64,000 bases of DNA, taken from the NCBI GenBank assembly GCA_963767005.1, contig CAVYCN010000018.1, positions 64,001 to 128,000 of the forward strand, in the 5' to 3' direction. This DNA is from an uncultured Actinomycetes bacterium. GTDB taxonomy: Bacteria > Actinomycetota > Thermoleophilia > UBA2241. Shown here piece after piece: positions 1 through 64,000 of the stretch (the first letter of the stretch is position 1; every line of letters starts with the position of its first letter). The notes beneath the pieces were generated by a model. It was given only the letters and a program-made list of their open reading frames with translations. It did not search any database and had not been told where the DNA came from. The position numbers and the translations under genes were made by a program.

Positions 1-47
1 CACGAGCTGCTCGAGCCCTGCGGCGAGATCGTCGCCTGACCCGGACA

Positions 48-407
48 ATGGCGACTGCCCCGACATGCGACGTGCACTGCCTGCGAGCGGGCCGCTGCAC
101 GATCGTCGATGGCCAGCTGTTCTTCGACAGCGAAGAGCAGGCGGCTGCGGCTTGGGGAGTGTCGCCGAACGGCTTGGCCCTCGCCCGCCAACGCGGCGAG
201 CTCGAGGGCGCGTACGTGGCGGTAGGACGTCGCGTGCTCTACAGCCGGCTGGCGCCCGTCCTTCGGGCGCTGGGCATCACTGGCCCGGAACAACTCGGGG
301 CCTTCGCGAACGGCATCGGCATCACCGACGTCGCCGGCCTGATTCAGTTCCTGACGGGGCCGAGCGGCGTTGGCAACAGGGTGGCGACGGGCGCTGACGG
401 AGGCTAA
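48..407 (+). CDS. Hypothetical protein with excisionase-like HTH
   Basis: 119 aa; SEEQAAAAWGVSPNGLALARQRGELEGAYVAVGRRVLY resembles an Xis/MerR-type winged HTH. Confidence 0.55.
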   Translation: MATAPTCDVHCLRAGRCTIVDGQLFFDSEEQAAAAWGVSPNGLALARQRGELEGAYVAVGRRVLYSRLAPVLRALGITGPEQLGAFANGIGITDVAGLIQFLTGPSGVGNRVATGADGG

Positions 408-459
408 TCCTCGTGCCCGCCATCACTGTCACTGATGCACTGAAACGGAGGACCGACCT

Positions 460-780
460 GTGGCGAGCGATCCCCAACCCCTGCCCGCCGGACGCACCGC
501 GGCCTTCGACCTGCTAGCGGCCGACACCCGCGCCGGCACTCGCGTCCTGGTCGCTTGCCCCTCACGCTGCGTTCGGCGCCAGTACCTGCGCGGCATCGCC
601 AAGCGCGGCGGCGACATCGAGAAGGTCTCGTTTGTGATCGGCACCTCGTTCCGCGACGCGCCTTGCGCCCTTGCCAAGGACCTGCGGCGCCAGTTCGGAC
701 CGCGCTGTCGGGTGGTCGACGTACGCGAGCTCGGAAGGTCAGGCGGCGAAGGCGGTCGGCAGGCGAGCCATCATGACTGA
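460..780 (+). CDS. Hypothetical element protein
   Basis: 106 aa GTG-start ORF with GGAGG RBS; overlaps the helicase start. Confidence 0.55.
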   Translation: MASDPQPLPAGRTAAFDLLAADTRAGTRVLVACPSRCVRRQYLRGIAKRGGDIEKVSFVIGTSFRDAPCALAKDLRRQFGPRCRVVDVRELGRSGGEGGRQASHHD

Positions 781-2236
781 GCTGCTCGCCGACTTCGCGG
801 CCGAGGACGCACTCTGCGGCGCCGCCCTTTCGAACGAGGCCGCGGCGACCGCCTTCTGCGAGCTGGTCGATCCGATGGATCTCTACCAGGGCCCGCAGCG
901 CCAGGTGGCGGAGGCGATTCGCTTGCTGCACGGCCAAGGCGGCGGCCACGTCGATGCCGTGGTCGTAAGCGCCTACCTGGGCGACAAGGTCGATAAGGCG
1001 CTGGTCCACAGCCTGCCGGACCTGTGCCCGGCGGCCACCAACGTTGCGACCTACGCCGGCATCGTGAGCACCATGGCGCGCCGCCGACGCCTGCTGGCCC
1101 TCTCGCACCGCCTGACCGACCTCGCCACGGCCAACGGCAAGCCTTCGGACGGCCTCCTGGCCGAGGCCGAGCGGCTGACCGACGAGGCCCTAGGGGCAGA
1201 GCGCGCGAGAGATGGGGCGAGCGGCTCGGAGCTACAGAGACGCTTCGACGACTTGGTGCTCACCGGGCCGCAGTTCGCTTCGCGGACCCCGGAGCTGATT
1301 GACTTCATCGCTCCCCCTTACGTCGCTCGCGCCCACCTGCACGAGATCGTCGGCAAGCTGAAGCACGGCAAGACGCGCTTCTACAGCGATCTCGCCTACT
1401 CGGTGCTCAACGGCATCCCTTTCTTGAACCAACCGACCCAGCAGTCGGCGGTGATGTTTCTGATGGAGGACAGCGACGGCACGATGCGTCTCAACCTCGA
1501 GCGCGCCGGCATCCTCGAACACCCGGATCTCCACCTCATGAACATCAGTTGGCTGTTCCGCTCCGGTCTAGTCTGGCAAGAGGTCTGCAGGTGCGTCGGC
1601 GACTACGTAGCGCGCCACGGCATCAACCTGCTGTTCACCGACACCTTCTTGCGCTGGGCGGGTCTCACAGAGGGCCAGGAGAGCGACTCCGGGGCCTGCG
1701 CTCAGGCCCTGGCGCCCCTGGATGCGATCAGGCAGGAGACGGGCGCCGCCATCGTCGTCGTGCACCACGAGGGCAAGAAGCACGGCGGCGATACCTCCGA
1801 TGCGGGGCGCGGGTCGTCGGCGATCGGCGCCTTCATGGACTCCATCCTGGTCCTGCGTCGCGTGTCGGGCCAAGGCCCGAAGGCCGCCCGCCGGCGCAAG
1901 CTCGAGTACATCGGTCGGTTCGATGCCCCGGCCAACGTCGTAGTCGAGCTCGACGGCGGCTCGGGCCACTACCGCCTGATCGGCGATGCCCTCACCACCG
2001 AGACCGAGCAGGCCCGGCAGTTCGCCCTCGACGCCCTGCCCGAGCACGAGACGCGCGCCGTCACCGAGCGCTGGCTCTGCGACGAGAGCGGCATCGACAG
2101 CTCGACCATGGGGCGCGCCCTCAAGGCCCTCATGCGTGACGGCTTCGTCACCGGCAGGCTCGGCGCCGGCGGGGCCAGCTCCAAGGCTTTCGGCTACTGG
2201 CTACAGGCAGACCAACAGGCCCTCGGCGAGTCGTGA
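773..2236 (+). CDS. Replicative helicase: DnaB N-terminal-like domain + AAA_25/RepA-type ATPase + C-terminal wHTH
   Basis: N-terminus AAEDALCGAAL...NVATYAGIVSTMARRRRL; Walker A GKLKHGKT, Walker B LLFTDT, VVVHHEGK and GRGSSAIGAFMD (SF4 motifs); ATG at 773. Confidence 0.85.
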   Translation: MTELLADFAAEDALCGAALSNEAAATAFCELVDPMDLYQGPQRQVAEAIRLLHGQGGGHVDAVVVSAYLGDKVDKALVHSLPDLCPAATNVATYAGIVSTMARRRRLLALSHRLTDLATANGKPSDGLLAEAERLTDEALGAERARDGASGSELQRRFDDLVLTGPQFASRTPELIDFIAPPYVARAHLHEIVGKLKHGKTRFYSDLAYSVLNGIPFLNQPTQQSAVMFLMEDSDGTMRLNLERAGILEHPDLHLMNISWLFRSGLVWQEVCRCVGDYVARHGINLLFTDTFLRWAGLTEGQESDSGACAQALAPLDAIRQETGAAIVVVHHEGKKHGGDTSDAGRGSSAIGAFMDSILVLRRVSGQGPKAARRRKLEYIGRFDAPANVVVELDGGSGHYRLIGDALTTETEQARQFALDALPEHETRAVTERWLCDESGIDSSTMGRALKALMRDGFVTGRLGAGGASSKAFGYWLQADQQALGES

Positions 2237-2460
2237 ACAGATCCCTGAACAGGTTCTCGACCCCCAGGGCCTCAGCCGCTGCGCCCCGCGGACCTGTTCA
2301 CATCTCCTCTATAGGATGCGTATTGAACAGAACAGGTTCTCAGGCACGATTCGGTCGTCGACCTGTTCACCCTGCGACGGAAGGTCGCAGGGGGGTGAAC
2401 AGGGCTCCGAGAGCGGCCACCTGTTCACGGGAGAGGTTGAACAGTTCACTGAACAGTTCC
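2233..2460. repeat. Iteron array (TGAACAG/CTGTTCA in both orientations), putative replication origin
   Basis: Copies at about 2234, 2246, 2294, 2324, 2363, 2396, 2421, 2438 and 2450, directly after the helicase stop; central hairpin CCCTGCGAC-ggaag-GTCGCAGGG. Confidence 0.8.
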
Positions 2461-2479
2461 CCCTCCCCGGGCGGGCAGT

Positions 2480-2719
2480 GTGGGCGTCACGCTGGCAGCA
2501 TCCGCGCAATCGCGGGAGCGGTGGGGGTCCCGCTGGCGACCGTGCAGCGTGACGCGGCCAGGTTCGATATCAATCGAACCTGGCCGCGTCACGGGCCGCG
2601 ACGGCAAGACCTACCCGGCTCGCAAGAACGGCGTGTCGCGCGGCCGCGAGGCCACGGCCGAGCGCCGCGAGCGGCGAACGTTCGGGCCTCTACGCGCGCG
2701 CGCACGGGGCCGGCGGTGA
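2480..2719 (+). pseudogene. Frameshifted phage HTH protein fragment
   Basis: SIRAIAGAVGVPLATVQRD in one frame continues as EPGRVTGRDGKTYPARK in another, a combination I recognise from actinophage HTH proteins. Confidence 0.5.
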
Positions 2720-2723
2720 TGGC

Positions 2724-3089
2724 ATGACCGACCCGATACCCGGCTCCGACCTGGTCATGCGCCGGTGCTCGACCTGCCGTCGCGACCTTCCGCTCGAGAC
2801 CGGGTTCTACCGCTGCCGGCGGCGCACCGGCGGCCGGGAGTACATCTGCAAGGACTGCCAGCGGGCGCAGAAGCGCAGCCCGGCCGGCAGGGCGATCGCC
2901 CAGCGCTACCGCGCTGCGCACAAGGACCAGGCGCGCCTGTACCAGGCTGGCTATCGCGCCGGGCGGCGCCGGGCGGCGCGAGACGCCGCGGCGATCGCGG
3001 AGCTCACGCAGTTGCTCGAGCAGCTCGAGGGAGTTGTCAAGCGGTTGGCGCCGGGCCGTTCTCAGCCTCGAAACGGCTACCGTGCATGA
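2724..3089 (+). CDS. Zinc-finger (CxxC...CxxC) phage protein
   Basis: RRCSTCRRDLPLETGFYR...YICKDCQR resembles the zinc module often found N-terminal to phage HNH/EndoVII proteins; no nuclease domain seen. Confidence 0.65.
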   Translation: MTDPIPGSDLVMRRCSTCRRDLPLETGFYRCRRRTGGREYICKDCQRAQKRSPAGRAIAQRYRAAHKDQARLYQAGYRAGRRRAARDAAAIAELTQLLEQLEGVVKRLAPGRSQPRNGYRA

Positions 3090-3279
3090 CCCCCTGTCAT
3101 CCAACGACGCAGCGGCGGTCGGCGCCGGCGGGTTCGCCACGCCCACCGCGCGCCGGCCCCGGTGCGTCGAAAAGCGTAGCGACAAAAGCGACGGCGCCCG
3201 AAATCGCCGAACCAGGCGGCGACGGCGGGTCCAGACTTGACCACAGAAGTGCTCTGCAGCCCCGAAGGGACGTGAGCCG

Positions 3280-3477
3280 ATGACAGCCACCGCCGCGCTG
3301 ACTGTGACCGAGACCGCTAGGCGCCTCAACGTCTCGACCGCCCTCGTCTACCGACTTGTCCGCCGCGGTCAGCTGCCGGGCGCCGCGCGCGTCGGCCGCT
3401 CCTGGCGCATCGACGCGCGGCGCTTGGACGCCGCCCTGTTCGGGGCTCCCGCGGCAGACTCGAGGGCCGTCAAGTGA
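3280..3477 (+). CDS. Excisionase-family HTH protein
   Basis: LTVTETARRLNVSTALVYRLVRRGQLPGAARVGRSWRI, typical HTH_17 pattern. Confidence 0.85.
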   Translation: MTATAALTVTETARRLNVSTALVYRLVRRGQLPGAARVGRSWRIDARRLDAALFGAPAADSRAVK

Positions 3478-3663
3478 CAGACCGGCCGCCGACTCGCGCC
3501 CCGTCGTGAGCATCGCGGAGGCCGCCGCACACCTGGGCACGAGCGTTGACACCTGCGCGACCTCGTAAGGTGCGGCCGATTCGCGGACGCCTTGGACGCC
3601 CTGCTCTGGCGCCTCGCCGGCTGCGACGCGGACGAATTGCTACCAGACGACGAAGACGACTGA
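3474..3663 (+). pseudogene. Second excisionase-like HTH gene, two apparent 1-nt deletions
   Basis: Adding one C at about 3486 and one at about 3552 gives MTDRPADSRPVVSIAEAAAHLGTSVDTLRDLVRCGRF...; GTGA overlap with the upstream gene. Confidence 0.55.
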
Positions 3664-3692
3664 AACCCCGACCCCGACAGGAGAACCGACCC

Positions 3693-4630
3693 ATGAGTGA
3701 CACACCCTCGCCCTTCGCCCGCAACCTCGACCGGACCGACCCCTCGAACTTCGGCATCCCCCCGAACACCCCGACCAGCATCCCCGACACCACGATCGTC
3801 AGCGGCGCCAACGTGCAGTCGGCGCAGGCAACGGTCGCGAGCTACCGCACCATCGCCGAGAACCGCTGGGAGACGTTCCGCACGGCCCACGAGGCCGATC
3901 TCAGGACGGCCGGCGTGGCCGCCTGTTCGAGAACGTCGTGGCGGACGCGACGGCCATCTTCGACGCCTCGGACGGGCTGCTCACCACGGCACTGAGCGTC
4001 GCCACGAGCCGCTTGCTCTCAGCGGAATACGCAATGCAGAAGCTTCGCGACGCCCACACCACGGCGAGTGGTACGTGGCTGGCCGAGTTCGTCGCCTTCG
4101 ACGGCGATCTGGGCGCCTTCGTCGCGAGCCTCGCCAACGCGGCGTATCCGAAGCCGAGCGGCGACGAGGCGCTTCTGCGCCAAGAGGCCGCCACCATCCT
4201 GCACGCCGGCGACGCCGACCACCGGCCCGTCGATGCGCTTCGCAAGCTGGCCGGCGCCGAGCGCCGCGACCTCGCCGCGTTCGCGCTGAGTCCGTGGGCG
4301 TCCACCTGGGCCGGCACTCGCGGGGTGTCCGCGCCGGACCTGCAGGCCGTTCGCCTCGCGGCCATCGAGGCCGCGAAGGATCTCGGCGCCGAGGCTGAGC
4401 AGGCCGCGGCGCGCGCCTACGCCGACGCGATGGCTCTCCTGGGCGTCCGTCCGTGCATGGTCATCGCTGCGCAGGCCGCCGGCAACGTGGCACCGCTCGC
4501 AGCTGGGCTGGGGTTCAACGTCGACTACCCGGTCGGCAAGCAGTCGATCGACTTGCTCGCGTGGCGCGCTGGACCCGCCGACGCGCCGCCATCACGACGG
4601 TCTGAGGTCGCAGCATGCCGGAATCCGTGA
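3693..4630 (+). pseudogene. Hypothetical element protein (about 310 aa) split by a frameshift at about 3922
   Basis: AGGAG RBS and ATG at 3693 (MSDTPSPF...); adding one C joins it to ORF 3938..4630. Confidence 0.6.
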
Positions 4631-4632
4631 CA

Positions 4633-5090
4633 ATGAAGTGGCGCGGCGTCGAGGCGACGGCGGCGGAACGCGCTGGCGCTGCCGCGGCCTCACCCTCTGG
4701 GCCGAGCACGTGCTGCAACAGTCGGTCGAGATCGTGCCGCTGTTGGAGGGCACGCTAGAGCGCAGCGGCGCGGTCAGTCCAGCGAACGCCGAAAGCCTGA
4801 CGGCCGCCGTCTCCTACGACACGCCCTACGCGGTGCGCCAGCATGAGGACCTCACGTATCACTATCCGAACGGGCGCCAGGCGAAGTACCTCGAAACGCC
4901 GCTCAATGCGTCGGTCGACACGGGCAAGGCGTTAGTGGCCGAAGAGATCCACGCGGCGCTCACCGGCGGCCGGCTGCGCCCGTCCTATCGGCGGCCGAGG
5001 ACGCCTCGACCCCCGACGACAGCGGCGGCCCGGACGTGGGTGACATGGTCAGCGACGTGGCCAGCGTGGCGCAGGTCGTGGTCAACGTGA
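4633..5090 (+). pseudogene. Phage minor capsid/neck (HK97 gp10-like) protein, frameshift at about 4682
   Basis: MKWRG...RGLTLWAEHVLQQSVEIVPLLEGTLERSG...VSYDTPYAVRQHEDLTY...QAKYLETP matches the actinophage family pattern as I recall it. Confidence 0.7.
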
Positions 5091-5148
5091 TCGCGCCCGA
5101 AACGCTCATCTTCGACCTCTGACCGGAAGACGATCAGGGGCAGCGGCC

Positions 5149-6107
5149 ATGACCATCCAACTGATCGAAACCGCCCAGTCCGACGAGCTGCTCGAGCCCG
5201 ATTTCATGTTCGCCGACGACGACCGGACCGCGACGAGCAGCTGCAGCAGCGAGCACAGGAGTGGAAAGAGCGAATCGGCCACGGGGCCGTGGCCGACCTG
5301 TGGACGGGCTGCAACTTCGGCTGCAGGTACTGCCTGCCGATGGCTCGCGGCTGGGCGGCGCAGTGGCAGGAGCGCGCCGCCCTGCCGCCTGGGCACCGCT
5401 TGCTAGACAGCCACGTCCAGCCGCGCACCTGCGACCCGCTCAATACCGTGCGACTGGAGGCGACCGAAGGTCCGGCCCCGCCGGCTGTGCTCTCTCCCTT
5501 CAGCGACCCCTATCCGCCCGAGGAAGAGGCGGCCGGCGTGACCAGGGCTGCGATCGCGGCCCTGCACGGCTACGGTATCGGCGTCCAGATCATCACGAAG
5601 TCGGGAACGCGGCCCGTGCGTGACTTTCAGGCGCTCCGCCCGGGCCGCGGCGCGAAGCGAGGCGCGAAACTCGGCGCCCATCCCGACGACGCCTTTGGTG
5701 CGACCCTCACGTTCGTGAACGAGGGCGACTCGCGAGCCTGGGAGCCTCGAGCAGCGTCGCCCGCGGAGCGCATGGCGGGTCTCGAGGAAGCGCACCGGCG
5801 CCGCATCCCGACGTTCGTCAACCTAGCTCCCGTGATGGACGCCAACCAGGCCCTCGAGCTCATCCGCCGCACGCACGCCTACGTCGACTTCTACCACGTC
5901 GGCATGATGCGGCAGCGCGAAAGCGCGGTCTCACCGGCCGACTACGAGGGATTCGGCCGGCAGGCGGCGGTGCTGTGCCGGGACGTGAACGTCCCCTGCT
6001 CCATCAGCCGACCGACGAACAGCGTCGACGAGTGCTACAGGATCGTGGACGACGTCATGAGCCTCGCCGGCTGGCGGATGACTTGCGCGACGCGCCCCGA
6101 GTGGTGA
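5149..6107 (+). CDS. Radical SAM protein (spore photoproduct lyase-like family), apparent frameshift at about 5223
   Basis: CNFGCRYC (CxxxCxxC), SDPY, IITKSG and WEPRAASPAER motifs; the upstream ATG at 5149 joins if one C is added, otherwise GTG at 5289. Confidence 0.75.
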
Positions 6108-6222
6108 CCGCGCACGTTGGCGACTCGTTGTCGAGGCGCAGGAAACGCGCTCGCCGCCACGGCGCTGCATCATAGGCAGTGATGCGGTGATACCATCGCG
6201 GCTGTCGAGCGGGGGGCCCGCG

Positions 6223-6393
6223 ATGGCAGTATGTCCGAGGTGTGGGCAGCAGCTGGTGAGCGGCCGGTGCATCAACTGCCAGCCGCTCCGCCCGGGCTTC
6301 GACAGGACGACCTTCCTCATCGGCCAGGTCTGGAAGCTCGTCATGCTGATCGTCTTCATCGCGATCCTGCTCTTCTTCATCTGGCACTGCTGA
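6223..6393 (+). CDS. Small zinc-ribbon membrane protein
   Basis: CPRCG...CINC followed by a hydrophobic TM helix; 56 aa. Confidence 0.55.
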   Translation: MAVCPRCGQQLVSGRCINCQPLRPGFDRTTFLIGQVWKLVMLIVFIAILLFFIWHC

Positions 6394-6487
6394 ACCGCGT
6401 TCGGAGCGACTCCGTCGCAACGACGGTGGGGCCGCCGCGCATACGATCCCGCGAATCTAGAGTTGCGCTACCCGGATAGGAGGGGCC

Positions 6488-6862
6488 ATGTCTCGGAGAA
6501 CGTTGGCGGTAGGGGCGGTCGCAATCATCGCGCTGGCCCTTGTACTGTCGGCCTGCGGGTCGAAGGACCCGTTCGTCGGTGACTGGAAGCAGTCTGACCA
6601 GGGCGGCACGATGTACTTCCACGTCGACGCGCCAAAGAACGGGGTCTACGACATCAGCTGGAGCAACGGAACATCCGGGACGGAGAGCCCCACCGCCGAC
6701 ACCTCAGAGGTGATGCACTTTCAGGTGAAGAAGACGGGGTCCGGGGTCTACTCGGGCGGCGACCCCACAACGACCCTCACCCTGGTCGGCGACAAAAGCA
6801 TGACGGTCGAGTACATGGACACCGACAACCAAGAGGCCCGCGCCAATTTCACGAAGCAGTAG
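6488..6862 (+). CDS. Lipoprotein
   Basis: Signal peptide with lipobox LSAC; GGAGG RBS; TAG stop. Confidence 0.8.
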   Translation: MSRRTLAVGAVAIIALALVLSACGSKDPFVGDWKQSDQGGTMYFHVDAPKNGVYDISWSNGTSGTESPTADTSEVMHFQVKKTGSGVYSGGDPTTTLTLVGDKSMTVEYMDTDNQEARANFTKQ

Positions 6863-6874
6863 GGGAAGCCCGCT

Positions 6875-7282
6875 TCACAGCTTGCTCGCCAGGGCAGCCG
6901 GGATACTGCTCCACCGCATCGTCGCGGGATCAGCAGAGAGCAACTCTTCAATCACCGCGGCCTTGCGCCGACGGGTGACGTGGGCCCGCACCTCTTCGTC
7001 GGGGTTACGAGAGGGACGGACGGGCTTCGACGGACAAGCCTTCGGAAACGCGGTCCACGTGTTCGCCTCGTCCGGGTCAATACGCTCCAGCGGCCTAAGC
7101 ATGTAGACGAACTCCTCGCTGCCTTCCTCGGAGAGCTCGCTCAAAGCGTAGACCGTCCCGTCCTTAAGAAGAAGGCTGCGTCCGGGGCTTGCCGCCAGGC
7201 GCAGGCCCAGCGGCCTCCGCTCCTCTTCCCAAGTGAAGTCGCCGAGCAGTTCCCAACCCTCGAGCGGATCGCGATCGTCCAC
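6875..7282 (-). CDS. Hypothetical protein
   Basis: 135 aa ORF with globular composition in the element cargo. Confidence 0.55.
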   Translation of the reverse strand: MDDRDPLEGWELLGDFTWEEERRPLGLRLAASPGRSLLLKDGTVYALSELSEEGSEEFVYMLRPLERIDPDEANTWTAFPKACPSKPVRPSRNPDEEVRAHVTRRRKAAVIEELLSADPATMRWSSIPAALASKL

Positions 7283-7396
7283 GGAGCCCCCCCACGTCGA
7301 TACCGTGCCGGCATCATGTCAAAACTCCCTGGGACGAGAAAGGTCCGCCACCGCCGCAACGGTGGCGGACCTTTCTGTCGTTCCGGTACAGGTCGC

Positions 7397-7909
7397 TCAG
7401 GACTGCACGGCGGCCTTCTCCATGCGCCTGGCGGCCTCCTGGCGCCCGAGCGGGTAGGTCGTGACCAGTAGAAGCGTCTCCCGGCACTCGCGCAGCACGA
7501 CCATGAAACTGAGGTCGACCGGCGCGACGACTACCGTATCGAGGCGAGCTCGGCCGCTGCGGCCGGCGCGATTCCTGCGCGGCTGACGCCAGGAGCAGGC
7601 CCGGAGGTCGCCCTTCGCCTGTCGCTCGAGGATGTCCCAAACGCGCCCCAGCATGGCGCAGCGCTCAAGGTCCAGCCACCGGCCCCGCTTCGGGCCGCGG
7701 TCGCCGGTGACGAGATGCCAGAACAGCGTCTCGTGGTCGCCGCAGGCCGCCACCGTTCGGCCGTCGATCGCCAGGTGGCCGTCGACGATCGCCTCGAATT
7801 GCCAGCGGCAGCGTTGCAGCCACTCGATTAGCGGGCCGTCGAAGTCGCGGATGCGGAAGGGCTCCGGCAGGCCGAGCTCGCCGCGAAGATCCGGCGCGAT
7901 CGCGACCAT
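7397..7909 (-). CDS. Hypothetical protein, possible RelE/BECR-like nuclease fold
   Basis: ETLFWHLVT...DLERCAML...MVVLRE...LLLVTTYP; ATG overlaps the upstream TGA (TGATG). Confidence 0.55.
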   Translation of the reverse strand: MVAIAPDLRGELGLPEPFRIRDFDGPLIEWLQRCRWQFEAIVDGHLAIDGRTVAACGDHETLFWHLVTGDRGPKRGRWLDLERCAMLGRVWDILERQAKGDLRACSWRQPRRNRAGRSGRARLDTVVVAPVDLSFMVVLRECRETLLLVTTYPLGRQEAARRMEKAAVQS

Positions 7910-8304
7910 CACGACCACTCGCTACGGGGCGCCCTGAGGCGCTGACGGCGCGCCTCGCGCGCCAAGCGGGCCGCGGCGTCTACCCGGTCGACTGCGCGCC
8001 GGTAGGTCTGTGTTGGCTCCGCTACCGCGTGTTGGTAGGCCCGCCGCACCGTCTCGCAGGCCGGCAGGCGGTGGACCTGTCCGCCCTCGGTGCGGGCCAG
8101 GTACATGAACTCTACGGCGCGCTCGGCGTCGACCGACACGAGATCCTCGTCGGCCGGCTTGGCGCCGGGAGACGCGCTGCCGACCACGAAGCCGGCAGCG
8201 GTCTCGAGAAGCATGAGGCGCCGGCCGGGCGTCCCCCGGCTTGCGACCTCAGCGACGAGCGACCCTACCTCGCTCGTCAAGACCTGTGCAGATGCCGTTC
8301 GCAT
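7909..8304 (-). CDS. Hypothetical protein
   Basis: ATG at 8304 with AAAGGGG RBS; 131 aa; coupled to the downstream gene. Confidence 0.55.
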   Translation of the reverse strand: MRTASAQVLTSEVGSLVAEVASRGTPGRRLMLLETAAGFVVGSASPGAKPADEDLVSVDAERAVEFMYLARTEGGQVHRLPACETVRRAYQHAVAEPTQTYRRAVDRVDAAARLAREARRQRLRAPRSEWS

Positions 8305-8434
8305 GTGACCCCTTTCGGTTGGCCGTGCTGCCAACGCTGCTGCCAACGTTGGCCGTGTCCGGCCGTGTCCTTGGGTGGGTCGCCATGGGCGGCGCTGGCC
8401 TTCGGAACATGCCTGTGAGCAGGGAAATCGATAG

Positions 8435-8479
8435 CTCGTAATGATGGGGTCCTCGGTTCGATTCCGAGCGTCGGCTCCA
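8435..8479 (+). other. att site: 3' half of tRNA-Thr(CGT)
   Basis: CT-CGT-AA anticodon loop, T-arm CTCGG-TTCGATT-CCGAG, acceptor 3' strand CGTCGGC-T-CCA; no matching 5' half upstream. Confidence 0.85.
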
Positions 8480-8582
8480 AGAACTTCCGCGGCAGACTCC
8501 ATCTGCGGCGGCGGGGCCTCTTCTCTCACCCGGTGCGCGCAGCGTCCCGGCCGGTCGCCGGTCCGCGTGCCTTGCCGGTGCT

Positions 8583-9704
<1,122 letters not shown>

Positions 9705-9800
9705 CGCCTTGCCCCCTGGATCGAAGAAGGACGTTCTCCGGCGGCACGCGGGGCAGGGACGACCCCTCGTGCGCTCAGGTTCGGGCGAAGCGGCGGAAGA

Positions 9801-9841
9801 AGAGGCGCCCGCCGGAGCGGTGAGCTCCGACGGGCGCCTCT
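9801..9841 (-). terminator. Intrinsic terminator after the cold-shock gene
   Basis: AGAGGCGCCCG.CGGAGC-N5-GCTCCG.CGGGCGCCTCT followed by TCTT on the minus strand. Confidence 0.7.
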
Positions 9842-9877
9842 GGAGGTCCGCTCAGGACTTCGCGGCGCGAACGTCCG

Positions 9878-10078
9878 TCAGGCGAGCCTTACGTTGGTAG
9901 CCTGGGGGCCCTTCTGGCCCTGCTCGACCTCGAACTCAACGGCCTGATCCTCGGACAGGCTCGCAAGACCGGGCGCCAGCGAGTTGGCGTGCACGAACAC
10001 GTCCTTGCTGCCGTCGTCCGGGGCGATGAAGCCGTAGCCCTTGCCACCGTTGAACCACTTAACTTTGCCTTGAGCCAA
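9878..10078 (-). CDS. Cold-shock protein (CspA family)
   Basis: TTG start; [15 protein letters not shown] and DVFVH RNP motifs; 66 aa. Confidence 0.95.
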
Positions 10079-10228
10079 TTCCTGCTCCTCTAGCCAGGAG
10101 CGTGTCTGCGGCAACTCTCGAAGCAACGACGCGCTCACCTATGAATGCTGCTACGAAAGCTGCAACGCAACAGTCATGACAGTGTACCCTATTTCGGCCT
10201 TTTTGGGAGCCGCCATGAGTCGATGGTC

Positions 10229-11632
10229 TCACATCTCCGGCTGCAAGGGGGCTTCGCGGCGGACATCGGGCGTGCGCAGCGCGAGCTTCTTCAGGTATCC
10301 GCGGTTGGATCGATCCCAGCGCCAGCGGCGCGCGTACCACCAGCACCAGGCGTGGTCGCGCACCGCCGCGAAGCGCAGACCGGCGAGGTGATCGAGGACG
10401 CGACGCAGTGAGTAGAAGCGGGCGTAGCCGCGCAGCACCTCGGTCTGCAGGTCGACCGGCCGCAGGCGCCGCGGTGTGAACACCACGTGCTGCCCGTCGT
10501 AGAGGCGCCAGTCGCGTTCGAAGATCCGCCCTTCGGCCTGCATGTCCGCGAACTGGCGCGTGCCCGGCGCCGGCGTGAGGATGTTGAGCATCAGCGTGTC
10601 GACGCCATGGGCGCGGGCGAAGTCGACGGTTTCACGCACGGTACCGGCCGAGTCGGTGTCGGCGCCCAGGACGAACATGCCATGGCAGCGGATGCCGACC
10701 TCGTGCAGCCGGCGCACCGCCTGCACGACGTCGTCGACCGTCTGCGACTTGTCGAAGCTGTCGAGCGTGGCCTGGTCGATCGACTCGAGGCCGAGGGCCA
10801 CCCGGTAGCAGCCCGACCGTCGCATGAGGTCGAGCAGCTCGTCGTCGCGCGTGGCGTCGGCCCTGATCTGAGCCTGCCAGGGCACGACCAGGTCGCGTTC
10901 GATCATGAGACGCAGCAGCGTCTTCAGGCGCCGCTTGTCGGCGGCGAAGTTGTCGTCGTAGAAGAACACGAAGCTGGGCCGTTTCGCGGCGAGCTCGGCG
11001 ATCACGGCCTCGGGGCTGCGATACCGGTAGCGGCGCCCGAACATCGCGGTCACCGAGCAGAAGTTGCAGGCGAAGGGGCAGCCCCAGCTCGTCATGATGG
11101 GGGTCGACCTCAGGCGCTCGTGGCCGACGATCAGCGTGAGGTCGGGCACGGGCAGGTCGTCGAGGTCGGCGGCCGGCTCGCGCGGCTCGTTGTGTACCGA
11201 CACGCCCGCCCGCCTGAACGACAGGCCGGGGATGTCGTCGAGCGCGCGCCGGCCCCGCAGCGCCTCGACGAGCTCGAGCATGAGCGCCTCGCCACCCTCG
11301 CCGCGGGCCACGTAGTCGGCGTGGGCGAGCGCCTCGTCGGCGGCGAAGGTCACGTGCGAGCCGCCGATCACGGTGGGTATCCCGCGGCCCCGCAGCTCGT
11401 CGGCCAGCTCGTAGGCGGCGGGCGCCGTCGCGGTCGTCGCCGAGATGCCTACGAGATCGCTCGACAGGAGGTCGCGGCGATCGATCGGCGCGACGTGAGG
11501 ACAGTAGACGAGCACGTCGTGGCCCGCCTCGTTGAGCGCCGCGCCGATCATCGGCAGGCCGAGCCGCGGATACAGCAGGGGCGACCACAGATGAAGGCTC
11601 GGCGACTCCGGCTCGATCAAGCGGATCTTCAT
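10229..11632 (-). CDS. B12-binding radical SAM protein
   Basis: N-terminal cobalamin domain (RLGLPMIGA, IGGSHVT, GEG); CPFACNFC; YDDNF. Confidence 0.9.
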   Translation of the reverse strand: MKIRLIEPESPSLHLWSPLLYPRLGLPMIGAALNEAGHDVLVYCPHVAPIDRRDLLSSDLVGISATTATAPAAYELADELRGRGIPTVIGGSHVTFAADEALAHADYVARGEGGEALMLELVEALRGRRALDDIPGLSFRRAGVSVHNEPREPAADLDDLPVPDLTLIVGHERLRSTPIMTSWGCPFACNFCSVTAMFGRRYRYRSPEAVIAELAAKRPSFVFFYDDNFAADKRRLKTLLRLMIERDLVVPWQAQIRADATRDDELLDLMRRSGCYRVALGLESIDQATLDSFDKSQTVDDVVQAVRRLHEVGIRCHGMFVLGADTDSAGTVRETVDFARAHGVDTLMLNILTPAPGTRQFADMQAEGRIFERDWRLYDGQHVVFTPRRLRPVDLQTEVLRGYARFYSLRRVLDHLAGLRFAAVRDHAWCWWYARRWRWDRSNRGYLKKLALRTPDVRREAPLQPEM

Positions 11633-11798
11633 GGGACTCCCGTCAGCCGACACGGGCCGAGGCGACCGGCGTCGTGGGCCCGGCCCACGAGCGGGGCCCC
11701 TCGCGCGCCTCGTGGTGGCCCCTTTCTACCCACAAGACGGGCTGCGCGGGGGCGTTCGGCGTTGGAAGTTTCGAGACGGACCGCGGAACTTCTCGGGG

Positions 11799-12008
11799 CT
11801 ATTTGGTGCGGGTGCCGAGCGACGCACGCTTGAGCTGGGGCCACTGCGACTTGCGCACGACGAGCCGCCGGCCGCCCTGAGCGACGAGCGTGACGTAGGG
11901 CTCCTGCGATGAATCGCCGTAGCGGACCGCGGTGCTCATGTTCCGCTCGGCGACAGTCCACATATGGCCGTCGAAGCGCACGTATGCGCCCAGCTCGGTA
12001 TTGTCCAC
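11799..12008 (-). CDS. Small hypothetical protein
   Basis: 69 aa; GGGAG RBS; beta-rich composition. Confidence 0.5.
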   Translation of the reverse strand: MDNTELGAYVRFDGHMWTVAERNMSTAVRYGDSSQEPYVTLVAQGGRRLVVRKSQWPQLKRASLGTRTK

Positions 12009-12135
12009 GATCGTCTCCCATGCGGTGATCCGCGCCAGTGGAGAGGTGGGCGCCCACGCCGGCTCCAGAGCGAGCGGAGCTGAGCAAGAGCTTACACCCT
12101 CGTGGCGCGCTCTGCCCCGATCGCGACGGTCCTTC

Positions 12136-12774
12136 CTACGAGGTCGCGCTCGCGTCGGCCTCGAGGTGGTAGCGCTTCCAGGCGGCGTCGTTGTCGGCGG
12201 CGTCGGTCCCAGTCAGCAGGCGGCGTTCGTCGGAGCCGGCGAGCCTCTTCAGGTGCATCGTCTGCCCGCAGGCGGGACAGTCCTGCGTGGCTCGGGGCGG
12301 AGGCTCGACCGCGACCGCGCAGTACGGGCAGGAGACCGGCCCGTCCATACGCGTCGGGTCCGTGGCCGGCTCGCCCTCTGTGCGCGGCAAGCTCGACGTT
12401 GCCACTGAGGAGCCGGTCGCCGCGGCCGGAGGCTGGTCGGCGGTCGTCGCCGGCACGGCGAGCTCCCATTCCGCGAGCTCGGCGAGCCATTCACGCAGGC
12501 CGTCGTGCGCCCAGTCCAGCCAGGCGCGCCGATCGTAGTCGATGAGCTTGCCGGCGCTGACCGACGCGCCCTCGACGGACAGCCGTGGCGCCCGGTAGAC
12601 GACCTGCTTGCCCGCCCAGGAGCTGCGCGAGTTGAAGGTGGCGACGACTCTGGGCGGCGCCGCCGAGCCGGCCGCGACGGGGGTCGCGGTGACCCCGTCC
12701 GGCGACGCGCCGCAGGCCGGACAGACCTGCACCGCGGGGTCGAGCGCGGCTCCACACGTGCGACAGCGCGGCAT
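12136..12774 (-). CDS. Double zinc-ribbon protein
   Basis: CRTCG...CPACG at the N-terminus and CPYC...CPACG near the C-terminus; GAGGGAG RBS. Confidence 0.7.
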   Translation of the reverse strand: MPRCRTCGAALDPAVQVCPACGASPDGVTATPVAAGSAAPPRVVATFNSRSSWAGKQVVYRAPRLSVEGASVSAGKLIDYDRRAWLDWAHDGLREWLAELAEWELAVPATTADQPPAAATGSSVATSSLPRTEGEPATDPTRMDGPVSCPYCAVAVEPPPRATQDCPACGQTMHLKRLAGSDERRLLTGTDAADNDAAWKRYHLEADASATS

Positions 12775-12990
12775 GGCGACTCCCTCATCGGATGTCCCTT
12801 CAGCCCGCTCTGTGATGCAGGTCAGGGCAGGGCCAGCGTACCCTCCGGGAAGCCCCCGGCACAACCTGGACCTCGGCAAGAAATCGCCCCGAATCGTGCG
12901 CTCGACGGCGCGAGGCGACATAATGCGTCAGAACAGTGTGCATCGCGGCCGACGGCGGTCTCGGTGCGCCCAGGAAGGCGAGGCAGAGAG

Positions 12991-13371
12991 ATGGGACCTG
13001 AGGTCGACTCCGTTCGCGGGTACCGCGAATGGCTGGCGCGAGGCCTCTACTGCTGGCTCGAGTGGCGGGCGGTGATGGCCGAGGAGCGGCCGGCCGACCG
13101 GCGCTGCCTGCAGGCCGCCAAGGCGCTCTACCGCGCGGCGCGCGAGGTCATGGCGCTGCCCGACGACGACCCGCGGCTGCTGCGGCTGGCGCGTCTTTGT
13201 GATGCGGGCGACGGCGCCGTGCGCGAGTTCCGCGAGCAGGAGTGCCGCATCATCGCCTGCCACGGTTTCGGCTCTGCCGGCACGCAGACCACCGGGGGCC
13301 TGCTGGCCGCCCTGGTGAGGGCGGCAGACGACGCCGTGCTCCTGTCGCTCGAAAACGCACTCTCGCCGTAG
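12991..13371 (+). CDS. Hypothetical protein
   Basis: 126 aa from ATG 12991; helical; TAG stop. Confidence 0.55.
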   Translation: MGPEVDSVRGYREWLARGLYCWLEWRAVMAEERPADRRCLQAAKALYRAAREVMALPDDDPRLLRLARLCDAGDGAVREFREQECRIIACHGFGSAGTQTTGGLLAALVRAADDAVLLSLENALSP

Positions 13372-13474
13372 GGCGACGACCTGAGGATGCGGCGCTGCGA
13401 GGCCTGGCTCTGGGAAGCTGCCGCAGGCCAGGCAGAGCACTGACGATACCCACTCCCGGAAAGCAGACCAAGGT

Positions 13475-14182
13475 ATGTCTCAACTCGGCGATCGCCTGAC
13501 GCGTGGTAGATCAGGTCGTCAGGGACCGCGGCTCGTGCCCTACGCCGCGACGGTGCTGGCCGTCCGGCCGATCCTGAGAAGCGCCTACCGCCTCAGGGTC
13601 GTCGGCCCCGACCGAGTCCCCGCCGCGGGGCCACTCGTGGTCGTCGCCAACCACGAGAGCAACCTCGATGGCTTCGTCCTGATCTCGGTCCTCGGGAAGC
13701 GGCGCCTCACGTTCCTCTCCGCCGCGCACCTCTTCGAACGACCCGTCATCGGGCGCTATCTGCGCGCCATCGGCGCGCTGCCGGTCGAGGAGGAGCGCGC
13801 CAACGTCGCGAGCTTCAGGAAGGCCCTCGCGATCCTCGCCGCGGGCGGGACCGTGGCCGTCTTTCCCCAGGGAGGCATCGACCGCACCGAGACCCAGGGC
13901 GGCGCGGCATACCTGGCGCTCAAAGCGGGCGCGCCGCTGCTGCCGCTGCACCTTTCGGGTACGCGCGAGGCGCTGCCGGCAGACGGCACCTGGCCTGCCC
14001 TGGCGCGCATCACGGCGCACGTCGGTGTGCCGGTCCCCGCCAGCGCGATCGCCAACGGGCACACCAGCACCAGCGCGGCGGTCGCCGAGGGCACCGCCCT
14101 CATCGCGCGACTGCTGGCCGAGATGCGAACGGCACAGGTGCCTTCACCCCGCCGTGGCGGGGTGGTCGCCCGCGACGCATGA
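13475..14182 (+). CDS. Lysophospholipid acyltransferase (PlsC family)
   Basis: NHESNLD (HX4D) and VFPQG motifs. Confidence 0.9.
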   Translation: MSQLGDRLTRGRSGRQGPRLVPYAATVLAVRPILRSAYRLRVVGPDRVPAAGPLVVVANHESNLDGFVLISVLGKRRLTFLSAAHLFERPVIGRYLRAIGALPVEEERANVASFRKALAILAAGGTVAVFPQGGIDRTETQGGAAYLALKAGAPLLPLHLSGTREALPADGTWPALARITAHVGVPVPASAIANGHTSTSAAVAEGTALIARLLAEMRTAQVPSPRRGGVVARDA

Positions 14183-14937
14183 CTCGCGGCGAGCGGCGCC
14201 GGCCGGGGCAGCCCGCGCGCCGACGCAGACGGCTCCTGGCCGCCGTCGCCGTCGCGGCGGCGGTCGTCGCCCTCGTCCTGCTCGGGCTCGACCTGCACCG
14301 CCGCTGGCCCCCCTCGTCCTCCGCCCTCGCCCAGATGCGCCGCGACGCGGTGGTGTGGCAGGCCGCCCTGGCGCCGCGCTGGCCGAGCGCCTACGCCGAC
14401 GACCTGAAGCTGCCGCCCGCGGTGGTGCGCGCGCTCGACGCGCGCGAGCGCTCCCAGCTCGCGAGCGTCGAGACGCAGGAGATGCTGCACGAGGACCTCG
14501 CCCAGTCCGGGATCGCCGAGCTCATGACGCAGGCGCGCCGGCTGAACCCCCAGGAGCCCCGTGAGCCGGTCGAGACGCTCTGGCAGCGCCGCGTGGTGTC
14601 GTTCCGGTTCGCGCGGCGCGACCTCGACGGCGCGATCGTCTGCGACGCTCTGATCTGGTCGGGCTCGCGCCTCGCCCGGTGGGACTCTCGGACGAAGCGC
14701 TTCGTGCCGGCGCGGCGCTTCGACGTCGAGCCGCTGTACGAGCTCGTGTTCCGCCGCGATCAGGGCCGCTGGCGGCTCGACGCGGCCGCCGTCCTGCGGT
14801 ACTCGGTGGACACGAGCTCGCGCTACGGCCCCTCCACCCCGCACCGGCTGCTGCCGCCGGGCTGGGCGCCGGTCGCCACCGTGCCGGCGGCGACCTCAGC
14901 GTCGTCGCGCCCGGCGTCCTCGCCGTCGAGCCGCTAG
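14179..14937 (+). CDS. Membrane-anchored hypothetical protein
   Basis: Basic N-terminus plus TM helix; ATGA overlap with the upstream gene. Confidence 0.65.
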   Translation: MTRGERRRPGQPARRRRRLLAAVAVAAAVVALVLLGLDLHRRWPPSSSALAQMRRDAVVWQAALAPRWPSAYADDLKLPPAVVRALDARERSQLASVETQEMLHEDLAQSGIAELMTQARRLNPQEPREPVETLWQRRVVSFRFARRDLDGAIVCDALIWSGSRLARWDSRTKRFVPARRFDVEPLYELVFRRDQGRWRLDAAAVLRYSVDTSSRYGPSTPHRLLPPGWAPVATVPAATSASSRPASSPSSR

Positions 14938-15680
14938 ACGGGCTCCTCGTCGAGCGTCCAGCCGGGGCAGGCGGCGGGATCGACGCGGACGACGTGCAGG
15001 CGGCGCTCCGCGAGCGCCGCCCGCACGTCGTCGAAGGTCTCCCAGGGCACGAAGGGCAGCCCGTCCCGCGCGCAGATGCGGGCCAGCACGTCCTTGGCGA
15101 AGACGACGTCGGCGTACACCGCGGCGTAGCGGTCCGAGCTGCCGTCGCCGACGAAGGCCACCGGCCCGCGCCGGCGGTGATCGAGCACGGCCTGCATCTT
15201 GCAGGTGCCGCAGCCGCGACACCGTGGGTGCTCTCGCGGATGACGGAGCGTCAGGCCGTCGACGCCCTCGACCAGCACGTTCGTGAGGACCGGCACGTGC
15301 GAGAGCCCGGCGGCGGCGAGCAGCGGCTCGACGTAGAAGCCGAGCCCGTCGCTCACGACCGCCACCTCCACCCCCCGGCCCTGCGCCCAGCGCACGAAGG
15401 CAGCGAAGCCGGGATCAAGCGTGATGTGCTCGAGCGCGAAGGCGAGCAGCTCATCGCGCGGCGCCCGCAGCAGCCGCGCCAGACGCGCCATGTCGGCGCG
15501 GTGGGTCGCGCTGCCCTTCCAGCTCGCCCGCGCGAAGTGACGCTCCCAATCGTCGCCGACGAAGCGCCGGCAGAGCTCGATGAAGCCGTCGAGCGGGCTC
15601 GCCGTGCCGTCGAAGTCGACGAGCACGCTCGCGACCTGCCACGCGGGCGGCCGGCCCCCACTGTCGCGCGAAGTCGCCAT
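14934..15680 (-). CDS. MtnX-like HAD-IB phosphatase
   Basis: DFDGT, VSDG, CRGCGTCK and GDGSSD...ADVVFAK motifs. Confidence 0.85.
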   Translation of the reverse strand: MATSRDSGGRPPAWQVASVLVDFDGTASPLDGFIELCRRFVGDDWERHFARASWKGSATHRADMARLARLLRAPRDELLAFALEHITLDPGFAAFVRWAQGRGVEVAVVSDGLGFYVEPLLAAAGLSHVPVLTNVLVEGVDGLTLRHPREHPRCRGCGTCKMQAVLDHRRRGPVAFVGDGSSDRYAAVYADVVFAKDVLARICARDGLPFVPWETFDDVRAALAERRLHVVRVDPAACPGWTLDEEPV

Positions 15681-15768
15681 CACGCCCGATCCTGCGCGCG
15701 GCCGAGACGGCGCGCAACCCGGGCGCCGGCCGGTGCAATGGCTCGCCGAAGCGACCGGCGTGGTCGTC

Positions 15769-17442
15769 CTAGGCGGAGGCGCCCGGACCGCGCAGCACCG
15801 CGCCACCACGCGCCCCGGTGTGCGCGCCGTCCCACACGGCGGCCTCACCGTTCACGAAGACGTAGTCCATGCCCTCGGCGTAGCGATGCGGGATGTTCTC
15901 GAAGGGCGCCGTGTGCGGGTACGGGTTGGTGGCGCAGTCGTGCACGCGCTCGAGGTCGAAGACCAGCAGGTCGGCGCGCGCCCCCGGCCGCAGGATGCCG
16001 CGATCCCACAAGCCGAAGCGCTGGGCCGGCAGCGACGTCATCTTGCGCACGGCCTCCTCGAGGCGCAGCACCTCGCGGTCGCGCACGAAGCGTTCGAGGA
16101 TGCCGGGGTACTCGCCGAAGCTGCAGGGCCAGTACGCGGTCGCGTCGTCGGGCGCCGGCAGGGGCTGCACGAGGCCGTCGGAGCAGAACATGCTGAGCGG
16201 GTGCCGCGCCACGATCTCGACCTGTTCCGAGTCGATGTACTCGAAGATGCCGACGATCTCGTCGCGCGATTCGACGATCAAGTCGAGGAACGTGTCGAAG
16301 GAGTCGGCGCCGCGCGCCGTGGCGATGTCGGCGACCGAGCGGCCGAGCAGCGTCTGGTCGGGTGCGCTCAGCACGACGACGCGCTCGAAGCGGCCGTGCC
16401 GCACGAGGCCGGCGTAGCCCGGGCCGGGCCGGTGGTCGTCGGCGGCGACCTCGCCACGCAGGGCCGCGCGCCGCCCGGGGTCGCGCAGCACGGCGACGAG
16501 CTCGTCGACGGCGAGGCTGTGCAGCGGCTGCGGCAGGCCCCGCGACAGGCGCGGCGCAAGCTCGGTGTGGACGTCGTTGTCGAGCGTGACGTCGAGCCCC
16601 GCGGCGCGCGCCCGCTCGATCGCGCCGAGGTTCTCGGCGGCCCGCGGCCCGCCCCACTTGGGCACGTTGTGCGAGACCTCGACCGGCAGGCCGGCCTCGC
16701 GACCGACCAGCAACGCCTCGTCGACGGCGGCGACGATCGTCTCGCGCTCGCCGCGCACGTGGCTCGTGTAGATGCCGTGGAAGGGCGCGACCACCCGTGC
16801 GAGCGCGACGATCTCGTCGGTCGACGAGTAGCAGCCCGGCGGGTAGACGAGGCCGGTCGACAGACCGTAAGCGCCGGCGGCCATGCTCGCCGCCAACAGG
16901 TCCTTCATGACGGCGAGCTCGCGCTCGCCGGCGGGGCGCTCGTCGAAGCCCATCACCGCCACGCGCAGCGCGCCGTGACCGACCAGCGCGGCGACGTTGA
17001 TGCCGCAGCCGCCGGCCTCGACGCCGCCGAGATACTCGGCGAACGTGCGCCAGGTGATCGGCGGCACGTCGAAGTAGAACTCCCACATCTTCACGAGGTC
17101 GGCGACGTGGGCGTCGGCGACCGGGGCCGCCGACATGCCGCAGTTGCCCATGACGTGGGTCGTCACGCCCTGGTAGAGCGCCGACTCGGCGCCGGGGTCG
17201 GTGAGCACCGTGAAGTCGGAATGCGTGTGCGGGTCGACAAAGCCCGGCGTGACGTAGCGGCCGCCGGCGTCGATCACGCGGGGCGCGGGCCGGCCGGCGC
17301 GCGGCAGCGCGCCGGCCGGCCCCACCCGCGCCACCAGGCCGCCCTCGAGCAGCACGTCGGCCGCGACCCAGGGGTTGCCGGCGCCGTCGACCAGCCGACA
17401 GCCCGTGATCAGTACGCTGTCGGGGCCGGCCGGGACGCTCAT
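15769..17442 (-). CDS. N-acyl-D-amino-acid deacylase family amidohydrolase
   Basis: PGFVDPHTHSD, GNCG, LSTGLVYPPG, SHVRGE and CSDG motifs. Confidence 0.9.
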   Translation of the reverse strand: MSVPAGPDSVLITGCRLVDGAGNPWVAADVLLEGGLVARVGPAGALPRAGRPAPRVIDAGGRYVTPGFVDPHTHSDFTVLTDPGAESALYQGVTTHVMGNCGMSAAPVADAHVADLVKMWEFYFDVPPITWRTFAEYLGGVEAGGCGINVAALVGHGALRVAVMGFDERPAGERELAVMKDLLAASMAAGAYGLSTGLVYPPGCYSSTDEIVALARVVAPFHGIYTSHVRGERETIVAAVDEALLVGREAGLPVEVSHNVPKWGGPRAAENLGAIERARAAGLDVTLDNDVHTELAPRLSRGLPQPLHSLAVDELVAVLRDPGRRAALRGEVAADDHRPGPGYAGLVRHGRFERVVVLSAPDQTLLGRSVADIATARGADSFDTFLDLIVESRDEIVGIFEYIDSEQVEIVARHPLSMFCSDGLVQPLPAPDDATAYWPCSFGEYPGILERFVRDREVLRLEEAVRKMTSLPAQRFGLWDRGILRPGARADLLVFDLERVHDCATNPYPHTAPFENIPHRYAEGMDYVFVNGEAAVWDGAHTGARGGAVLRGPGASA

Positions 17443-17481
17443 GGGCTCCTCCTGGTCGCGCGCGCGGGATCCCGCGCGCGC

Positions 17482-18645
17482 TCAGACGCCGTAGGCGGCG
17501 CGCACCAGTGCGAGATAGTCCTCGTAGCCGGCGTCGCGCGCATTGTCGGGCGAGCATACATGCTCAGCCGACAGCCGCGCGACCTGCTCGGCCTCGGCGT
17601 CGGACAGCGGCTGCAGCTCGCGCAGCGCCGGGATGCCGATCTCGCGCATGAGGGCCCGCACCCGCTCGACGCCCGCGGCCGCCGCCGCCGCGTCGTCGCG
17701 GCCGCCGACCTCGACGCCGAGCGCCGCCGCGACACGCGCGTGCTTGACGGGATCGGCCGGCGCGTTGAACTCGAGCACGGCCGGCAGGAACACGGCGCAG
17801 GCCAGGCCGTGCGGCGTGTCGAACACGCCGCCCAGGCTCTCGCCCAGGCAGTGCACCGCTCCGACATCGGCGTTGCCGAACGCCATGCCGGCCAGCAGGC
17901 TGCCGAGCAGCATGTCGCTGCGCGCCGCGCGGTCGGTGCCATCGGCGACGGCCCGCGGCAGGGCGCCGCCGACGAGGCCGATCGCGCGCAGTGCGAGGGC
18001 GTCGCTCACCGGGTTGGCGGCCTTGCAGGTGTAGGCCTCGACCGCGTGGATCAGCGCGTCCATGCCGGTCGAGGCGGTGAGCGCGAGCGGCAGCGACGCG
18101 GTGAGCTCGGGGTCGAGCACGGCGACGCGCGGCGCGATGCGCGGGTCGAGGAGCGTCATCTTGTAGTGATGCTCCTCGTCGGTGATCACGGCGACCCAGG
18201 TGACCTCGCTACCGGTACCAGCTGTGGTCGGCACGGCGAGCAGCGGGATGGGCGGCTTCTCGGGCACCTTGGGGTCTTCCCAATCCTTCACGCGGCCGCC
18301 GTTCGTCACCAGGGTGGCGGCCGCCTTGGCGACGTCGATCGCGCTGCCCCCGCCGAGGCCGACGATGGCCCCGGCGCCGGCCGCGAGGGCCGCGTCGGCC
18401 GCCGCCCGGCACTCGGCGTCGCGCGGGTTCGACGAGATCGCCGAGAACACGGTGCACTCGCGACCGGCTGCCTTCACGATGCCGGCGACGCGGTCGGCCA
18501 GGCCCGCCGCGACGAGGCCGGCGTCGGTGATCAGCAGGACGGCACCGTCCGACAGCGCCGCCGCTTCCTGGCCCACCTCGGCGACTCTGCCGGGTCCGAA
18601 CACGATGCGGGTGGCAAGCTGGAAGCCGAAGGCGACATCGTCCAT
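17482..18645 (-). CDS. Iron-containing alcohol dehydrogenase
   Basis: GGGSAID, PTTAGTGSE, GMDALIHAVE and PHG motifs. Confidence 0.95.
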   Translation of the reverse strand: MDDVAFGFQLATRIVFGPGRVAEVGQEAAALSDGAVLLITDAGLVAAGLADRVAGIVKAAGRECTVFSAISSNPRDAECRAAADAALAAGAGAIVGLGGGSAIDVAKAAATLVTNGGRVKDWEDPKVPEKPPIPLLAVPTTAGTGSEVTWVAVITDEEHHYKMTLLDPRIAPRVAVLDPELTASLPLALTASTGMDALIHAVEAYTCKAANPVSDALALRAIGLVGGALPRAVADGTDRAARSDMLLGSLLAGMAFGNADVGAVHCLGESLGGVFDTPHGLACAVFLPAVLEFNAPADPVKHARVAAALGVEVGGRDDAAAAAAGVERVRALMREIGIPALRELQPLSDAEAEQVARLSAEHVCSPDNARDAGYEDYLALVRAAYGV

Positions 18646-18868
18646 GACTGCTCCTTTGGGCGGACCCAACGTGGCACGGTAGCCGGATGGTATCGCCCGG
18701 GAAACGACGCTTGAACGGCCGGCCAGAAGGCCGTGCGCACGGCCGTGGCCGTCTGCACCCGGGGCCTCGCCGCCGGCGGTGCAACCGCACACCGCAAGGC
18801 TACGCGCGCGGCGCCGATCGACGGTCCGGCTCCGAACGCCCCGGGTGGCACGGGGTCGACCGGCGCCG

Positions 18869-20611
18869 TCAGCCTCGAGGCAGCTCGCGGGCGGCCAGCA
18901 CGTCGGCGGCACGCAGGCCCAGGTAGACCTCGACCAGGCCACCGCTCGCCGCCAGGTCGACGCCGAGGAGCTGCTCGATCCGCGCCAGACGCTTGCGCAG
19001 GGTGTTGCGGTGCACGAAGAGCACCTCGGCGGTCTCGCCGACCTGGCAGCCGTGCGCCAGATAGGCCTCGAGCGTGTCGAGCAGCCCGGTGCCGCGGCGC
19101 GCGTCGGTCGAGCGCAGGCGGTCGGCGACCGCCGCCCGCAGCTGGGTCAGCACCTCGGTCGAGAGCGCGTCGAGAGCCAGGTAGCGCGCCCCGAGCTCCT
19201 CGAACAGCGTGACCGTCGGCGCCGGCCGCGAGCGCGCCGTGGGCGGCGCCTGTCCCGGCCGCGCCCCGCCGGTCGACCGGTCGAGAGCCGCCGAAGCGCC
19301 GACGCCGTCGCCCGCGTCGCGGCCGTGGTACAGTGCGAGGCGCGCCTGGCCGGCGGCGCGCCGCACCTGCTCGACGCCGGTCGCCGCCGCCGACACGCCG
19401 ACCGGCAGCGAGCCGAGGTCGGTGCGTACGCCCACCGTCTCGGCGACCTCGCCGAAGAACCGCGCCGCCGCCTCGCCGCCCGCACCGGCGACCGCCGCCG
19501 GGCAGAACGCGAACACCTCGGCGCCGAGGCGGTGCGACAGGAACGGCACGTCGCGCTCCTCGAGCAGGCCGTCGAGGGCCGCGTGCGCCGCGGCCGCCGG
19601 TGCGACGCCGACGCCGAGCACCGCCACCCGCCAGGGCTCGCCGGGCTCGATGCCCTGGTTGACGAGGCGCTCGGCGAGCTCACCCGGGCCGCCGCGCTCG
19701 TGCAGCAGCAGCTCGAGCAGGCCCGAGCGGGCGCGCCGCCGCGAGTCGGCCGTGACGTGGATCGTGCCGAGGCTCACCTCGAGCAGCCGCTGCGCGAACG
19801 ACAGCGAGGCGTCGGCGAGCTCCGAGATCAGCCGGCCCGCAGGGTGGACGACGAGCAGCAGCCGCTCGAGGCGGCCACCGACCCGCACCTCGCGAAAGCC
19901 GACCCAGCGGTCGTCGAGCTCGAACACCGAGCGCGGCGCGCCCTGCCGGGTGAGGCGGTCGTACTCGCGCCAGGCACGCGCGACGAGCTCGCGCTCGTCG
20001 GCCGCCGGATTCGGCCCCGACGAGCTCGCCAGCACGCGCCCGGCGCGGTCGAACACGACCGCCTGGGCGCCGAGCAGCTCGCCCAGGCGCCCGACCAGGG
20101 CCTCGACGCTGTGCTCGTCGAGCAGCGCGTCGACGAGGCACTGCTGCATGGCGACGCTGCGCCGCAGGCGGTGCATGTCGCGCGAGGCGAGGGCGTTGAA
20201 GACGTAGCTCGTGATCAGCCGGAAGGGCGTCTCCTCGGGCACGCGCAGGATCGGCAGGCCCTCGTCGTCGCCGGCCCGCAGCATGGCGTCCGGGATCACG
20301 CGCACGTTGGGCTGGATGGCCACGCCCACGCCCGCCATGCCGCTGCGCTTGAGCAGGCGCACGAGCCGCACGCCCGACTCGGGGTCGGCTTCGAGACGCG
20401 GTCCCGTAGTGAGCACGACGCTGCCCTGTACCATCCAGGGCGTCGGGTCGTCGAGGTCGCCGATGTACACGGCCTCGACGACCTTGGACAGGCCGGCGCG
20501 GCCGGCCACCACCTGCAGGTGCAGGTCGGGGGCCTTGACGAGCTCGGCGACCGTGAGGCCGCCCGGCGGCAGGCCGCCGTCGTCGACGGGGTTGAGGCGC
20601 TGCGGCTGCAC
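18869..20611 (-). CDS. PucR-family transcriptional regulator
   Basis: N-terminal PucR domain (DPTPWM...VLTTG); C-terminal [25 protein letters not shown]. Confidence 0.92.
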
Positions 20612-20736
20612 GACGGTCAGCCTATACCGTCGCGCGGAGCGACGTCTCGCCGGCCGTGGCCGGCGCGGGCTTCTGGGGGGCAGAGAGCCCGCGCCGGCCG
20701 GACGCCGCGGCCGGCGTCAGCAGACCCGGCCGCGGC

Positions 20737-21672
20737 TCACCGCAAAAAGAGCGCGGCGACGGCCTTCTCGGTGTGCATGCGGTTCTCACCCTGGTCCCAG
20801 AAGGCGCAGTAGGGGCTCTCGATGACCTCGTCGACCATGTCCTCGCCGCGGTAGCCCGGCAGGCAGTGCATGTAGATCACGTCAGGCTTGGCCATCTCGA
20901 TCACGCGCATGTTGACCTGGTAGGGGGCGAAGTCCTTGAGGCGCTGCTCGCGGTTCTCGGTGGCCATCGAGTGCCAGGTGTTGCCGTAGATCACGTCGGC
21001 CTGGCCGGCGACCTCTTCGAGGTCGGGCGTATAGACGATCTTCGACCCCGAGAGGGCGGCCCACTTCTGGGCGATCGCGAGCTGCTCGGCGTTGGGCTGA
21101 TAGCTCTCGTTGGGCTGGGCGGCGTAGAAGTCCATGCCGAGCATGGCGGAGCCCATCATGAGCGAGTGGCAGACGTTCCAGATGTCGCCCAGGTAGGCGA
21201 CCTTGAGGCCCTTGTAGTGGCCCTTCTTCTCTTTGATCGTCATCAGGTCGCAGAGGCCTTGGCAGGGGTGGGTCTCGTTGGTCAGCGCGTTGATCACCGG
21301 GTTGAGCATGTAGCGGGCGAACTCCTCGACGACCTCCTGGCCGAAGGTGCGGATGAAGAGGCCCTCGCAGTAGCGGTCGATGATGCGCGCCGTGTCTGAG
21401 ATCGGCTCGCCGCGGCTGGTCTGCATCTGGTCGGGGCTCATGTAGAAGGTCTGGCCGCCGAGCTGGGCGATGCCCGCCTGAAAGCTCAGGCGGGTGCGCG
21501 TCGATGCCTTCTCGAAGATCAGGGCGACGGTCTTGCCGCGCAGCGGCTCGAAGAGCTCGCCGATCAGGCGCTTGCGCTTGAGCTCGATCGCCGTGTCGAC
21601 GATGAAGCGCACCTCGTCGGGGGTGAAGTCGGCGAGCTTCAGGAAGTCTCTGCCCTGGAAGTGGTGCTGCAT
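20737..21672 (-). CDS. Ornithine carbamoyltransferase-like transcarbamylase (atypical substrate loop)
   Basis: STRT, HPCQ and HCLP motifs; GNTWHSMA replaces DxxxSMG. Confidence 0.9.
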   Translation of the reverse strand: MQHHFQGRDFLKLADFTPDEVRFIVDTAIELKRKRLIGELFEPLRGKTVALIFEKASTRTRLSFQAGIAQLGGQTFYMSPDQMQTSRGEPISDTARIIDRYCEGLFIRTFGQEVVEEFARYMLNPVINALTNETHPCQGLCDLMTIKEKKGHYKGLKVAYLGDIWNVCHSLMMGSAMLGMDFYAAQPNESYQPNAEQLAIAQKWAALSGSKIVYTPDLEEVAGQADVIYGNTWHSMATENREQRLKDFAPYQVNMRVIEMAKPDVIYMHCLPGYRGEDMVDEVIESPYCAFWDQGENRMHTEKAVAALFLR

Positions 21673-21687
21673 GGTAGGGGGCTCCTC

Positions 21688-22332
21688 TCAGTCCGTCCAG
21701 CCGTAGGCTCTGATCGGCGAGCCGTCGCCGCCGGCCAGGCGCAGCGGCACGAAGGCGCAGTGTGCGGCCCGGCCGGCGGCCAGGCCCGCCAGCTCGGTCA
21801 GATTGGTCAGGTTCTCGACGATCAGCACGTCGGCGCCCAGCAGGATCTCGTGGGCATGGGTCGTGTCCTGCAGCGAGCTGTCGACGTTGAAGGCGTCGGT
21901 GCCGACCAGGCCTACGCCGGCGGCCACGACGGCCCGGCAGGCCCCGGCGCCGAGCCAGGGGTGCTCGAACATGCCGGCGCCGCCCCAGTGACGATCCCAG
22001 CCGGTGGCCAGTAGCAGGGCGCCGCCGGCCGGCAGCCGCGCGAGCGCGGCGGCGAGCGCAGGCTCGCCGATCTCGTCGTCGGCGCCCGCCGTCACGCTCG
22101 CCACCACGGCCGGCAGCACGAAGCGCTCGAGCGGGTACTCGTCGATCGCGGAGCCGCCGCGCACGTAGTGGCCGGCGGCGTCGATGTGGGTGCCGCTGTG
22201 GCTGCCGAGCGCCAGGCGCGAGACACGCCAGGGCTCGCCGACGGCGGCGTCGACGAGCTCGACGACCGGATCGCCGGGGTAGATCGGCATCCCGGTCGCG
22301 AGCTCGTGACTCAGATCGACGAAGTGCGTCAC
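21688..22332 (-). CDS. Cyclase/kynurenine formamidase-family metallohydrolase
   Basis: VDLSH...MPIYPGDP, HSGTHIDA and IVENL motifs; GTG start overlaps the permease stop. Confidence 0.9.
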   Translation of the reverse strand: MTHFVDLSHELATGMPIYPGDPVVELVDAAVGEPWRVSRLALGSHSGTHIDAAGHYVRGGSAIDEYPLERFVLPAVVASVTAGADDEIGEPALAAALARLPAGGALLLATGWDRHWGGAGMFEHPWLGAGACRAVVAAGVGLVGTDAFNVDSSLQDTTHAHEILLGADVLIVENLTNLTELAGLAAGRAAHCAFVPLRLAGGDGSPIRAYGWTD

Positions 22333-23804
22333 GCGTTTGCTCCGGCGCGGTGCAGCTCCCTGTCGCTGGCCTCGATCGCGGCGTACTCGCTCGCCGGGTC
22401 GAAGTTGCGGGTCAGCAGGAAGTAGGCGGCGGCGGTGACGACCACGCCGACCATCCAGGCGATGTCGACGCTGTTCAGGTAGTGACCGGCGATCGGCCCC
22501 GTGAAGTAGCTCTTCAGACTGACCAGGTTGAGCAGCACCATGAAGGGGACCTCGGCCGCGAAGCCGATCGCATAGGCCAGCATGCCGCGCGGCGACCAGA
22601 CACCGTAGATGCCGTGCGGCTTGAAGATGTCGACGATCGAGTAATGGCCGCGACGCACGAAGAAGAAGTCGATCAGGTTGGTCGTGGTCCACGGCACGAG
22701 CAGGTAGAGCATGAGGGTCAGGGCGGTGTCGACGACGCCCACGGCGCTCGTCGAGATCGCCTTCGCGATCACGAACCAGATCACCGTCAGCACGAGGATC
22801 GTGACGATCCGCGCGCGCTTGGTGGGTGTCACCTTGCGGAACGAGTCGACGCCGGCCAGCGTGGTGAGCATGCCGCCGTAGGCGTTCATGCCCATCGTCG
22901 CGGCGAGCGCGCTGGCCGACACGAACGCGGTGAGGCCGCCGAGGTGGCCGATCACATGGTTGCCGGCACTCTGCAGGCCGACGAGGCCGTCGGTCGCGCC
23001 CAGACGGACGGCGAGCCAGGCGCCCAGGGCGATCAGCCAGACCGATGGGATCGCCGCGCCGCTGAACACCCAGGCGATGGTCGAGCCCTTGGCGGTGCGG
23101 CGCGGCAGGTAGCGCGAGTAGTCGGACACATAGCCGGCGTAGGTCAGGTTGTAGGCGGCCGCCGCCGAGAGCTGCGCCATAAAGCCGGTCCAGTTGAAGC
23201 CGTAGGCCGTGTGGCTGGCGACGTGGCCGGCGTGACCGGTGAGGATGCCGATCGAGATGATGCCGACGAGCGGCAGCGAGATGTAGAGCAGCCAGCGGAA
23301 CATGCGGTGCAGCCAGTCGTAGCCGTAGATGGCCAGCAGCGCGGCGCCGGCCGTCGCAACGACGGCGATGACGTTCGCGTTCCAGCCGAAGGTGCCGTGC
23401 AGACCCTGAGCGAGCAGCACCTGGTCGGCCACGTTGAAGGCCATGTACGTGAAGAGCATGGCAAAGAGCGGCACGACCACGCCGCGAAAGCCGAACTGGG
23501 CGCGCGACTGGATCATCTGCGGCAGCCCGAGCACCGGCCCCTGGGTCGCGTGGAAGGCCATGAAGACCGTGCCGGCGACGATGCCGAGCAGGCCGGCCAG
23601 GATGGTCCAGTACAGCGACAGGCCGAAGGCCGGACCGATGAAGCCGATGGGGATCGTGAAGTACTGGAAGTTCCCCAGGAACCACAGCGGCCCCTGATGC
23701 CACACCTTGCCGTGTCGCTCGGAGTCGGGGATCCAGTCGATGGAGCGCACCTCGATCCCGCTGATGCCGCTCGGGGTGCGCGTCGGTGACTCAACCGTGG
23801 CCAT
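22329..23804 (-). CDS. NCS1 (purine-cytosine) family permease
   Basis: EVRSIDWIPDSERHG, GLPQMIQSRAQFG and YVSDYSRYLP motifs; about 12 TM helices. Confidence 0.92.
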   Translation of the reverse strand: MATVESPTRTPSGISGIEVRSIDWIPDSERHGKVWHQGPLWFLGNFQYFTIPIGFIGPAFGLSLYWTILAGLLGIVAGTVFMAFHATQGPVLGLPQMIQSRAQFGFRGVVVPLFAMLFTYMAFNVADQVLLAQGLHGTFGWNANVIAVVATAGAALLAIYGYDWLHRMFRWLLYISLPLVGIISIGILTGHAGHVASHTAYGFNWTGFMAQLSAAAAYNLTYAGYVSDYSRYLPRRTAKGSTIAWVFSGAAIPSVWLIALGAWLAVRLGATDGLVGLQSAGNHVIGHLGGLTAFVSASALAATMGMNAYGGMLTTLAGVDSFRKVTPTKRARIVTILVLTVIWFVIAKAISTSAVGVVDTALTLMLYLLVPWTTTNLIDFFFVRRGHYSIVDIFKPHGIYGVWSPRGMLAYAIGFAAEVPFMVLLNLVSLKSYFTGPIAGHYLNSVDIAWMVGVVVTAAAYFLLTRNFDPASEYAAIEASDRELHRAGANA

Positions 23805-23927
23805 GGCAAGCTCTCCTCTCGCCTGACGTCGTTGGGGCTGGCCGGTGGGCTGCTGCTGATCGTGCACGATCCACGGCGACCGCCACAGGCGTCGCCGGAC
23901 AGAGGGACAAAAGCAGGCGCGGACGGC

Positions 23928-24827
23928 TCACGACCGTCCCGCCTGACGGGGCGCGCCGGCGCGGGCGGCGGCCGGCATGCCGGCCGCCGCCCGCGCCGGC
24001 GCGCTCACCGCGGCGTAGAGCTCGGGGCGCCGGTCGCGCAGCTGCGAGCCGTAGCCCGCGCGCGCCTGCCGGGTGTGTTCCAGGTCGACGGCGCCGGCGA
24101 GCAGAGCGTCCTCGCCGTCGTCGAGCGCGGCGACCTGGTGCCCGAAGCAATCGACGATGCGCGAGTGGCCCGAGAACGACGCCGGCCCGTCGGGTCCGGT
24201 GCGGTTGACCGCGACGTGCGGCACGACGTTGTCGTAGGCGCGGGCCGCGACCGCGAGCTCCCAGTCGGCGACGTAGGGGTCCTCCCAGGCGCCGATCGTG
24301 ACGAGCAGCTCGGCGCCGGCCAGCGCGTGCGTGCGGGCGACCTCGGGAAAGGCCGCGTCCCAGCAGATCATGAGACCGAGCTCGCCGAGCGATGTGGCGA
24401 CGATCGGCAGCTCGTCGCCGTCGGCGAAGTGGCGGAGCTCGGTCTTGAGGCAGTGCGTCTTGCGGTACGAGACCACGGGGCGGCCGTTGCGCTCGAAGAC
24501 GGCGGCCGCGTCGTAGATCAGGCCGGGCGCGCCGCCCGCCTCGGCGTAGCCCGCGATCAGCACCACGTCGAGCTCGGCGGCGAGGGCGGCAAGGGCCCGC
24601 AGGCTGGCGCCGTCGGGCCAGGGTTCGGCCAGCGCGGCGAACCGCTCGCCGGCCGAGTAGCCGGTGACGGCGAGCTCGGGCGCGACCAGCAGCGCGAGCT
24701 CGGGTTGCGCCGCCTTGAGCTCGCGCCCGAGCGCGGCCATACGGGCCACGTTGGCCGCAGGGTCGCCGGTCGTAGGCCGCAGCTGGATGCCGCCGGCGAC
24801 GATCACGGACGCACGCGGGCGGGCCAT
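23928..24827 (-). CDS. Carbon-nitrogen hydrolase (nitrilase superfamily)
   Basis: E-K-C triad: PELAVTGY, YRKTH, ICWD. Confidence 0.92.
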   Translation of the reverse strand: MARPRASVIVAGGIQLRPTTGDPAANVARMAALGRELKAAQPELALLVAPELAVTGYSAGERFAALAEPWPDGASLRALAALAAELDVVLIAGYAEAGGAPGLIYDAAAVFERNGRPVVSYRKTHCLKTELRHFADGDELPIVATSLGELGLMICWDAAFPEVARTHALAGAELLVTIGAWEDPYVADWELAVAARAYDNVVPHVAVNRTGPDGPASFSGHSRIVDCFGHQVAALDDGEDALLAGAVDLEHTRQARAGYGSQLRDRRPELYAAVSAPARAAAGMPAAARAGAPRQAGRS

Positions 24828-24837
24828 CGGGCTCCTC

Positions 24838-25695
24838 TCAGACGTCCCGCAGGAGCGGGAACGTCATGCAGTGCGGTCCGCCGCCGCCCTTCAAGATCTC
24901 GCTGATCTCGGGGGCGATGACCTCGAGGCCGAGGGCGCGCAGCTTCGCGTTGACGTCGCGATTGCCGGCGAAGGTCAGCACGCGGCCGTCGCCGAGCGCC
25001 TGGATGTTGCAGTGGTGGGCGAGCACGCCGGCGCTGCTCACCTCGATCAGCTCGAAGCGGCGCTTGGCCAGGGCGCGCAGGAAGAACTCGGGCATCTGCT
25101 CGACGGCGCACACAGCGACGCCCGGCGCCACGATGTTGAAGGCCATGTCGAGGTGCAGGTTGCGCGAGGGAAGCTGCACGCCGCGCACGGTGTAGCCGAG
25201 CGGCTCGAGGATCTCCTGGGCGTTGCGCAGCCCCTCCCAGTCGGTGCGCGCCACCACGCCGTGGGCCACCGTGGCCTCGTCTATGAGCCAGAAATCGCCG
25301 CCCTCCAAGGAGCCGCGGCAGACCTTGCCGATGATGGGCACGCCGAGCTCTCGCAGCCTGGCCTCGTAGAGCAGCTCCTCGCCCTGGCGCACCGGCTCGC
25401 GGAAGCTGCCGATCAGCGCACCCTCGGCCAGACAGGCGCCGAAGTCGCGCGCGTAGACCATGTAGGGCAGCTCGGGATCGGGCTCAATGAGCTCGACCGC
25501 GACGCCGGCCTCGCGGTAGGCCGCCACGAGCTCTGAGTGCTCGCGGGAAAAGGCCGCAAGGTCGGGCTGCTCGCCGCGGGCCAGCACGCCGCGGGTGATC
25601 TCGTTGATGGGCTGGAAGCTGAAGTGGTCGGGGGGGCACAGCAGGACCTTGCGGAGCCTGCCCGTCGCGTTCGACACAAACAGCTGCTCGGTCAT
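24838..25695 (-). CDS. Amidinotransferase/dimethylarginine dimethylaminohydrolase (pentein) family enzyme
   Basis: VYARD, RQGE, LEGGD, LHLD and GGGPHCMT catalytic motifs; GAGGAG RBS. Confidence 0.9.
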   Translation of the reverse strand: MTEQLFVSNATGRLRKVLLCPPDHFSFQPINEITRGVLARGEQPDLAAFSREHSELVAAYREAGVAVELIEPDPELPYMVYARDFGACLAEGALIGSFREPVRQGEELLYEARLRELGVPIIGKVCRGSLEGGDFWLIDEATVAHGVVARTDWEGLRNAQEILEPLGYTVRGVQLPSRNLHLDMAFNIVAPGVAVCAVEQMPEFFLRALAKRRFELIEVSSAGVLAHHCNIQALGDGRVLTFAGNRDVNAKLRALGLEVIAPEISEILKGGGGPHCMTFPLLRDV

Positions 25696-25842
25696 CTGGG
25701 GCAACTCCTCTCCACCTGACGCTGTCGCGAGCGGAACGTATCCGGCGCGGACGAGAGCGACAAGTGGACCTCTGCACCCGAAATGATGGATGGAAGGTGC
25801 CCTTGTACACCTGGTTTGATGCCGACGGCTGGCGGTGGTCGA

Positions 25843-26493
25843 ATGGGACCCGTGCAACGTCCCGTCATCATGTTCGACAACGACGGCGTGCTGGTCGATT
25901 CGTTCGACGCCTTCCTCGCGGCGTTCGGCGCGGCCTGCCGCCGCCACGGCCACCCCGAGGTCGGCACCCGCGAGCGGTTCCTGGGCCTGTTCGAGGGCAA
26001 CTTCTACGACGCCATGGCGGCGCGCGGCGTAGCCGGCGACGCGCTGCGCGCGATCGTCGCCGACACGACGGCCGCGCTCGACGCCTCACCGGAGCTGCAG
26101 CATCCCTTCCCCGGCGTGCCGGAGCTGCTGGGCGGCCTCGCCGCCCGCTTCGACGTTGTGGTGATCACCTCGAACGCGGCCGCCGTGGTGCGCGACTTCC
26201 TGGAGCGCGAGGGGCTCGCCGGCCTCGTGACCGACGTGCTCGGCGTCGAGACCGATCCGAGCAAGGTGCGCAAGATCGCCACGGTCACCGCGCGCTACCC
26301 CGGCCAGGCGCCGTACTACTACGTGGGCGACACGAGCGGCGACATGATCGAAGGCGCCGCGGCCGGAGTGACCCCGCTCGGCGCCGGCTGGGGCTGGCAC
26401 GGGCCGGCGGCGCTCGCGACGGCCGGCGCAGCCTACGTCGCGTCCACGCCGGCCGACCTGCTCGCGTTCGTGACGGACGGCGCCGGCTCGTAG
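25843..26493 (+). CDS. HAD-family phosphatase
   Basis: FDNDGVLVDS, ITSN and VGDTSGD motifs. Confidence 0.88.
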   Translation: MGPVQRPVIMFDNDGVLVDSFDAFLAAFGAACRRHGHPEVGTRERFLGLFEGNFYDAMAARGVAGDALRAIVADTTAALDASPELQHPFPGVPELLGGLAARFDVVVITSNAAAVVRDFLEREGLAGLVTDVLGVETDPSKVRKIATVTARYPGQAPYYYVGDTSGDMIEGAAAGVTPLGAGWGWHGPAALATAGAAYVASTPADLLAFVTDGAGS

Positions 26494-26508
26494 CGCGGCG
26501 CCGCCGCC

Positions 26509-27228
26509 TCAGAACGAGGCGACGAAGTTCTCGACGAGCCGCCGGCAGAGCTCCCGCGAGCCCTCTACGATCGTCGGCACGCTCTCGACGAGCCCCGCGT
26601 AGAGGGCGGGGTCGCGGCGCGCCACTCCCTTGTTGTCGCGCCGCAGCCAGAACCGCAGGATGCTCTCGTCGACCTCGACGTGGAACTGCAGCCCCCAGGC
26701 GCGACGGCCCACCCGGAACGCCTGCACGCCGGGATCGCCGGCGCGCCGGGCGAGCACCTCGGCGTCGGTCGGCACGGTGAACGACTGGGCGTGCCACTCG
26801 AGGGCGTGGAACGGTGAGGCGAGGCCCCGCAGCAGACCATCGCCGCGCACCACCTCGACCGGCAGCCAACCGACCTCGGGCTCGCCGCGCGCATACACGC
26901 GCCCACCGATCGCGGCGGCGAGCTGCTGCCCGCCCAGGCAGATGCCCAGGAGCGGCATGCCGAGCTCGACGGCCGCGGCAAGCAGACGCCGTTCAGGGTC
27001 GATGAACGGGAACTCGGCCGCCTGGTCGGTGTTCATCGAGCCGCCGAGCACCACGAGCCCGCCCATCCGTCCGAGCTCCTCGACGCGCGGCACCGTGGCC
27101 CCGGCGTGGAGCTGGCGTACGTCGACCGTCAGGCCGGCGTTGACGAGCGCCTCGTAGAGCGTGCCCGCGTGACCGGCAGCCTCGTGCTGCAGGACCACGA
27201 CCGGCTCGTCGGTGGGCGGATGGATCAT
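26509..27228 (-). CDS. Type 1 glutamine amidotransferase-like protein
   Basis: LGICLGGQ and GLQFHVE catalytic triad motifs. Confidence 0.9.
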   Translation of the reverse strand: MIHPPTDEPVVVLQHEAAGHAGTLYEALVNAGLTVDVRQLHAGATVPRVEELGRMGGLVVLGGSMNTDQAAEFPFIDPERRLLAAAVELGMPLLGICLGGQQLAAAIGGRVYARGEPEVGWLPVEVVRGDGLLRGLASPFHALEWHAQSFTVPTDAEVLARRAGDPGVQAFRVGRRAWGLQFHVEVDESILRFWLRRDNKGVARRDPALYAGLVESVPTIVEGSRELCRRLVENFVASF

Positions 27229-27267
27229 GGTCGAAAGCGTACCCTGCCGGGCCCTACGCACGAAACA

Positions 27268-27294
27268 TAAGTTGTGACGGGCGTTTGCCGATAC
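27268..27294 (+). promoter_or_regulatory. Putative sigma-28 (FliA/WhiG-type) promoter
   Basis: TAAG-N15-GCCGATAC versus consensus TAAA-N15-GCCGATAA, upstream of the c-di-GMP enzyme. Confidence 0.55.
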
Positions 27295-27408
27295 ACCACC
27301 CTGCCGGGAGAGAGACGCTCGGCGTCCGCGCGCCGTGGCCCGAGAGGGCTCCTCCGGCGACGGCGGGCGCCCGGTGCTCTCCGGGGTTGGCGGAGAAAAG
27401 GGTCACGT

Positions 27409-31203
<3,795 letters not shown>

Positions 31204-31306
31204 AGCCTCGGCGGGCCGCCGCCTCCGGGTCCCGGCAACGGCGGGCCGACGGCGCCGCAGCGGGCACACTAGCGCCACGGCCACCACGTCCACGAGGGCA
31301 GGGCAG

Positions 31307-32278
31307 ATGACAGACCGAGTCGGGCAGATCCTCTCCTGGTACCGCTCCGAGAATCCAGGGGTCCAGGCCAACCTCTACCGCCTGCTCATGAGCGGCCGCC
31401 TGGCGGGCACCGGCAAGCTCGTCATCCTGCCGGTCGACCAGGGCTTCGAGCACGGTCCGGCGCGCAGCTTCGCGCCCAACCCGGCGGGCTACGACCCGCG
31501 CTACCACTTCCAGCTCGCGATCGACGCCGGCTGCAACGCCTACGCGGCACCGCTCGGCTTCATCGAGGCCGGCGCGGCGGAGTTCGCCGGCCGTATACCG
31601 CTCATCCTCAAGGCCAACAACCACGACCTGCTCTACACGAACGTCGAGGGGCCGCTGCCGGCGGTGACGGCGGGCGTCGAGGACGCCCTGCGCCTGGGCT
31701 GTGTCGCGATCGGCTTCACGATCTACCCGGGCTCGGCCGCCCGCACCGAGATGTACGAGGAGCTACGCGAGCTGGCCCTCGAAGCCAAGGCCGCCGGCCT
31801 GGTCGTCGTCGTCTGGTCGTACCCGCGCGGCGGCGAGCTCACCAAGGAGGCCGAGACGGCGGTCGACGTGTCGGCCTACGCCGCGCAGATCGCCGCCCAG
31901 CTCGGCGCCCACGTCGTCAAGGTCAAGCCGCCGACCTACGGCCCCTGGGACGCCAAGTCGAAGGAGGCGCTCGAGAAGGCCGGAGTGCCGCTCGAGACGC
32001 TGACCGACCGGGCGCGCTTCGTCGTGCAGGGCGCCTTCGCCGGCCGTCGCATCGTGATCTTCTCGGGCGGCGAGGCCAAAGGCACCGCGGCCGTGCTGCA
32101 GGAGAACCGCGATCTGGCCGCGGCCGGCTCGTTCGGCACGATCATGGGACGCAACTCGTTCCAGCGCCCCCACGACGAGGCCGTCAAGCTCCTCCAGGAT
32201 GTCATGGAGATCCACCGCGTGGGCGCCGCGCCCGGCGCCGTGCGCGAGCCGGCGCGCGACGAGGTCACGTCAGCCTGA
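31307..32278 (+). CDS. fbaB: Class I fructose-bisphosphate aldolase (DhnA/FbaB type)
   Basis: ILPVDQGFEHGP, WSYPRG, VVKVKPP and GRNSFQRP motifs. Confidence 0.9.
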   Translation: MTDRVGQILSWYRSENPGVQANLYRLLMSGRLAGTGKLVILPVDQGFEHGPARSFAPNPAGYDPRYHFQLAIDAGCNAYAAPLGFIEAGAAEFAGRIPLILKANNHDLLYTNVEGPLPAVTAGVEDALRLGCVAIGFTIYPGSAARTEMYEELRELALEAKAAGLVVVVWSYPRGGELTKEAETAVDVSAYAAQIAAQLGAHVVKVKPPTYGPWDAKSKEALEKAGVPLETLTDRARFVVQGAFAGRRIVIFSGGEAKGTAAVLQENRDLAAAGSFGTIMGRNSFQRPHDEAVKLLQDVMEIHRVGAAPGAVREPARDEVTSA

Positions 32279-32310
32279 GCGGCGGCGACGTCGCTTGCTG
32301 ACCGCCGCGA

Positions 32311-33714
32311 CTAGCGAATGACCGGACGGCGACCGGCGAGCCCCGCCCGGAATCGCTCGACGGCCGGCAGGTGCAGGTCGAGCAGGTCGGCGATGTGCGC
32401 CTTGGCCTCGAGCGGGCTCGGGTCGTCGTAGTAGCTCGCCTCGGTCTCGAAGATGCGTCCGAGGCGCAGCTCACCGCGCAGCTCGTGCATGGCGGCGTTG
32501 TCGGACAGGTCGCGCGGCGCGACCCCGAGCCGGTCGGCCACGTAGCGTTTGGCCTGCGTGATCCTCATGCCCTTCGCCATCTGCATCCGCGCCACCAGAT
32601 CTCCGGCGGCGCGCAGTCCGTTCATGCCGGAGGCGCACGAGTGGGCGACGTCCATACCGAACGAGTCGCCCGTGCCCACCTACAAGCCGTCCAGGCGGAG
32701 CACGTCGACGCAGGCGCGCGACACCCGCGAGACGGCGTCGACCGGCGCGAAGGCGGTCATCGGCACGCCGCCCACGCCCATGCCGACGTTCATGTGCACG
32801 GGTATCTCGGCGGCGGCCATGCAGGGCTTCACGAAGGTGAGGGCGCGAGCCACGTTCCAGGGCGTCGACCTGCTCGTGTTGGTGTTCACCGCCGGTCCGA
32901 ACACCGTCGCGCCGGCCTGCTGCACCACCGCGAGCTGACCCGCTGGCTTGAGCCCCGCCAGGCGCGTGCCGCGATACTCGAGCCGGCCGTGGGTGCCGAG
33001 CACGATCTCGGCCGCCATGCCGACCATGATGCCCAGGTCGGGGTGCCGCTCCCGCAAGATCTCGACGGTGCGCAGGGTGGCCAGCAGGTCGGCGTCGCCG
33101 GCGGCGCCGGCGGTGTCGAAGTTCACACCGTCGGCGCCGGCGTCCCACATGGCCTCGGCCACGTAGACCATGTCGGCCACGGCAAGCTCGACCGCCTCTT
33201 CCTGGGCGGCGCGCGCCTCGTCGATGCGCACCTCGGGCAGGAGCTGCGCCCAGTTGCCGCAGGGTCCGTCGGGTTCCGAGTACCGGCCCAGGTCGGGCTG
33301 GGCGCCGTAGTGCACCGGCACCGTCAGCCGCTCCTGGGCCTCCTTCATGTACTGCTGCTCGAAGGGGACAACGGGCTTGACCGCCTTGTAGGAGTAGTCG
33401 ATGTGGAACAGCTCGACGCTGTCGTGGGCGAGCACCTGCTCGTAGGCGTACAGGGCGTCGACCCTGCTGCCGAGCTGCGGCGTGCCGGTGCCATCCTTTG
33501 AGAGCACGACCTCGTCGCCCACATCGACCGCCGTGAAGCGCGCCTGCGACGCGAAGATGTCGAGCAGATGGTCGAGCTCACTGTCGTCGAGCGACGCCAG
33601 CTTGCCGCGGGTGGCGGCGGCCTGCGTGCCCGCGTCGAGCTCGACGCGGATGGCGCTCCGGGTCGCCTCGACGAGCGACCCGTCGCCCATCCGCATCGGG
33701 ACCTGCCGTTCCAT
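32311..33714 (-). CDS. mtbB: Dimethylamine:corrinoid methyltransferase family, pyrrolysine (TAG at 32680-32682, codon 345); paralog 1, 467 aa
   Basis: RMGDG, DYSYKAVK and [14 protein letters not shown], then RLDGL*VGTGD...[17 protein letters not shown]; two ORFs abut in frame across a single TAG. Confidence 0.9.
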
Positions 33715-33802
33715 CAACGTCACCTCCGCGGCGCCGTCGCCCCCCTGGCGTCGGTCCCGGGGATGCTATCGCAGTCGCAGGCAAAGCGGCAACGCGCCTT
33801 CA

Positions 33803-33859
33803 GGCAAGAAGCGAGGCGGGGGCGGCGCCTTCGGCGCCGCCCCCGCCTCGCTTCTTGCC
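33803..33859. terminator. 27-bp-stem hairpin downstream of mtbB paralog 2
   Basis: GGCAAGAAGCGAGGCGGGGGCGGCGCC-ttc-GGCGCCGCCCCCGCCTCGCTTCTTGCC. Confidence 0.75.
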
Positions 33860-33890
33860 GTCGCCGGTCTGACCGCCGCGCCGCGGCCTT

Positions 33891-35276
33891 TTACAACCCG
33901 ACGCGCTGCTTGAAGCGCTCGACGCTGTTGATCGTGATGTCGAGCGCCTTGGCGATGTTGAACTTGGCCTCGATCATGCCGGCGTCGCCGGGACGCACCG
34001 CGGAGGTGTGAGGCAGGCACCCCAGCCCCTTCTCGATGCGGATCTGCTCCATGGCGATCGGGTCGGACAGGTCGCGTACGCCGCAGCCGAGCTTGTCGGC
34101 GACGTAGGCCTTGGCTTCACTCAGGCGCATCCTTCGGGTCATCTGCATGCGTGCCACGAGATCTCCCGCGGTCCGCATTCCGCCCATGCCCGAAGCCTGC
34201 GAATGGGCAGACTCCATGCCCATGGCATCGCCCGTGCCCACCTAGTAGCCGTCGATCTTGAGGATCTCGACGAAGGCCTTGGAGGCACGCGACGTGGCAT
34301 CGGCCGGCGGATAGACGCAGGTCGGCACGCCGCCCACACCCATGCCCACGTTGACGTGCACCGGGATCTCGGCGATCTCGGCGGCCGGCTTGATGAAGGT
34401 CATCGCCCGGGCGATGTTCCAGGCGGTCGACTTGCCTGTGTTGATGTTGACGGCGGGGCCGTAGATCGAGGCGCCCGCGGCCTGCACCATGCGCACCTGG
34501 TCCTTGGGCCACATGCCGGCCAGACGCTCGCCGTCGAACTCGAGCTGGCCGTGCATGCCGAGCACGAACTCGCTCGCCATGCCGATCTCGATGCCGAGCC
34601 ACGGGTATCTGTCGCGTAGCATGCGGCAAGCGGTGAGGCCGGCGAGAAAGTCGGCGTCGCCGGCCGCGCCGGTCGTGTCCATGTCGATGCCGTCGGCGCC
34701 GGCTTCGATCATGTGGTCGGCGACGAAGTTGATGTCGTTGACCAGCATGTCGCAGGCCTCGAGCTGCGCGGCGCGGGCCTCGTCGACCTTCATGAGCGGC
34801 AGCAGCTCGGACCAGTTGTCGATCGGCCCGTCGGGCTTCGAGTAGCGGCCGAGGTCGGGCATCGCCCCGTACTGCACCGGGTTCGTGCAGAGCATCTGGG
34901 CGATCTTCATCGACTGGCCCTCGTGGGCCACGTTGGTCTTGACCGCCTTGTACGAGTAGTCGATCTGCCAGAGCTCGATCATGTCGATGCCGACGACCTG
35001 CTCGTAGGTCTGCAGGTCCTGCACCCGGTTACCGATGTGCTTGGTGCCGGTGCCGTCGTTGCTCATGACGACCTCGTCGCCGATGTCGACGGCGGTGAAG
35101 CGGGCCGACGAGGCATAGATGTCGAGCAGGTGGTCGAGCTCGTCCTGATTGAGCGGGTCGACCTTGGCCCGTTTGGCGGCCTGTTGCGTGCCGTCCTCGA
35201 GGTCGGCCTTGATCTCGGAGCGCGTCATATCGACGAGCGCGCCGTCTCCCATGCGCGTTGCGATCTTGGGTTCCAA
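33891..35276 (-). CDS. mtbB: Dimethylamine:corrinoid methyltransferase family, pyrrolysine (TAG at 34242-34244, codon 345); paralog 2, 461 aa
   Basis: TTG start after GGAGGT (MEPKIATRMGDG); KIDGY*VGTGDAMGM...[17 protein letters not shown]; TAA terminal stop. Confidence 0.9.
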
Positions 35277-35572
35277 GCGCATCACCTCCACGTGCGCACG
35301 TTCGCGGGGACCGGCCGCCGGTAGCGACCGGGACCGGATCGGACTCGGATGTGCCCCGGGTCTGGGTCACGAAGGGCCACACCGGGAGCCGTCGGCCCAT
35401 GGTATATCGGCCCTCCCACCGTCCGCCACCCGGGGCACCCAGGGGCCCGAGCGCGGCACGCCGAGACCGGGACGCTCGCTCTCACCCCGAGTCGCGCCGC
35501 ATCACCCCCCCTCGCGGCGGTACGACCAGGGGCGCGGCATCACCCCACGGCGCGCCGGCGTCTCGCGCATGC

Positions 35573-35974
35573 TCAAAGCCCCTCGAGATCGAACCGTTCG
35601 TCGATGGCGAGGCAGTGGCCGACCCCCAGCCGCCGTGCGACCAGGAAGGTCGCGCAGTCCACGAGCGACGGCTGCCGTTCGGCGCCTGCCGTGTTCAGCT
35701 CACCGATCAGTCGCTCGACGGCGAGCTCGTGCTCGACGGGTCGGACCCACTCGACATCGAACGCCGGGAGAAGATCGCGCAGGAACGTCGTCACCGCTGC
35801 CACGCCCAGACGGCGTCTGAGCACATCGACGGTCTCGAGCGCGACGTAGTTGGTGACGATGAGCCGGTCGGCCGCATCGAGCTCGTAGGCGAACATGTGC
35901 CGCGTCAGCTCGTGCTCAGGATGGCGACCGTCCAGGAGCGCGACGAGCGCCGTCGTGTCGATCAGAGTCGCCAC
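35573..35974 (-). CDS. PIN-domain (VapC-like) toxin
   Basis: LIDTTALVAL, TNYVALET, SLVDCATF and AIDERF motifs. Confidence 0.85.
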   Translation of the reverse strand: MATLIDTTALVALLDGRHPEHELTRHMFAYELDAADRLIVTNYVALETVDVLRRRLGVAAVTTFLRDLLPAFDVEWVRPVEHELAVERLIGELNTAGAERQPSLVDCATFLVARRLGVGHCLAIDERFDLEGL

Positions 35975-35975
35975 G

Positions 35976-36428
35976 TCACTCGTCGTCGCGCGGGTTGTCG
36001 AGCCAGTACCGAGGCGCTCTCCGCTCGCCGGGATCACTGCCGCGCTGCGCATTGTTCCCAGGCGCCGGACCGGCCGCCGTGTCGAACCCGGCACCGGCCG
36101 CCATGTCGAACCCTGCACCGGCCGCCATGTCGAACGCTGGGTCGGGTGCGGGGCCGGGCGTCGTGCCCGGACCAGGCTCGACGTCATCGACGACGGCCAG
36201 CGCGCGCCGCCGGACGAGACGGACGAGCGACTCAGACCGCGCTACCTGGATGTCGAGAGCGTGCCGCACGTAGCCCGCCAGGGAGAGACCATCGAGCCTC
36301 GCCCGTTCCCGGACGGCGTCGAACTGCTCTTCATAGAGCTGCACGGTCACGCGGATCAAAGGCTGACCTCGCAGGTCGCGGAGAGACCGCGGTGCCGTGC
36401 CGATGCGCGAGGCCAGCCCGTCGCGCAC
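35976..36428 (-). CDS. RHH/CopG-like antitoxin with internal 8-aa repeats
   Basis: IRVTVQLYEEQFDAVRERARLDGLSLAGYVRHALD; directly upstream of the PIN gene. Confidence 0.7.
   Translation of the reverse strand: MRDGLASRIGTAPRSLRDLRGQPLIRVTVQLYEEQFDAVRERARLDGLSLAGYVRHALDIQVARSESLVRLVRRRALAVVDDVEPGPGTTPGPAPDPAFDMAAGAGFDMAAGAGFDTAAGPAPGNNAQRGSDPGERRAPRYWLDNPRDDE
36069..36140. repeat. 3 x 24-bp in-frame tandem repeat
   Basis: ACCGGCCGCCRTGTCGAAC-N5 x3, encoding FD(M/T)AAG units. Confidence 0.85.
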
Positions 36429-36606
36429 GGGAGGTACGGGAGTGTGGGTGTGTGTGGTGCCATCATGCCATCACTTTCTGCTGGCATGATGGCACCACAC
36501 ACCCTCGGGGTCCCGCGGCTCGAGTGGGCCACGGGCTCACATTTGACGCGGGAACGAGGTCACGGAGCGCAGCTGGAGCGGTTGACGAAGGAGTGGGTGC
36601 GGTCAC

Positions 36607-36744
36607 GGCGACGCGATCCTCGGGCGACGCGATCCTCGGGCGGCGCGGTTCTCGGGCGGCGCGGTCCTCGGGCGGCGCGGTCGTCAGGCGGCGCGGTCCT
36701 CGGGCGGCGCGGTCGTCAGGCGGCGCGGTCGTCAGGCGGCGCGG
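36607..36744. repeat. About 8.6 x 16-bp tandem repeat (VNTR)
   Basis: Units GGCGRCGCGRTYSTCR; the last unit contains the stop codon of the dehydrogenase gene. Confidence 0.9.
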
Positions 36745-37763
36745 CGGGCGGTCGCGTCGGCGGCGTCGGGCGCTATGCGGATCTCGTTGACGAGTGGGCG
36801 ACCGGCCTCGAAGTCGGCGGCGTTCGCGAGCGTCGTCGTCGCGATCTGCTCGAGCGCCTCGCTCGTGAAGTAACCCTGGTGCGCCGTGATCACCACGTTG
36901 GGGAACGTGAGCAGGCGACTGAAGACGTCGTCCTGGATGATCTGACCCGACAGGTCGCGCGAGAAGAGCTCCGTCTCCTCTTCGTAGACGTCGAGACCGA
37001 GCGCGCCGATGTGGCCCGACTTCAGCCCCGCGATCACGGCGCGCGAGTCGACGAGGCCGCCGCGGCTCGTGTTGACGAGCATGACGCCGCGCTTCATCAG
37101 CGCGATGGCGTCGCGGTCGATCAGGTGGGTGGTCTCCGGCAGCAGCGGGCAGTGCAGCGTGACGATGTCAGAGGCGGCGAGCAGCTCGGCCAGCGACACG
37201 TAGGTGACGCCCATCTCGCGGGCGCGCTCGCTCGGGAACGGGTCGTAGCCCAGCAGGACGCAGCCGAAGCCGCGCAGGATGCCGGCCGTCGTGGCACCGA
37301 TGATGCCCGTGCCGACGATGCCGACGGTGCGACCGTTGAGGTCGAAGCCCAGCAGGCCGTCGAGCGAGAAGTTGCCGTCGCGGACGCGCTGGTAGGCGCG
37401 ATGGATCTTGCGGTTCAGCGCGAGGATGAGCGTGACGGTGTGCTCCGCTACGGCGTGCGGCGAGTAGGCCGGCACGCGCACGACGCGCAGGCCCAGGGCG
37501 GACGCGGCCGCGAGGTCGACGTTGTTGAAGCCCGCCGAACGCAGGGCGACGAGCGTCGTTCCGCCCGCGGCGAGCGTCGCGAGCGTCTCGCCGCCGAGCT
37601 CGTCGTTGACGAAGACGGACACGCCGGGGAACCCGGCCGCAAGCGGAGCCGTGTCGGCGGTGAGCCGCGCCTCGAAGAACACGAGCTCATGAGCGAAGCT
37701 CGCGTTGGCCGCGGTCAGGAACTCACGGTCGTACCGCCTGGCGGAGAAGACTGCGATGCGCGT
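36732..37763 (-). CDS. ldhA: D-lactate dehydrogenase (LdhA-like 2-hydroxyacid dehydrogenase); apparent ACG start
   Basis: [43 protein letters not shown] and TAHQ motifs. Confidence 0.88.
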
Positions 37764-37888
37764 GGCGTCCTCGCTGGAGTCGGGCTTGCGTCCGACCCCA
37801 CGGTTCCCCGCCAGGAGCAGGACAAACGCAATCGTCGCGGCGAGGCGCGATCGTCGCGACGAGGCGCGCCGCGATAGGGCGATGAGGT

Positions 37889-37930
37889 CGGCGGTGGGCG
37901 GGCGCCCATACGGGCGCCCGCCCACCGCCG
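37889..37930. terminator. Hairpin downstream of mtbB paralog 3
   Basis: CGGCGGTGGGCGGGCGCCC-atac-GGGCGCCCGCCCACCGCCG. Confidence 0.75.
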
Positions 37931-37933
37931 CGA

Positions 37934-39340
37934 TCAGCGTCCGACGGGGTGCTTGCGGCCGGCCATCTCGCGGAAGCGCTCCACGCAGTTGACCGGCACG
38001 TCGAGCACGGCCGCGATGTTGAACTTGGCCTCGATCCCCATGGGGTCGCCGACGTCGGTGATCTCGCCCGACTCGAGGATGCCGCCGAGGCCGTGCTCCT
38101 TGCGCACGTCGAGCATGACCGTCGGGTCGGAGAGGTCGATCGTCGAGACGCCCAGCCGGTCGGCCACGTACCGCTTGGCCTCGACGAGCCGCATCCCTCG
38201 GGTGATCTGCATCCGGGCCACCAGATCTCCAGCAGTCCGGATCCCGCCCATCCCCGAGGCGACGCCGTGGCTCACAGCCTGGCCGTACACGTCGCCCGCG
38301 CCCACCTACAAGCCATCCAGGCGCAGGATGTCGACCGCGGCGCGCGAGGCCCGGCAGGTGGCGTCGCCGGCCGGGGTGACGTGCATCGGCACGCCGCCCA
38401 CCCCCATGCCGCCGTTCAGGTGCACCGGCACGGTCGCCTCGTCGCAGCACGGCTTGGCGATGGTCAGCGTGCGCGCCACGTTCCAGGCGATCGACCTGCC
38501 GGTGTTCACGTTGATCGCCGGGCCGAAGATGGTGACGCCGGCCTTGGCGGCCACCTTCATCTGCTCGCGCGGCCACAGGCCGGCGAGGCGCACGCCGTCG
38601 TACTCGAGCTCGCCGTGCATGCCGAGCACGAACTCGCCGGCCATGCCGATCTGGATGCCCACCGTCGGGTGCGCGGCGCGGATGCGCTCGACCGCCTTGA
38701 GCGTGGCGAGGAAGTCGGCGTCGCCGGCCGCGCCGGCCGTGTCGAGGTCGATGAACTCGGCGCCGGCTTCGATCAGCTCGTCGGCCACGAAGCAGATGTC
38801 GTCGACCGCGAGCTCGACCGCCTGTTCCTGGGCCGCGCGAGCTTCGTCGATGCGACCGAGCGGCAGAAGCTGCGACCAGTTCGGCACCGGACCGTCGGGC
38901 ACGGTGTAGAGGCCGAGGTCGGGCATGGCGCCGTAGCCGAGCGGCGCCGTGGTCACGAACTGCGCCTGGCGCATCATGACCTGCTCGAAGGCCGTGACCC
39001 CCTTCGCCGGCTTGTAGGAGTAGTCGTGGTGGTAGAGCTCGAGCGAGTCGGCGCAGAGGTACTGCTCGTAGTACTGCAGGTCGTTGATGCGCGTGCCGAG
39101 GTCCTGGCTGCCGCAGCCGTCGAAGGACAGCACGACCTCGTCGCCGATGTCGACGCCGGTGAACCGGCTGTTCGAGCAGAAGATGTCGGCGAGGTGGGCG
39201 AGCTCGTCGGCGCCCAGCTCGGGACTCTTGCTGCGCTTGGCGCCGGCCTGCGTGCCGGCCTCGAGGTCGGCGCGGATCTGCGACGGCGTCATCTCGACGA
39301 GCGCGCCGTCGCCCATGCGCGTGCGGATCGTGGGTTCCAT
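37934..39340 (-). CDS. mtbB: Dimethylamine:corrinoid methyltransferase family, pyrrolysine (TAG at 38306-38308, codon 345); paralog 3, 468 aa
   Basis: [12 protein letters not shown]; [13 protein letters not shown]...[17 protein letters not shown]; TGA terminal stop. Confidence 0.9.
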
Positions 39341-39770
39341 CGCTCACCTCATGGTCGGATGCGCCGTGAAGCCGAAAAGACCGAGAACTGAGCCGGGCAA
39401 GCCTCCTGCGTGAGCCCGGCGAGTCGAGCCTACTCCCCGGTCGCCGGACCTGCTACGGAAGGCGCGAAGAACGCACAAGTTCGCGAGCCGGGCCCGTCAC
39501 CACCGTCGACGGGACGGCAGCCGGTCGCCGCGGAGCGGTGACCCGGCGGTCCAAGCTCCGTCCACCCCCAGGCCGCGACGGACCGGCGCCGTCTCTACTA
39601 AGCAGATAAGAGTTGCCTGAGCGTAGAAGTGATGCAACAATCCGACGTGATTTTCCGAGCCCCGCTGCTACGGCCTTCATGGGTGGTCGCCTGCGGGGTG
39701 ACCACGCCCGGCGCACGCTGTACCTGGGGAGCGCCGGACGGTCTGTGAAACGGAGCAAGGGGAGGTCTGC

Positions 39771-41279
39771 ATGCCTGAAATCCAAATGGCGACCGAGAAA
39801 GCCAAACTCACCAAGACCCTACGTCGGTGGGACATGGCGCTGTTCACCGCCTGCGCCATCATCGGGTTCGACTCGCTCGCCTACACCACCTCGGTCGGGC
39901 TGGGCCAGGCCATCACCTGGCTGATCATCACCTTCTTCATCTTCCTCATCCCGTTCGGCCTGCTCACCGCCGAGGTCAGCACCGCCTTCCCGGCCGAGGG
40001 TGGCGTCTACGCCTGGTGCCGCATGGCGTTCGGCAAGCTCTTCGGCGAGCTCGCCACCATGATGTACTGGCTGTCGAACGCGATCTGGCTGGGCGGCACG
40101 CTGACCGCCGTCACGATCGGTGTCATCGATGTCTTCTTCACGCCCAAACACCTGCTCGGCACCGCCGCGTCGATCGTCGTCGGCCTCGTTTTCACCTGGG
40201 TGACCATCTTCTTGTCGGTGATCAACCTCAAGTACGGCAAGTGGACGGGCAACCTGGGCACCTTCTTCAAGGCCATCATCATGGTGGTGATGGCGGTACT
40301 CGGCATCCTCTTCCTGGTTCGCCACGGCATCCCCAAGGGGATCGCCCCGGCGAGCTCGTACACGCCCAGCATCACAGGCTTCCTCGCCGTCATCGGCGTC
40401 ATCGTCTTCCTGTGGGTCGGCTTCGAGCTCCAGGGCTCGGCCAGCGAGGAGATGGTCAATCCGCAGAAGGACGTGCCGCGCTCGATTCTCAGCTCCGGCG
40501 CCATCACGACCGCCATGTACGTCGTTGTCATGCTCTGCATGCTCCTCGTGCTGAAGGAGAAGGACCTCACCGCAGCGTCCGGCATCCCCGCCGCGGTGCA
40601 GGCCGTCATGGCCGACGCGGTGGGTAGCGGCACGGCCAAGGCGATCGGCTATTTCCTCGGCGTCATCTTCATCCTGCAGTACCTGAGCTCGGCGTCGGTG
40701 TGGACCCTGGGTTCGGCCCGCGTGCAGGCAGTGGCCTCGCTCGACGGCTCGGCCCCGCGCATGCTCGGCAAGTTCTCCAAGCAGGGCACCCCGCTCGCGA
40801 TGTGCGTCCTCATGGGCATCGTCGGCTCGATCATGTGCTTCATCGTGTTCCTCGTGACGAGCGGCAGCCTGCACAGCTTCATCGTCGTGATGATCGCCCT
40901 CGACACCTCGCTCACGGTGGTCGTCTACGTCTTCCTGATCCCGGCGATGGTGCGTCTGCGCACCACGCACGCGCACGTCCATCGGCCGTTCATCGTGCCG
41001 GGCGGCGCGGTCGGCCTGTGGGCCTGCGCGGCCATCACTTGGATCCTCTCCGTCATCACCTGCATCACCCTGCTGTGGCCGGGCCTCATCAACAACATGC
41101 TCGGCCAGAGCTTCTCGATCACGGACTACGAGGGCATGTCCCGGCTGCGGTTCGAGCTCATGGACCTCGGCACGTTCGTCGTCCTCATGATCATTGGCGT
41201 GGGCTTCTGGGCCTACGGTCGTACACAGGGCACGGTCTCCGAAGACGCCGTCATCGAGGGCGTCGTCGAGGAGTCCTGA
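39771..41279 (+). CDS. APC-superfamily amine/amino acid permease
   Basis: FPAEGGVYAW and WVGFELQGSASEEMVNPQKDVP motifs; about 12 TM helices; divergent from mtbB paralog 3. Confidence 0.92.
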   Translation: MPEIQMATEKAKLTKTLRRWDMALFTACAIIGFDSLAYTTSVGLGQAITWLIITFFIFLIPFGLLTAEVSTAFPAEGGVYAWCRMAFGKLFGELATMMYWLSNAIWLGGTLTAVTIGVIDVFFTPKHLLGTAASIVVGLVFTWVTIFLSVINLKYGKWTGNLGTFFKAIIMVVMAVLGILFLVRHGIPKGIAPASSYTPSITGFLAVIGVIVFLWVGFELQGSASEEMVNPQKDVPRSILSSGAITTAMYVVVMLCMLLVLKEKDLTAASGIPAAVQAVMADAVGSGTAKAIGYFLGVIFILQYLSSASVWTLGSARVQAVASLDGSAPRMLGKFSKQGTPLAMCVLMGIVGSIMCFIVFLVTSGSLHSFIVVMIALDTSLTVVVYVFLIPAMVRLRTTHAHVHRPFIVPGGAVGLWACAAITWILSVITCITLLWPGLINNMLGQSFSITDYEGMSRLRFELMDLGTFVVLMIIGVGFWAYGRTQGTVSEDAVIEGVVEES

Positions 41280-41329
41280 CGATCCTCACCTGCGATCCCA
41301 CCGTCTGAGGTCGATCGCCTCTGACGGCC

Positions 41330-41380
41330 GGGACCGGGGCGGGGCGAGCCTTGCGGCTCGCCCCGCCCCGGTCCCTTTTT
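41330..41380 (+). terminator. Intrinsic terminator
   Basis: GGGACCGGGGCGGGGCGAGCC-ttgc-GGCTCGCCCCGCCCCGGTCCC-TTTTT. Confidence 0.9.
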
Positions 41381-41506
41381 CGTGAGGCCGCATTGACGGC
41401 GGCCGTACCGATGCCGGAGCATTGTCGGCAGACGGCCCCGCATCGCGCGGTTCGACTCGCGAGGGCCTGGCGGCGACCGGCGGCGGCCGGCATACGAGGG
41501 GGCATC

Positions 41507-42397
41507 ATGAGCGATCAGTCGGCGTCCCGCGTCTCGGGCGACACCATCATCCGCGCCTACGAAGCCTCCGACTTCGACGCGCTCGTCGGCCTCATCGGCG
41601 CGGCCTTCGGCGGCGAGACGCCCGACAGCGTGCGGTTCGCGGCATCGGCGGCGAACACCGTCACCTTCATCGCGCAGCGCGCCGACGACGTGGTCGGCGT
41701 CGCGATGGCGATCGTGTTCGGCGCCACGGCCTGGATCGGCAACGTGGTCGTCGCCGCCGAGTGCCGGCGGGGCGGCCTGGGGACGGCGCTGACCGAGGCG
41801 GCGGTCGCCGCGGCCCGCGAGCGGGCCGGCACCGTGCTGCTGCTGGCGCTGGGCGACGCCCAGCGCATCTACACGCGTCTCGGCTTCGAGCCCGACGGCC
41901 TCTACGGCACATGGCAGGCGACCAACGCGACGCCGGGGCTGGTCGCGGCCGGGCGCGCCGGCGACCCCGGCCCGCGGCTGGTCCCGGCCGCCGACACGCC
42001 CGGCCTCTTCGAGCAGGGCATCGCCCTCGACCGCTGGGCGACCGGCGAGGACCGGCGCGCGTACCTCGAGCTGTTCGGCCCCTCCATGAAGGTCGCTCTG
42101 CGCCGCGACGCCTTAGGCGTCGAGACGGTCGCCGCCTACCGCACGCGCAAGGCCTGGGGCACCGGCGCCGTCGTCGCGCGCGACGCCGGCGCGGCTCGCG
42201 CCGTCCTGTGCGACCTGCTGCGCGAGGCTCCCGGCACGCGTCTCGAGTTCCCCGACGCGAACGAGTCGGGCGTGCGGCTCGCCGCCGAGCTCGGCCTCGA
42301 GCGCTTCAAGGAGAACCTGCGCATGCGCCTCGGTCCGCCGGTCGCCGGCTTCAGGCCGCAGGCCGTCTTCAAGGCGCTCTCACCCGCGGTCGGCTAG
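41507..42397 (+). CDS. GNAT acetyltransferase (YitH-like two-domain)
   Basis: AWIGNVVV...RRGGLGTAL, IYTRLGF and TGEDRR motifs. Confidence 0.85.
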   Translation: MSDQSASRVSGDTIIRAYEASDFDALVGLIGAAFGGETPDSVRFAASAANTVTFIAQRADDVVGVAMAIVFGATAWIGNVVVAAECRRGGLGTALTEAAVAAARERAGTVLLLALGDAQRIYTRLGFEPDGLYGTWQATNATPGLVAAGRAGDPGPRLVPAADTPGLFEQGIALDRWATGEDRRAYLELFGPSMKVALRRDALGVETVAAYRTRKAWGTGAVVARDAGAARAVLCDLLREAPGTRLEFPDANESGVRLAAELGLERFKENLRMRLGPPVAGFRPQAVFKALSPAVG

Positions 42398-42461
42398 CGG
42401 CCGGCGCCGAAGCGGCCGCTGCCGAGGCCGCGGGGCTCAGATGCCGCGGAAGTCGTGAGGC

Positions 42462-43520
42462 TCAGGCCGTGGCGAACTCGAGCCGCAGGGTCTCGGCGAT
42501 CTGTTCGGGCGTCACGAAGATGAGCTCGCCGCCGAGCTGCTTCTGCAGGAAGTAGTCGTCGGTGCGGTAGTCCTGCCGGAAGGCCGTGCGCGCCACGACG
42601 TGGAGCTGCACGGCGTAGGTGTCGATCGAGCCGCCGAGCGGCCCGCCCGAGAGCGTGAAGTTGAAAGCCGACAGGCCCTCGCGCTCGTACCAGGCGAGCA
42701 CCCGCGAGAGCCCGAAGGCGGCCTCGCTCACCTGCTCGTCGTCGAGCGCCGCCACTCGCGCGACGCCGGGCAGCAGGCCCACGACCTCGCGCCCGCCGGT
42801 CGGCGCGAAGGGGGCCAGCCAGGTCCAGCCGGCGCGGCTGCCGATGAAGCGCTCGCCGTGTGACTGCTCCTCGTCGGCGAGCGCGCGCCAGTACGACACG
42901 CCGTGCTCGCCGCGGAAGGCCGCAGCCCGCTCCCACTGCAGACGCACGAGCCACGGCGCCCCGGTACCCCCGAAGACCTGGAAGTGAGGGTGCACCATGC
43001 TCGCCCCGGCCGGCAGCATGTTGTTACAGCACACCTCGAGGTGCTCGAGGCCGGCGACGGCGCCCTCGGCGAGCCCGGCGAACTCGACCGCCGCGCCGAG
43101 GCCCTCGTGCAGCAGGCCGGGCGCGAAGTCGGAGGGCCGCAGGAAGTGGCGCTTGGGATAGGTCACGACGGCGTGCAGCGCGGCGAGCGGGAAAAGGTTC
43201 GGAAAGACGAGGGCGCGACCGTGCTCGAGCCGGCCGCCGGGGACGATCTCGTCGGGATACCTCGGCGTGACCTCGAGCACCCTGTCGGGACAGAAGAAGC
43301 AGCCCTCGCGCGAGCTCCTGGCAAGCTGCTCCGCGTACTCCCAGTCGGTGCTCCCGTAGAACATCGCCTCTTTCGAGGCAAGCTCCGCCGACGCCACCGC
43401 CGTCGCCCCCGTGAGCGGGTCGCGCCGCACCTCGATGGGCTGCTCGGTGTGCGCCATGCCGAGCAGCGGGCTGAAGAAGGCTGCCGTCTCGGTGGTGCGC
43501 TCGAAGCTGATCAGTGCCAT
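42462..43520 (-). CDS. Galactose-1-phosphate uridylyltransferase-like (GalT/HIT) protein
   Basis: EVRRDPLTG, CFFC, FPNLFP and GASMVHPHFQ motifs. Confidence 0.8.
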   Translation of the reverse strand: MALISFERTTETAAFFSPLLGMAHTEQPIEVRRDPLTGATAVASAELASKEAMFYGSTDWEYAEQLARSSREGCFFCPDRVLEVTPRYPDEIVPGGRLEHGRALVFPNLFPLAALHAVVTYPKRHFLRPSDFAPGLLHEGLGAAVEFAGLAEGAVAGLEHLEVCCNNMLPAGASMVHPHFQVFGGTGAPWLVRLQWERAAAFRGEHGVSYWRALADEEQSHGERFIGSRAGWTWLAPFAPTGGREVVGLLPGVARVAALDDEQVSEAAFGLSRVLAWYEREGLSAFNFTLSGGPLGGSIDTYAVQLHVVARTAFRQDYRTDDYFLQKQLGGELIFVTPEQIAETLRLEFATA

Positions 43521-43619
43521 GGGGGACCCCCTCGCCGGGTGTCGGTTCGCTGCCGGCCCCGATGATACGGGTGCGGACGGGCGCCGGGCAACGACGGCGC
43601 CCGTCCGCCTGCCTCTCCC

Positions 43620-45785
43620 CTACGCGGCCTGCGTCTGCGAGCGGGCGGCGTCGGCCAGCGTGCCGAGCAAGCCGCCGACCGACTCGCGCACCGCCTCGCT
43701 GCGTCCTCCGTCACGCACGCAGCTCCACACCAGATGAGTGTCGCCTGCCCCGTCGCCGCGCGCCGGTCCCATGACGTCGCGGATCTGGCGCTGCGCCTCG
43801 CGCAGATGGCCTTCGTCGCACGACGCGCCCATCACCGCGAGCGGCTTGCCGGCGAGGGCCTCGCGACCGTCCTGCGAGTCCGCCGCCCAGGCGAAGGCGT
43901 TGCGCAGCGCCGCGCGCACGTCGCCCTCGTACTGCGGCGTCGCCACGAGCACGGCGCCCGCCCGGCGCAGCGCGGCGCGCAGATGCTCGACCTGCACCGG
44001 CTCGGCCGTCTCGGTGGCCGCGCCGTCGCCTGGGTAGTCGGGTAGCGAGGCGACGTCGAACTCGTCGATCGTCATGCCCTCGGGCGCCTGACGCTGGGCC
44101 GCGCGGAACAGGCTGCGATGGTACGAGCGCCGGCCGCCGGCGGACGCGCTGGCCGCGACCAGGCCGAGCACCTGCACGGGGCGCGACTGCACGGCGACGG
44201 GCGCCGCGGCCCGCGCGGGACCGGCGGCGGCGGCCGGCACGGCCGCCGCCGCCTCGGCCGCCACCTTCGCCTTCGACTCGATGAGGGCGGCCGCGAGCGC
44301 GGCCGCCCCGGCGAGCACGCCGGCCAGCACCCAGAAGCCCACCCGGAAGCCGTGCGTGGCGGCCGCGACCGGAGCCAGCGCGCCCAGGCCGGCGTGAGTC
44401 CGCAGGTAGCTCGTCGTCGCGGTCGTGGCGACCGTCGTGATCACCGCGAGACCCACCGCGCCGCCGATCTGCTGGCTCGTGTTGATCAGGCCCGACGCCG
44501 CGCCCGCCTCGTCGCCGCGAGCGCCGGTCAGCGACGAGATCGTGTCGGGTACGAAGGCCAGACCCAGGCCGGCGCCCGTGAGCAGGAACCCGGGCAGCAG
44601 GTCGGCGACGTAGCTGCCGTGCACCGGCAGGCGCGTGTAGAGCAGCACGGCGACGGCGGCCAGGGCGAGCCCGACGGGCAGCACCACGCGCGAGCCGAAC
44701 CGGTTGACGAGCGACTGGGCTACCACCGCCGAGACCACGACGAGGAACGTGGTCGCGATGTAGGCCACGCCCGTCTTGAGGGCCGAGTAGCCCAGGATCT
44801 GCTGCATGTACAGGGACAGCAGGAAGAACTGCGAGAACAGGCCCGCCCCGATCAGAAAGCCGACTACGTTCGCCGCCCGGGGCGTGCGCAGGCCGAGGAT
44901 GCGGAGCGGCAGCACGGCGTTGCGCGAGCGCACCTCGATGACGACGAAGGCGGTGAGCAGACCGGCGGCGGCGATCAGCAGACCGATCGTCTCGGCCGCG
45001 CCCCAGCCGACCTGCGTCGCCCGGGTGAGGGCGTAGACGAGGACCATGAGGCCGCCGGTCACGGTCACGGCGCCGGGCAGGTCGAAGCTGCGCCGGGCGC
45101 CCTCGAGACGGCTCGCCGGCAGCAGGAACGGGCACAGCGCGATCAGCGCCGCGCCGATCGGCACGTTGATGTAGAAGATCCACTGCCAGCCCAGGCCGCT
45201 CGTCAGCACGCCGCCCAGCAGGGTGCCGGCCGCCGCCCCGCTGCCGGCGATGCCGCCCCAGATACCGAGCGCCAGGTTGCGCTCGCGGCCCTCGGCGAAC
45301 GTCGCGACCAGGATCGACAGGGCCGCCGGCGACAGCAGCGCGCCGCCCAGCCCCTGGATGCAGCGGAAGGTGATGAGCGACGCCTCGGACCACGACAGCC
45401 CGCAGGCGAGCGAGGCGCCGGCGAACAGAATGAGCCCGATCATGAACAGGCGCCGGCGGCCCAGCACATCGGCGAGGCGGCCGCCCAGCAGCAGGAACCC
45501 GCCGAAGAAGATGGCGTAGGCCGACAGCACCCACTGCAGGCTCTCGACCGAGAAGTGCAGGTCGCTGCGGATCGAGGGCAGCGCGACGTTCACCACCGCG
45601 ACGTCGAGCACGACCATGAACTGGGCCACGCAGATCGCGGCGAGGATGTACCACTTGCGGCGATCCCAGGCCGAGCGGCCCGGGCTCGGCGCGTCTGCGC
45701 CGCGCTCGCCGCCCGGGCCCGAGCGGCCCGCGCCCGGTCCGGCTGCGCCGAAGGCGGGTGACGGAGATGTCTGAGGGTCGGCCAT
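43620..45785 (-). CDS. DHA2 MFS transporter fused to a flavin reductase-like domain
   Basis: LDVAVVNVALP, GRLADVLGRRR and WIFYINVPIG; C-terminal VLVATPQY...LAGKPLAVMGAS. Confidence 0.88.
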   Translation of the reverse strand: MADPQTSPSPAFGAAGPGAGRSGPGGERGADAPSPGRSAWDRRKWYILAAICVAQFMVVLDVAVVNVALPSIRSDLHFSVESLQWVLSAYAIFFGGFLLLGGRLADVLGRRRLFMIGLILFAGASLACGLSWSEASLITFRCIQGLGGALLSPAALSILVATFAEGRERNLALGIWGGIAGSGAAAGTLLGGVLTSGLGWQWIFYINVPIGAALIALCPFLLPASRLEGARRSFDLPGAVTVTGGLMVLVYALTRATQVGWGAAETIGLLIAAAGLLTAFVVIEVRSRNAVLPLRILGLRTPRAANVVGFLIGAGLFSQFFLLSLYMQQILGYSALKTGVAYIATTFLVVVSAVVAQSLVNRFGSRVVLPVGLALAAVAVLLYTRLPVHGSYVADLLPGFLLTGAGLGLAFVPDTISSLTGARGDEAGAASGLINTSQQIGGAVGLAVITTVATTATTSYLRTHAGLGALAPVAAATHGFRVGFWVLAGVLAGAAALAAALIESKAKVAAEAAAAVPAAAAGPARAAAPVAVQSRPVQVLGLVAASASAGGRRSYHRSLFRAAQRQAPEGMTIDEFDVASLPDYPGDGAATETAEPVQVEHLRAALRRAGAVLVATPQYEGDVRAALRNAFAWAADSQDGREALAGKPLAVMGASCDEGHLREAQRQIRDVMGPARGDGAGDTHLVWSCVRDGGRSEAVRESVGGLLGTLADAARSQTQAA

Positions 45786-46108
45786 CGTCCTCTCCCTGGC
45801 CTCGTGGCTCGGCGGCGCACCGTTCCGGCGACGCGCCGCCCCGCGGTCTTGCCTGTCGACTTCGGCGGCGCGGACCGGTGGTCTTCTGGACGTCACGACC
45901 ACGCGGCAGGGCCCGCCCCGGCCAATCGTTTCGCCGTGCTTTCCCCGACTTTTGAGCGCCCAACCCATCAGATCGCCACGGGTGAGCAACGGCTCCGAGG
46001 ACTAAGGCGACCACACGCCGGGGTATCCCGAGGCCGACGCGGCGCCGGGGTCGCAGGCCGGCCGCCGCCGTCCCGAGGGATGCAGGCTCGAACGAGAGGG
46101 ACAGCTGC

Positions 46109-47215
46109 GTGACCGACATCGTCGCCGCACGGATGGACGGCCGGGCCCCGGCGACCGGCCACACGAGATTCGACGGCGCGGCCGCTGGCGGCGGCGGCGC
46201 GCGCCGCGATCCGGTCGTCTACCTCGATCACGTGCCGGACGCGCTGCTGGCCGAGCTGCCCGCGCGCTACAGCAGCCCCTTCAGCACCGCCGAGTACTTC
46301 GCCATCTACGACCGGCCCGCGCACCTGCAGGCGGTCGAGCTGGGCACGCCGCGCCACGTGCTGGTCTTCACCTCGCGCGGCGCCACCGCCGACGTCCTGA
46401 ACAAGGTGATCGACATCGAGCCGAGCGCCCTGCGCGACGCCGCCGATGCCATCTTTCGCGCGCGGCCGGACGTCAGGCGCATACGAGCCGAGGTGAAGTT
46501 CCCGCCAAGCCGGCTCGAAGGCCCCCAACGGGAGGTCTGCTTCAGCGACGACAACGTGGTCGAGCTGCCGGGCAACCTGGATGAGTATGAGGCGTCACTG
46601 GGGTCGTCGACCCGCCGGAACCTGCGTCGCGCCCGCAATCGCCTGCTGCGCGCGCATCCGGACTTCACGGTGCACACGGTGGAGGGCAGCGACATCACCT
46701 ACGACCTCGTACGTCAGGCGTTCGCCTGGAGCGAGGAGCGTATCCGCGCGAAGGGGCAGGTGTGGGGCTACGCCGGCCAGCCCGTCGCCGCCCATCAGGT
46801 CTGGCGCCTGCTGACCGCGCACGGCGTGGCGCTGTGCGGCTTCATCGGCGATCGCCTCGTGGCCGTCAGCCTCTGTCTGTTCGTCGGTCGCGACTCATGG
46901 GCCCACACGGCGGGCTACGATCCCGCCTTCCTCGACCTGCGCCTGGGCGCGCTCATGGTCTCGTTCGTGATCGCCGAGAGCATCAGCCGGGACTGCGGAC
47001 GCTGTCATCTGTTGTGGGGCACGCCGACGTACAAGTGCGACCTCGGCGCCCGGCCGGTCCGCGCCTGGCGCGTCTCGATCTACCGCTCACGACTCGAGCA
47101 GGCGCTGTACGCGCCGGAGCGCTGGCCGGTGCTCTGGCGCCAGCGCAACGACCACTACTGGCGCCTGCGCGGCGCCGCGAAGCGGCGGCTGCTGGGGACG
47201 ATCGCCCGGGCCTGA
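46109..47215 (+). CDS. GNAT-family protein (CelD/BcsL-like)
   Basis: YEASLGSSTRRNLRRARNRL, AGYDP...LG and LLWGTPTYKCDLG motifs. Confidence 0.75.
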   Translation: MTDIVAARMDGRAPATGHTRFDGAAAGGGGARRDPVVYLDHVPDALLAELPARYSSPFSTAEYFAIYDRPAHLQAVELGTPRHVLVFTSRGATADVLNKVIDIEPSALRDAADAIFRARPDVRRIRAEVKFPPSRLEGPQREVCFSDDNVVELPGNLDEYEASLGSSTRRNLRRARNRLLRAHPDFTVHTVEGSDITYDLVRQAFAWSEERIRAKGQVWGYAGQPVAAHQVWRLLTAHGVALCGFIGDRLVAVSLCLFVGRDSWAHTAGYDPAFLDLRLGALMVSFVIAESISRDCGRCHLLWGTPTYKCDLGARPVRAWRVSIYRSRLEQALYAPERWPVLWRQRNDHYWRLRGAAKRRLLGTIARA

Positions 47216-47264
47216 CGCGAGCGCGCCGAGCAACCCGGGAACGCCACGTTTGATAGGCAACATG

Positions 47265-47340
47265 TGGAGCCGGCGGGGGGAATCGAACCCTCGACCTGCT
47301 GTTTACAAGACAGCTGCTCTGCCAACTGAGCTACGCCGGC
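47265..47340 (-). tRNA. tRNA-Thr(TGT)
   Basis: 76-nt cloverleaf GCCGGCGTAGCTCAGTTGGCAGAGC...CT-TGT-AA...GGTTCGATTCC...GCCGGCTCCA. Confidence 0.97.
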
Positions 47341-47565
47341 CCGCGCCTAGTCTACCGCCCGGCCGGCGGCGCGCGGAACGACCGCACGCGCCGGCGTGTG
47401 CCCCACCCCTGGGGTTGCGCCTCGACGCCGTGGTTCTGCAGCGCATCGCGCGCGGCGATTGAATCCCGGACGACTCGAGCCTACAGTGGGGACAGCCACC
47501 CGGTCGGTAGCAGCGCGACTCCGCACGCCGGTCCCGGCCGCCCACTGAACGAAAGGGATGCAGCG

Positions 47566-47793
47566 ATGACACCGACGGTAGCCGTGGACCTCAACCCTGT
47601 CACCATGGTCATCATCTTCGCGATCGTCGTGCTGCTGTTCGGCGCATCGCGGATACCCGGCCTCGGCAAGTCGGTCGGCCAGAGCATCCGCGGCTTCAAG
47701 TCAGGGCTCGAGGGCGACGACGAGATGGAGCCCAAGAAGCTCGACGGCGGAGCCGGCGCGCAGACGCCCGACAAGAAGCCGCCGCACGACTGA
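47566..47793 (+). CDS. tatA: Twin-arginine translocase TatA
   Basis: TM helix, LLFG hinge, RIPGLGKSVGQSIRGFK amphipathic helix. Confidence 0.92.
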   Translation: MTPTVAVDLNPVTMVIIFAIVVLLFGASRIPGLGKSVGQSIRGFKSGLEGDDEMEPKKLDGGAGAQTPDKKPPHD

Positions 47794-47999
47794 CCGCCAC
47801 GGACGCCTCATCGGCCGGGGCGGCCGACGGCGCCAGCCGACCCCAGAAATGCGACGGACCCCGCGGGGGGCGGGGTCCGTCACCAGGGCTTGGGGGTCGC
47901 CCTTGAGGGGGGTCGAACGGAAGTATGTCCGAGCCGGATTAAGCCGGTGTTAACCAGGGCTTAAGCGAGGTTAATGGGGCTGAGACGAAGCTGAGAGTC

Positions 48000-50843
<2,844 letters not shown>

Positions 50844-50847
<4 letters not shown>

Positions 50848-51692
50848 AGCGAAGCCTCGGCGTCGCGATCGTGGCCGGCGCGACCGCCCGCCTGGGCGGA
50901 ACCGCTCGCGCCATCGCGCGCCGCCGCCACAGCCTCGCCGAGCCGCCAGCCCTCGAGCATCTCGAAGGCCCGCGGGTCGACCAGGTCGAAGTGCAGCGGC
51001 GTGATCGACAGGTAGCCGGCCGCGAGCGCGGCGAAATCGGTGCCGTCCTCGCTGGCGCAGTCGCGCTCGTCGCTTGCGATCGTGTACTGACGCACCGGGC
51101 CCTCACCGGTCTCGAGCACGATGCGCTCGTGCACGCTCGCGCAGCCGAGGCGCGTTATGCGCACGCCGCGGACCTCGGCGGCGGGCGTGTCGGGCAGGTT
51201 GACGTTGAGCACGAGCCCGTGCGGCAGGCCGTCGGTCAGCACGCGCGCCACGATGGGCGCGGCGAGGTGGGCCGCGGCGGCGAAGTGGCGCGGCGCGGCG
51301 CCCTGCACCGACACGGCCACCGCCGGCAGCCCCAGCAGGGCGCCCTCGAGCGCGGCGGCCACGGTGCCGGAGTAGGCCACGTCGTCGCCCAGGTTGGCGC
51401 CCCGGTTGATGCCGGCGACTACGATCTCGGGGCGGTCGCCGAAGAACCCCATCGCTCCGGCGCGCACGCAGTCGGCGGGCGTGCCGTCGAGCGAGAACCC
51501 GTCGAAGCCGTCGCCGAACCGAGTCTCGCGGGCACGCAGCGGCCGGTCGATCGTGATGCTGCGCGCGATCGCGCTGCGGTTGACGTCGGGCGCCAGCGTG
51601 ACCACCGTACCGAGCGGGTCGAGCGCGCGCCGCAGGGCCGCCAGGCCGGGCGCGTCGATACCGTCGTCGTTGGTCAGCAGGATGTGCTTCAT
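50844..51692 (-). CDS. surE: 5'/3'-nucleotidase SurE
   Basis: LLTNDDG, GTPADCV and GINRGANLGDDVAYSGTVAAA motifs. Confidence 0.95.
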
Positions 51693-51899
51693 CGCTCGCG
51701 TCGGATTCTAGCGCACGGCCCGGCCGGACCGTGCCGCCCGTCGCCGCCGGCGACCGCCGGTCGCCGGCCCGCTCCGGCGTCGCCAGCTCTGGCAACGTCC
51801 GGCAGGAGCCCGGCAGCGGACGTCGTAGCAGTCTGAAACCGGCGCGAAAGCGAGTGTGGCAGCACGAGCACTCTCCATCCCGACCTGACCGAGCGGCAT

Positions 51900-52757
<858 letters not shown>

Positions 52758-52810
52758 CAGACGGCGGCGGAGCCCTCAGGCCCGAGGGCAGCTTGGCCGG
52801 CCGCGGGCCC

Positions 52811-54175
52811 TCAGGCCGAGGGCAGCTTGGCCGGCCGCACCTTGGGCAGGCGTGTGTCGGGCCGCGCGAAGACCTCGCCGCTCATGAGCTCGACCCCCAC
52901 GCGGCGCAGCGCCTTCAACTGGCGCACGCCGCCGACCTCGGGGGCGATCAGGCGGGCCTCGATGCGGGCCGCGAAGCGCAGCAGGAGCTGGACGATGTCC
53001 ATGCAGGTCGGGTCGTCGGTCGCGCCGACGCTGATGACGGGGTCGATCGCCAGGTAGTCGGGCCGCGCCCTCGTGATCAGGTCGAAGGCGGTGAGGTGGC
53101 CACCGACCCCGGCGATGCAGACCGGGAAGCCCATCTCACGCACCGGGCCGAGCACGCGCAGGGCCGATGCCGCGTTGCCGGCCACGTCGGCCATCTGCAG
53201 CTCGAACACGACGTGCTGGGGCACGAGCGCCTGGTTCAACGAATAGAACTCGCTCAGCGCGTAGACCGCCGCCGCGGGCAGCTCGACCGACTCGCACGAC
53301 AGCACGAGGAGGGCCTCGGGCCCGAGGCCGACCGCCTTGGTGACGGCGAGCTCGCGCGTCTCGATGCCGTAGCTCGACAGCAGGGCGGAGCGGCGCGCGA
53401 CCTCGTCGAGCACGTCGGGCAGGCGCAGCGGCGAATAGAAGGGTCCGCGGATCGCCGTGTGATAGCCGATCACGCGGCGCTCGGCCACGTCGCAGATGGG
53501 CTCGAAGAGCGGCTCGAGGCTGTGGTTGGCGACGGCGTCGGCCAGGGTGCGCTCGAGATCCTCCTCGTAGAGCAGCCACTCGCGCTCGGCGGCCTGCATG
53601 GCCGCCGCCACGCCGCTCTGCAGCGACTGCTCGAAGGTGAGCTCGGCGTCGGCCTGCAGCACCGCCACCGTCACGAAGGGATGGACGCGGTCGAAGACGC
53701 CCGGCGCGAGGTCGTTCAGCAGCATGGACTGCAGGCGCTCGTACACGCGCCGGCTGATCGCGTTCAGGTCGTCGCGCACGATCTCCTTGGCGCGCCGCGG
53801 CGGCGAGAGCACGACGATGAAGGCGTTGTCGGACAGCGTGAAGTCGGCCAGCACGTCGAGCTTGCGCAGCGACGTGCCCACCATCTCCTGGAGGATGCTC
53901 GAGCAGGCGTCGAGCACGTCTGAGGTGATCTGCCAGCCGAAGACGCGCTCGAGGCGGCCGTAGCGCTTGAGCCCGACGTAGAGGATGGCGACCTCGCCGT
54001 GACGTTCGAGCTCGAGCCTGATGTCGTCGGCGATGACGCTGAGCGAGGGCAGGGTCTTGGAGTCGTCGCTCACCAGGTTGCGCAGGTTGGTGCGCGCCTG
54101 GCGCGCAAAGCGCTCACTCGGCTCCTGGTCGATCAGGGTCCGCTCCGCTGCGAGCTCGTCGTCTGGCGCTGCCAT
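52811..54175 (-). CDS. Degenerate GGDEF-EAL protein
   Basis: FEPICD...GYHTAIRG in place of E-A-L; AGVGG in place of DDFG; SDNAF in place of GGDEF; MSGEVFARP. Confidence 0.8.
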   Translation of the reverse strand: MAAPDDELAAERTLIDQEPSERFARQARTNLRNLVSDDSKTLPSLSVIADDIRLELERHGEVAILYVGLKRYGRLERVFGWQITSDVLDACSSILQEMVGTSLRKLDVLADFTLSDNAFIVVLSPPRRAKEIVRDDLNAISRRVYERLQSMLLNDLAPGVFDRVHPFVTVAVLQADAELTFEQSLQSGVAAAMQAAEREWLLYEEDLERTLADAVANHSLEPLFEPICDVAERRVIGYHTAIRGPFYSPLRLPDVLDEVARRSALLSSYGIETRELAVTKAVGLGPEALLVLSCESVELPAAAVYALSEFYSLNQALVPQHVVFELQMADVAGNAASALRVLGPVREMGFPVCIAGVGGHLTAFDLITRARPDYLAIDPVISVGATDDPTCMDIVQLLLRFAARIEARLIAPEVGGVRQLKALRRVGVELMSGEVFARPDTRLPKVRPAKLPSA

Positions 54176-54195
54176 GACCCCCCCTGCCGGTCGGC

Positions 54196-54585
54196 CTACC
54201 CGCCCTTGCCGGCCGACGACCTGGCGGCCGCGCCGCCCGCGCCGTCGCCCTGCGCCGCGCCGCCGCCCGCCTTGCCGCCGTCGGCTTTGCCGTCGCCCGC
54301 CTTGCCGCCGTCGGCCTTGCCGTCGCCCGAGGCCTTCGTGGCGCCGCCCTCGGAGGCGTCGCCGTCGCGCGACTTGCCGGCCTCGCCGGCGGGGCGCTTG
54401 CTGGAGCCGCGCCCGTAGTCGGTCGTGTAGAAGCCCGAGCCCTTGAAGTGGATGGCGACGGGGTGCAGGACTTTCGTCAGGTGCCCCCCGCAGACCTCGC
54501 AGGCCTCGAGGGGCTCGTCTGCGAACTTCTGGAAGGCTTCGACGGTGTGGCCGCACGCGTCACAGCGGTACTCGTAGATCGGCAA
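54196..54585 (-). CDS. FmdB-family zinc-ribbon protein
   Basis: PIYEYRCDACG...CEVCG...FKGSGFYTTDY with a Gly/Asp/Lys-rich tail. Confidence 0.92.
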   Translation of the reverse strand: MPIYEYRCDACGHTVEAFQKFADEPLEACEVCGGHLTKVLHPVAIHFKGSGFYTTDYGRGSSKRPAGEAGKSRDGDASEGGATKASGDGKADGGKAGDGKADGGKAGGGAAQGDGAGGAAARSSAGKGG

Positions 54586-54717
54586 GAACCTGCTCCTGGC
54601 GTCGCTTCGAGCTCGGCTTTTCAGTCTAGCACAGGGCCGGGCGGCCCGACCGCCGCACCGCCGCGGCCGGTCCGACCGGCCCGGCGGCCGTGCGCGCTTG
54701 CGCGCCGGCCGCGTCGC

Positions 54718-55428
54718 TCAGGCGCCGGGACGGAAGGGCGGTACGTGCCCGGGAATGAGCAGGCTCGCTCCCCACGAGGCGATCGCCCTCCACGAGGCGG
54801 CGAGGACCGGATCGGCTCCCTCGTCGACACCGGCCGCCACGCGCTCGTACTCGTCGCGCGTCGGACCGATGGTGTCGCCGGCGAGCACGACGAGACCGTC
54901 GTCGGTCGCGACGCGGTAGCACACGCCGCCCGCGGTGTGGCCCGGCGTGCGAACCCAGGTGATGCCGGCGGCAAGCTCGCCCTCGTCGCCGCGCAGCAGC
55001 CGCAGCCGCTCGCGCGGCAGGATGCCGGCCACCATGGGTCGGTCGGGGTCGTCGAGCTCGAGCTCGTGAACGACGACCGGCCCCGGCACGTCGGCGCACG
55101 CGCCGGCGTGGTCGAAATGGGCGTGGGTGAGCGCGATCAGGTCGAGGTCGTCGACGCCGAGGTCGCGGGCTTCGAGTGCCCTGATGACGGGTTCGTTCTG
55201 CAGGTGCATGCCAGGGTCGACGAGGATCGTCTGCGGACCGCGCAGCAGCACGGTGTTGGGGTACGTCGTCATGCCGACCACCGTGCGTGCCGCGGCGAGC
55301 TCCTGGTAGAGCGCCCAGGTCTCGGGCGAGCGGTGCTCGGGCAGCACCTCGACGCGCTCGCCGTCGGTCCAGAAGGCGAAGCGGACCGTCGGCAGCAGCA
55401 GCTCGACGCTGTAGACGGCCGTGGCCAT
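54718..55428 (-). CDS. MBL-fold metallo-hydrolase
   Basis: THAHFDHAG, TPGHT, LAGD and IPGH motifs. Confidence 0.9.
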   Translation of the reverse strand: MATAVYSVELLLPTVRFAFWTDGERVEVLPEHRSPETWALYQELAAARTVVGMTTYPNTVLLRGPQTILVDPGMHLQNEPVIRALEARDLGVDDLDLIALTHAHFDHAGACADVPGPVVVHELELDDPDRPMVAGILPRERLRLLRGDEGELAAGITWVRTPGHTAGGVCYRVATDDGLVVLAGDTIGPTRDEYERVAAGVDEGADPVLAASWRAIASWGASLLIPGHVPPFRPGA

Positions 55429-55829
55429 CAGCCGGCCACGGGGCCGGCCGGGGCAGCCGGCGCGGCGCCGCTGTCGGTCTGCGCGTCGCGCGCGTAGATC
55501 GCGTCGACCCGCGCCAGGTTGACGACCACGAACGGCGCGCTCTCGAGCAGCTCGCCGGTGGCGTGCCGGTAGATGCTCGCCCGCGAGAGCGTGAGGCGGC
55601 CATCGGAGATGTGGTGCAGGTGGTCGGAGGCGCGCCGCGAGGTGGCGCGGCCGCCGGTCCCGAAGTGCGCGTAGCCGACGATCTTGAGGTCGCCGCTGTA
55701 GGCGACCACCTCGAGCTCGAGGAACCCGATCTCGACCTTGAACTCATGCTCGGTGTCGCCGGCACGCACCATCACCGGCTCGTCGCCCTCTACCTTCTTG
55801 CCGTCGAACACGTAGAAGTCCACGCTCAC
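55428..55829 (-). CDS. Hypothetical protein
   Basis: 133 aa; AAGGAG RBS; coupled to the MBL gene. Confidence 0.7.
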   Translation of the reverse strand: MSVDFYVFDGKKVEGDEPVMVRAGDTEHEFKVEIGFLELEVVAYSGDLKIVGYAHFGTGGRATSRRASDHLHHISDGRLTLSRASIYRHATGELLESAPFVVVNLARVDAIYARDAQTDSGAAPAAPAGPVAG

Positions 55830-55897
55830 TCCTTGCCTTCGGAGCCCGCCGGGGGTCTCCCGCCGTGTGGCAGGAGGACGCCGGGCCGCCCGTCCGA

Positions 55898-56095
55898 TCA
55901 GTGCCCTTCGGTCTCTGTTTCGCCCGCGCGACAGGATTCTTGAGTACAGGGCGGCCCCGCAAAGGCGGAGAGCGTGCGTCCGCGACGCGCCGCGACCAGG
56001 CGCCGGTAGTGCAGACCGAGCAGCCGCGGCGTGAGGACGGCGCTCAGTGCGCCGCCGAGGATCGTGCCGACGAACACGGTGCGCAGGCGGGCCAT
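55898..56095 (-). CDS. Small membrane-associated hypothetical protein
   Basis: 65 aa with hydrophobic N-terminus; TATAAT-like CATAAT just upstream of ATG. Confidence 0.5.
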   Translation of the reverse strand: MARLRTVFVGTILGGALSAVLTPRLLGLHYRRLVAARRGRTLSAFAGPPCTQESCRAGETETEGH

Positions 56096-56131
56096 GCGGC
56101 CATTATGACGGCGGCGCCGGGCCCGGACAAT

Positions 56132-56304
56132 GTCCCGCGATCGACTTCGTCGTCACGGCTCAGGCGTGCGTGACTACGTCGCGCGCCTAGTCCCGCGATC
56201 GCCTTCGTCGTCACGGCTCAGGCGTGCGTGACTACGTCGCGCGCCTAGTCCCGCGATCGACTTCGTCGTCACGGCTCAGGCGTGCGTGACTACGTCGCGC
56301 GCCT
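56132..56304. repeat. 3 x 58-bp tandem repeat, each unit hairpin-forming
   Basis: Units start at 56132, 56190 and 56248 and are almost identical; internal GTCACG...CGTGAC. Confidence 0.9.
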
Positions 56305-56308
56305 CGCG

Positions 56309-58741
56309 TCAGGCCTTGGCGAAGGCGAGCGCGCCGTCGGGGCCGGCGTCGACCGTGATCGTGTCGCCCTCGCTGAAGCGGCCGCGCAGCAGCTCGCTCG
56401 ACAGCGGGTTCTCGACCAGGCGCTGGATCGCGCGCCGCAGCGGGCGCGCGCCGTAGGCCGTGTCGTAGCCCTCGTCCAAGATCCTGGCCTTGGCCGCCTC
56501 GGTCACCTCCAGGTGCATGCCCTGGCCTTCGACCAGGTCGCGCACGTGGGTGAGCAGCAGGTCGACGATGTGCTCGAGCTGGCCGCGGTCGAGCGGGTCG
56601 AACACGATGATCTCGTCGATGCGGTTGAGAAACTCGGGCCGGAACGTCTTGCGCAGCTCGTCGAGCAGGCGCTTCTCGAAGTCCTCGTGGCTCGGCGGCC
56701 CGCCGTCGCCGGGCGCGAAGCCGAGCGTGTTCTGGCGGATCAGGCTGCCGCCGACGTTGCTCGTCATGATGACGACCGTGTTCTTGAAGTCGACGGTGCG
56801 GCCCTTGTTGTCGGTCAGGCGGCCGTCGTCCAGGATCTGCAGCAGCGTGTTGAAGACGTCGGGGTGGGCCTTCTCGATCTCGTCGAAGAGCACCACGCTG
56901 TACGGCCTGCGGCGCACCGCCTCGGTGAGCTGGCCGCCCTCGTCGAAGCCCACGTAGCCGGGCGGCGAGCCGAACAGGCGCGACGTCGAGAACTTCTCGG
57001 TGTACTCGCTCATGTCGAGCCTGATCAGGGCGCTCTCGTCGTCGAACAGGAACTCGGCGAGCGCCCGCGCGAGCTCGGTCTTGCCCACGCCCGTCGGCCC
57101 CAGGAAGATGAACGAGCCGATCGGCCGCTTCGGGTCCTTCAAGCCGGCGCGCGCCCGGCGCACCGCCTCGGCGACCGCGACGACCGCCTGGTCCTGGCCG
57201 ACCACGCGCTCGTGCAGGTGGCCCTCCATCTCGAGCAGCTTGTCGGCCTCTTCCTGCAGCATGCGCTGCACGGGGATGCCGGTCCACGAGCTCACGATCT
57301 CGGCGATGTCGTCGGCGTCGACCGTGGCGTCGGCGATGCCCTTGGCGGCCAGCCAGACGTTCTTGGCCTCGACGAAGGTCTGCTGGATCTTGTCGGTCTG
57401 CTCCTTGAGCTGGGCCGCCTTCTCGTAGTCCTGGGCCTGGACGGCGGCGGCGCCCTCGCGCGACAGCTCGTTCATGCGCAGCTCCATGTCGCGCAGGTCG
57501 GGCGGCAGCATCGTCGACTCGATGCGCAGCTTGCTGGCCGCCTCGTCGAGGAGGTCGATCGCCTTGTCGGGCAGGAACCGGTCGCTGATGTAGCGGTCGG
57601 ACAGCCGGGCCGCCTCGGCCAGCGCCTCGTCGGTGATGCTCACCTTGTGGTGAGCCTCGTACTTGTCGCGCAGGCCGTGGAGGATAGCGATCGTCTGCTC
57701 GACGGTCGGCTCGCCCACGAGGATCGGCTGGAAGCGGCGCTCGAGGGCCGAGTCCTTCTCGATGTGCTCGCGGTACTCGTCGAGCGTGGTCGCCCCGACG
57801 CACTGCAGCTCGCCGCGGGCCAGCATCGGCTTCATCAGGTTCGAGGCGTCGATCGCGCCCTCGGCCGCGCCGGCGCCGACCACGTTGTGCAGCTCGTCGA
57901 TGAACAGCACGACGTCCTTGGCGCGCTGCACCTCGTCGAGCGCGCCCTTCAGGCGCTCCTCGAACTCGCCGCGATACTTGGCGCCGGCGACCATGGCGCC
58001 GAGGTCGAGGCCGAGCACGCGCCTGTCGCGCAGGATCTCGGGCACGTCGCCGGCCACGATCTTCTGAGCCAGACCCTCGGCGATCGCCGTCTTGCCCACG
58101 CCCGGCTCGCCGATCAGCGCCGGATTGTTCTTGGTGCGCCGCGACAGCACCTGGATGACGCGCTTGATCTCGTCGTCGCGGCCGATCACCGGGTCGAGCT
58201 TGTCCTCGCGCGCCGCCTGCGTGAGGTCGCGGGTGTACTTCTTGAGCATGCTCTCGCCGGTCGCGCTGCCCTCGTAGTCGACGCCGCTGCTGCGCACCTG
58301 GGCCAGGGCCTGGCGCAGGCGCTCCTCGGTCATGCCGAGGTCCTTGAGGATGGCGCTACCGGGTCCCTCGCCCTCGAGGAAGATGCCGAGCAGCAGGTGC
58401 TCGGTGCCGACGAACTCGTCGCCCAGCTTCTGCGCCTCCTGCACGGCGATGTCGAGCGCCGCCTTGGCGCGCGGCGTCATGTAGAGCATGCCCTCGGGCA
58501 CGGCGCCGGGCGGGCCCGAGCCGACCGGCTGGTTCTGGGCGAACTGGTTGGCGCGCGTCATCGCCGCGCCCTTCTCGACGCCGAGCGCGTTCAGGACCTG
58601 CTCGACGACGCCGCCGGGCAGGCTGAGCACGCCGATCAGGAGGTGCTCCGTACCCAGCATGTTGCCGGGGCCGCGGCGCACCACGCCCTGCGCGGTCTCG
58701 AGCGCCTCGCGCGCCCGCTCTGAGAACTTGCTCACGTCCAT
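56309..58741 (-). CDS. clpC: ATP-dependent Clp protease ATPase, ClpC type
   Basis: Clp-N repeats, two AAA+ domains ([16 protein letters not shown]), short UVR middle domain, LGF ClpP-docking loop. Confidence 0.9.
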
Positions 58742-58814
58742 GTCGTCGTCCTTCGCTTGTGATGCCTGTGATGGGAGCCGGCCACCCGCGCCGCCGGCCG
58801 TCCGGCCGGCCGCC

Positions 58815-59228
58815 TCACGGCTGCCGGCGGCGCTTGCCGACGCGCACGATGGCCATGCGGCTCACCGGCACGAGGTCGCGGCGCGCCGCGCGCTCGGCGC
58901 TGCGCAGCTGCGCGCGCAGGTCGTCGGCGGCGTGCAGCAGCGCGGCCTCGAGCTCCGCGACCCGCTCGTGCATGGCAGCCACCTGCTCTTCGAGGGCCAG
59001 CACGCGCTCGACCCCGGCCAGGTTCAGGCCCAGGTCGGTCAGCTCCTGGATGCGCTGCAGCCGGGCCACGTCGGCCTGCGAGTAGAGTCGCGTGTTCTTG
59101 GCCGAGCGGCGCGGCTGCAGGAGCCCGCGCCGCTCGTACAGGCGCAGGGTCTGCGGATGCATCGCGGCCAGCTCGGCCGCGATCGAGATCATGAAGAGCG
59201 GTCGCGTGGGGTCGTCACGTTGCGGCAT
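58815..59228 (-). CDS. hspR: HspR MerR-family heat-shock repressor
   Basis: ISIAAELAAMHPQTLRLYERRGLLQPRRS...GLNLAGV; follows dnaJ. Confidence 0.93.
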   Translation of the reverse strand: MPQRDDPTRPLFMISIAAELAAMHPQTLRLYERRGLLQPRRSAKNTRLYSQADVARLQRIQELTDLGLNLAGVERVLALEEQVAAMHERVAELEAALLHAADDLRAQLRSAERAARRDLVPVSRMAIVRVGKRRRQP

Positions 59229-59258
59229 CGCGCCTCACCTGCGTTTCCGTCCTCTTGG

Positions 59259-60395
59259 TCACACCATCCCGAAGCGCGCCTCGCGCGGGTCGGCCTCGGT
59301 CCGGCCGAGCTCCTCGGCCAGACGCTTCTGTTCCTTGCTCAGCTTGGCCGGCACCACCAGGTGCACGCGCGCCAGCAGGTCGCCGTTGCCGCCGCCCCGC
59401 AGGCGCGGCGCGCCCTTGCCCCGCACACGGAGCGTGCGGCCGTCGGCGCTGCCCGGCGGCACCTTGAGCGACACCCTGCCGCCACCCGGCGTCGGGATGC
59501 GCGCGGTCACACCCAGCATGGCCTCGGACACGGTCACTGGCACCTCGATCACGAGGTCGTCGCCGCGGCGCTCGAAGAGCTCCGAGTCCTCGACGTGCAC
59601 GACCACGTACAGGTCACCGGACGGTCCGCCGGCGGCGCCGGCCTCGCCCTTGCCCTTGAGCCGGATCTTCGTGCCCTCTTTGGCGCCGGCAGGGATCTTC
59701 ACGGCGTAGCGCCGCGTCTGGCGCGTGATGCCGCTGCCGTGGCAGGTCGGACAGGGCGTGTCGATCACGGTGCCGTTGCCGTGACAGCGCGGGCAGGGCA
59801 CCGAGATCGCAAAGGGGCCCTGGTTCTGGGCGAGCACGCCGCGCCCCTGGCACTCGGGGCAGATCTTGGCCGTCGTGCCGGGCGCCGCGCCCGAGCCGTG
59901 ACAGGTCGGGCAGGGGCCGTTGGTGTCGACCGGCACGCGCACCTGCGCGCCCTGCAGCGAATCGTCGAACGAGATCGTGACTGCGGCCTGCAGGTCGGCG
60001 CCGCGCTGTGCCCCGCCGCGCCCGCCGCCGCGACGGCCGCCCTGGCCCATGCCGCCGCCGAACAGGTTCGAGAGGATGTCGCCGAAGTCGCCCATCTGGA
60101 AGGTCTGGGCGCCGCCGAACATGCTGGGGTCGAAGCCCTGGAAACCGCCTTGACCCGGCCGCCCGGTGCGCGGGTCGAAGGCCCCGAGGCGCAGCATCTC
60201 GTCGTAGTGCTTGCGCTTGTCGGGGTCGGAGAGCGTCTCGTAGGCCTCGCCTACCTCCTTGAACTTCTCCTCGGCGCCCTTGTCGCCCGCGTTCGCGTCG
60301 GGGTGGTACTTGCGTGCCAGCTTGCGGAACGCCTTGCGAACGTCGTCCTGCGAGGCGCCGCGCGGCACGCCGAGCGTCTGATAGAAGTCGGCCAT
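59259..60395 (-). CDS. dnaJ: Chaperone DnaJ
   Basis: HPD J-domain, G/F region, four CxxCxGxG repeats. Confidence 0.97.
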
Positions 60396-60396
60396 C

Positions 60397-61014
60397 CTAC
60401 CTCGCCACGATCACTCTGGCCGGCCGCAGCAGGCGGCCGTGCAGCAGATACCCCGCCTCGAGCACGGCCACGATCGCACCCTCCGAGTACTCGTCGGACT
60501 CCTGGGCGACGACCGCCTCGTGGACGTTGGGGTCGAACGGCAGGCCGGGGGCGGCCGGCACCTCATCGAGGCCGTGACCCTCGAGCACCGAGCGCAACTG
60601 CCCGGAGACGATCTCCACGCCCTTGATCAGTTGCCCTTCCTCGTGCTGCTCCGCCGCCTCGAGCGTGCGCGCCATGTTGTCGAGCACCGGCAGCAGCGAC
60701 TCGATCACGCCCTCGCCGGCGCGCAGCACCAGGGCCTCGTTGTCGCGCTGCACGCGCTTGCGATAGTTCTCGAACTCGGCCTTGAGGCGCTGCAGGTGGT
60801 CGAGGTACTGGTCGCGCTCCGCGGTGGCGCGCGCGAGCTCGACGGCCGACGGCGCGGCGCCGGCTTCGGTCGGGACCGCGGCCGCCGCGGCGGCTTCGGC
60901 GCCGGCGCTCGCGGGCGCGGCTGCCGCCGGGTCGGGCGCCCCCGGGCGAGCGCCGGCGTCGTCGCCGCGCTTCGCCTGGGTGCGCCGATCCTTCTTGTCG
61001 TGCGGAGTCGTCAT
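60397..61014 (-). CDS. grpE: Nucleotide exchange factor GrpE
   Basis: [24 protein letters not shown] and GY...LRPARV; TAG stop. Confidence 0.96.
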
Positions 61015-61165
61015 CGTCTGGTCGCCCTTTGTCGTCGTCGCCTGGTTGTCGTCTGCCTCGTCGGCTTGCTCCCGTTCGCCGAGTCCCGGTGGGGCGCCGG
61101 CGAGGTACGCGGCCCGGCGGGCGTCGCCCGCCGGGCCGCGCGTGGCGCCGGCGCCGCGTGCGTGA

Positions 61166-61630
61166 TCAGTCCGCCGCCGAGGCCGTGGTCGCCTCGACCG
61201 TGGGGCGCACCGACCTGACCTCGATGCGCTTCGGCTTCTGCTCGTCGGTCTTGGGCACCGTCACCTGCAGGACGCCGTCCTCGTAGGTGGCCTGGATATC
61301 GTCGGCCTTGACGCCCTGTGGCAGGGCGAGGCTCCGCTGGAACGAGCCGTAGCGCCGCTCCACGCGGTAGTAGCGCTCCTGGTCGACCTTCTCCTCGAAG
61401 CTGCGCTCGCCCTTGATGGTGAGCACGTTGTCGTCGACTTCGATCTGGATGTCGTCGATCTTCATGCCGGGCAGCTCGGCCTTGAGCACGACGGCGTCTT
61501 TTGCGTCGAACACGTCGACCGCCGGTACCCAGCTCTCCTTCTGCCCCGACCACAGCGAGTCGGCCAGCCGGTTCACCTGGTTCTGCAGCGTGGTCATCTC
61601 ACGGAAGGGGTCCCACCTGATGATCGCCAT
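61166..61630 (-). CDS. Hsp20/alpha-crystallin small heat-shock protein
   Basis: RWDPFRE, AELPG, ERRYGSFQRS and ATYEDGVL motifs. Confidence 0.95.
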   Translation of the reverse strand: MAIIRWDPFREMTTLQNQVNRLADSLWSGQKESWVPAVDVFDAKDAVVLKAELPGMKIDDIQIEVDDNVLTIKGERSFEEKVDQERYYRVERRYGSFQRSLALPQGVKADDIQATYEDGVLQVTVPKTDEQKPKRIEVRSVRPTVEATTASAAD

Positions 61631-61757
61631 TGTGCCGTCGCTCCTTCCTGGTCTCGTCCACCGGCTCCCGTGACCCGGCGGCACTCGACCTTCGTCTGGT
61701 GCCTTCCGGCGCTTCGTGACGCGCGTCGCCGGGGCGCACGCGACCGTGTCGCCGGCC

Positions 61758-63659
61758 TTACTTCTGGTCGTCGTCGATGACCTCGTAGTCGCCCTCTTCG
61801 ACGTTCTCGTCGCCGGTCGGGCCGGTGGCCCCGCCGTCGCCCGTGGGCGGCGTCTGCTGCTGGGCCTGCTGGTAGATCGCCTCGGCCAGCTTGTGTGATG
61901 CCTGCATGAGGGCGTCGGTCTTGGCTTTGATGTCGTCGACGTTGTCGGAGTCGAGCGCCGTGCGCACGGCCGCCGCCGCCGATTCGATCTCGGTGCGTGT
62001 GGCCTGATCGACACGGTCGCCCATCTCGCGCAGCGACTTCTCGGTCGAGTACACGAGGTTCTCGGCGTTGTTCTTGACCTCGGCCACGTCGCGCAGCCTG
62101 CGGTCTTCCTCGGCGTGCGACTCGGCGTCTTTCATCATGCCTTCGATGTCCTGCTCGGACAGGCCGCTCGACGCCGTGATCGTGATCTTCTGCTCGTTGC
62201 CGGTGCCGAGGTCCTTGGCGCTCACGTGCACGATGCCGTTGGCGTCGATGTCGAAGGCGACCTCGACCTGTGGGATGCCCCGCGGCGCCGGCGGGATGCC
62301 GACGAGCTGGAACTTGCCGAGCGTCTTGTTGTAGCGCGCCATGTCGCGCTCGCCCTGCAGGACGTGGATCTCGACGCTCGTCTGGTTGTCCTCGGCGGTC
62401 GAGAAGATCTCGCTCTTCTTGGTCGGGATCGTCGTGTTGCGCTCGATCAGGCGCGTGAACACGCCGCCCTTGGTCTCGATGCCCAGCGACAGCGGCGTGA
62501 CGTCGAGCAGCAGCACGTCCTTGACCTCGCCGGCCAGCACGCCGCCCTGGATGCCGGCGCCCACGGCCACGACCTCGTCGGGATTGACGCCTTTGTGGGG
62601 ATCCTTGCCGATCAGGTCGCGCACCTTGTCCTGCACCGCCGGCACACGCGTCATGCCGCCGACCAGGATCACGTGGTCGATCTTGTCGGGCGACAGGTTG
62701 GCGTCGGAGAGTGCCTGCTTGACGGGGCCGACCACGCGGTCGACCAGGGTCGCCGTGAGCTCGTTGAACTTGGCCCGCGTGAGGTTCAGGTCGAGGTGCT
62801 TGGGGCCGTTCTCGTCGGCGCTGATGAACGGCAGATTGACGTTGCTGCTCATCGTGGTCGAGAGCTCGATCTTGGCCTTCTCGGCGGCCTCGTAGAGGCG
62901 CTGCAGGGCCATCTTGTCCTTGCTCAGGTCGATGCCGTTGTCGCGCTTGAACTCGGCCACCATCCAGTCGACGACCGCCTTGTCGAAGTTGTCGCCGCCG
63001 AGGTGGGTGTCGCCGTTGGTCGACTTGACCTCGAAGACCCCGTCGCCGAGGTCGAGGATCGAGACGTCGAAGGTGCCGCCGCCCAGGTCGAACACGAGGA
63101 TGGTCTGGTCGTGCTCCTTGTCGAGGCCATAGGCGAGCGCGGCCGCGGTGGGCTCGTTGATGATGCGCTTGATCTCGATGCCGGCGATCTTGCCGGCATC
63201 CTTGGTGGCCTGGCGCTGCGAGTCGTTGAAGTAGGCCGGGACGGTGACGACCGCCTCGTTCACCTTCTCGCCGAGATACTCCTCGGCGTCGCGGCGCAGC
63301 TTCTGCAGGATCATCGCCGAGATCTCGGGCGGCGAGTAGAGCTTGCCCTGGATGTCGACCGACGCGTCGCCGTTGGGGGCGGCCACCACCTTGTAGGGCA
63401 CGATCTTCATCTCTTCGGAGACGTCGCCGTACTTGCGGCCCATGAAGCGCTTGATCGAGAAGACGGTGTTCTCGGGGTTGGTGACCGCCTGGCGGCGGGC
63501 GACCGTGCCCACGAGGCGCTCCCCGCTCTTGGAGAAGGCCACCACCGACGGTGTGGTGCGACCGCCTTCGGAGTTCGGGATGACCGTGGGTTCACCACCC
63601 TCGAGGACGCTCACGCAACTGAACGTCGTCCCCAGGTCGATACCGATCACTTTGGCCAT
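61758..63659 (-). CDS. dnaK: Chaperone DnaK
   Basis: [15 protein letters not shown] and DLGGGTFD motifs. Confidence 0.98.
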
Positions 63660-63706
63660 TCGTCTGCCTCCTTGGCGTTCTTCCAATCGTAGTGGAGTCC
63701 AGAGGG

Positions 63707-63736
63707 ATAATAAAATGTGAGTGTATGCTTGTCAAC
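63707..63736 (-). promoter_or_regulatory. Sigma-70 promoter of the dnaK operon overlapped by a HAIR-like HspR operator
   Basis: TTGACA (63735-63730)-N17-TATTAT (63712-63707); GTGAGT-N7-TGTCAAC resembles CTTGAGT-N7-ACTCAAG. Confidence 0.75.
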
Positions 63737-64000
63737 TTTGTACCCGTTGCCACCGACCACAAACCCGGGTCGTGAGCGCCCCCGAGCGCCGGCAACGAGG
63801 CTCCGGTCGGGCCGTGCCGCGCTGCGCCGACCGAGCAAGTGAGAGGTCTTGAGCCCCTCTCGATAGAATGTGTCCGGCATGAGCGACGACGACGCCTCGA
63901 GGGCGGACCACGACGACACGGCGGCGACCGGCGGCGACCGGGTGGCGAGCGCGTGCGACAGCGGCGCGGCGGCGAGCGGCGCGACCGCGGCCGGCGCCGC

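Follow-up and report, generated by a model that had tools for sequence, protein, structure and literature searches.

The window analysed here is a 64,000-nucleotide stretch (C18:64001-128000) of a genome of 3.44 Mb and 71% GC, whose nearest relatives carry the titles Thermoleophilia, Actinomycetes or Actinomycetota. It contains three mtbB paralogs (Table 1), all of which match Pfam Dimeth_Pyl across an internal TAG (E ~1e-162 to 1e-167). The first-pass annotation had singled out paralog 1 as a gene in which TAG stands both within the coding sequence, at codon 345, and at its end (32311-32313), and had given TAA and TGA as the ends of paralogs 2 and 3. The sequence confirms these assignments, and the internal TAG is present in paralogs 2 and 3 as well.

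Table 1. Features of the window (positions count from its first letter)
Feature	Position	Strand	Remarks
mtbB paralog 1, dimethylamine methyltransferase	32311..33714	-	467 aa with read-through of the internal UAG; ATG at 33714
Paralog 1 internal TAG, codon 345, predicted pyrrolysine site	32680..32682	-	same column in all 8 mtbB paralogs
Paralog 1 rare Leu codon TTG	32683..32685	-	immediately 5' of the internal TAG
Paralog 1 predicted 11-bp hairpin	32588..32613	-	AGAU tetraloop at 32599-32602 (+78 nt from the UAG); Rfam PYLIS_2 draws this hairpin too
Paralog 1 terminal TAG, true stop	32311..32313	-	preceded by CGC; no AGRN hairpin downstream
mtbB paralog 2	33891..35291	-	ends TAA (33891-33893); internal TAG 34242-34244, preceded by Tyr TAC
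Paralog 2 predicted hairpin	34154..34171	-	AGAU loop 34161-34164
mtbB paralog 3	37934..39340	-	ends TGA (37934-37936); internal TAG 38306-38308, TTG before it (38309-38311)
Paralog 3 predicted hairpin	38218..38235	-	AGAU loop 38225-38228
RpoD-like sigma factor	8583..9704	-	TAG end at conserved C-terminus (stop-use comparison)
grpE	60397..61014	-	TAG end at conserved C-terminus (stop-use comparison)

The ten bases that follow the stops of paralogs 1 (TAG) and 3 (TGA) are the same (32301-32310 and 37924-37933), and the two proteins are only ~58% identical. Long, near-perfect inverted repeats lie between genes at 36430-36522 and 33773-33865; they gave weak matches to miRNA models, below the gathering score, and are probably terminators or repeats. 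Phage-like ORFs (DnaB/AAA helicase-like, and one weak minor-capsid match) occupy the left end of the window (671-5090).

Pyrrolysine machinery and the two uses of TAG

A tRNA-Pyl(CUA) is encoded at C3:242986-243058 of this genome, and PylSc, PylSn, PylB, PylC, PylD and RF1 all score above the NCBIfam cut-offs (pyl profiles TIGR02367, TIGR03912, TIGR03910, TIGR03909 and TIGR03911). The gene set of a Pyl-using organism (pylT, pylSc plus pylSn, pylB, pylC, pylD) is thus present; in the family, pylSn was detected in 57 of 61 genomes. An in-frame TAG occupies the Pyl column in 8 mtbB, 7 mttB and 1 mtmB genes, and the internal UAGs of these 16 methylamine-methyltransferase genes are predicted pyrrolysine codons. 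The methyltransferase set is large, with 41 MttB-family matches (7 with the TAG), 8 mtbB and 4 MtmB-family matches (3 without the TAG). Within the family, 34 of 36 genomes gave mtbB matches, compared to 1 of 400 genomes drawn across the phylum.

Genes were called with a home-made hexamer gene caller, which gave 2999 genes in this genome. TAG ends 854 of the 2684 confident non-Pyl gene calls (~32%) and, since Pyl machinery and RF1 are both present, the earlier proposal that amber is ambiguous in this genome is supported. Within the window, where at least ten further TAG-ending genes had been claimed, TAG closes 14 of the 53 genes that lie wholly inside, paralog 1 included, some of these being short, uncertain calls. 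As the annotation had also pointed out, the list includes RpoD (...REFLD*) and GrpE (...VIVAR*), which stop at TAG where the NCBIfam models end. TAG shows no depletion as a stop and no backup stops: in-frame TAA or TGA occurs within ten codons after TAG in 8.8% of cases, compared to 6.7% and 8.3% in the other frames. In sampled regions of relatives, called with the gene caller trained on this genome, TAG ends 66/267 genes (24.7%) in a Pyl+ relative, 67/233 (28.8%) in a same-genus genome where pylSn, mtbB and Pyl-type mttB were not found, and 36/165 and 37/151 in two other families.

One caveat attached to the first observation was that the terminal TAG of paralog 1 could be a sequencing error. 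This did not hold up: each of two 151-nt records, taken from two unrelated public runs, covers it with no mismatch (these runs, which contain at most 0.21 of the sampled words, were used for the terminal TAG only and not for habitat or expression). Moreover, in the seven closest orthologs of paralog 1 (81-92% identical) the gene ends no more than a few codons from this TAG, with TAG in 3, TGA in 3 and TAA in 1. Read-through of the terminal TAG would add 124 codons running antisense into an aldolase gene. Error and read-through were both rejected on the run records, the ortholog ends and the stop statistics and, judged from these sequences, the terminal TAG is a real stop. TAG stands at both the Pyl column and the end in 4 of the 16 Pyl genes here and in 66 of the 252 homologs whose end is visible. 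Since about a third of the genes end in TAG, double use within one gene is the chance expectation, and paralog 1 is ordinary, not special, for this genome.

Feedback through TAG-ending pyl genes was also considered and rejected: in this genome pylSc, pylSn and pylC have TAG stops, but in relatives the stops are mixed. The genome moreover carries tRNA-Sec, SelA-like and SelB genes, together with likely selenoprotein genes for selD and a peroxiredoxin (C4:372038 and C12:109784) that have an in-frame TGA and hairpins downstream, and thus appears to use both Sec and Pyl. A candidate Sec codon at a 'TGA' of an MttB gene was discarded, the TGA being the stop of the upstream gene.

Sequence context of the pyrrolysine UAGs

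When the codon surprise was computed position by position in 66 mtbB, 36 mttB and 6 mtmB sequences of the family, it peaked at the codon before the UAG (-1) and at one spot downstream. In this genome, Leu at -1 of a Pyl UAG is encoded by TTG or TTA in 12/12 cases, while these codons make up 2.2% of internal Leu codons and 1/64 of those before a terminal TAG. Among pooled distinct homologs, the Leu before the Pyl UAG is UUG or UUA in 205/210. The preference is kept in a low-GC set, where UUR precedes the Pyl UAG in 32/32 cases, compared to 149/442 elsewhere in the same genes. At a conserved Leu-TAG gene end beside pylSn, CUN was used in 23 of 25 copies. Where the -1 residue is other than Leu, the codons are mixed. 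Restriction-site or CTAG avoidance was rejected as the cause of the UUR codon, because CTG and CTC precede 60 of the 64 terminal Leu-TAGs.

The downstream rare codons are GGA at +26 in 65/66 mtbB and TTG-GCA at +23/+24 in mttB. They are predicted to form a hairpin whose A-G-purine-N loop lies at +78 nt (mtbB), +72 nt (mttB) and +114 nt (mtmB). The hairpin rule asked for an AG[AG]N loop with a closing pair, 5 or more pairs out of 6, and a position 60-125 nt downstream (55-125 nt for the sets fetched later). A hairpin obeying it follows 16/16 Pyl UAGs of this genome (mtbB, mttB and mtmB), a count that is partly circular, since this genome and its family had supplied the rule. After non-Pyl stops of the same genome it was seen for TAG in 55/854, TGA in 100/1714 and TAA in 7/116, and at 5.4% of 20000 random coding positions; its frequency after terminal TAGs is background. 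Note that, with ~6% of true stop TAGs followed by a chance hairpin, the hairpin alone cannot be a strict switch.

Across the family, 106 of 108 sequences have the hairpin, the suspect L100 among them. This contig sits in a genome labelled Thorarchaeota, with 70% GC around the TAG, a frameshifted mtbB and a context of Thermoleophilia type, and looks mis-binned. Without it, the pooled homologs, which are not independent of one another, have the hairpin in 242/261. In sets fetched after the rule had been fixed, it was found in 89/89 metagenome mtbB and 27/31 Bacillota mtbB; in mttB it was found in 15/19 from metagenome loci plus Bacillota mtmB loci (the source also of the 89 mtbB) and in 6/11 from Bacillota, and in mtmB in 4/9 from Bacillota. 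The Bacillota mtbB and mttB counts leave out the rows of G044, and the metagenome loci span 45-72% GC and overlap the family. As controls, non-Pyl homologs have the hairpin in 0/37 (mttB) and 1/23 (mtmB), and two non-Pyl MttB homologs encode the same LAALAGAN peptide with ordinary codons. When the same peptide was kept and synonymous codons were resampled from the same genes, the hairpin appeared in 2-7% (Thermoleophilia) or 16-22% (low-GC set) of cases, showing that it is maintained by synonymous-codon choice.

Covariation was analysed in 182 mtbB sequences over +1 to +130, where the top three column pairs by APC-corrected mutual information (MI) are all hairpin pairs. Pair 72:87 varies among C-G, U-A, G-C, U-G and A-U; within the window, the third hairpin pair is G-C in paralog 2 and C-G in paralog 1. 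In an alignment of the 3 window segments and 115 of 154 distinct locus segments, 93.2% of the cells are paired, with 117 double changes compared to 31.7 in shuffles (0/500), while slid controls pair in 23-46% of cells. Among 91 independent tip pairs, 72:87 remains paired in 23 of 31 changes, 12 of them compensatory; the controls gave a mean of 0.19 and maxima of 0.46 and 4. Wobble cells comprise 68 G-U and 3 A-C, an excess that points to RNA on the mRNA strand. Taken together, a selected RNA structure in mtbB is well supported by these alignments.

For mttB, 46 segments gave 89.1% pairing and 11 double changes (0/500 shuffles), with independent tip pairs too few for support (2-4 changes per pair, 1 kept); the case for the mttB hairpin rests on the rare codons and the non-Pyl controls. 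In mtmB the top MI pair falls in the hairpin, in a set of only 15 sequences. The predicted minimum-energy fold contains the hairpin in 5 of 5 Pyl segments folded; whole-region folding z-scores are modest (-1.0 to -2.3) and carry little weight. Other conserved rare codons lie at +6, +11, +21, +31 and +33 in mttB and at +32, +41, +45 and +46 in mtmB, and those around +16 to +54 and +91 to +99 nt in mttB and +94 to +150 nt in mtmB suggest additional structure near the hairpin.

A signature scan of this genome returned 12 of the 16 known Pyl sites and 1 other, with CCG at -1. A coding-score scan for more Pyl genes listed 47 TAG sites and was insensitive, because only 5 of the 16 known sites were recovered; beyond the methyltransferases it gave one recognised in-gene TAG, in an ABC peptide-binding protein gene (C13:18131, codon 286, coding sequence on both sides). 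The homologs of this protein (76-77% identical) have no stop there, and the gene has neither the UUR codon nor a hairpin at 60-125 nt. Its TAG may have arisen by a recent nonsense mutation or an error of assembly, or may be read through without a mark.

Possible readings of the signature

Of the mechanisms offered at first pass, context-dependent Pyl insertion is favoured on sequence evidence, the two-part signature being found on Pyl UAGs and absent from stop UAGs; substrate induction and plain competition with RF1 may operate besides it. We lean slightly towards the reading that the UUR codon and the AGRN hairpin 72-114 nt downstream bias decoding to Pyl, with RF1 terminating at the UAGs that lack this mark. 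The hairpin would fold ahead of a ribosome paused at the UAG, and its loop would be bound by a partner that favours delivery of Pyl-tRNA or delays RF1. The fixed loop on a variable stem suggests such a binding partner, for which one candidate would be the free-standing bacterial PylSn, described in the available text of PMC2933860 as a separate tRNA-binding protein. The UUR codon could exert its effect via the tRNA in the P site or via the nearby mRNA context, and the whole mark may be non-essential and might merely raise efficiency. A wider proposal, which we put forward only tentatively, is that a UUR codon with an AGRN hairpin at 70-115 nt forms a bacteria-specific Pyl signal shared by the three families, with three convergent origins, read in trans (possibly by PylSn) and letting a third of the genes keep UAG as their stop.

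In the search for a reader, one SelB was found among the called proteins, and no second SelB, stand-alone SelB C-terminal domain or EF-Pyl; the phmmer search for SelB paralogs also missed EF-Tu, and the called protein set may thus be incomplete. A reader of a kind unrelated to SelB may exist. No extra gene is common to the pyl clusters of both phyla in 17 regions. Next to pylSn, 29 of the 30 family loci carry a gene for a 292-aa radical SAM protein (C3:239185-240063 here), which lies tail to tail with pylSn at the loci checked; its stop codon is TAG in 25 of 30 copies, among them the one in this genome. It was rejected as the reader since its distribution in the class does not follow that of the pyl genes: 12 of 17 genomes of family f4 have it, most of these with no mtbB as far as searched, and searches gave no copy in G044, G024, G031, G033 and G069, the first four of which have pylSn above the cut-off. 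Three anticodon-loop bases of tRNA-Pyl are complementary to the AGR in the hairpin loop, and the closing base and loop together spell UAG in most mtmB copies; docking of tRNA-Pyl on the loop in the manner of a T-box is a speculative possibility. Internal re-initiation at the SD-like loop was discarded, as no start codon lies at a constant spacing across the families.

The covariation and specificity evidence is equally compatible with a selected RNA element that steers the fate of the mRNA and not its decoding. Such a hairpin would form on ribosome-free mRNA behind a stalled or terminated ribosome, where it would protect the operon's 3' portion against decay or Rho polarity, or tag the transcript for decay or repression under a shortage of pyrrolysine. 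Its position well past the ribosome footprint and its variable distance are in line with this, and polarity would matter because mttB and corrinoid genes follow the Pyl genes and are coupled to them. We nevertheless consider this account, the main rival, unlikely: it leaves the UUR codon directly 5' of the UAG unexplained, and a loop so strictly the same in three unrelated families suggests a single reader linked to the UAG and not general stability.

It is less likely still that Pyl-tRNA simply competes with RF1 at every UAG, perhaps only under methylamine induction, and that the signature adds little. Competition of this kind has been modelled for Methanosarcina acetivorans, where UAG has a dual meaning, and the available text of PMC12626013 (2025) states that no targeted-insertion mechanism is known in any Pyl organism; the part of bioRxiv 10.1101/2024.09.30.615893 available cites a bacterium that switches its Pyl system off when the substrate is lacking, and some bacterial Pyl genes have no hairpin. 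Against it stand the ~850 genes that end in TAG with no backup stops and no depletion compared to relatives, the methyltransferases, which are needed under Pyl-rich conditions and end in TAG at about the genome rate (the 66/252 given above), and the strong synonymous-site selection at the Pyl UAG. That the signature reflects no more than conserved protein sequence, shared ancestry or the avoidance of motifs in the DNA, or that one of the two TAGs is an error, we regard as very improbable and already largely refuted. The flanking peptides are indeed conserved and the homologs related, but the three families are unrelated, synonymous resampling seldom restores the hairpin, CTG TAG and CTC TAG are normal terminal contexts in the genome as well as at the conserved Leu-TAG end, compensatory and G-U changes are seen, and the terminal TAG was confirmed in two runs.

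Note that effects on decoding, effects on mRNA fate and competition with RF1 are not mutually exclusive. As a means of telling a Pyl UAG from a stop UAG, the signature, a six-base-pair hairpin plus one synonymous codon, is in our view a strong candidate for the pyrrolysine signal that has been missing in bacteria. If it acts on decoding, it would explain how bacteria tolerate a high use of TAG as stop, would provide a filter for predicting true Pyl genes, and would offer a route to site-selective amber suppression in genetic-code expansion.

Comparison with known systems

The closest described element is Rfam PYLIS_2 (RF02509, mtbB), for which the window genes score 73.3, 54.8 and 50.6 compared to a gathering score of 36, a score that also rewards conserved coding sequence. 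Its consensus already draws a hairpin at this place, with the loop aGAc. It differs in being a computational prediction for a single family, mostly from methanogens with a varying loop, and ties no loop motif to UAG discrimination; the first hairpin of PYLIS_2, proximal to the UAG, has several non-standard pairs in our alignments, and 0 of the 3 top covarying pairs fall within it. In the available text of PMC3639795 (Have et al. 2013, the source of PYLIS_2), the structures differ between families and none is given for mttB. Rfam PYLIS_3 (RF02510, mttB) is scored at 68.1 and 54.7 by mttB genes here (gathering score 38), and its drawn structure has no AGGN hairpin at +72. For PYLIS_1 (RF01982, mtmB), the mtmB gene scores 46.1, below the cut-off of 70, and the model spans only 100 nt and cannot reach the mtmB hairpin at +114.

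For archaea the comparison rests on a published supplement, because the searches of 251 Asgard genomes (E<=1e-100) and of viral contigs gave no Pyl genes with the TAG. In the portion of the PMC3639795 supplement available, scored by eye, sequences of methanogens, whose TAG use is low (PMC12626013), have the hairpin in 4/16 mtbB and 0/10 mttB, and loop A is kept in 6/16 methanogen mtbB, compared to 179/182 in the mtbB set analysed here. The bacterial sequences of the same supplement have it in 2/2 mtbB and 3/8 mttB, with Desulfitobacterium mttB lacking the hairpin. The predicted hairpin element is thus largely bacterial, and not universal in bacteria.

A likeness also exists to the bacterial SECIS/SelB system, in which a short hairpin in the coding sequence lies 3' of a stop with a dual meaning and has G at the second loop position. 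The apical loop of bacterial SECIS elements lies ~16-37 nt after the UGA and contains G-U. The candidate SECIS loops of this genome are AGUU (peroxiredoxin) and CGUGU (selD). The Pyl hairpin differs from these in following a UAG, in having A or G and not U as the third loop base, and in its loop distance of 72, 78 or 114 nt, compared to 17 nt in the peroxiredoxin SECIS here.

The dual use of UAG first noticed in paralog 1 is a correct observation that was already known for Pyl bacteria and methanogens, and is in print in the available parts of PMC12626013, PMC1976440 and bioRxiv 10.1101/2024.09.30.615893. Peat Actinobacteriota express Pyl-type mttB and mtbB, according to the accessible portion of PMC10805028. 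The available text of PMC1976440 argues that bacteria should need a cis signal and reports that no common structure was found, while Pyl insertion in the absence of any PYLIS is described in the corresponding parts of PMC2933860 and bioRxiv 10.1101/2024.09.30.615893. What is accessible of PMC13663744 notes transcript-specific pausing at UAG and has no mention of PYLIS, nor has the accessible text of PMC8318568. In a literature search with most subscription papers outside its scope, we found no report of an AGRN hairpin common to all three families.

The M. acetivorans system, as presented in the available text of PMC12626013 and PMC13663744, resembles the present one in that UAG serves as stop and as Pyl codon in one genome. 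The model given there takes equal read-through at all UAGs, and TAG use in Pyl+ archaea has a median of 5% and a range of 1-27% (PMC12626013, same text); here, in contrast, TAG use is ~32% and the Pyl UAGs are marked. The archaea with genetic code 34, as far as described in the accessible text of bioRxiv 10.1101/2024.09.30.615893, share with this genome a high TAG frequency together with pyl genes. In them TAG is sense genome-wide, whereas here conserved proteins end at TAG (RpoD, GrpE and PylSc do so at the model ends), orthologous gene ends swap among TAG, TGA and TAA, an RF1 with PVT and GGQ motifs is present, and a conserved in-frame TAG is found in only 16 methyltransferase genes. What is new here is the difference in context between Pyl and stop UAGs, and a predicted hairpin common to mtbB, mttB and mtmB.
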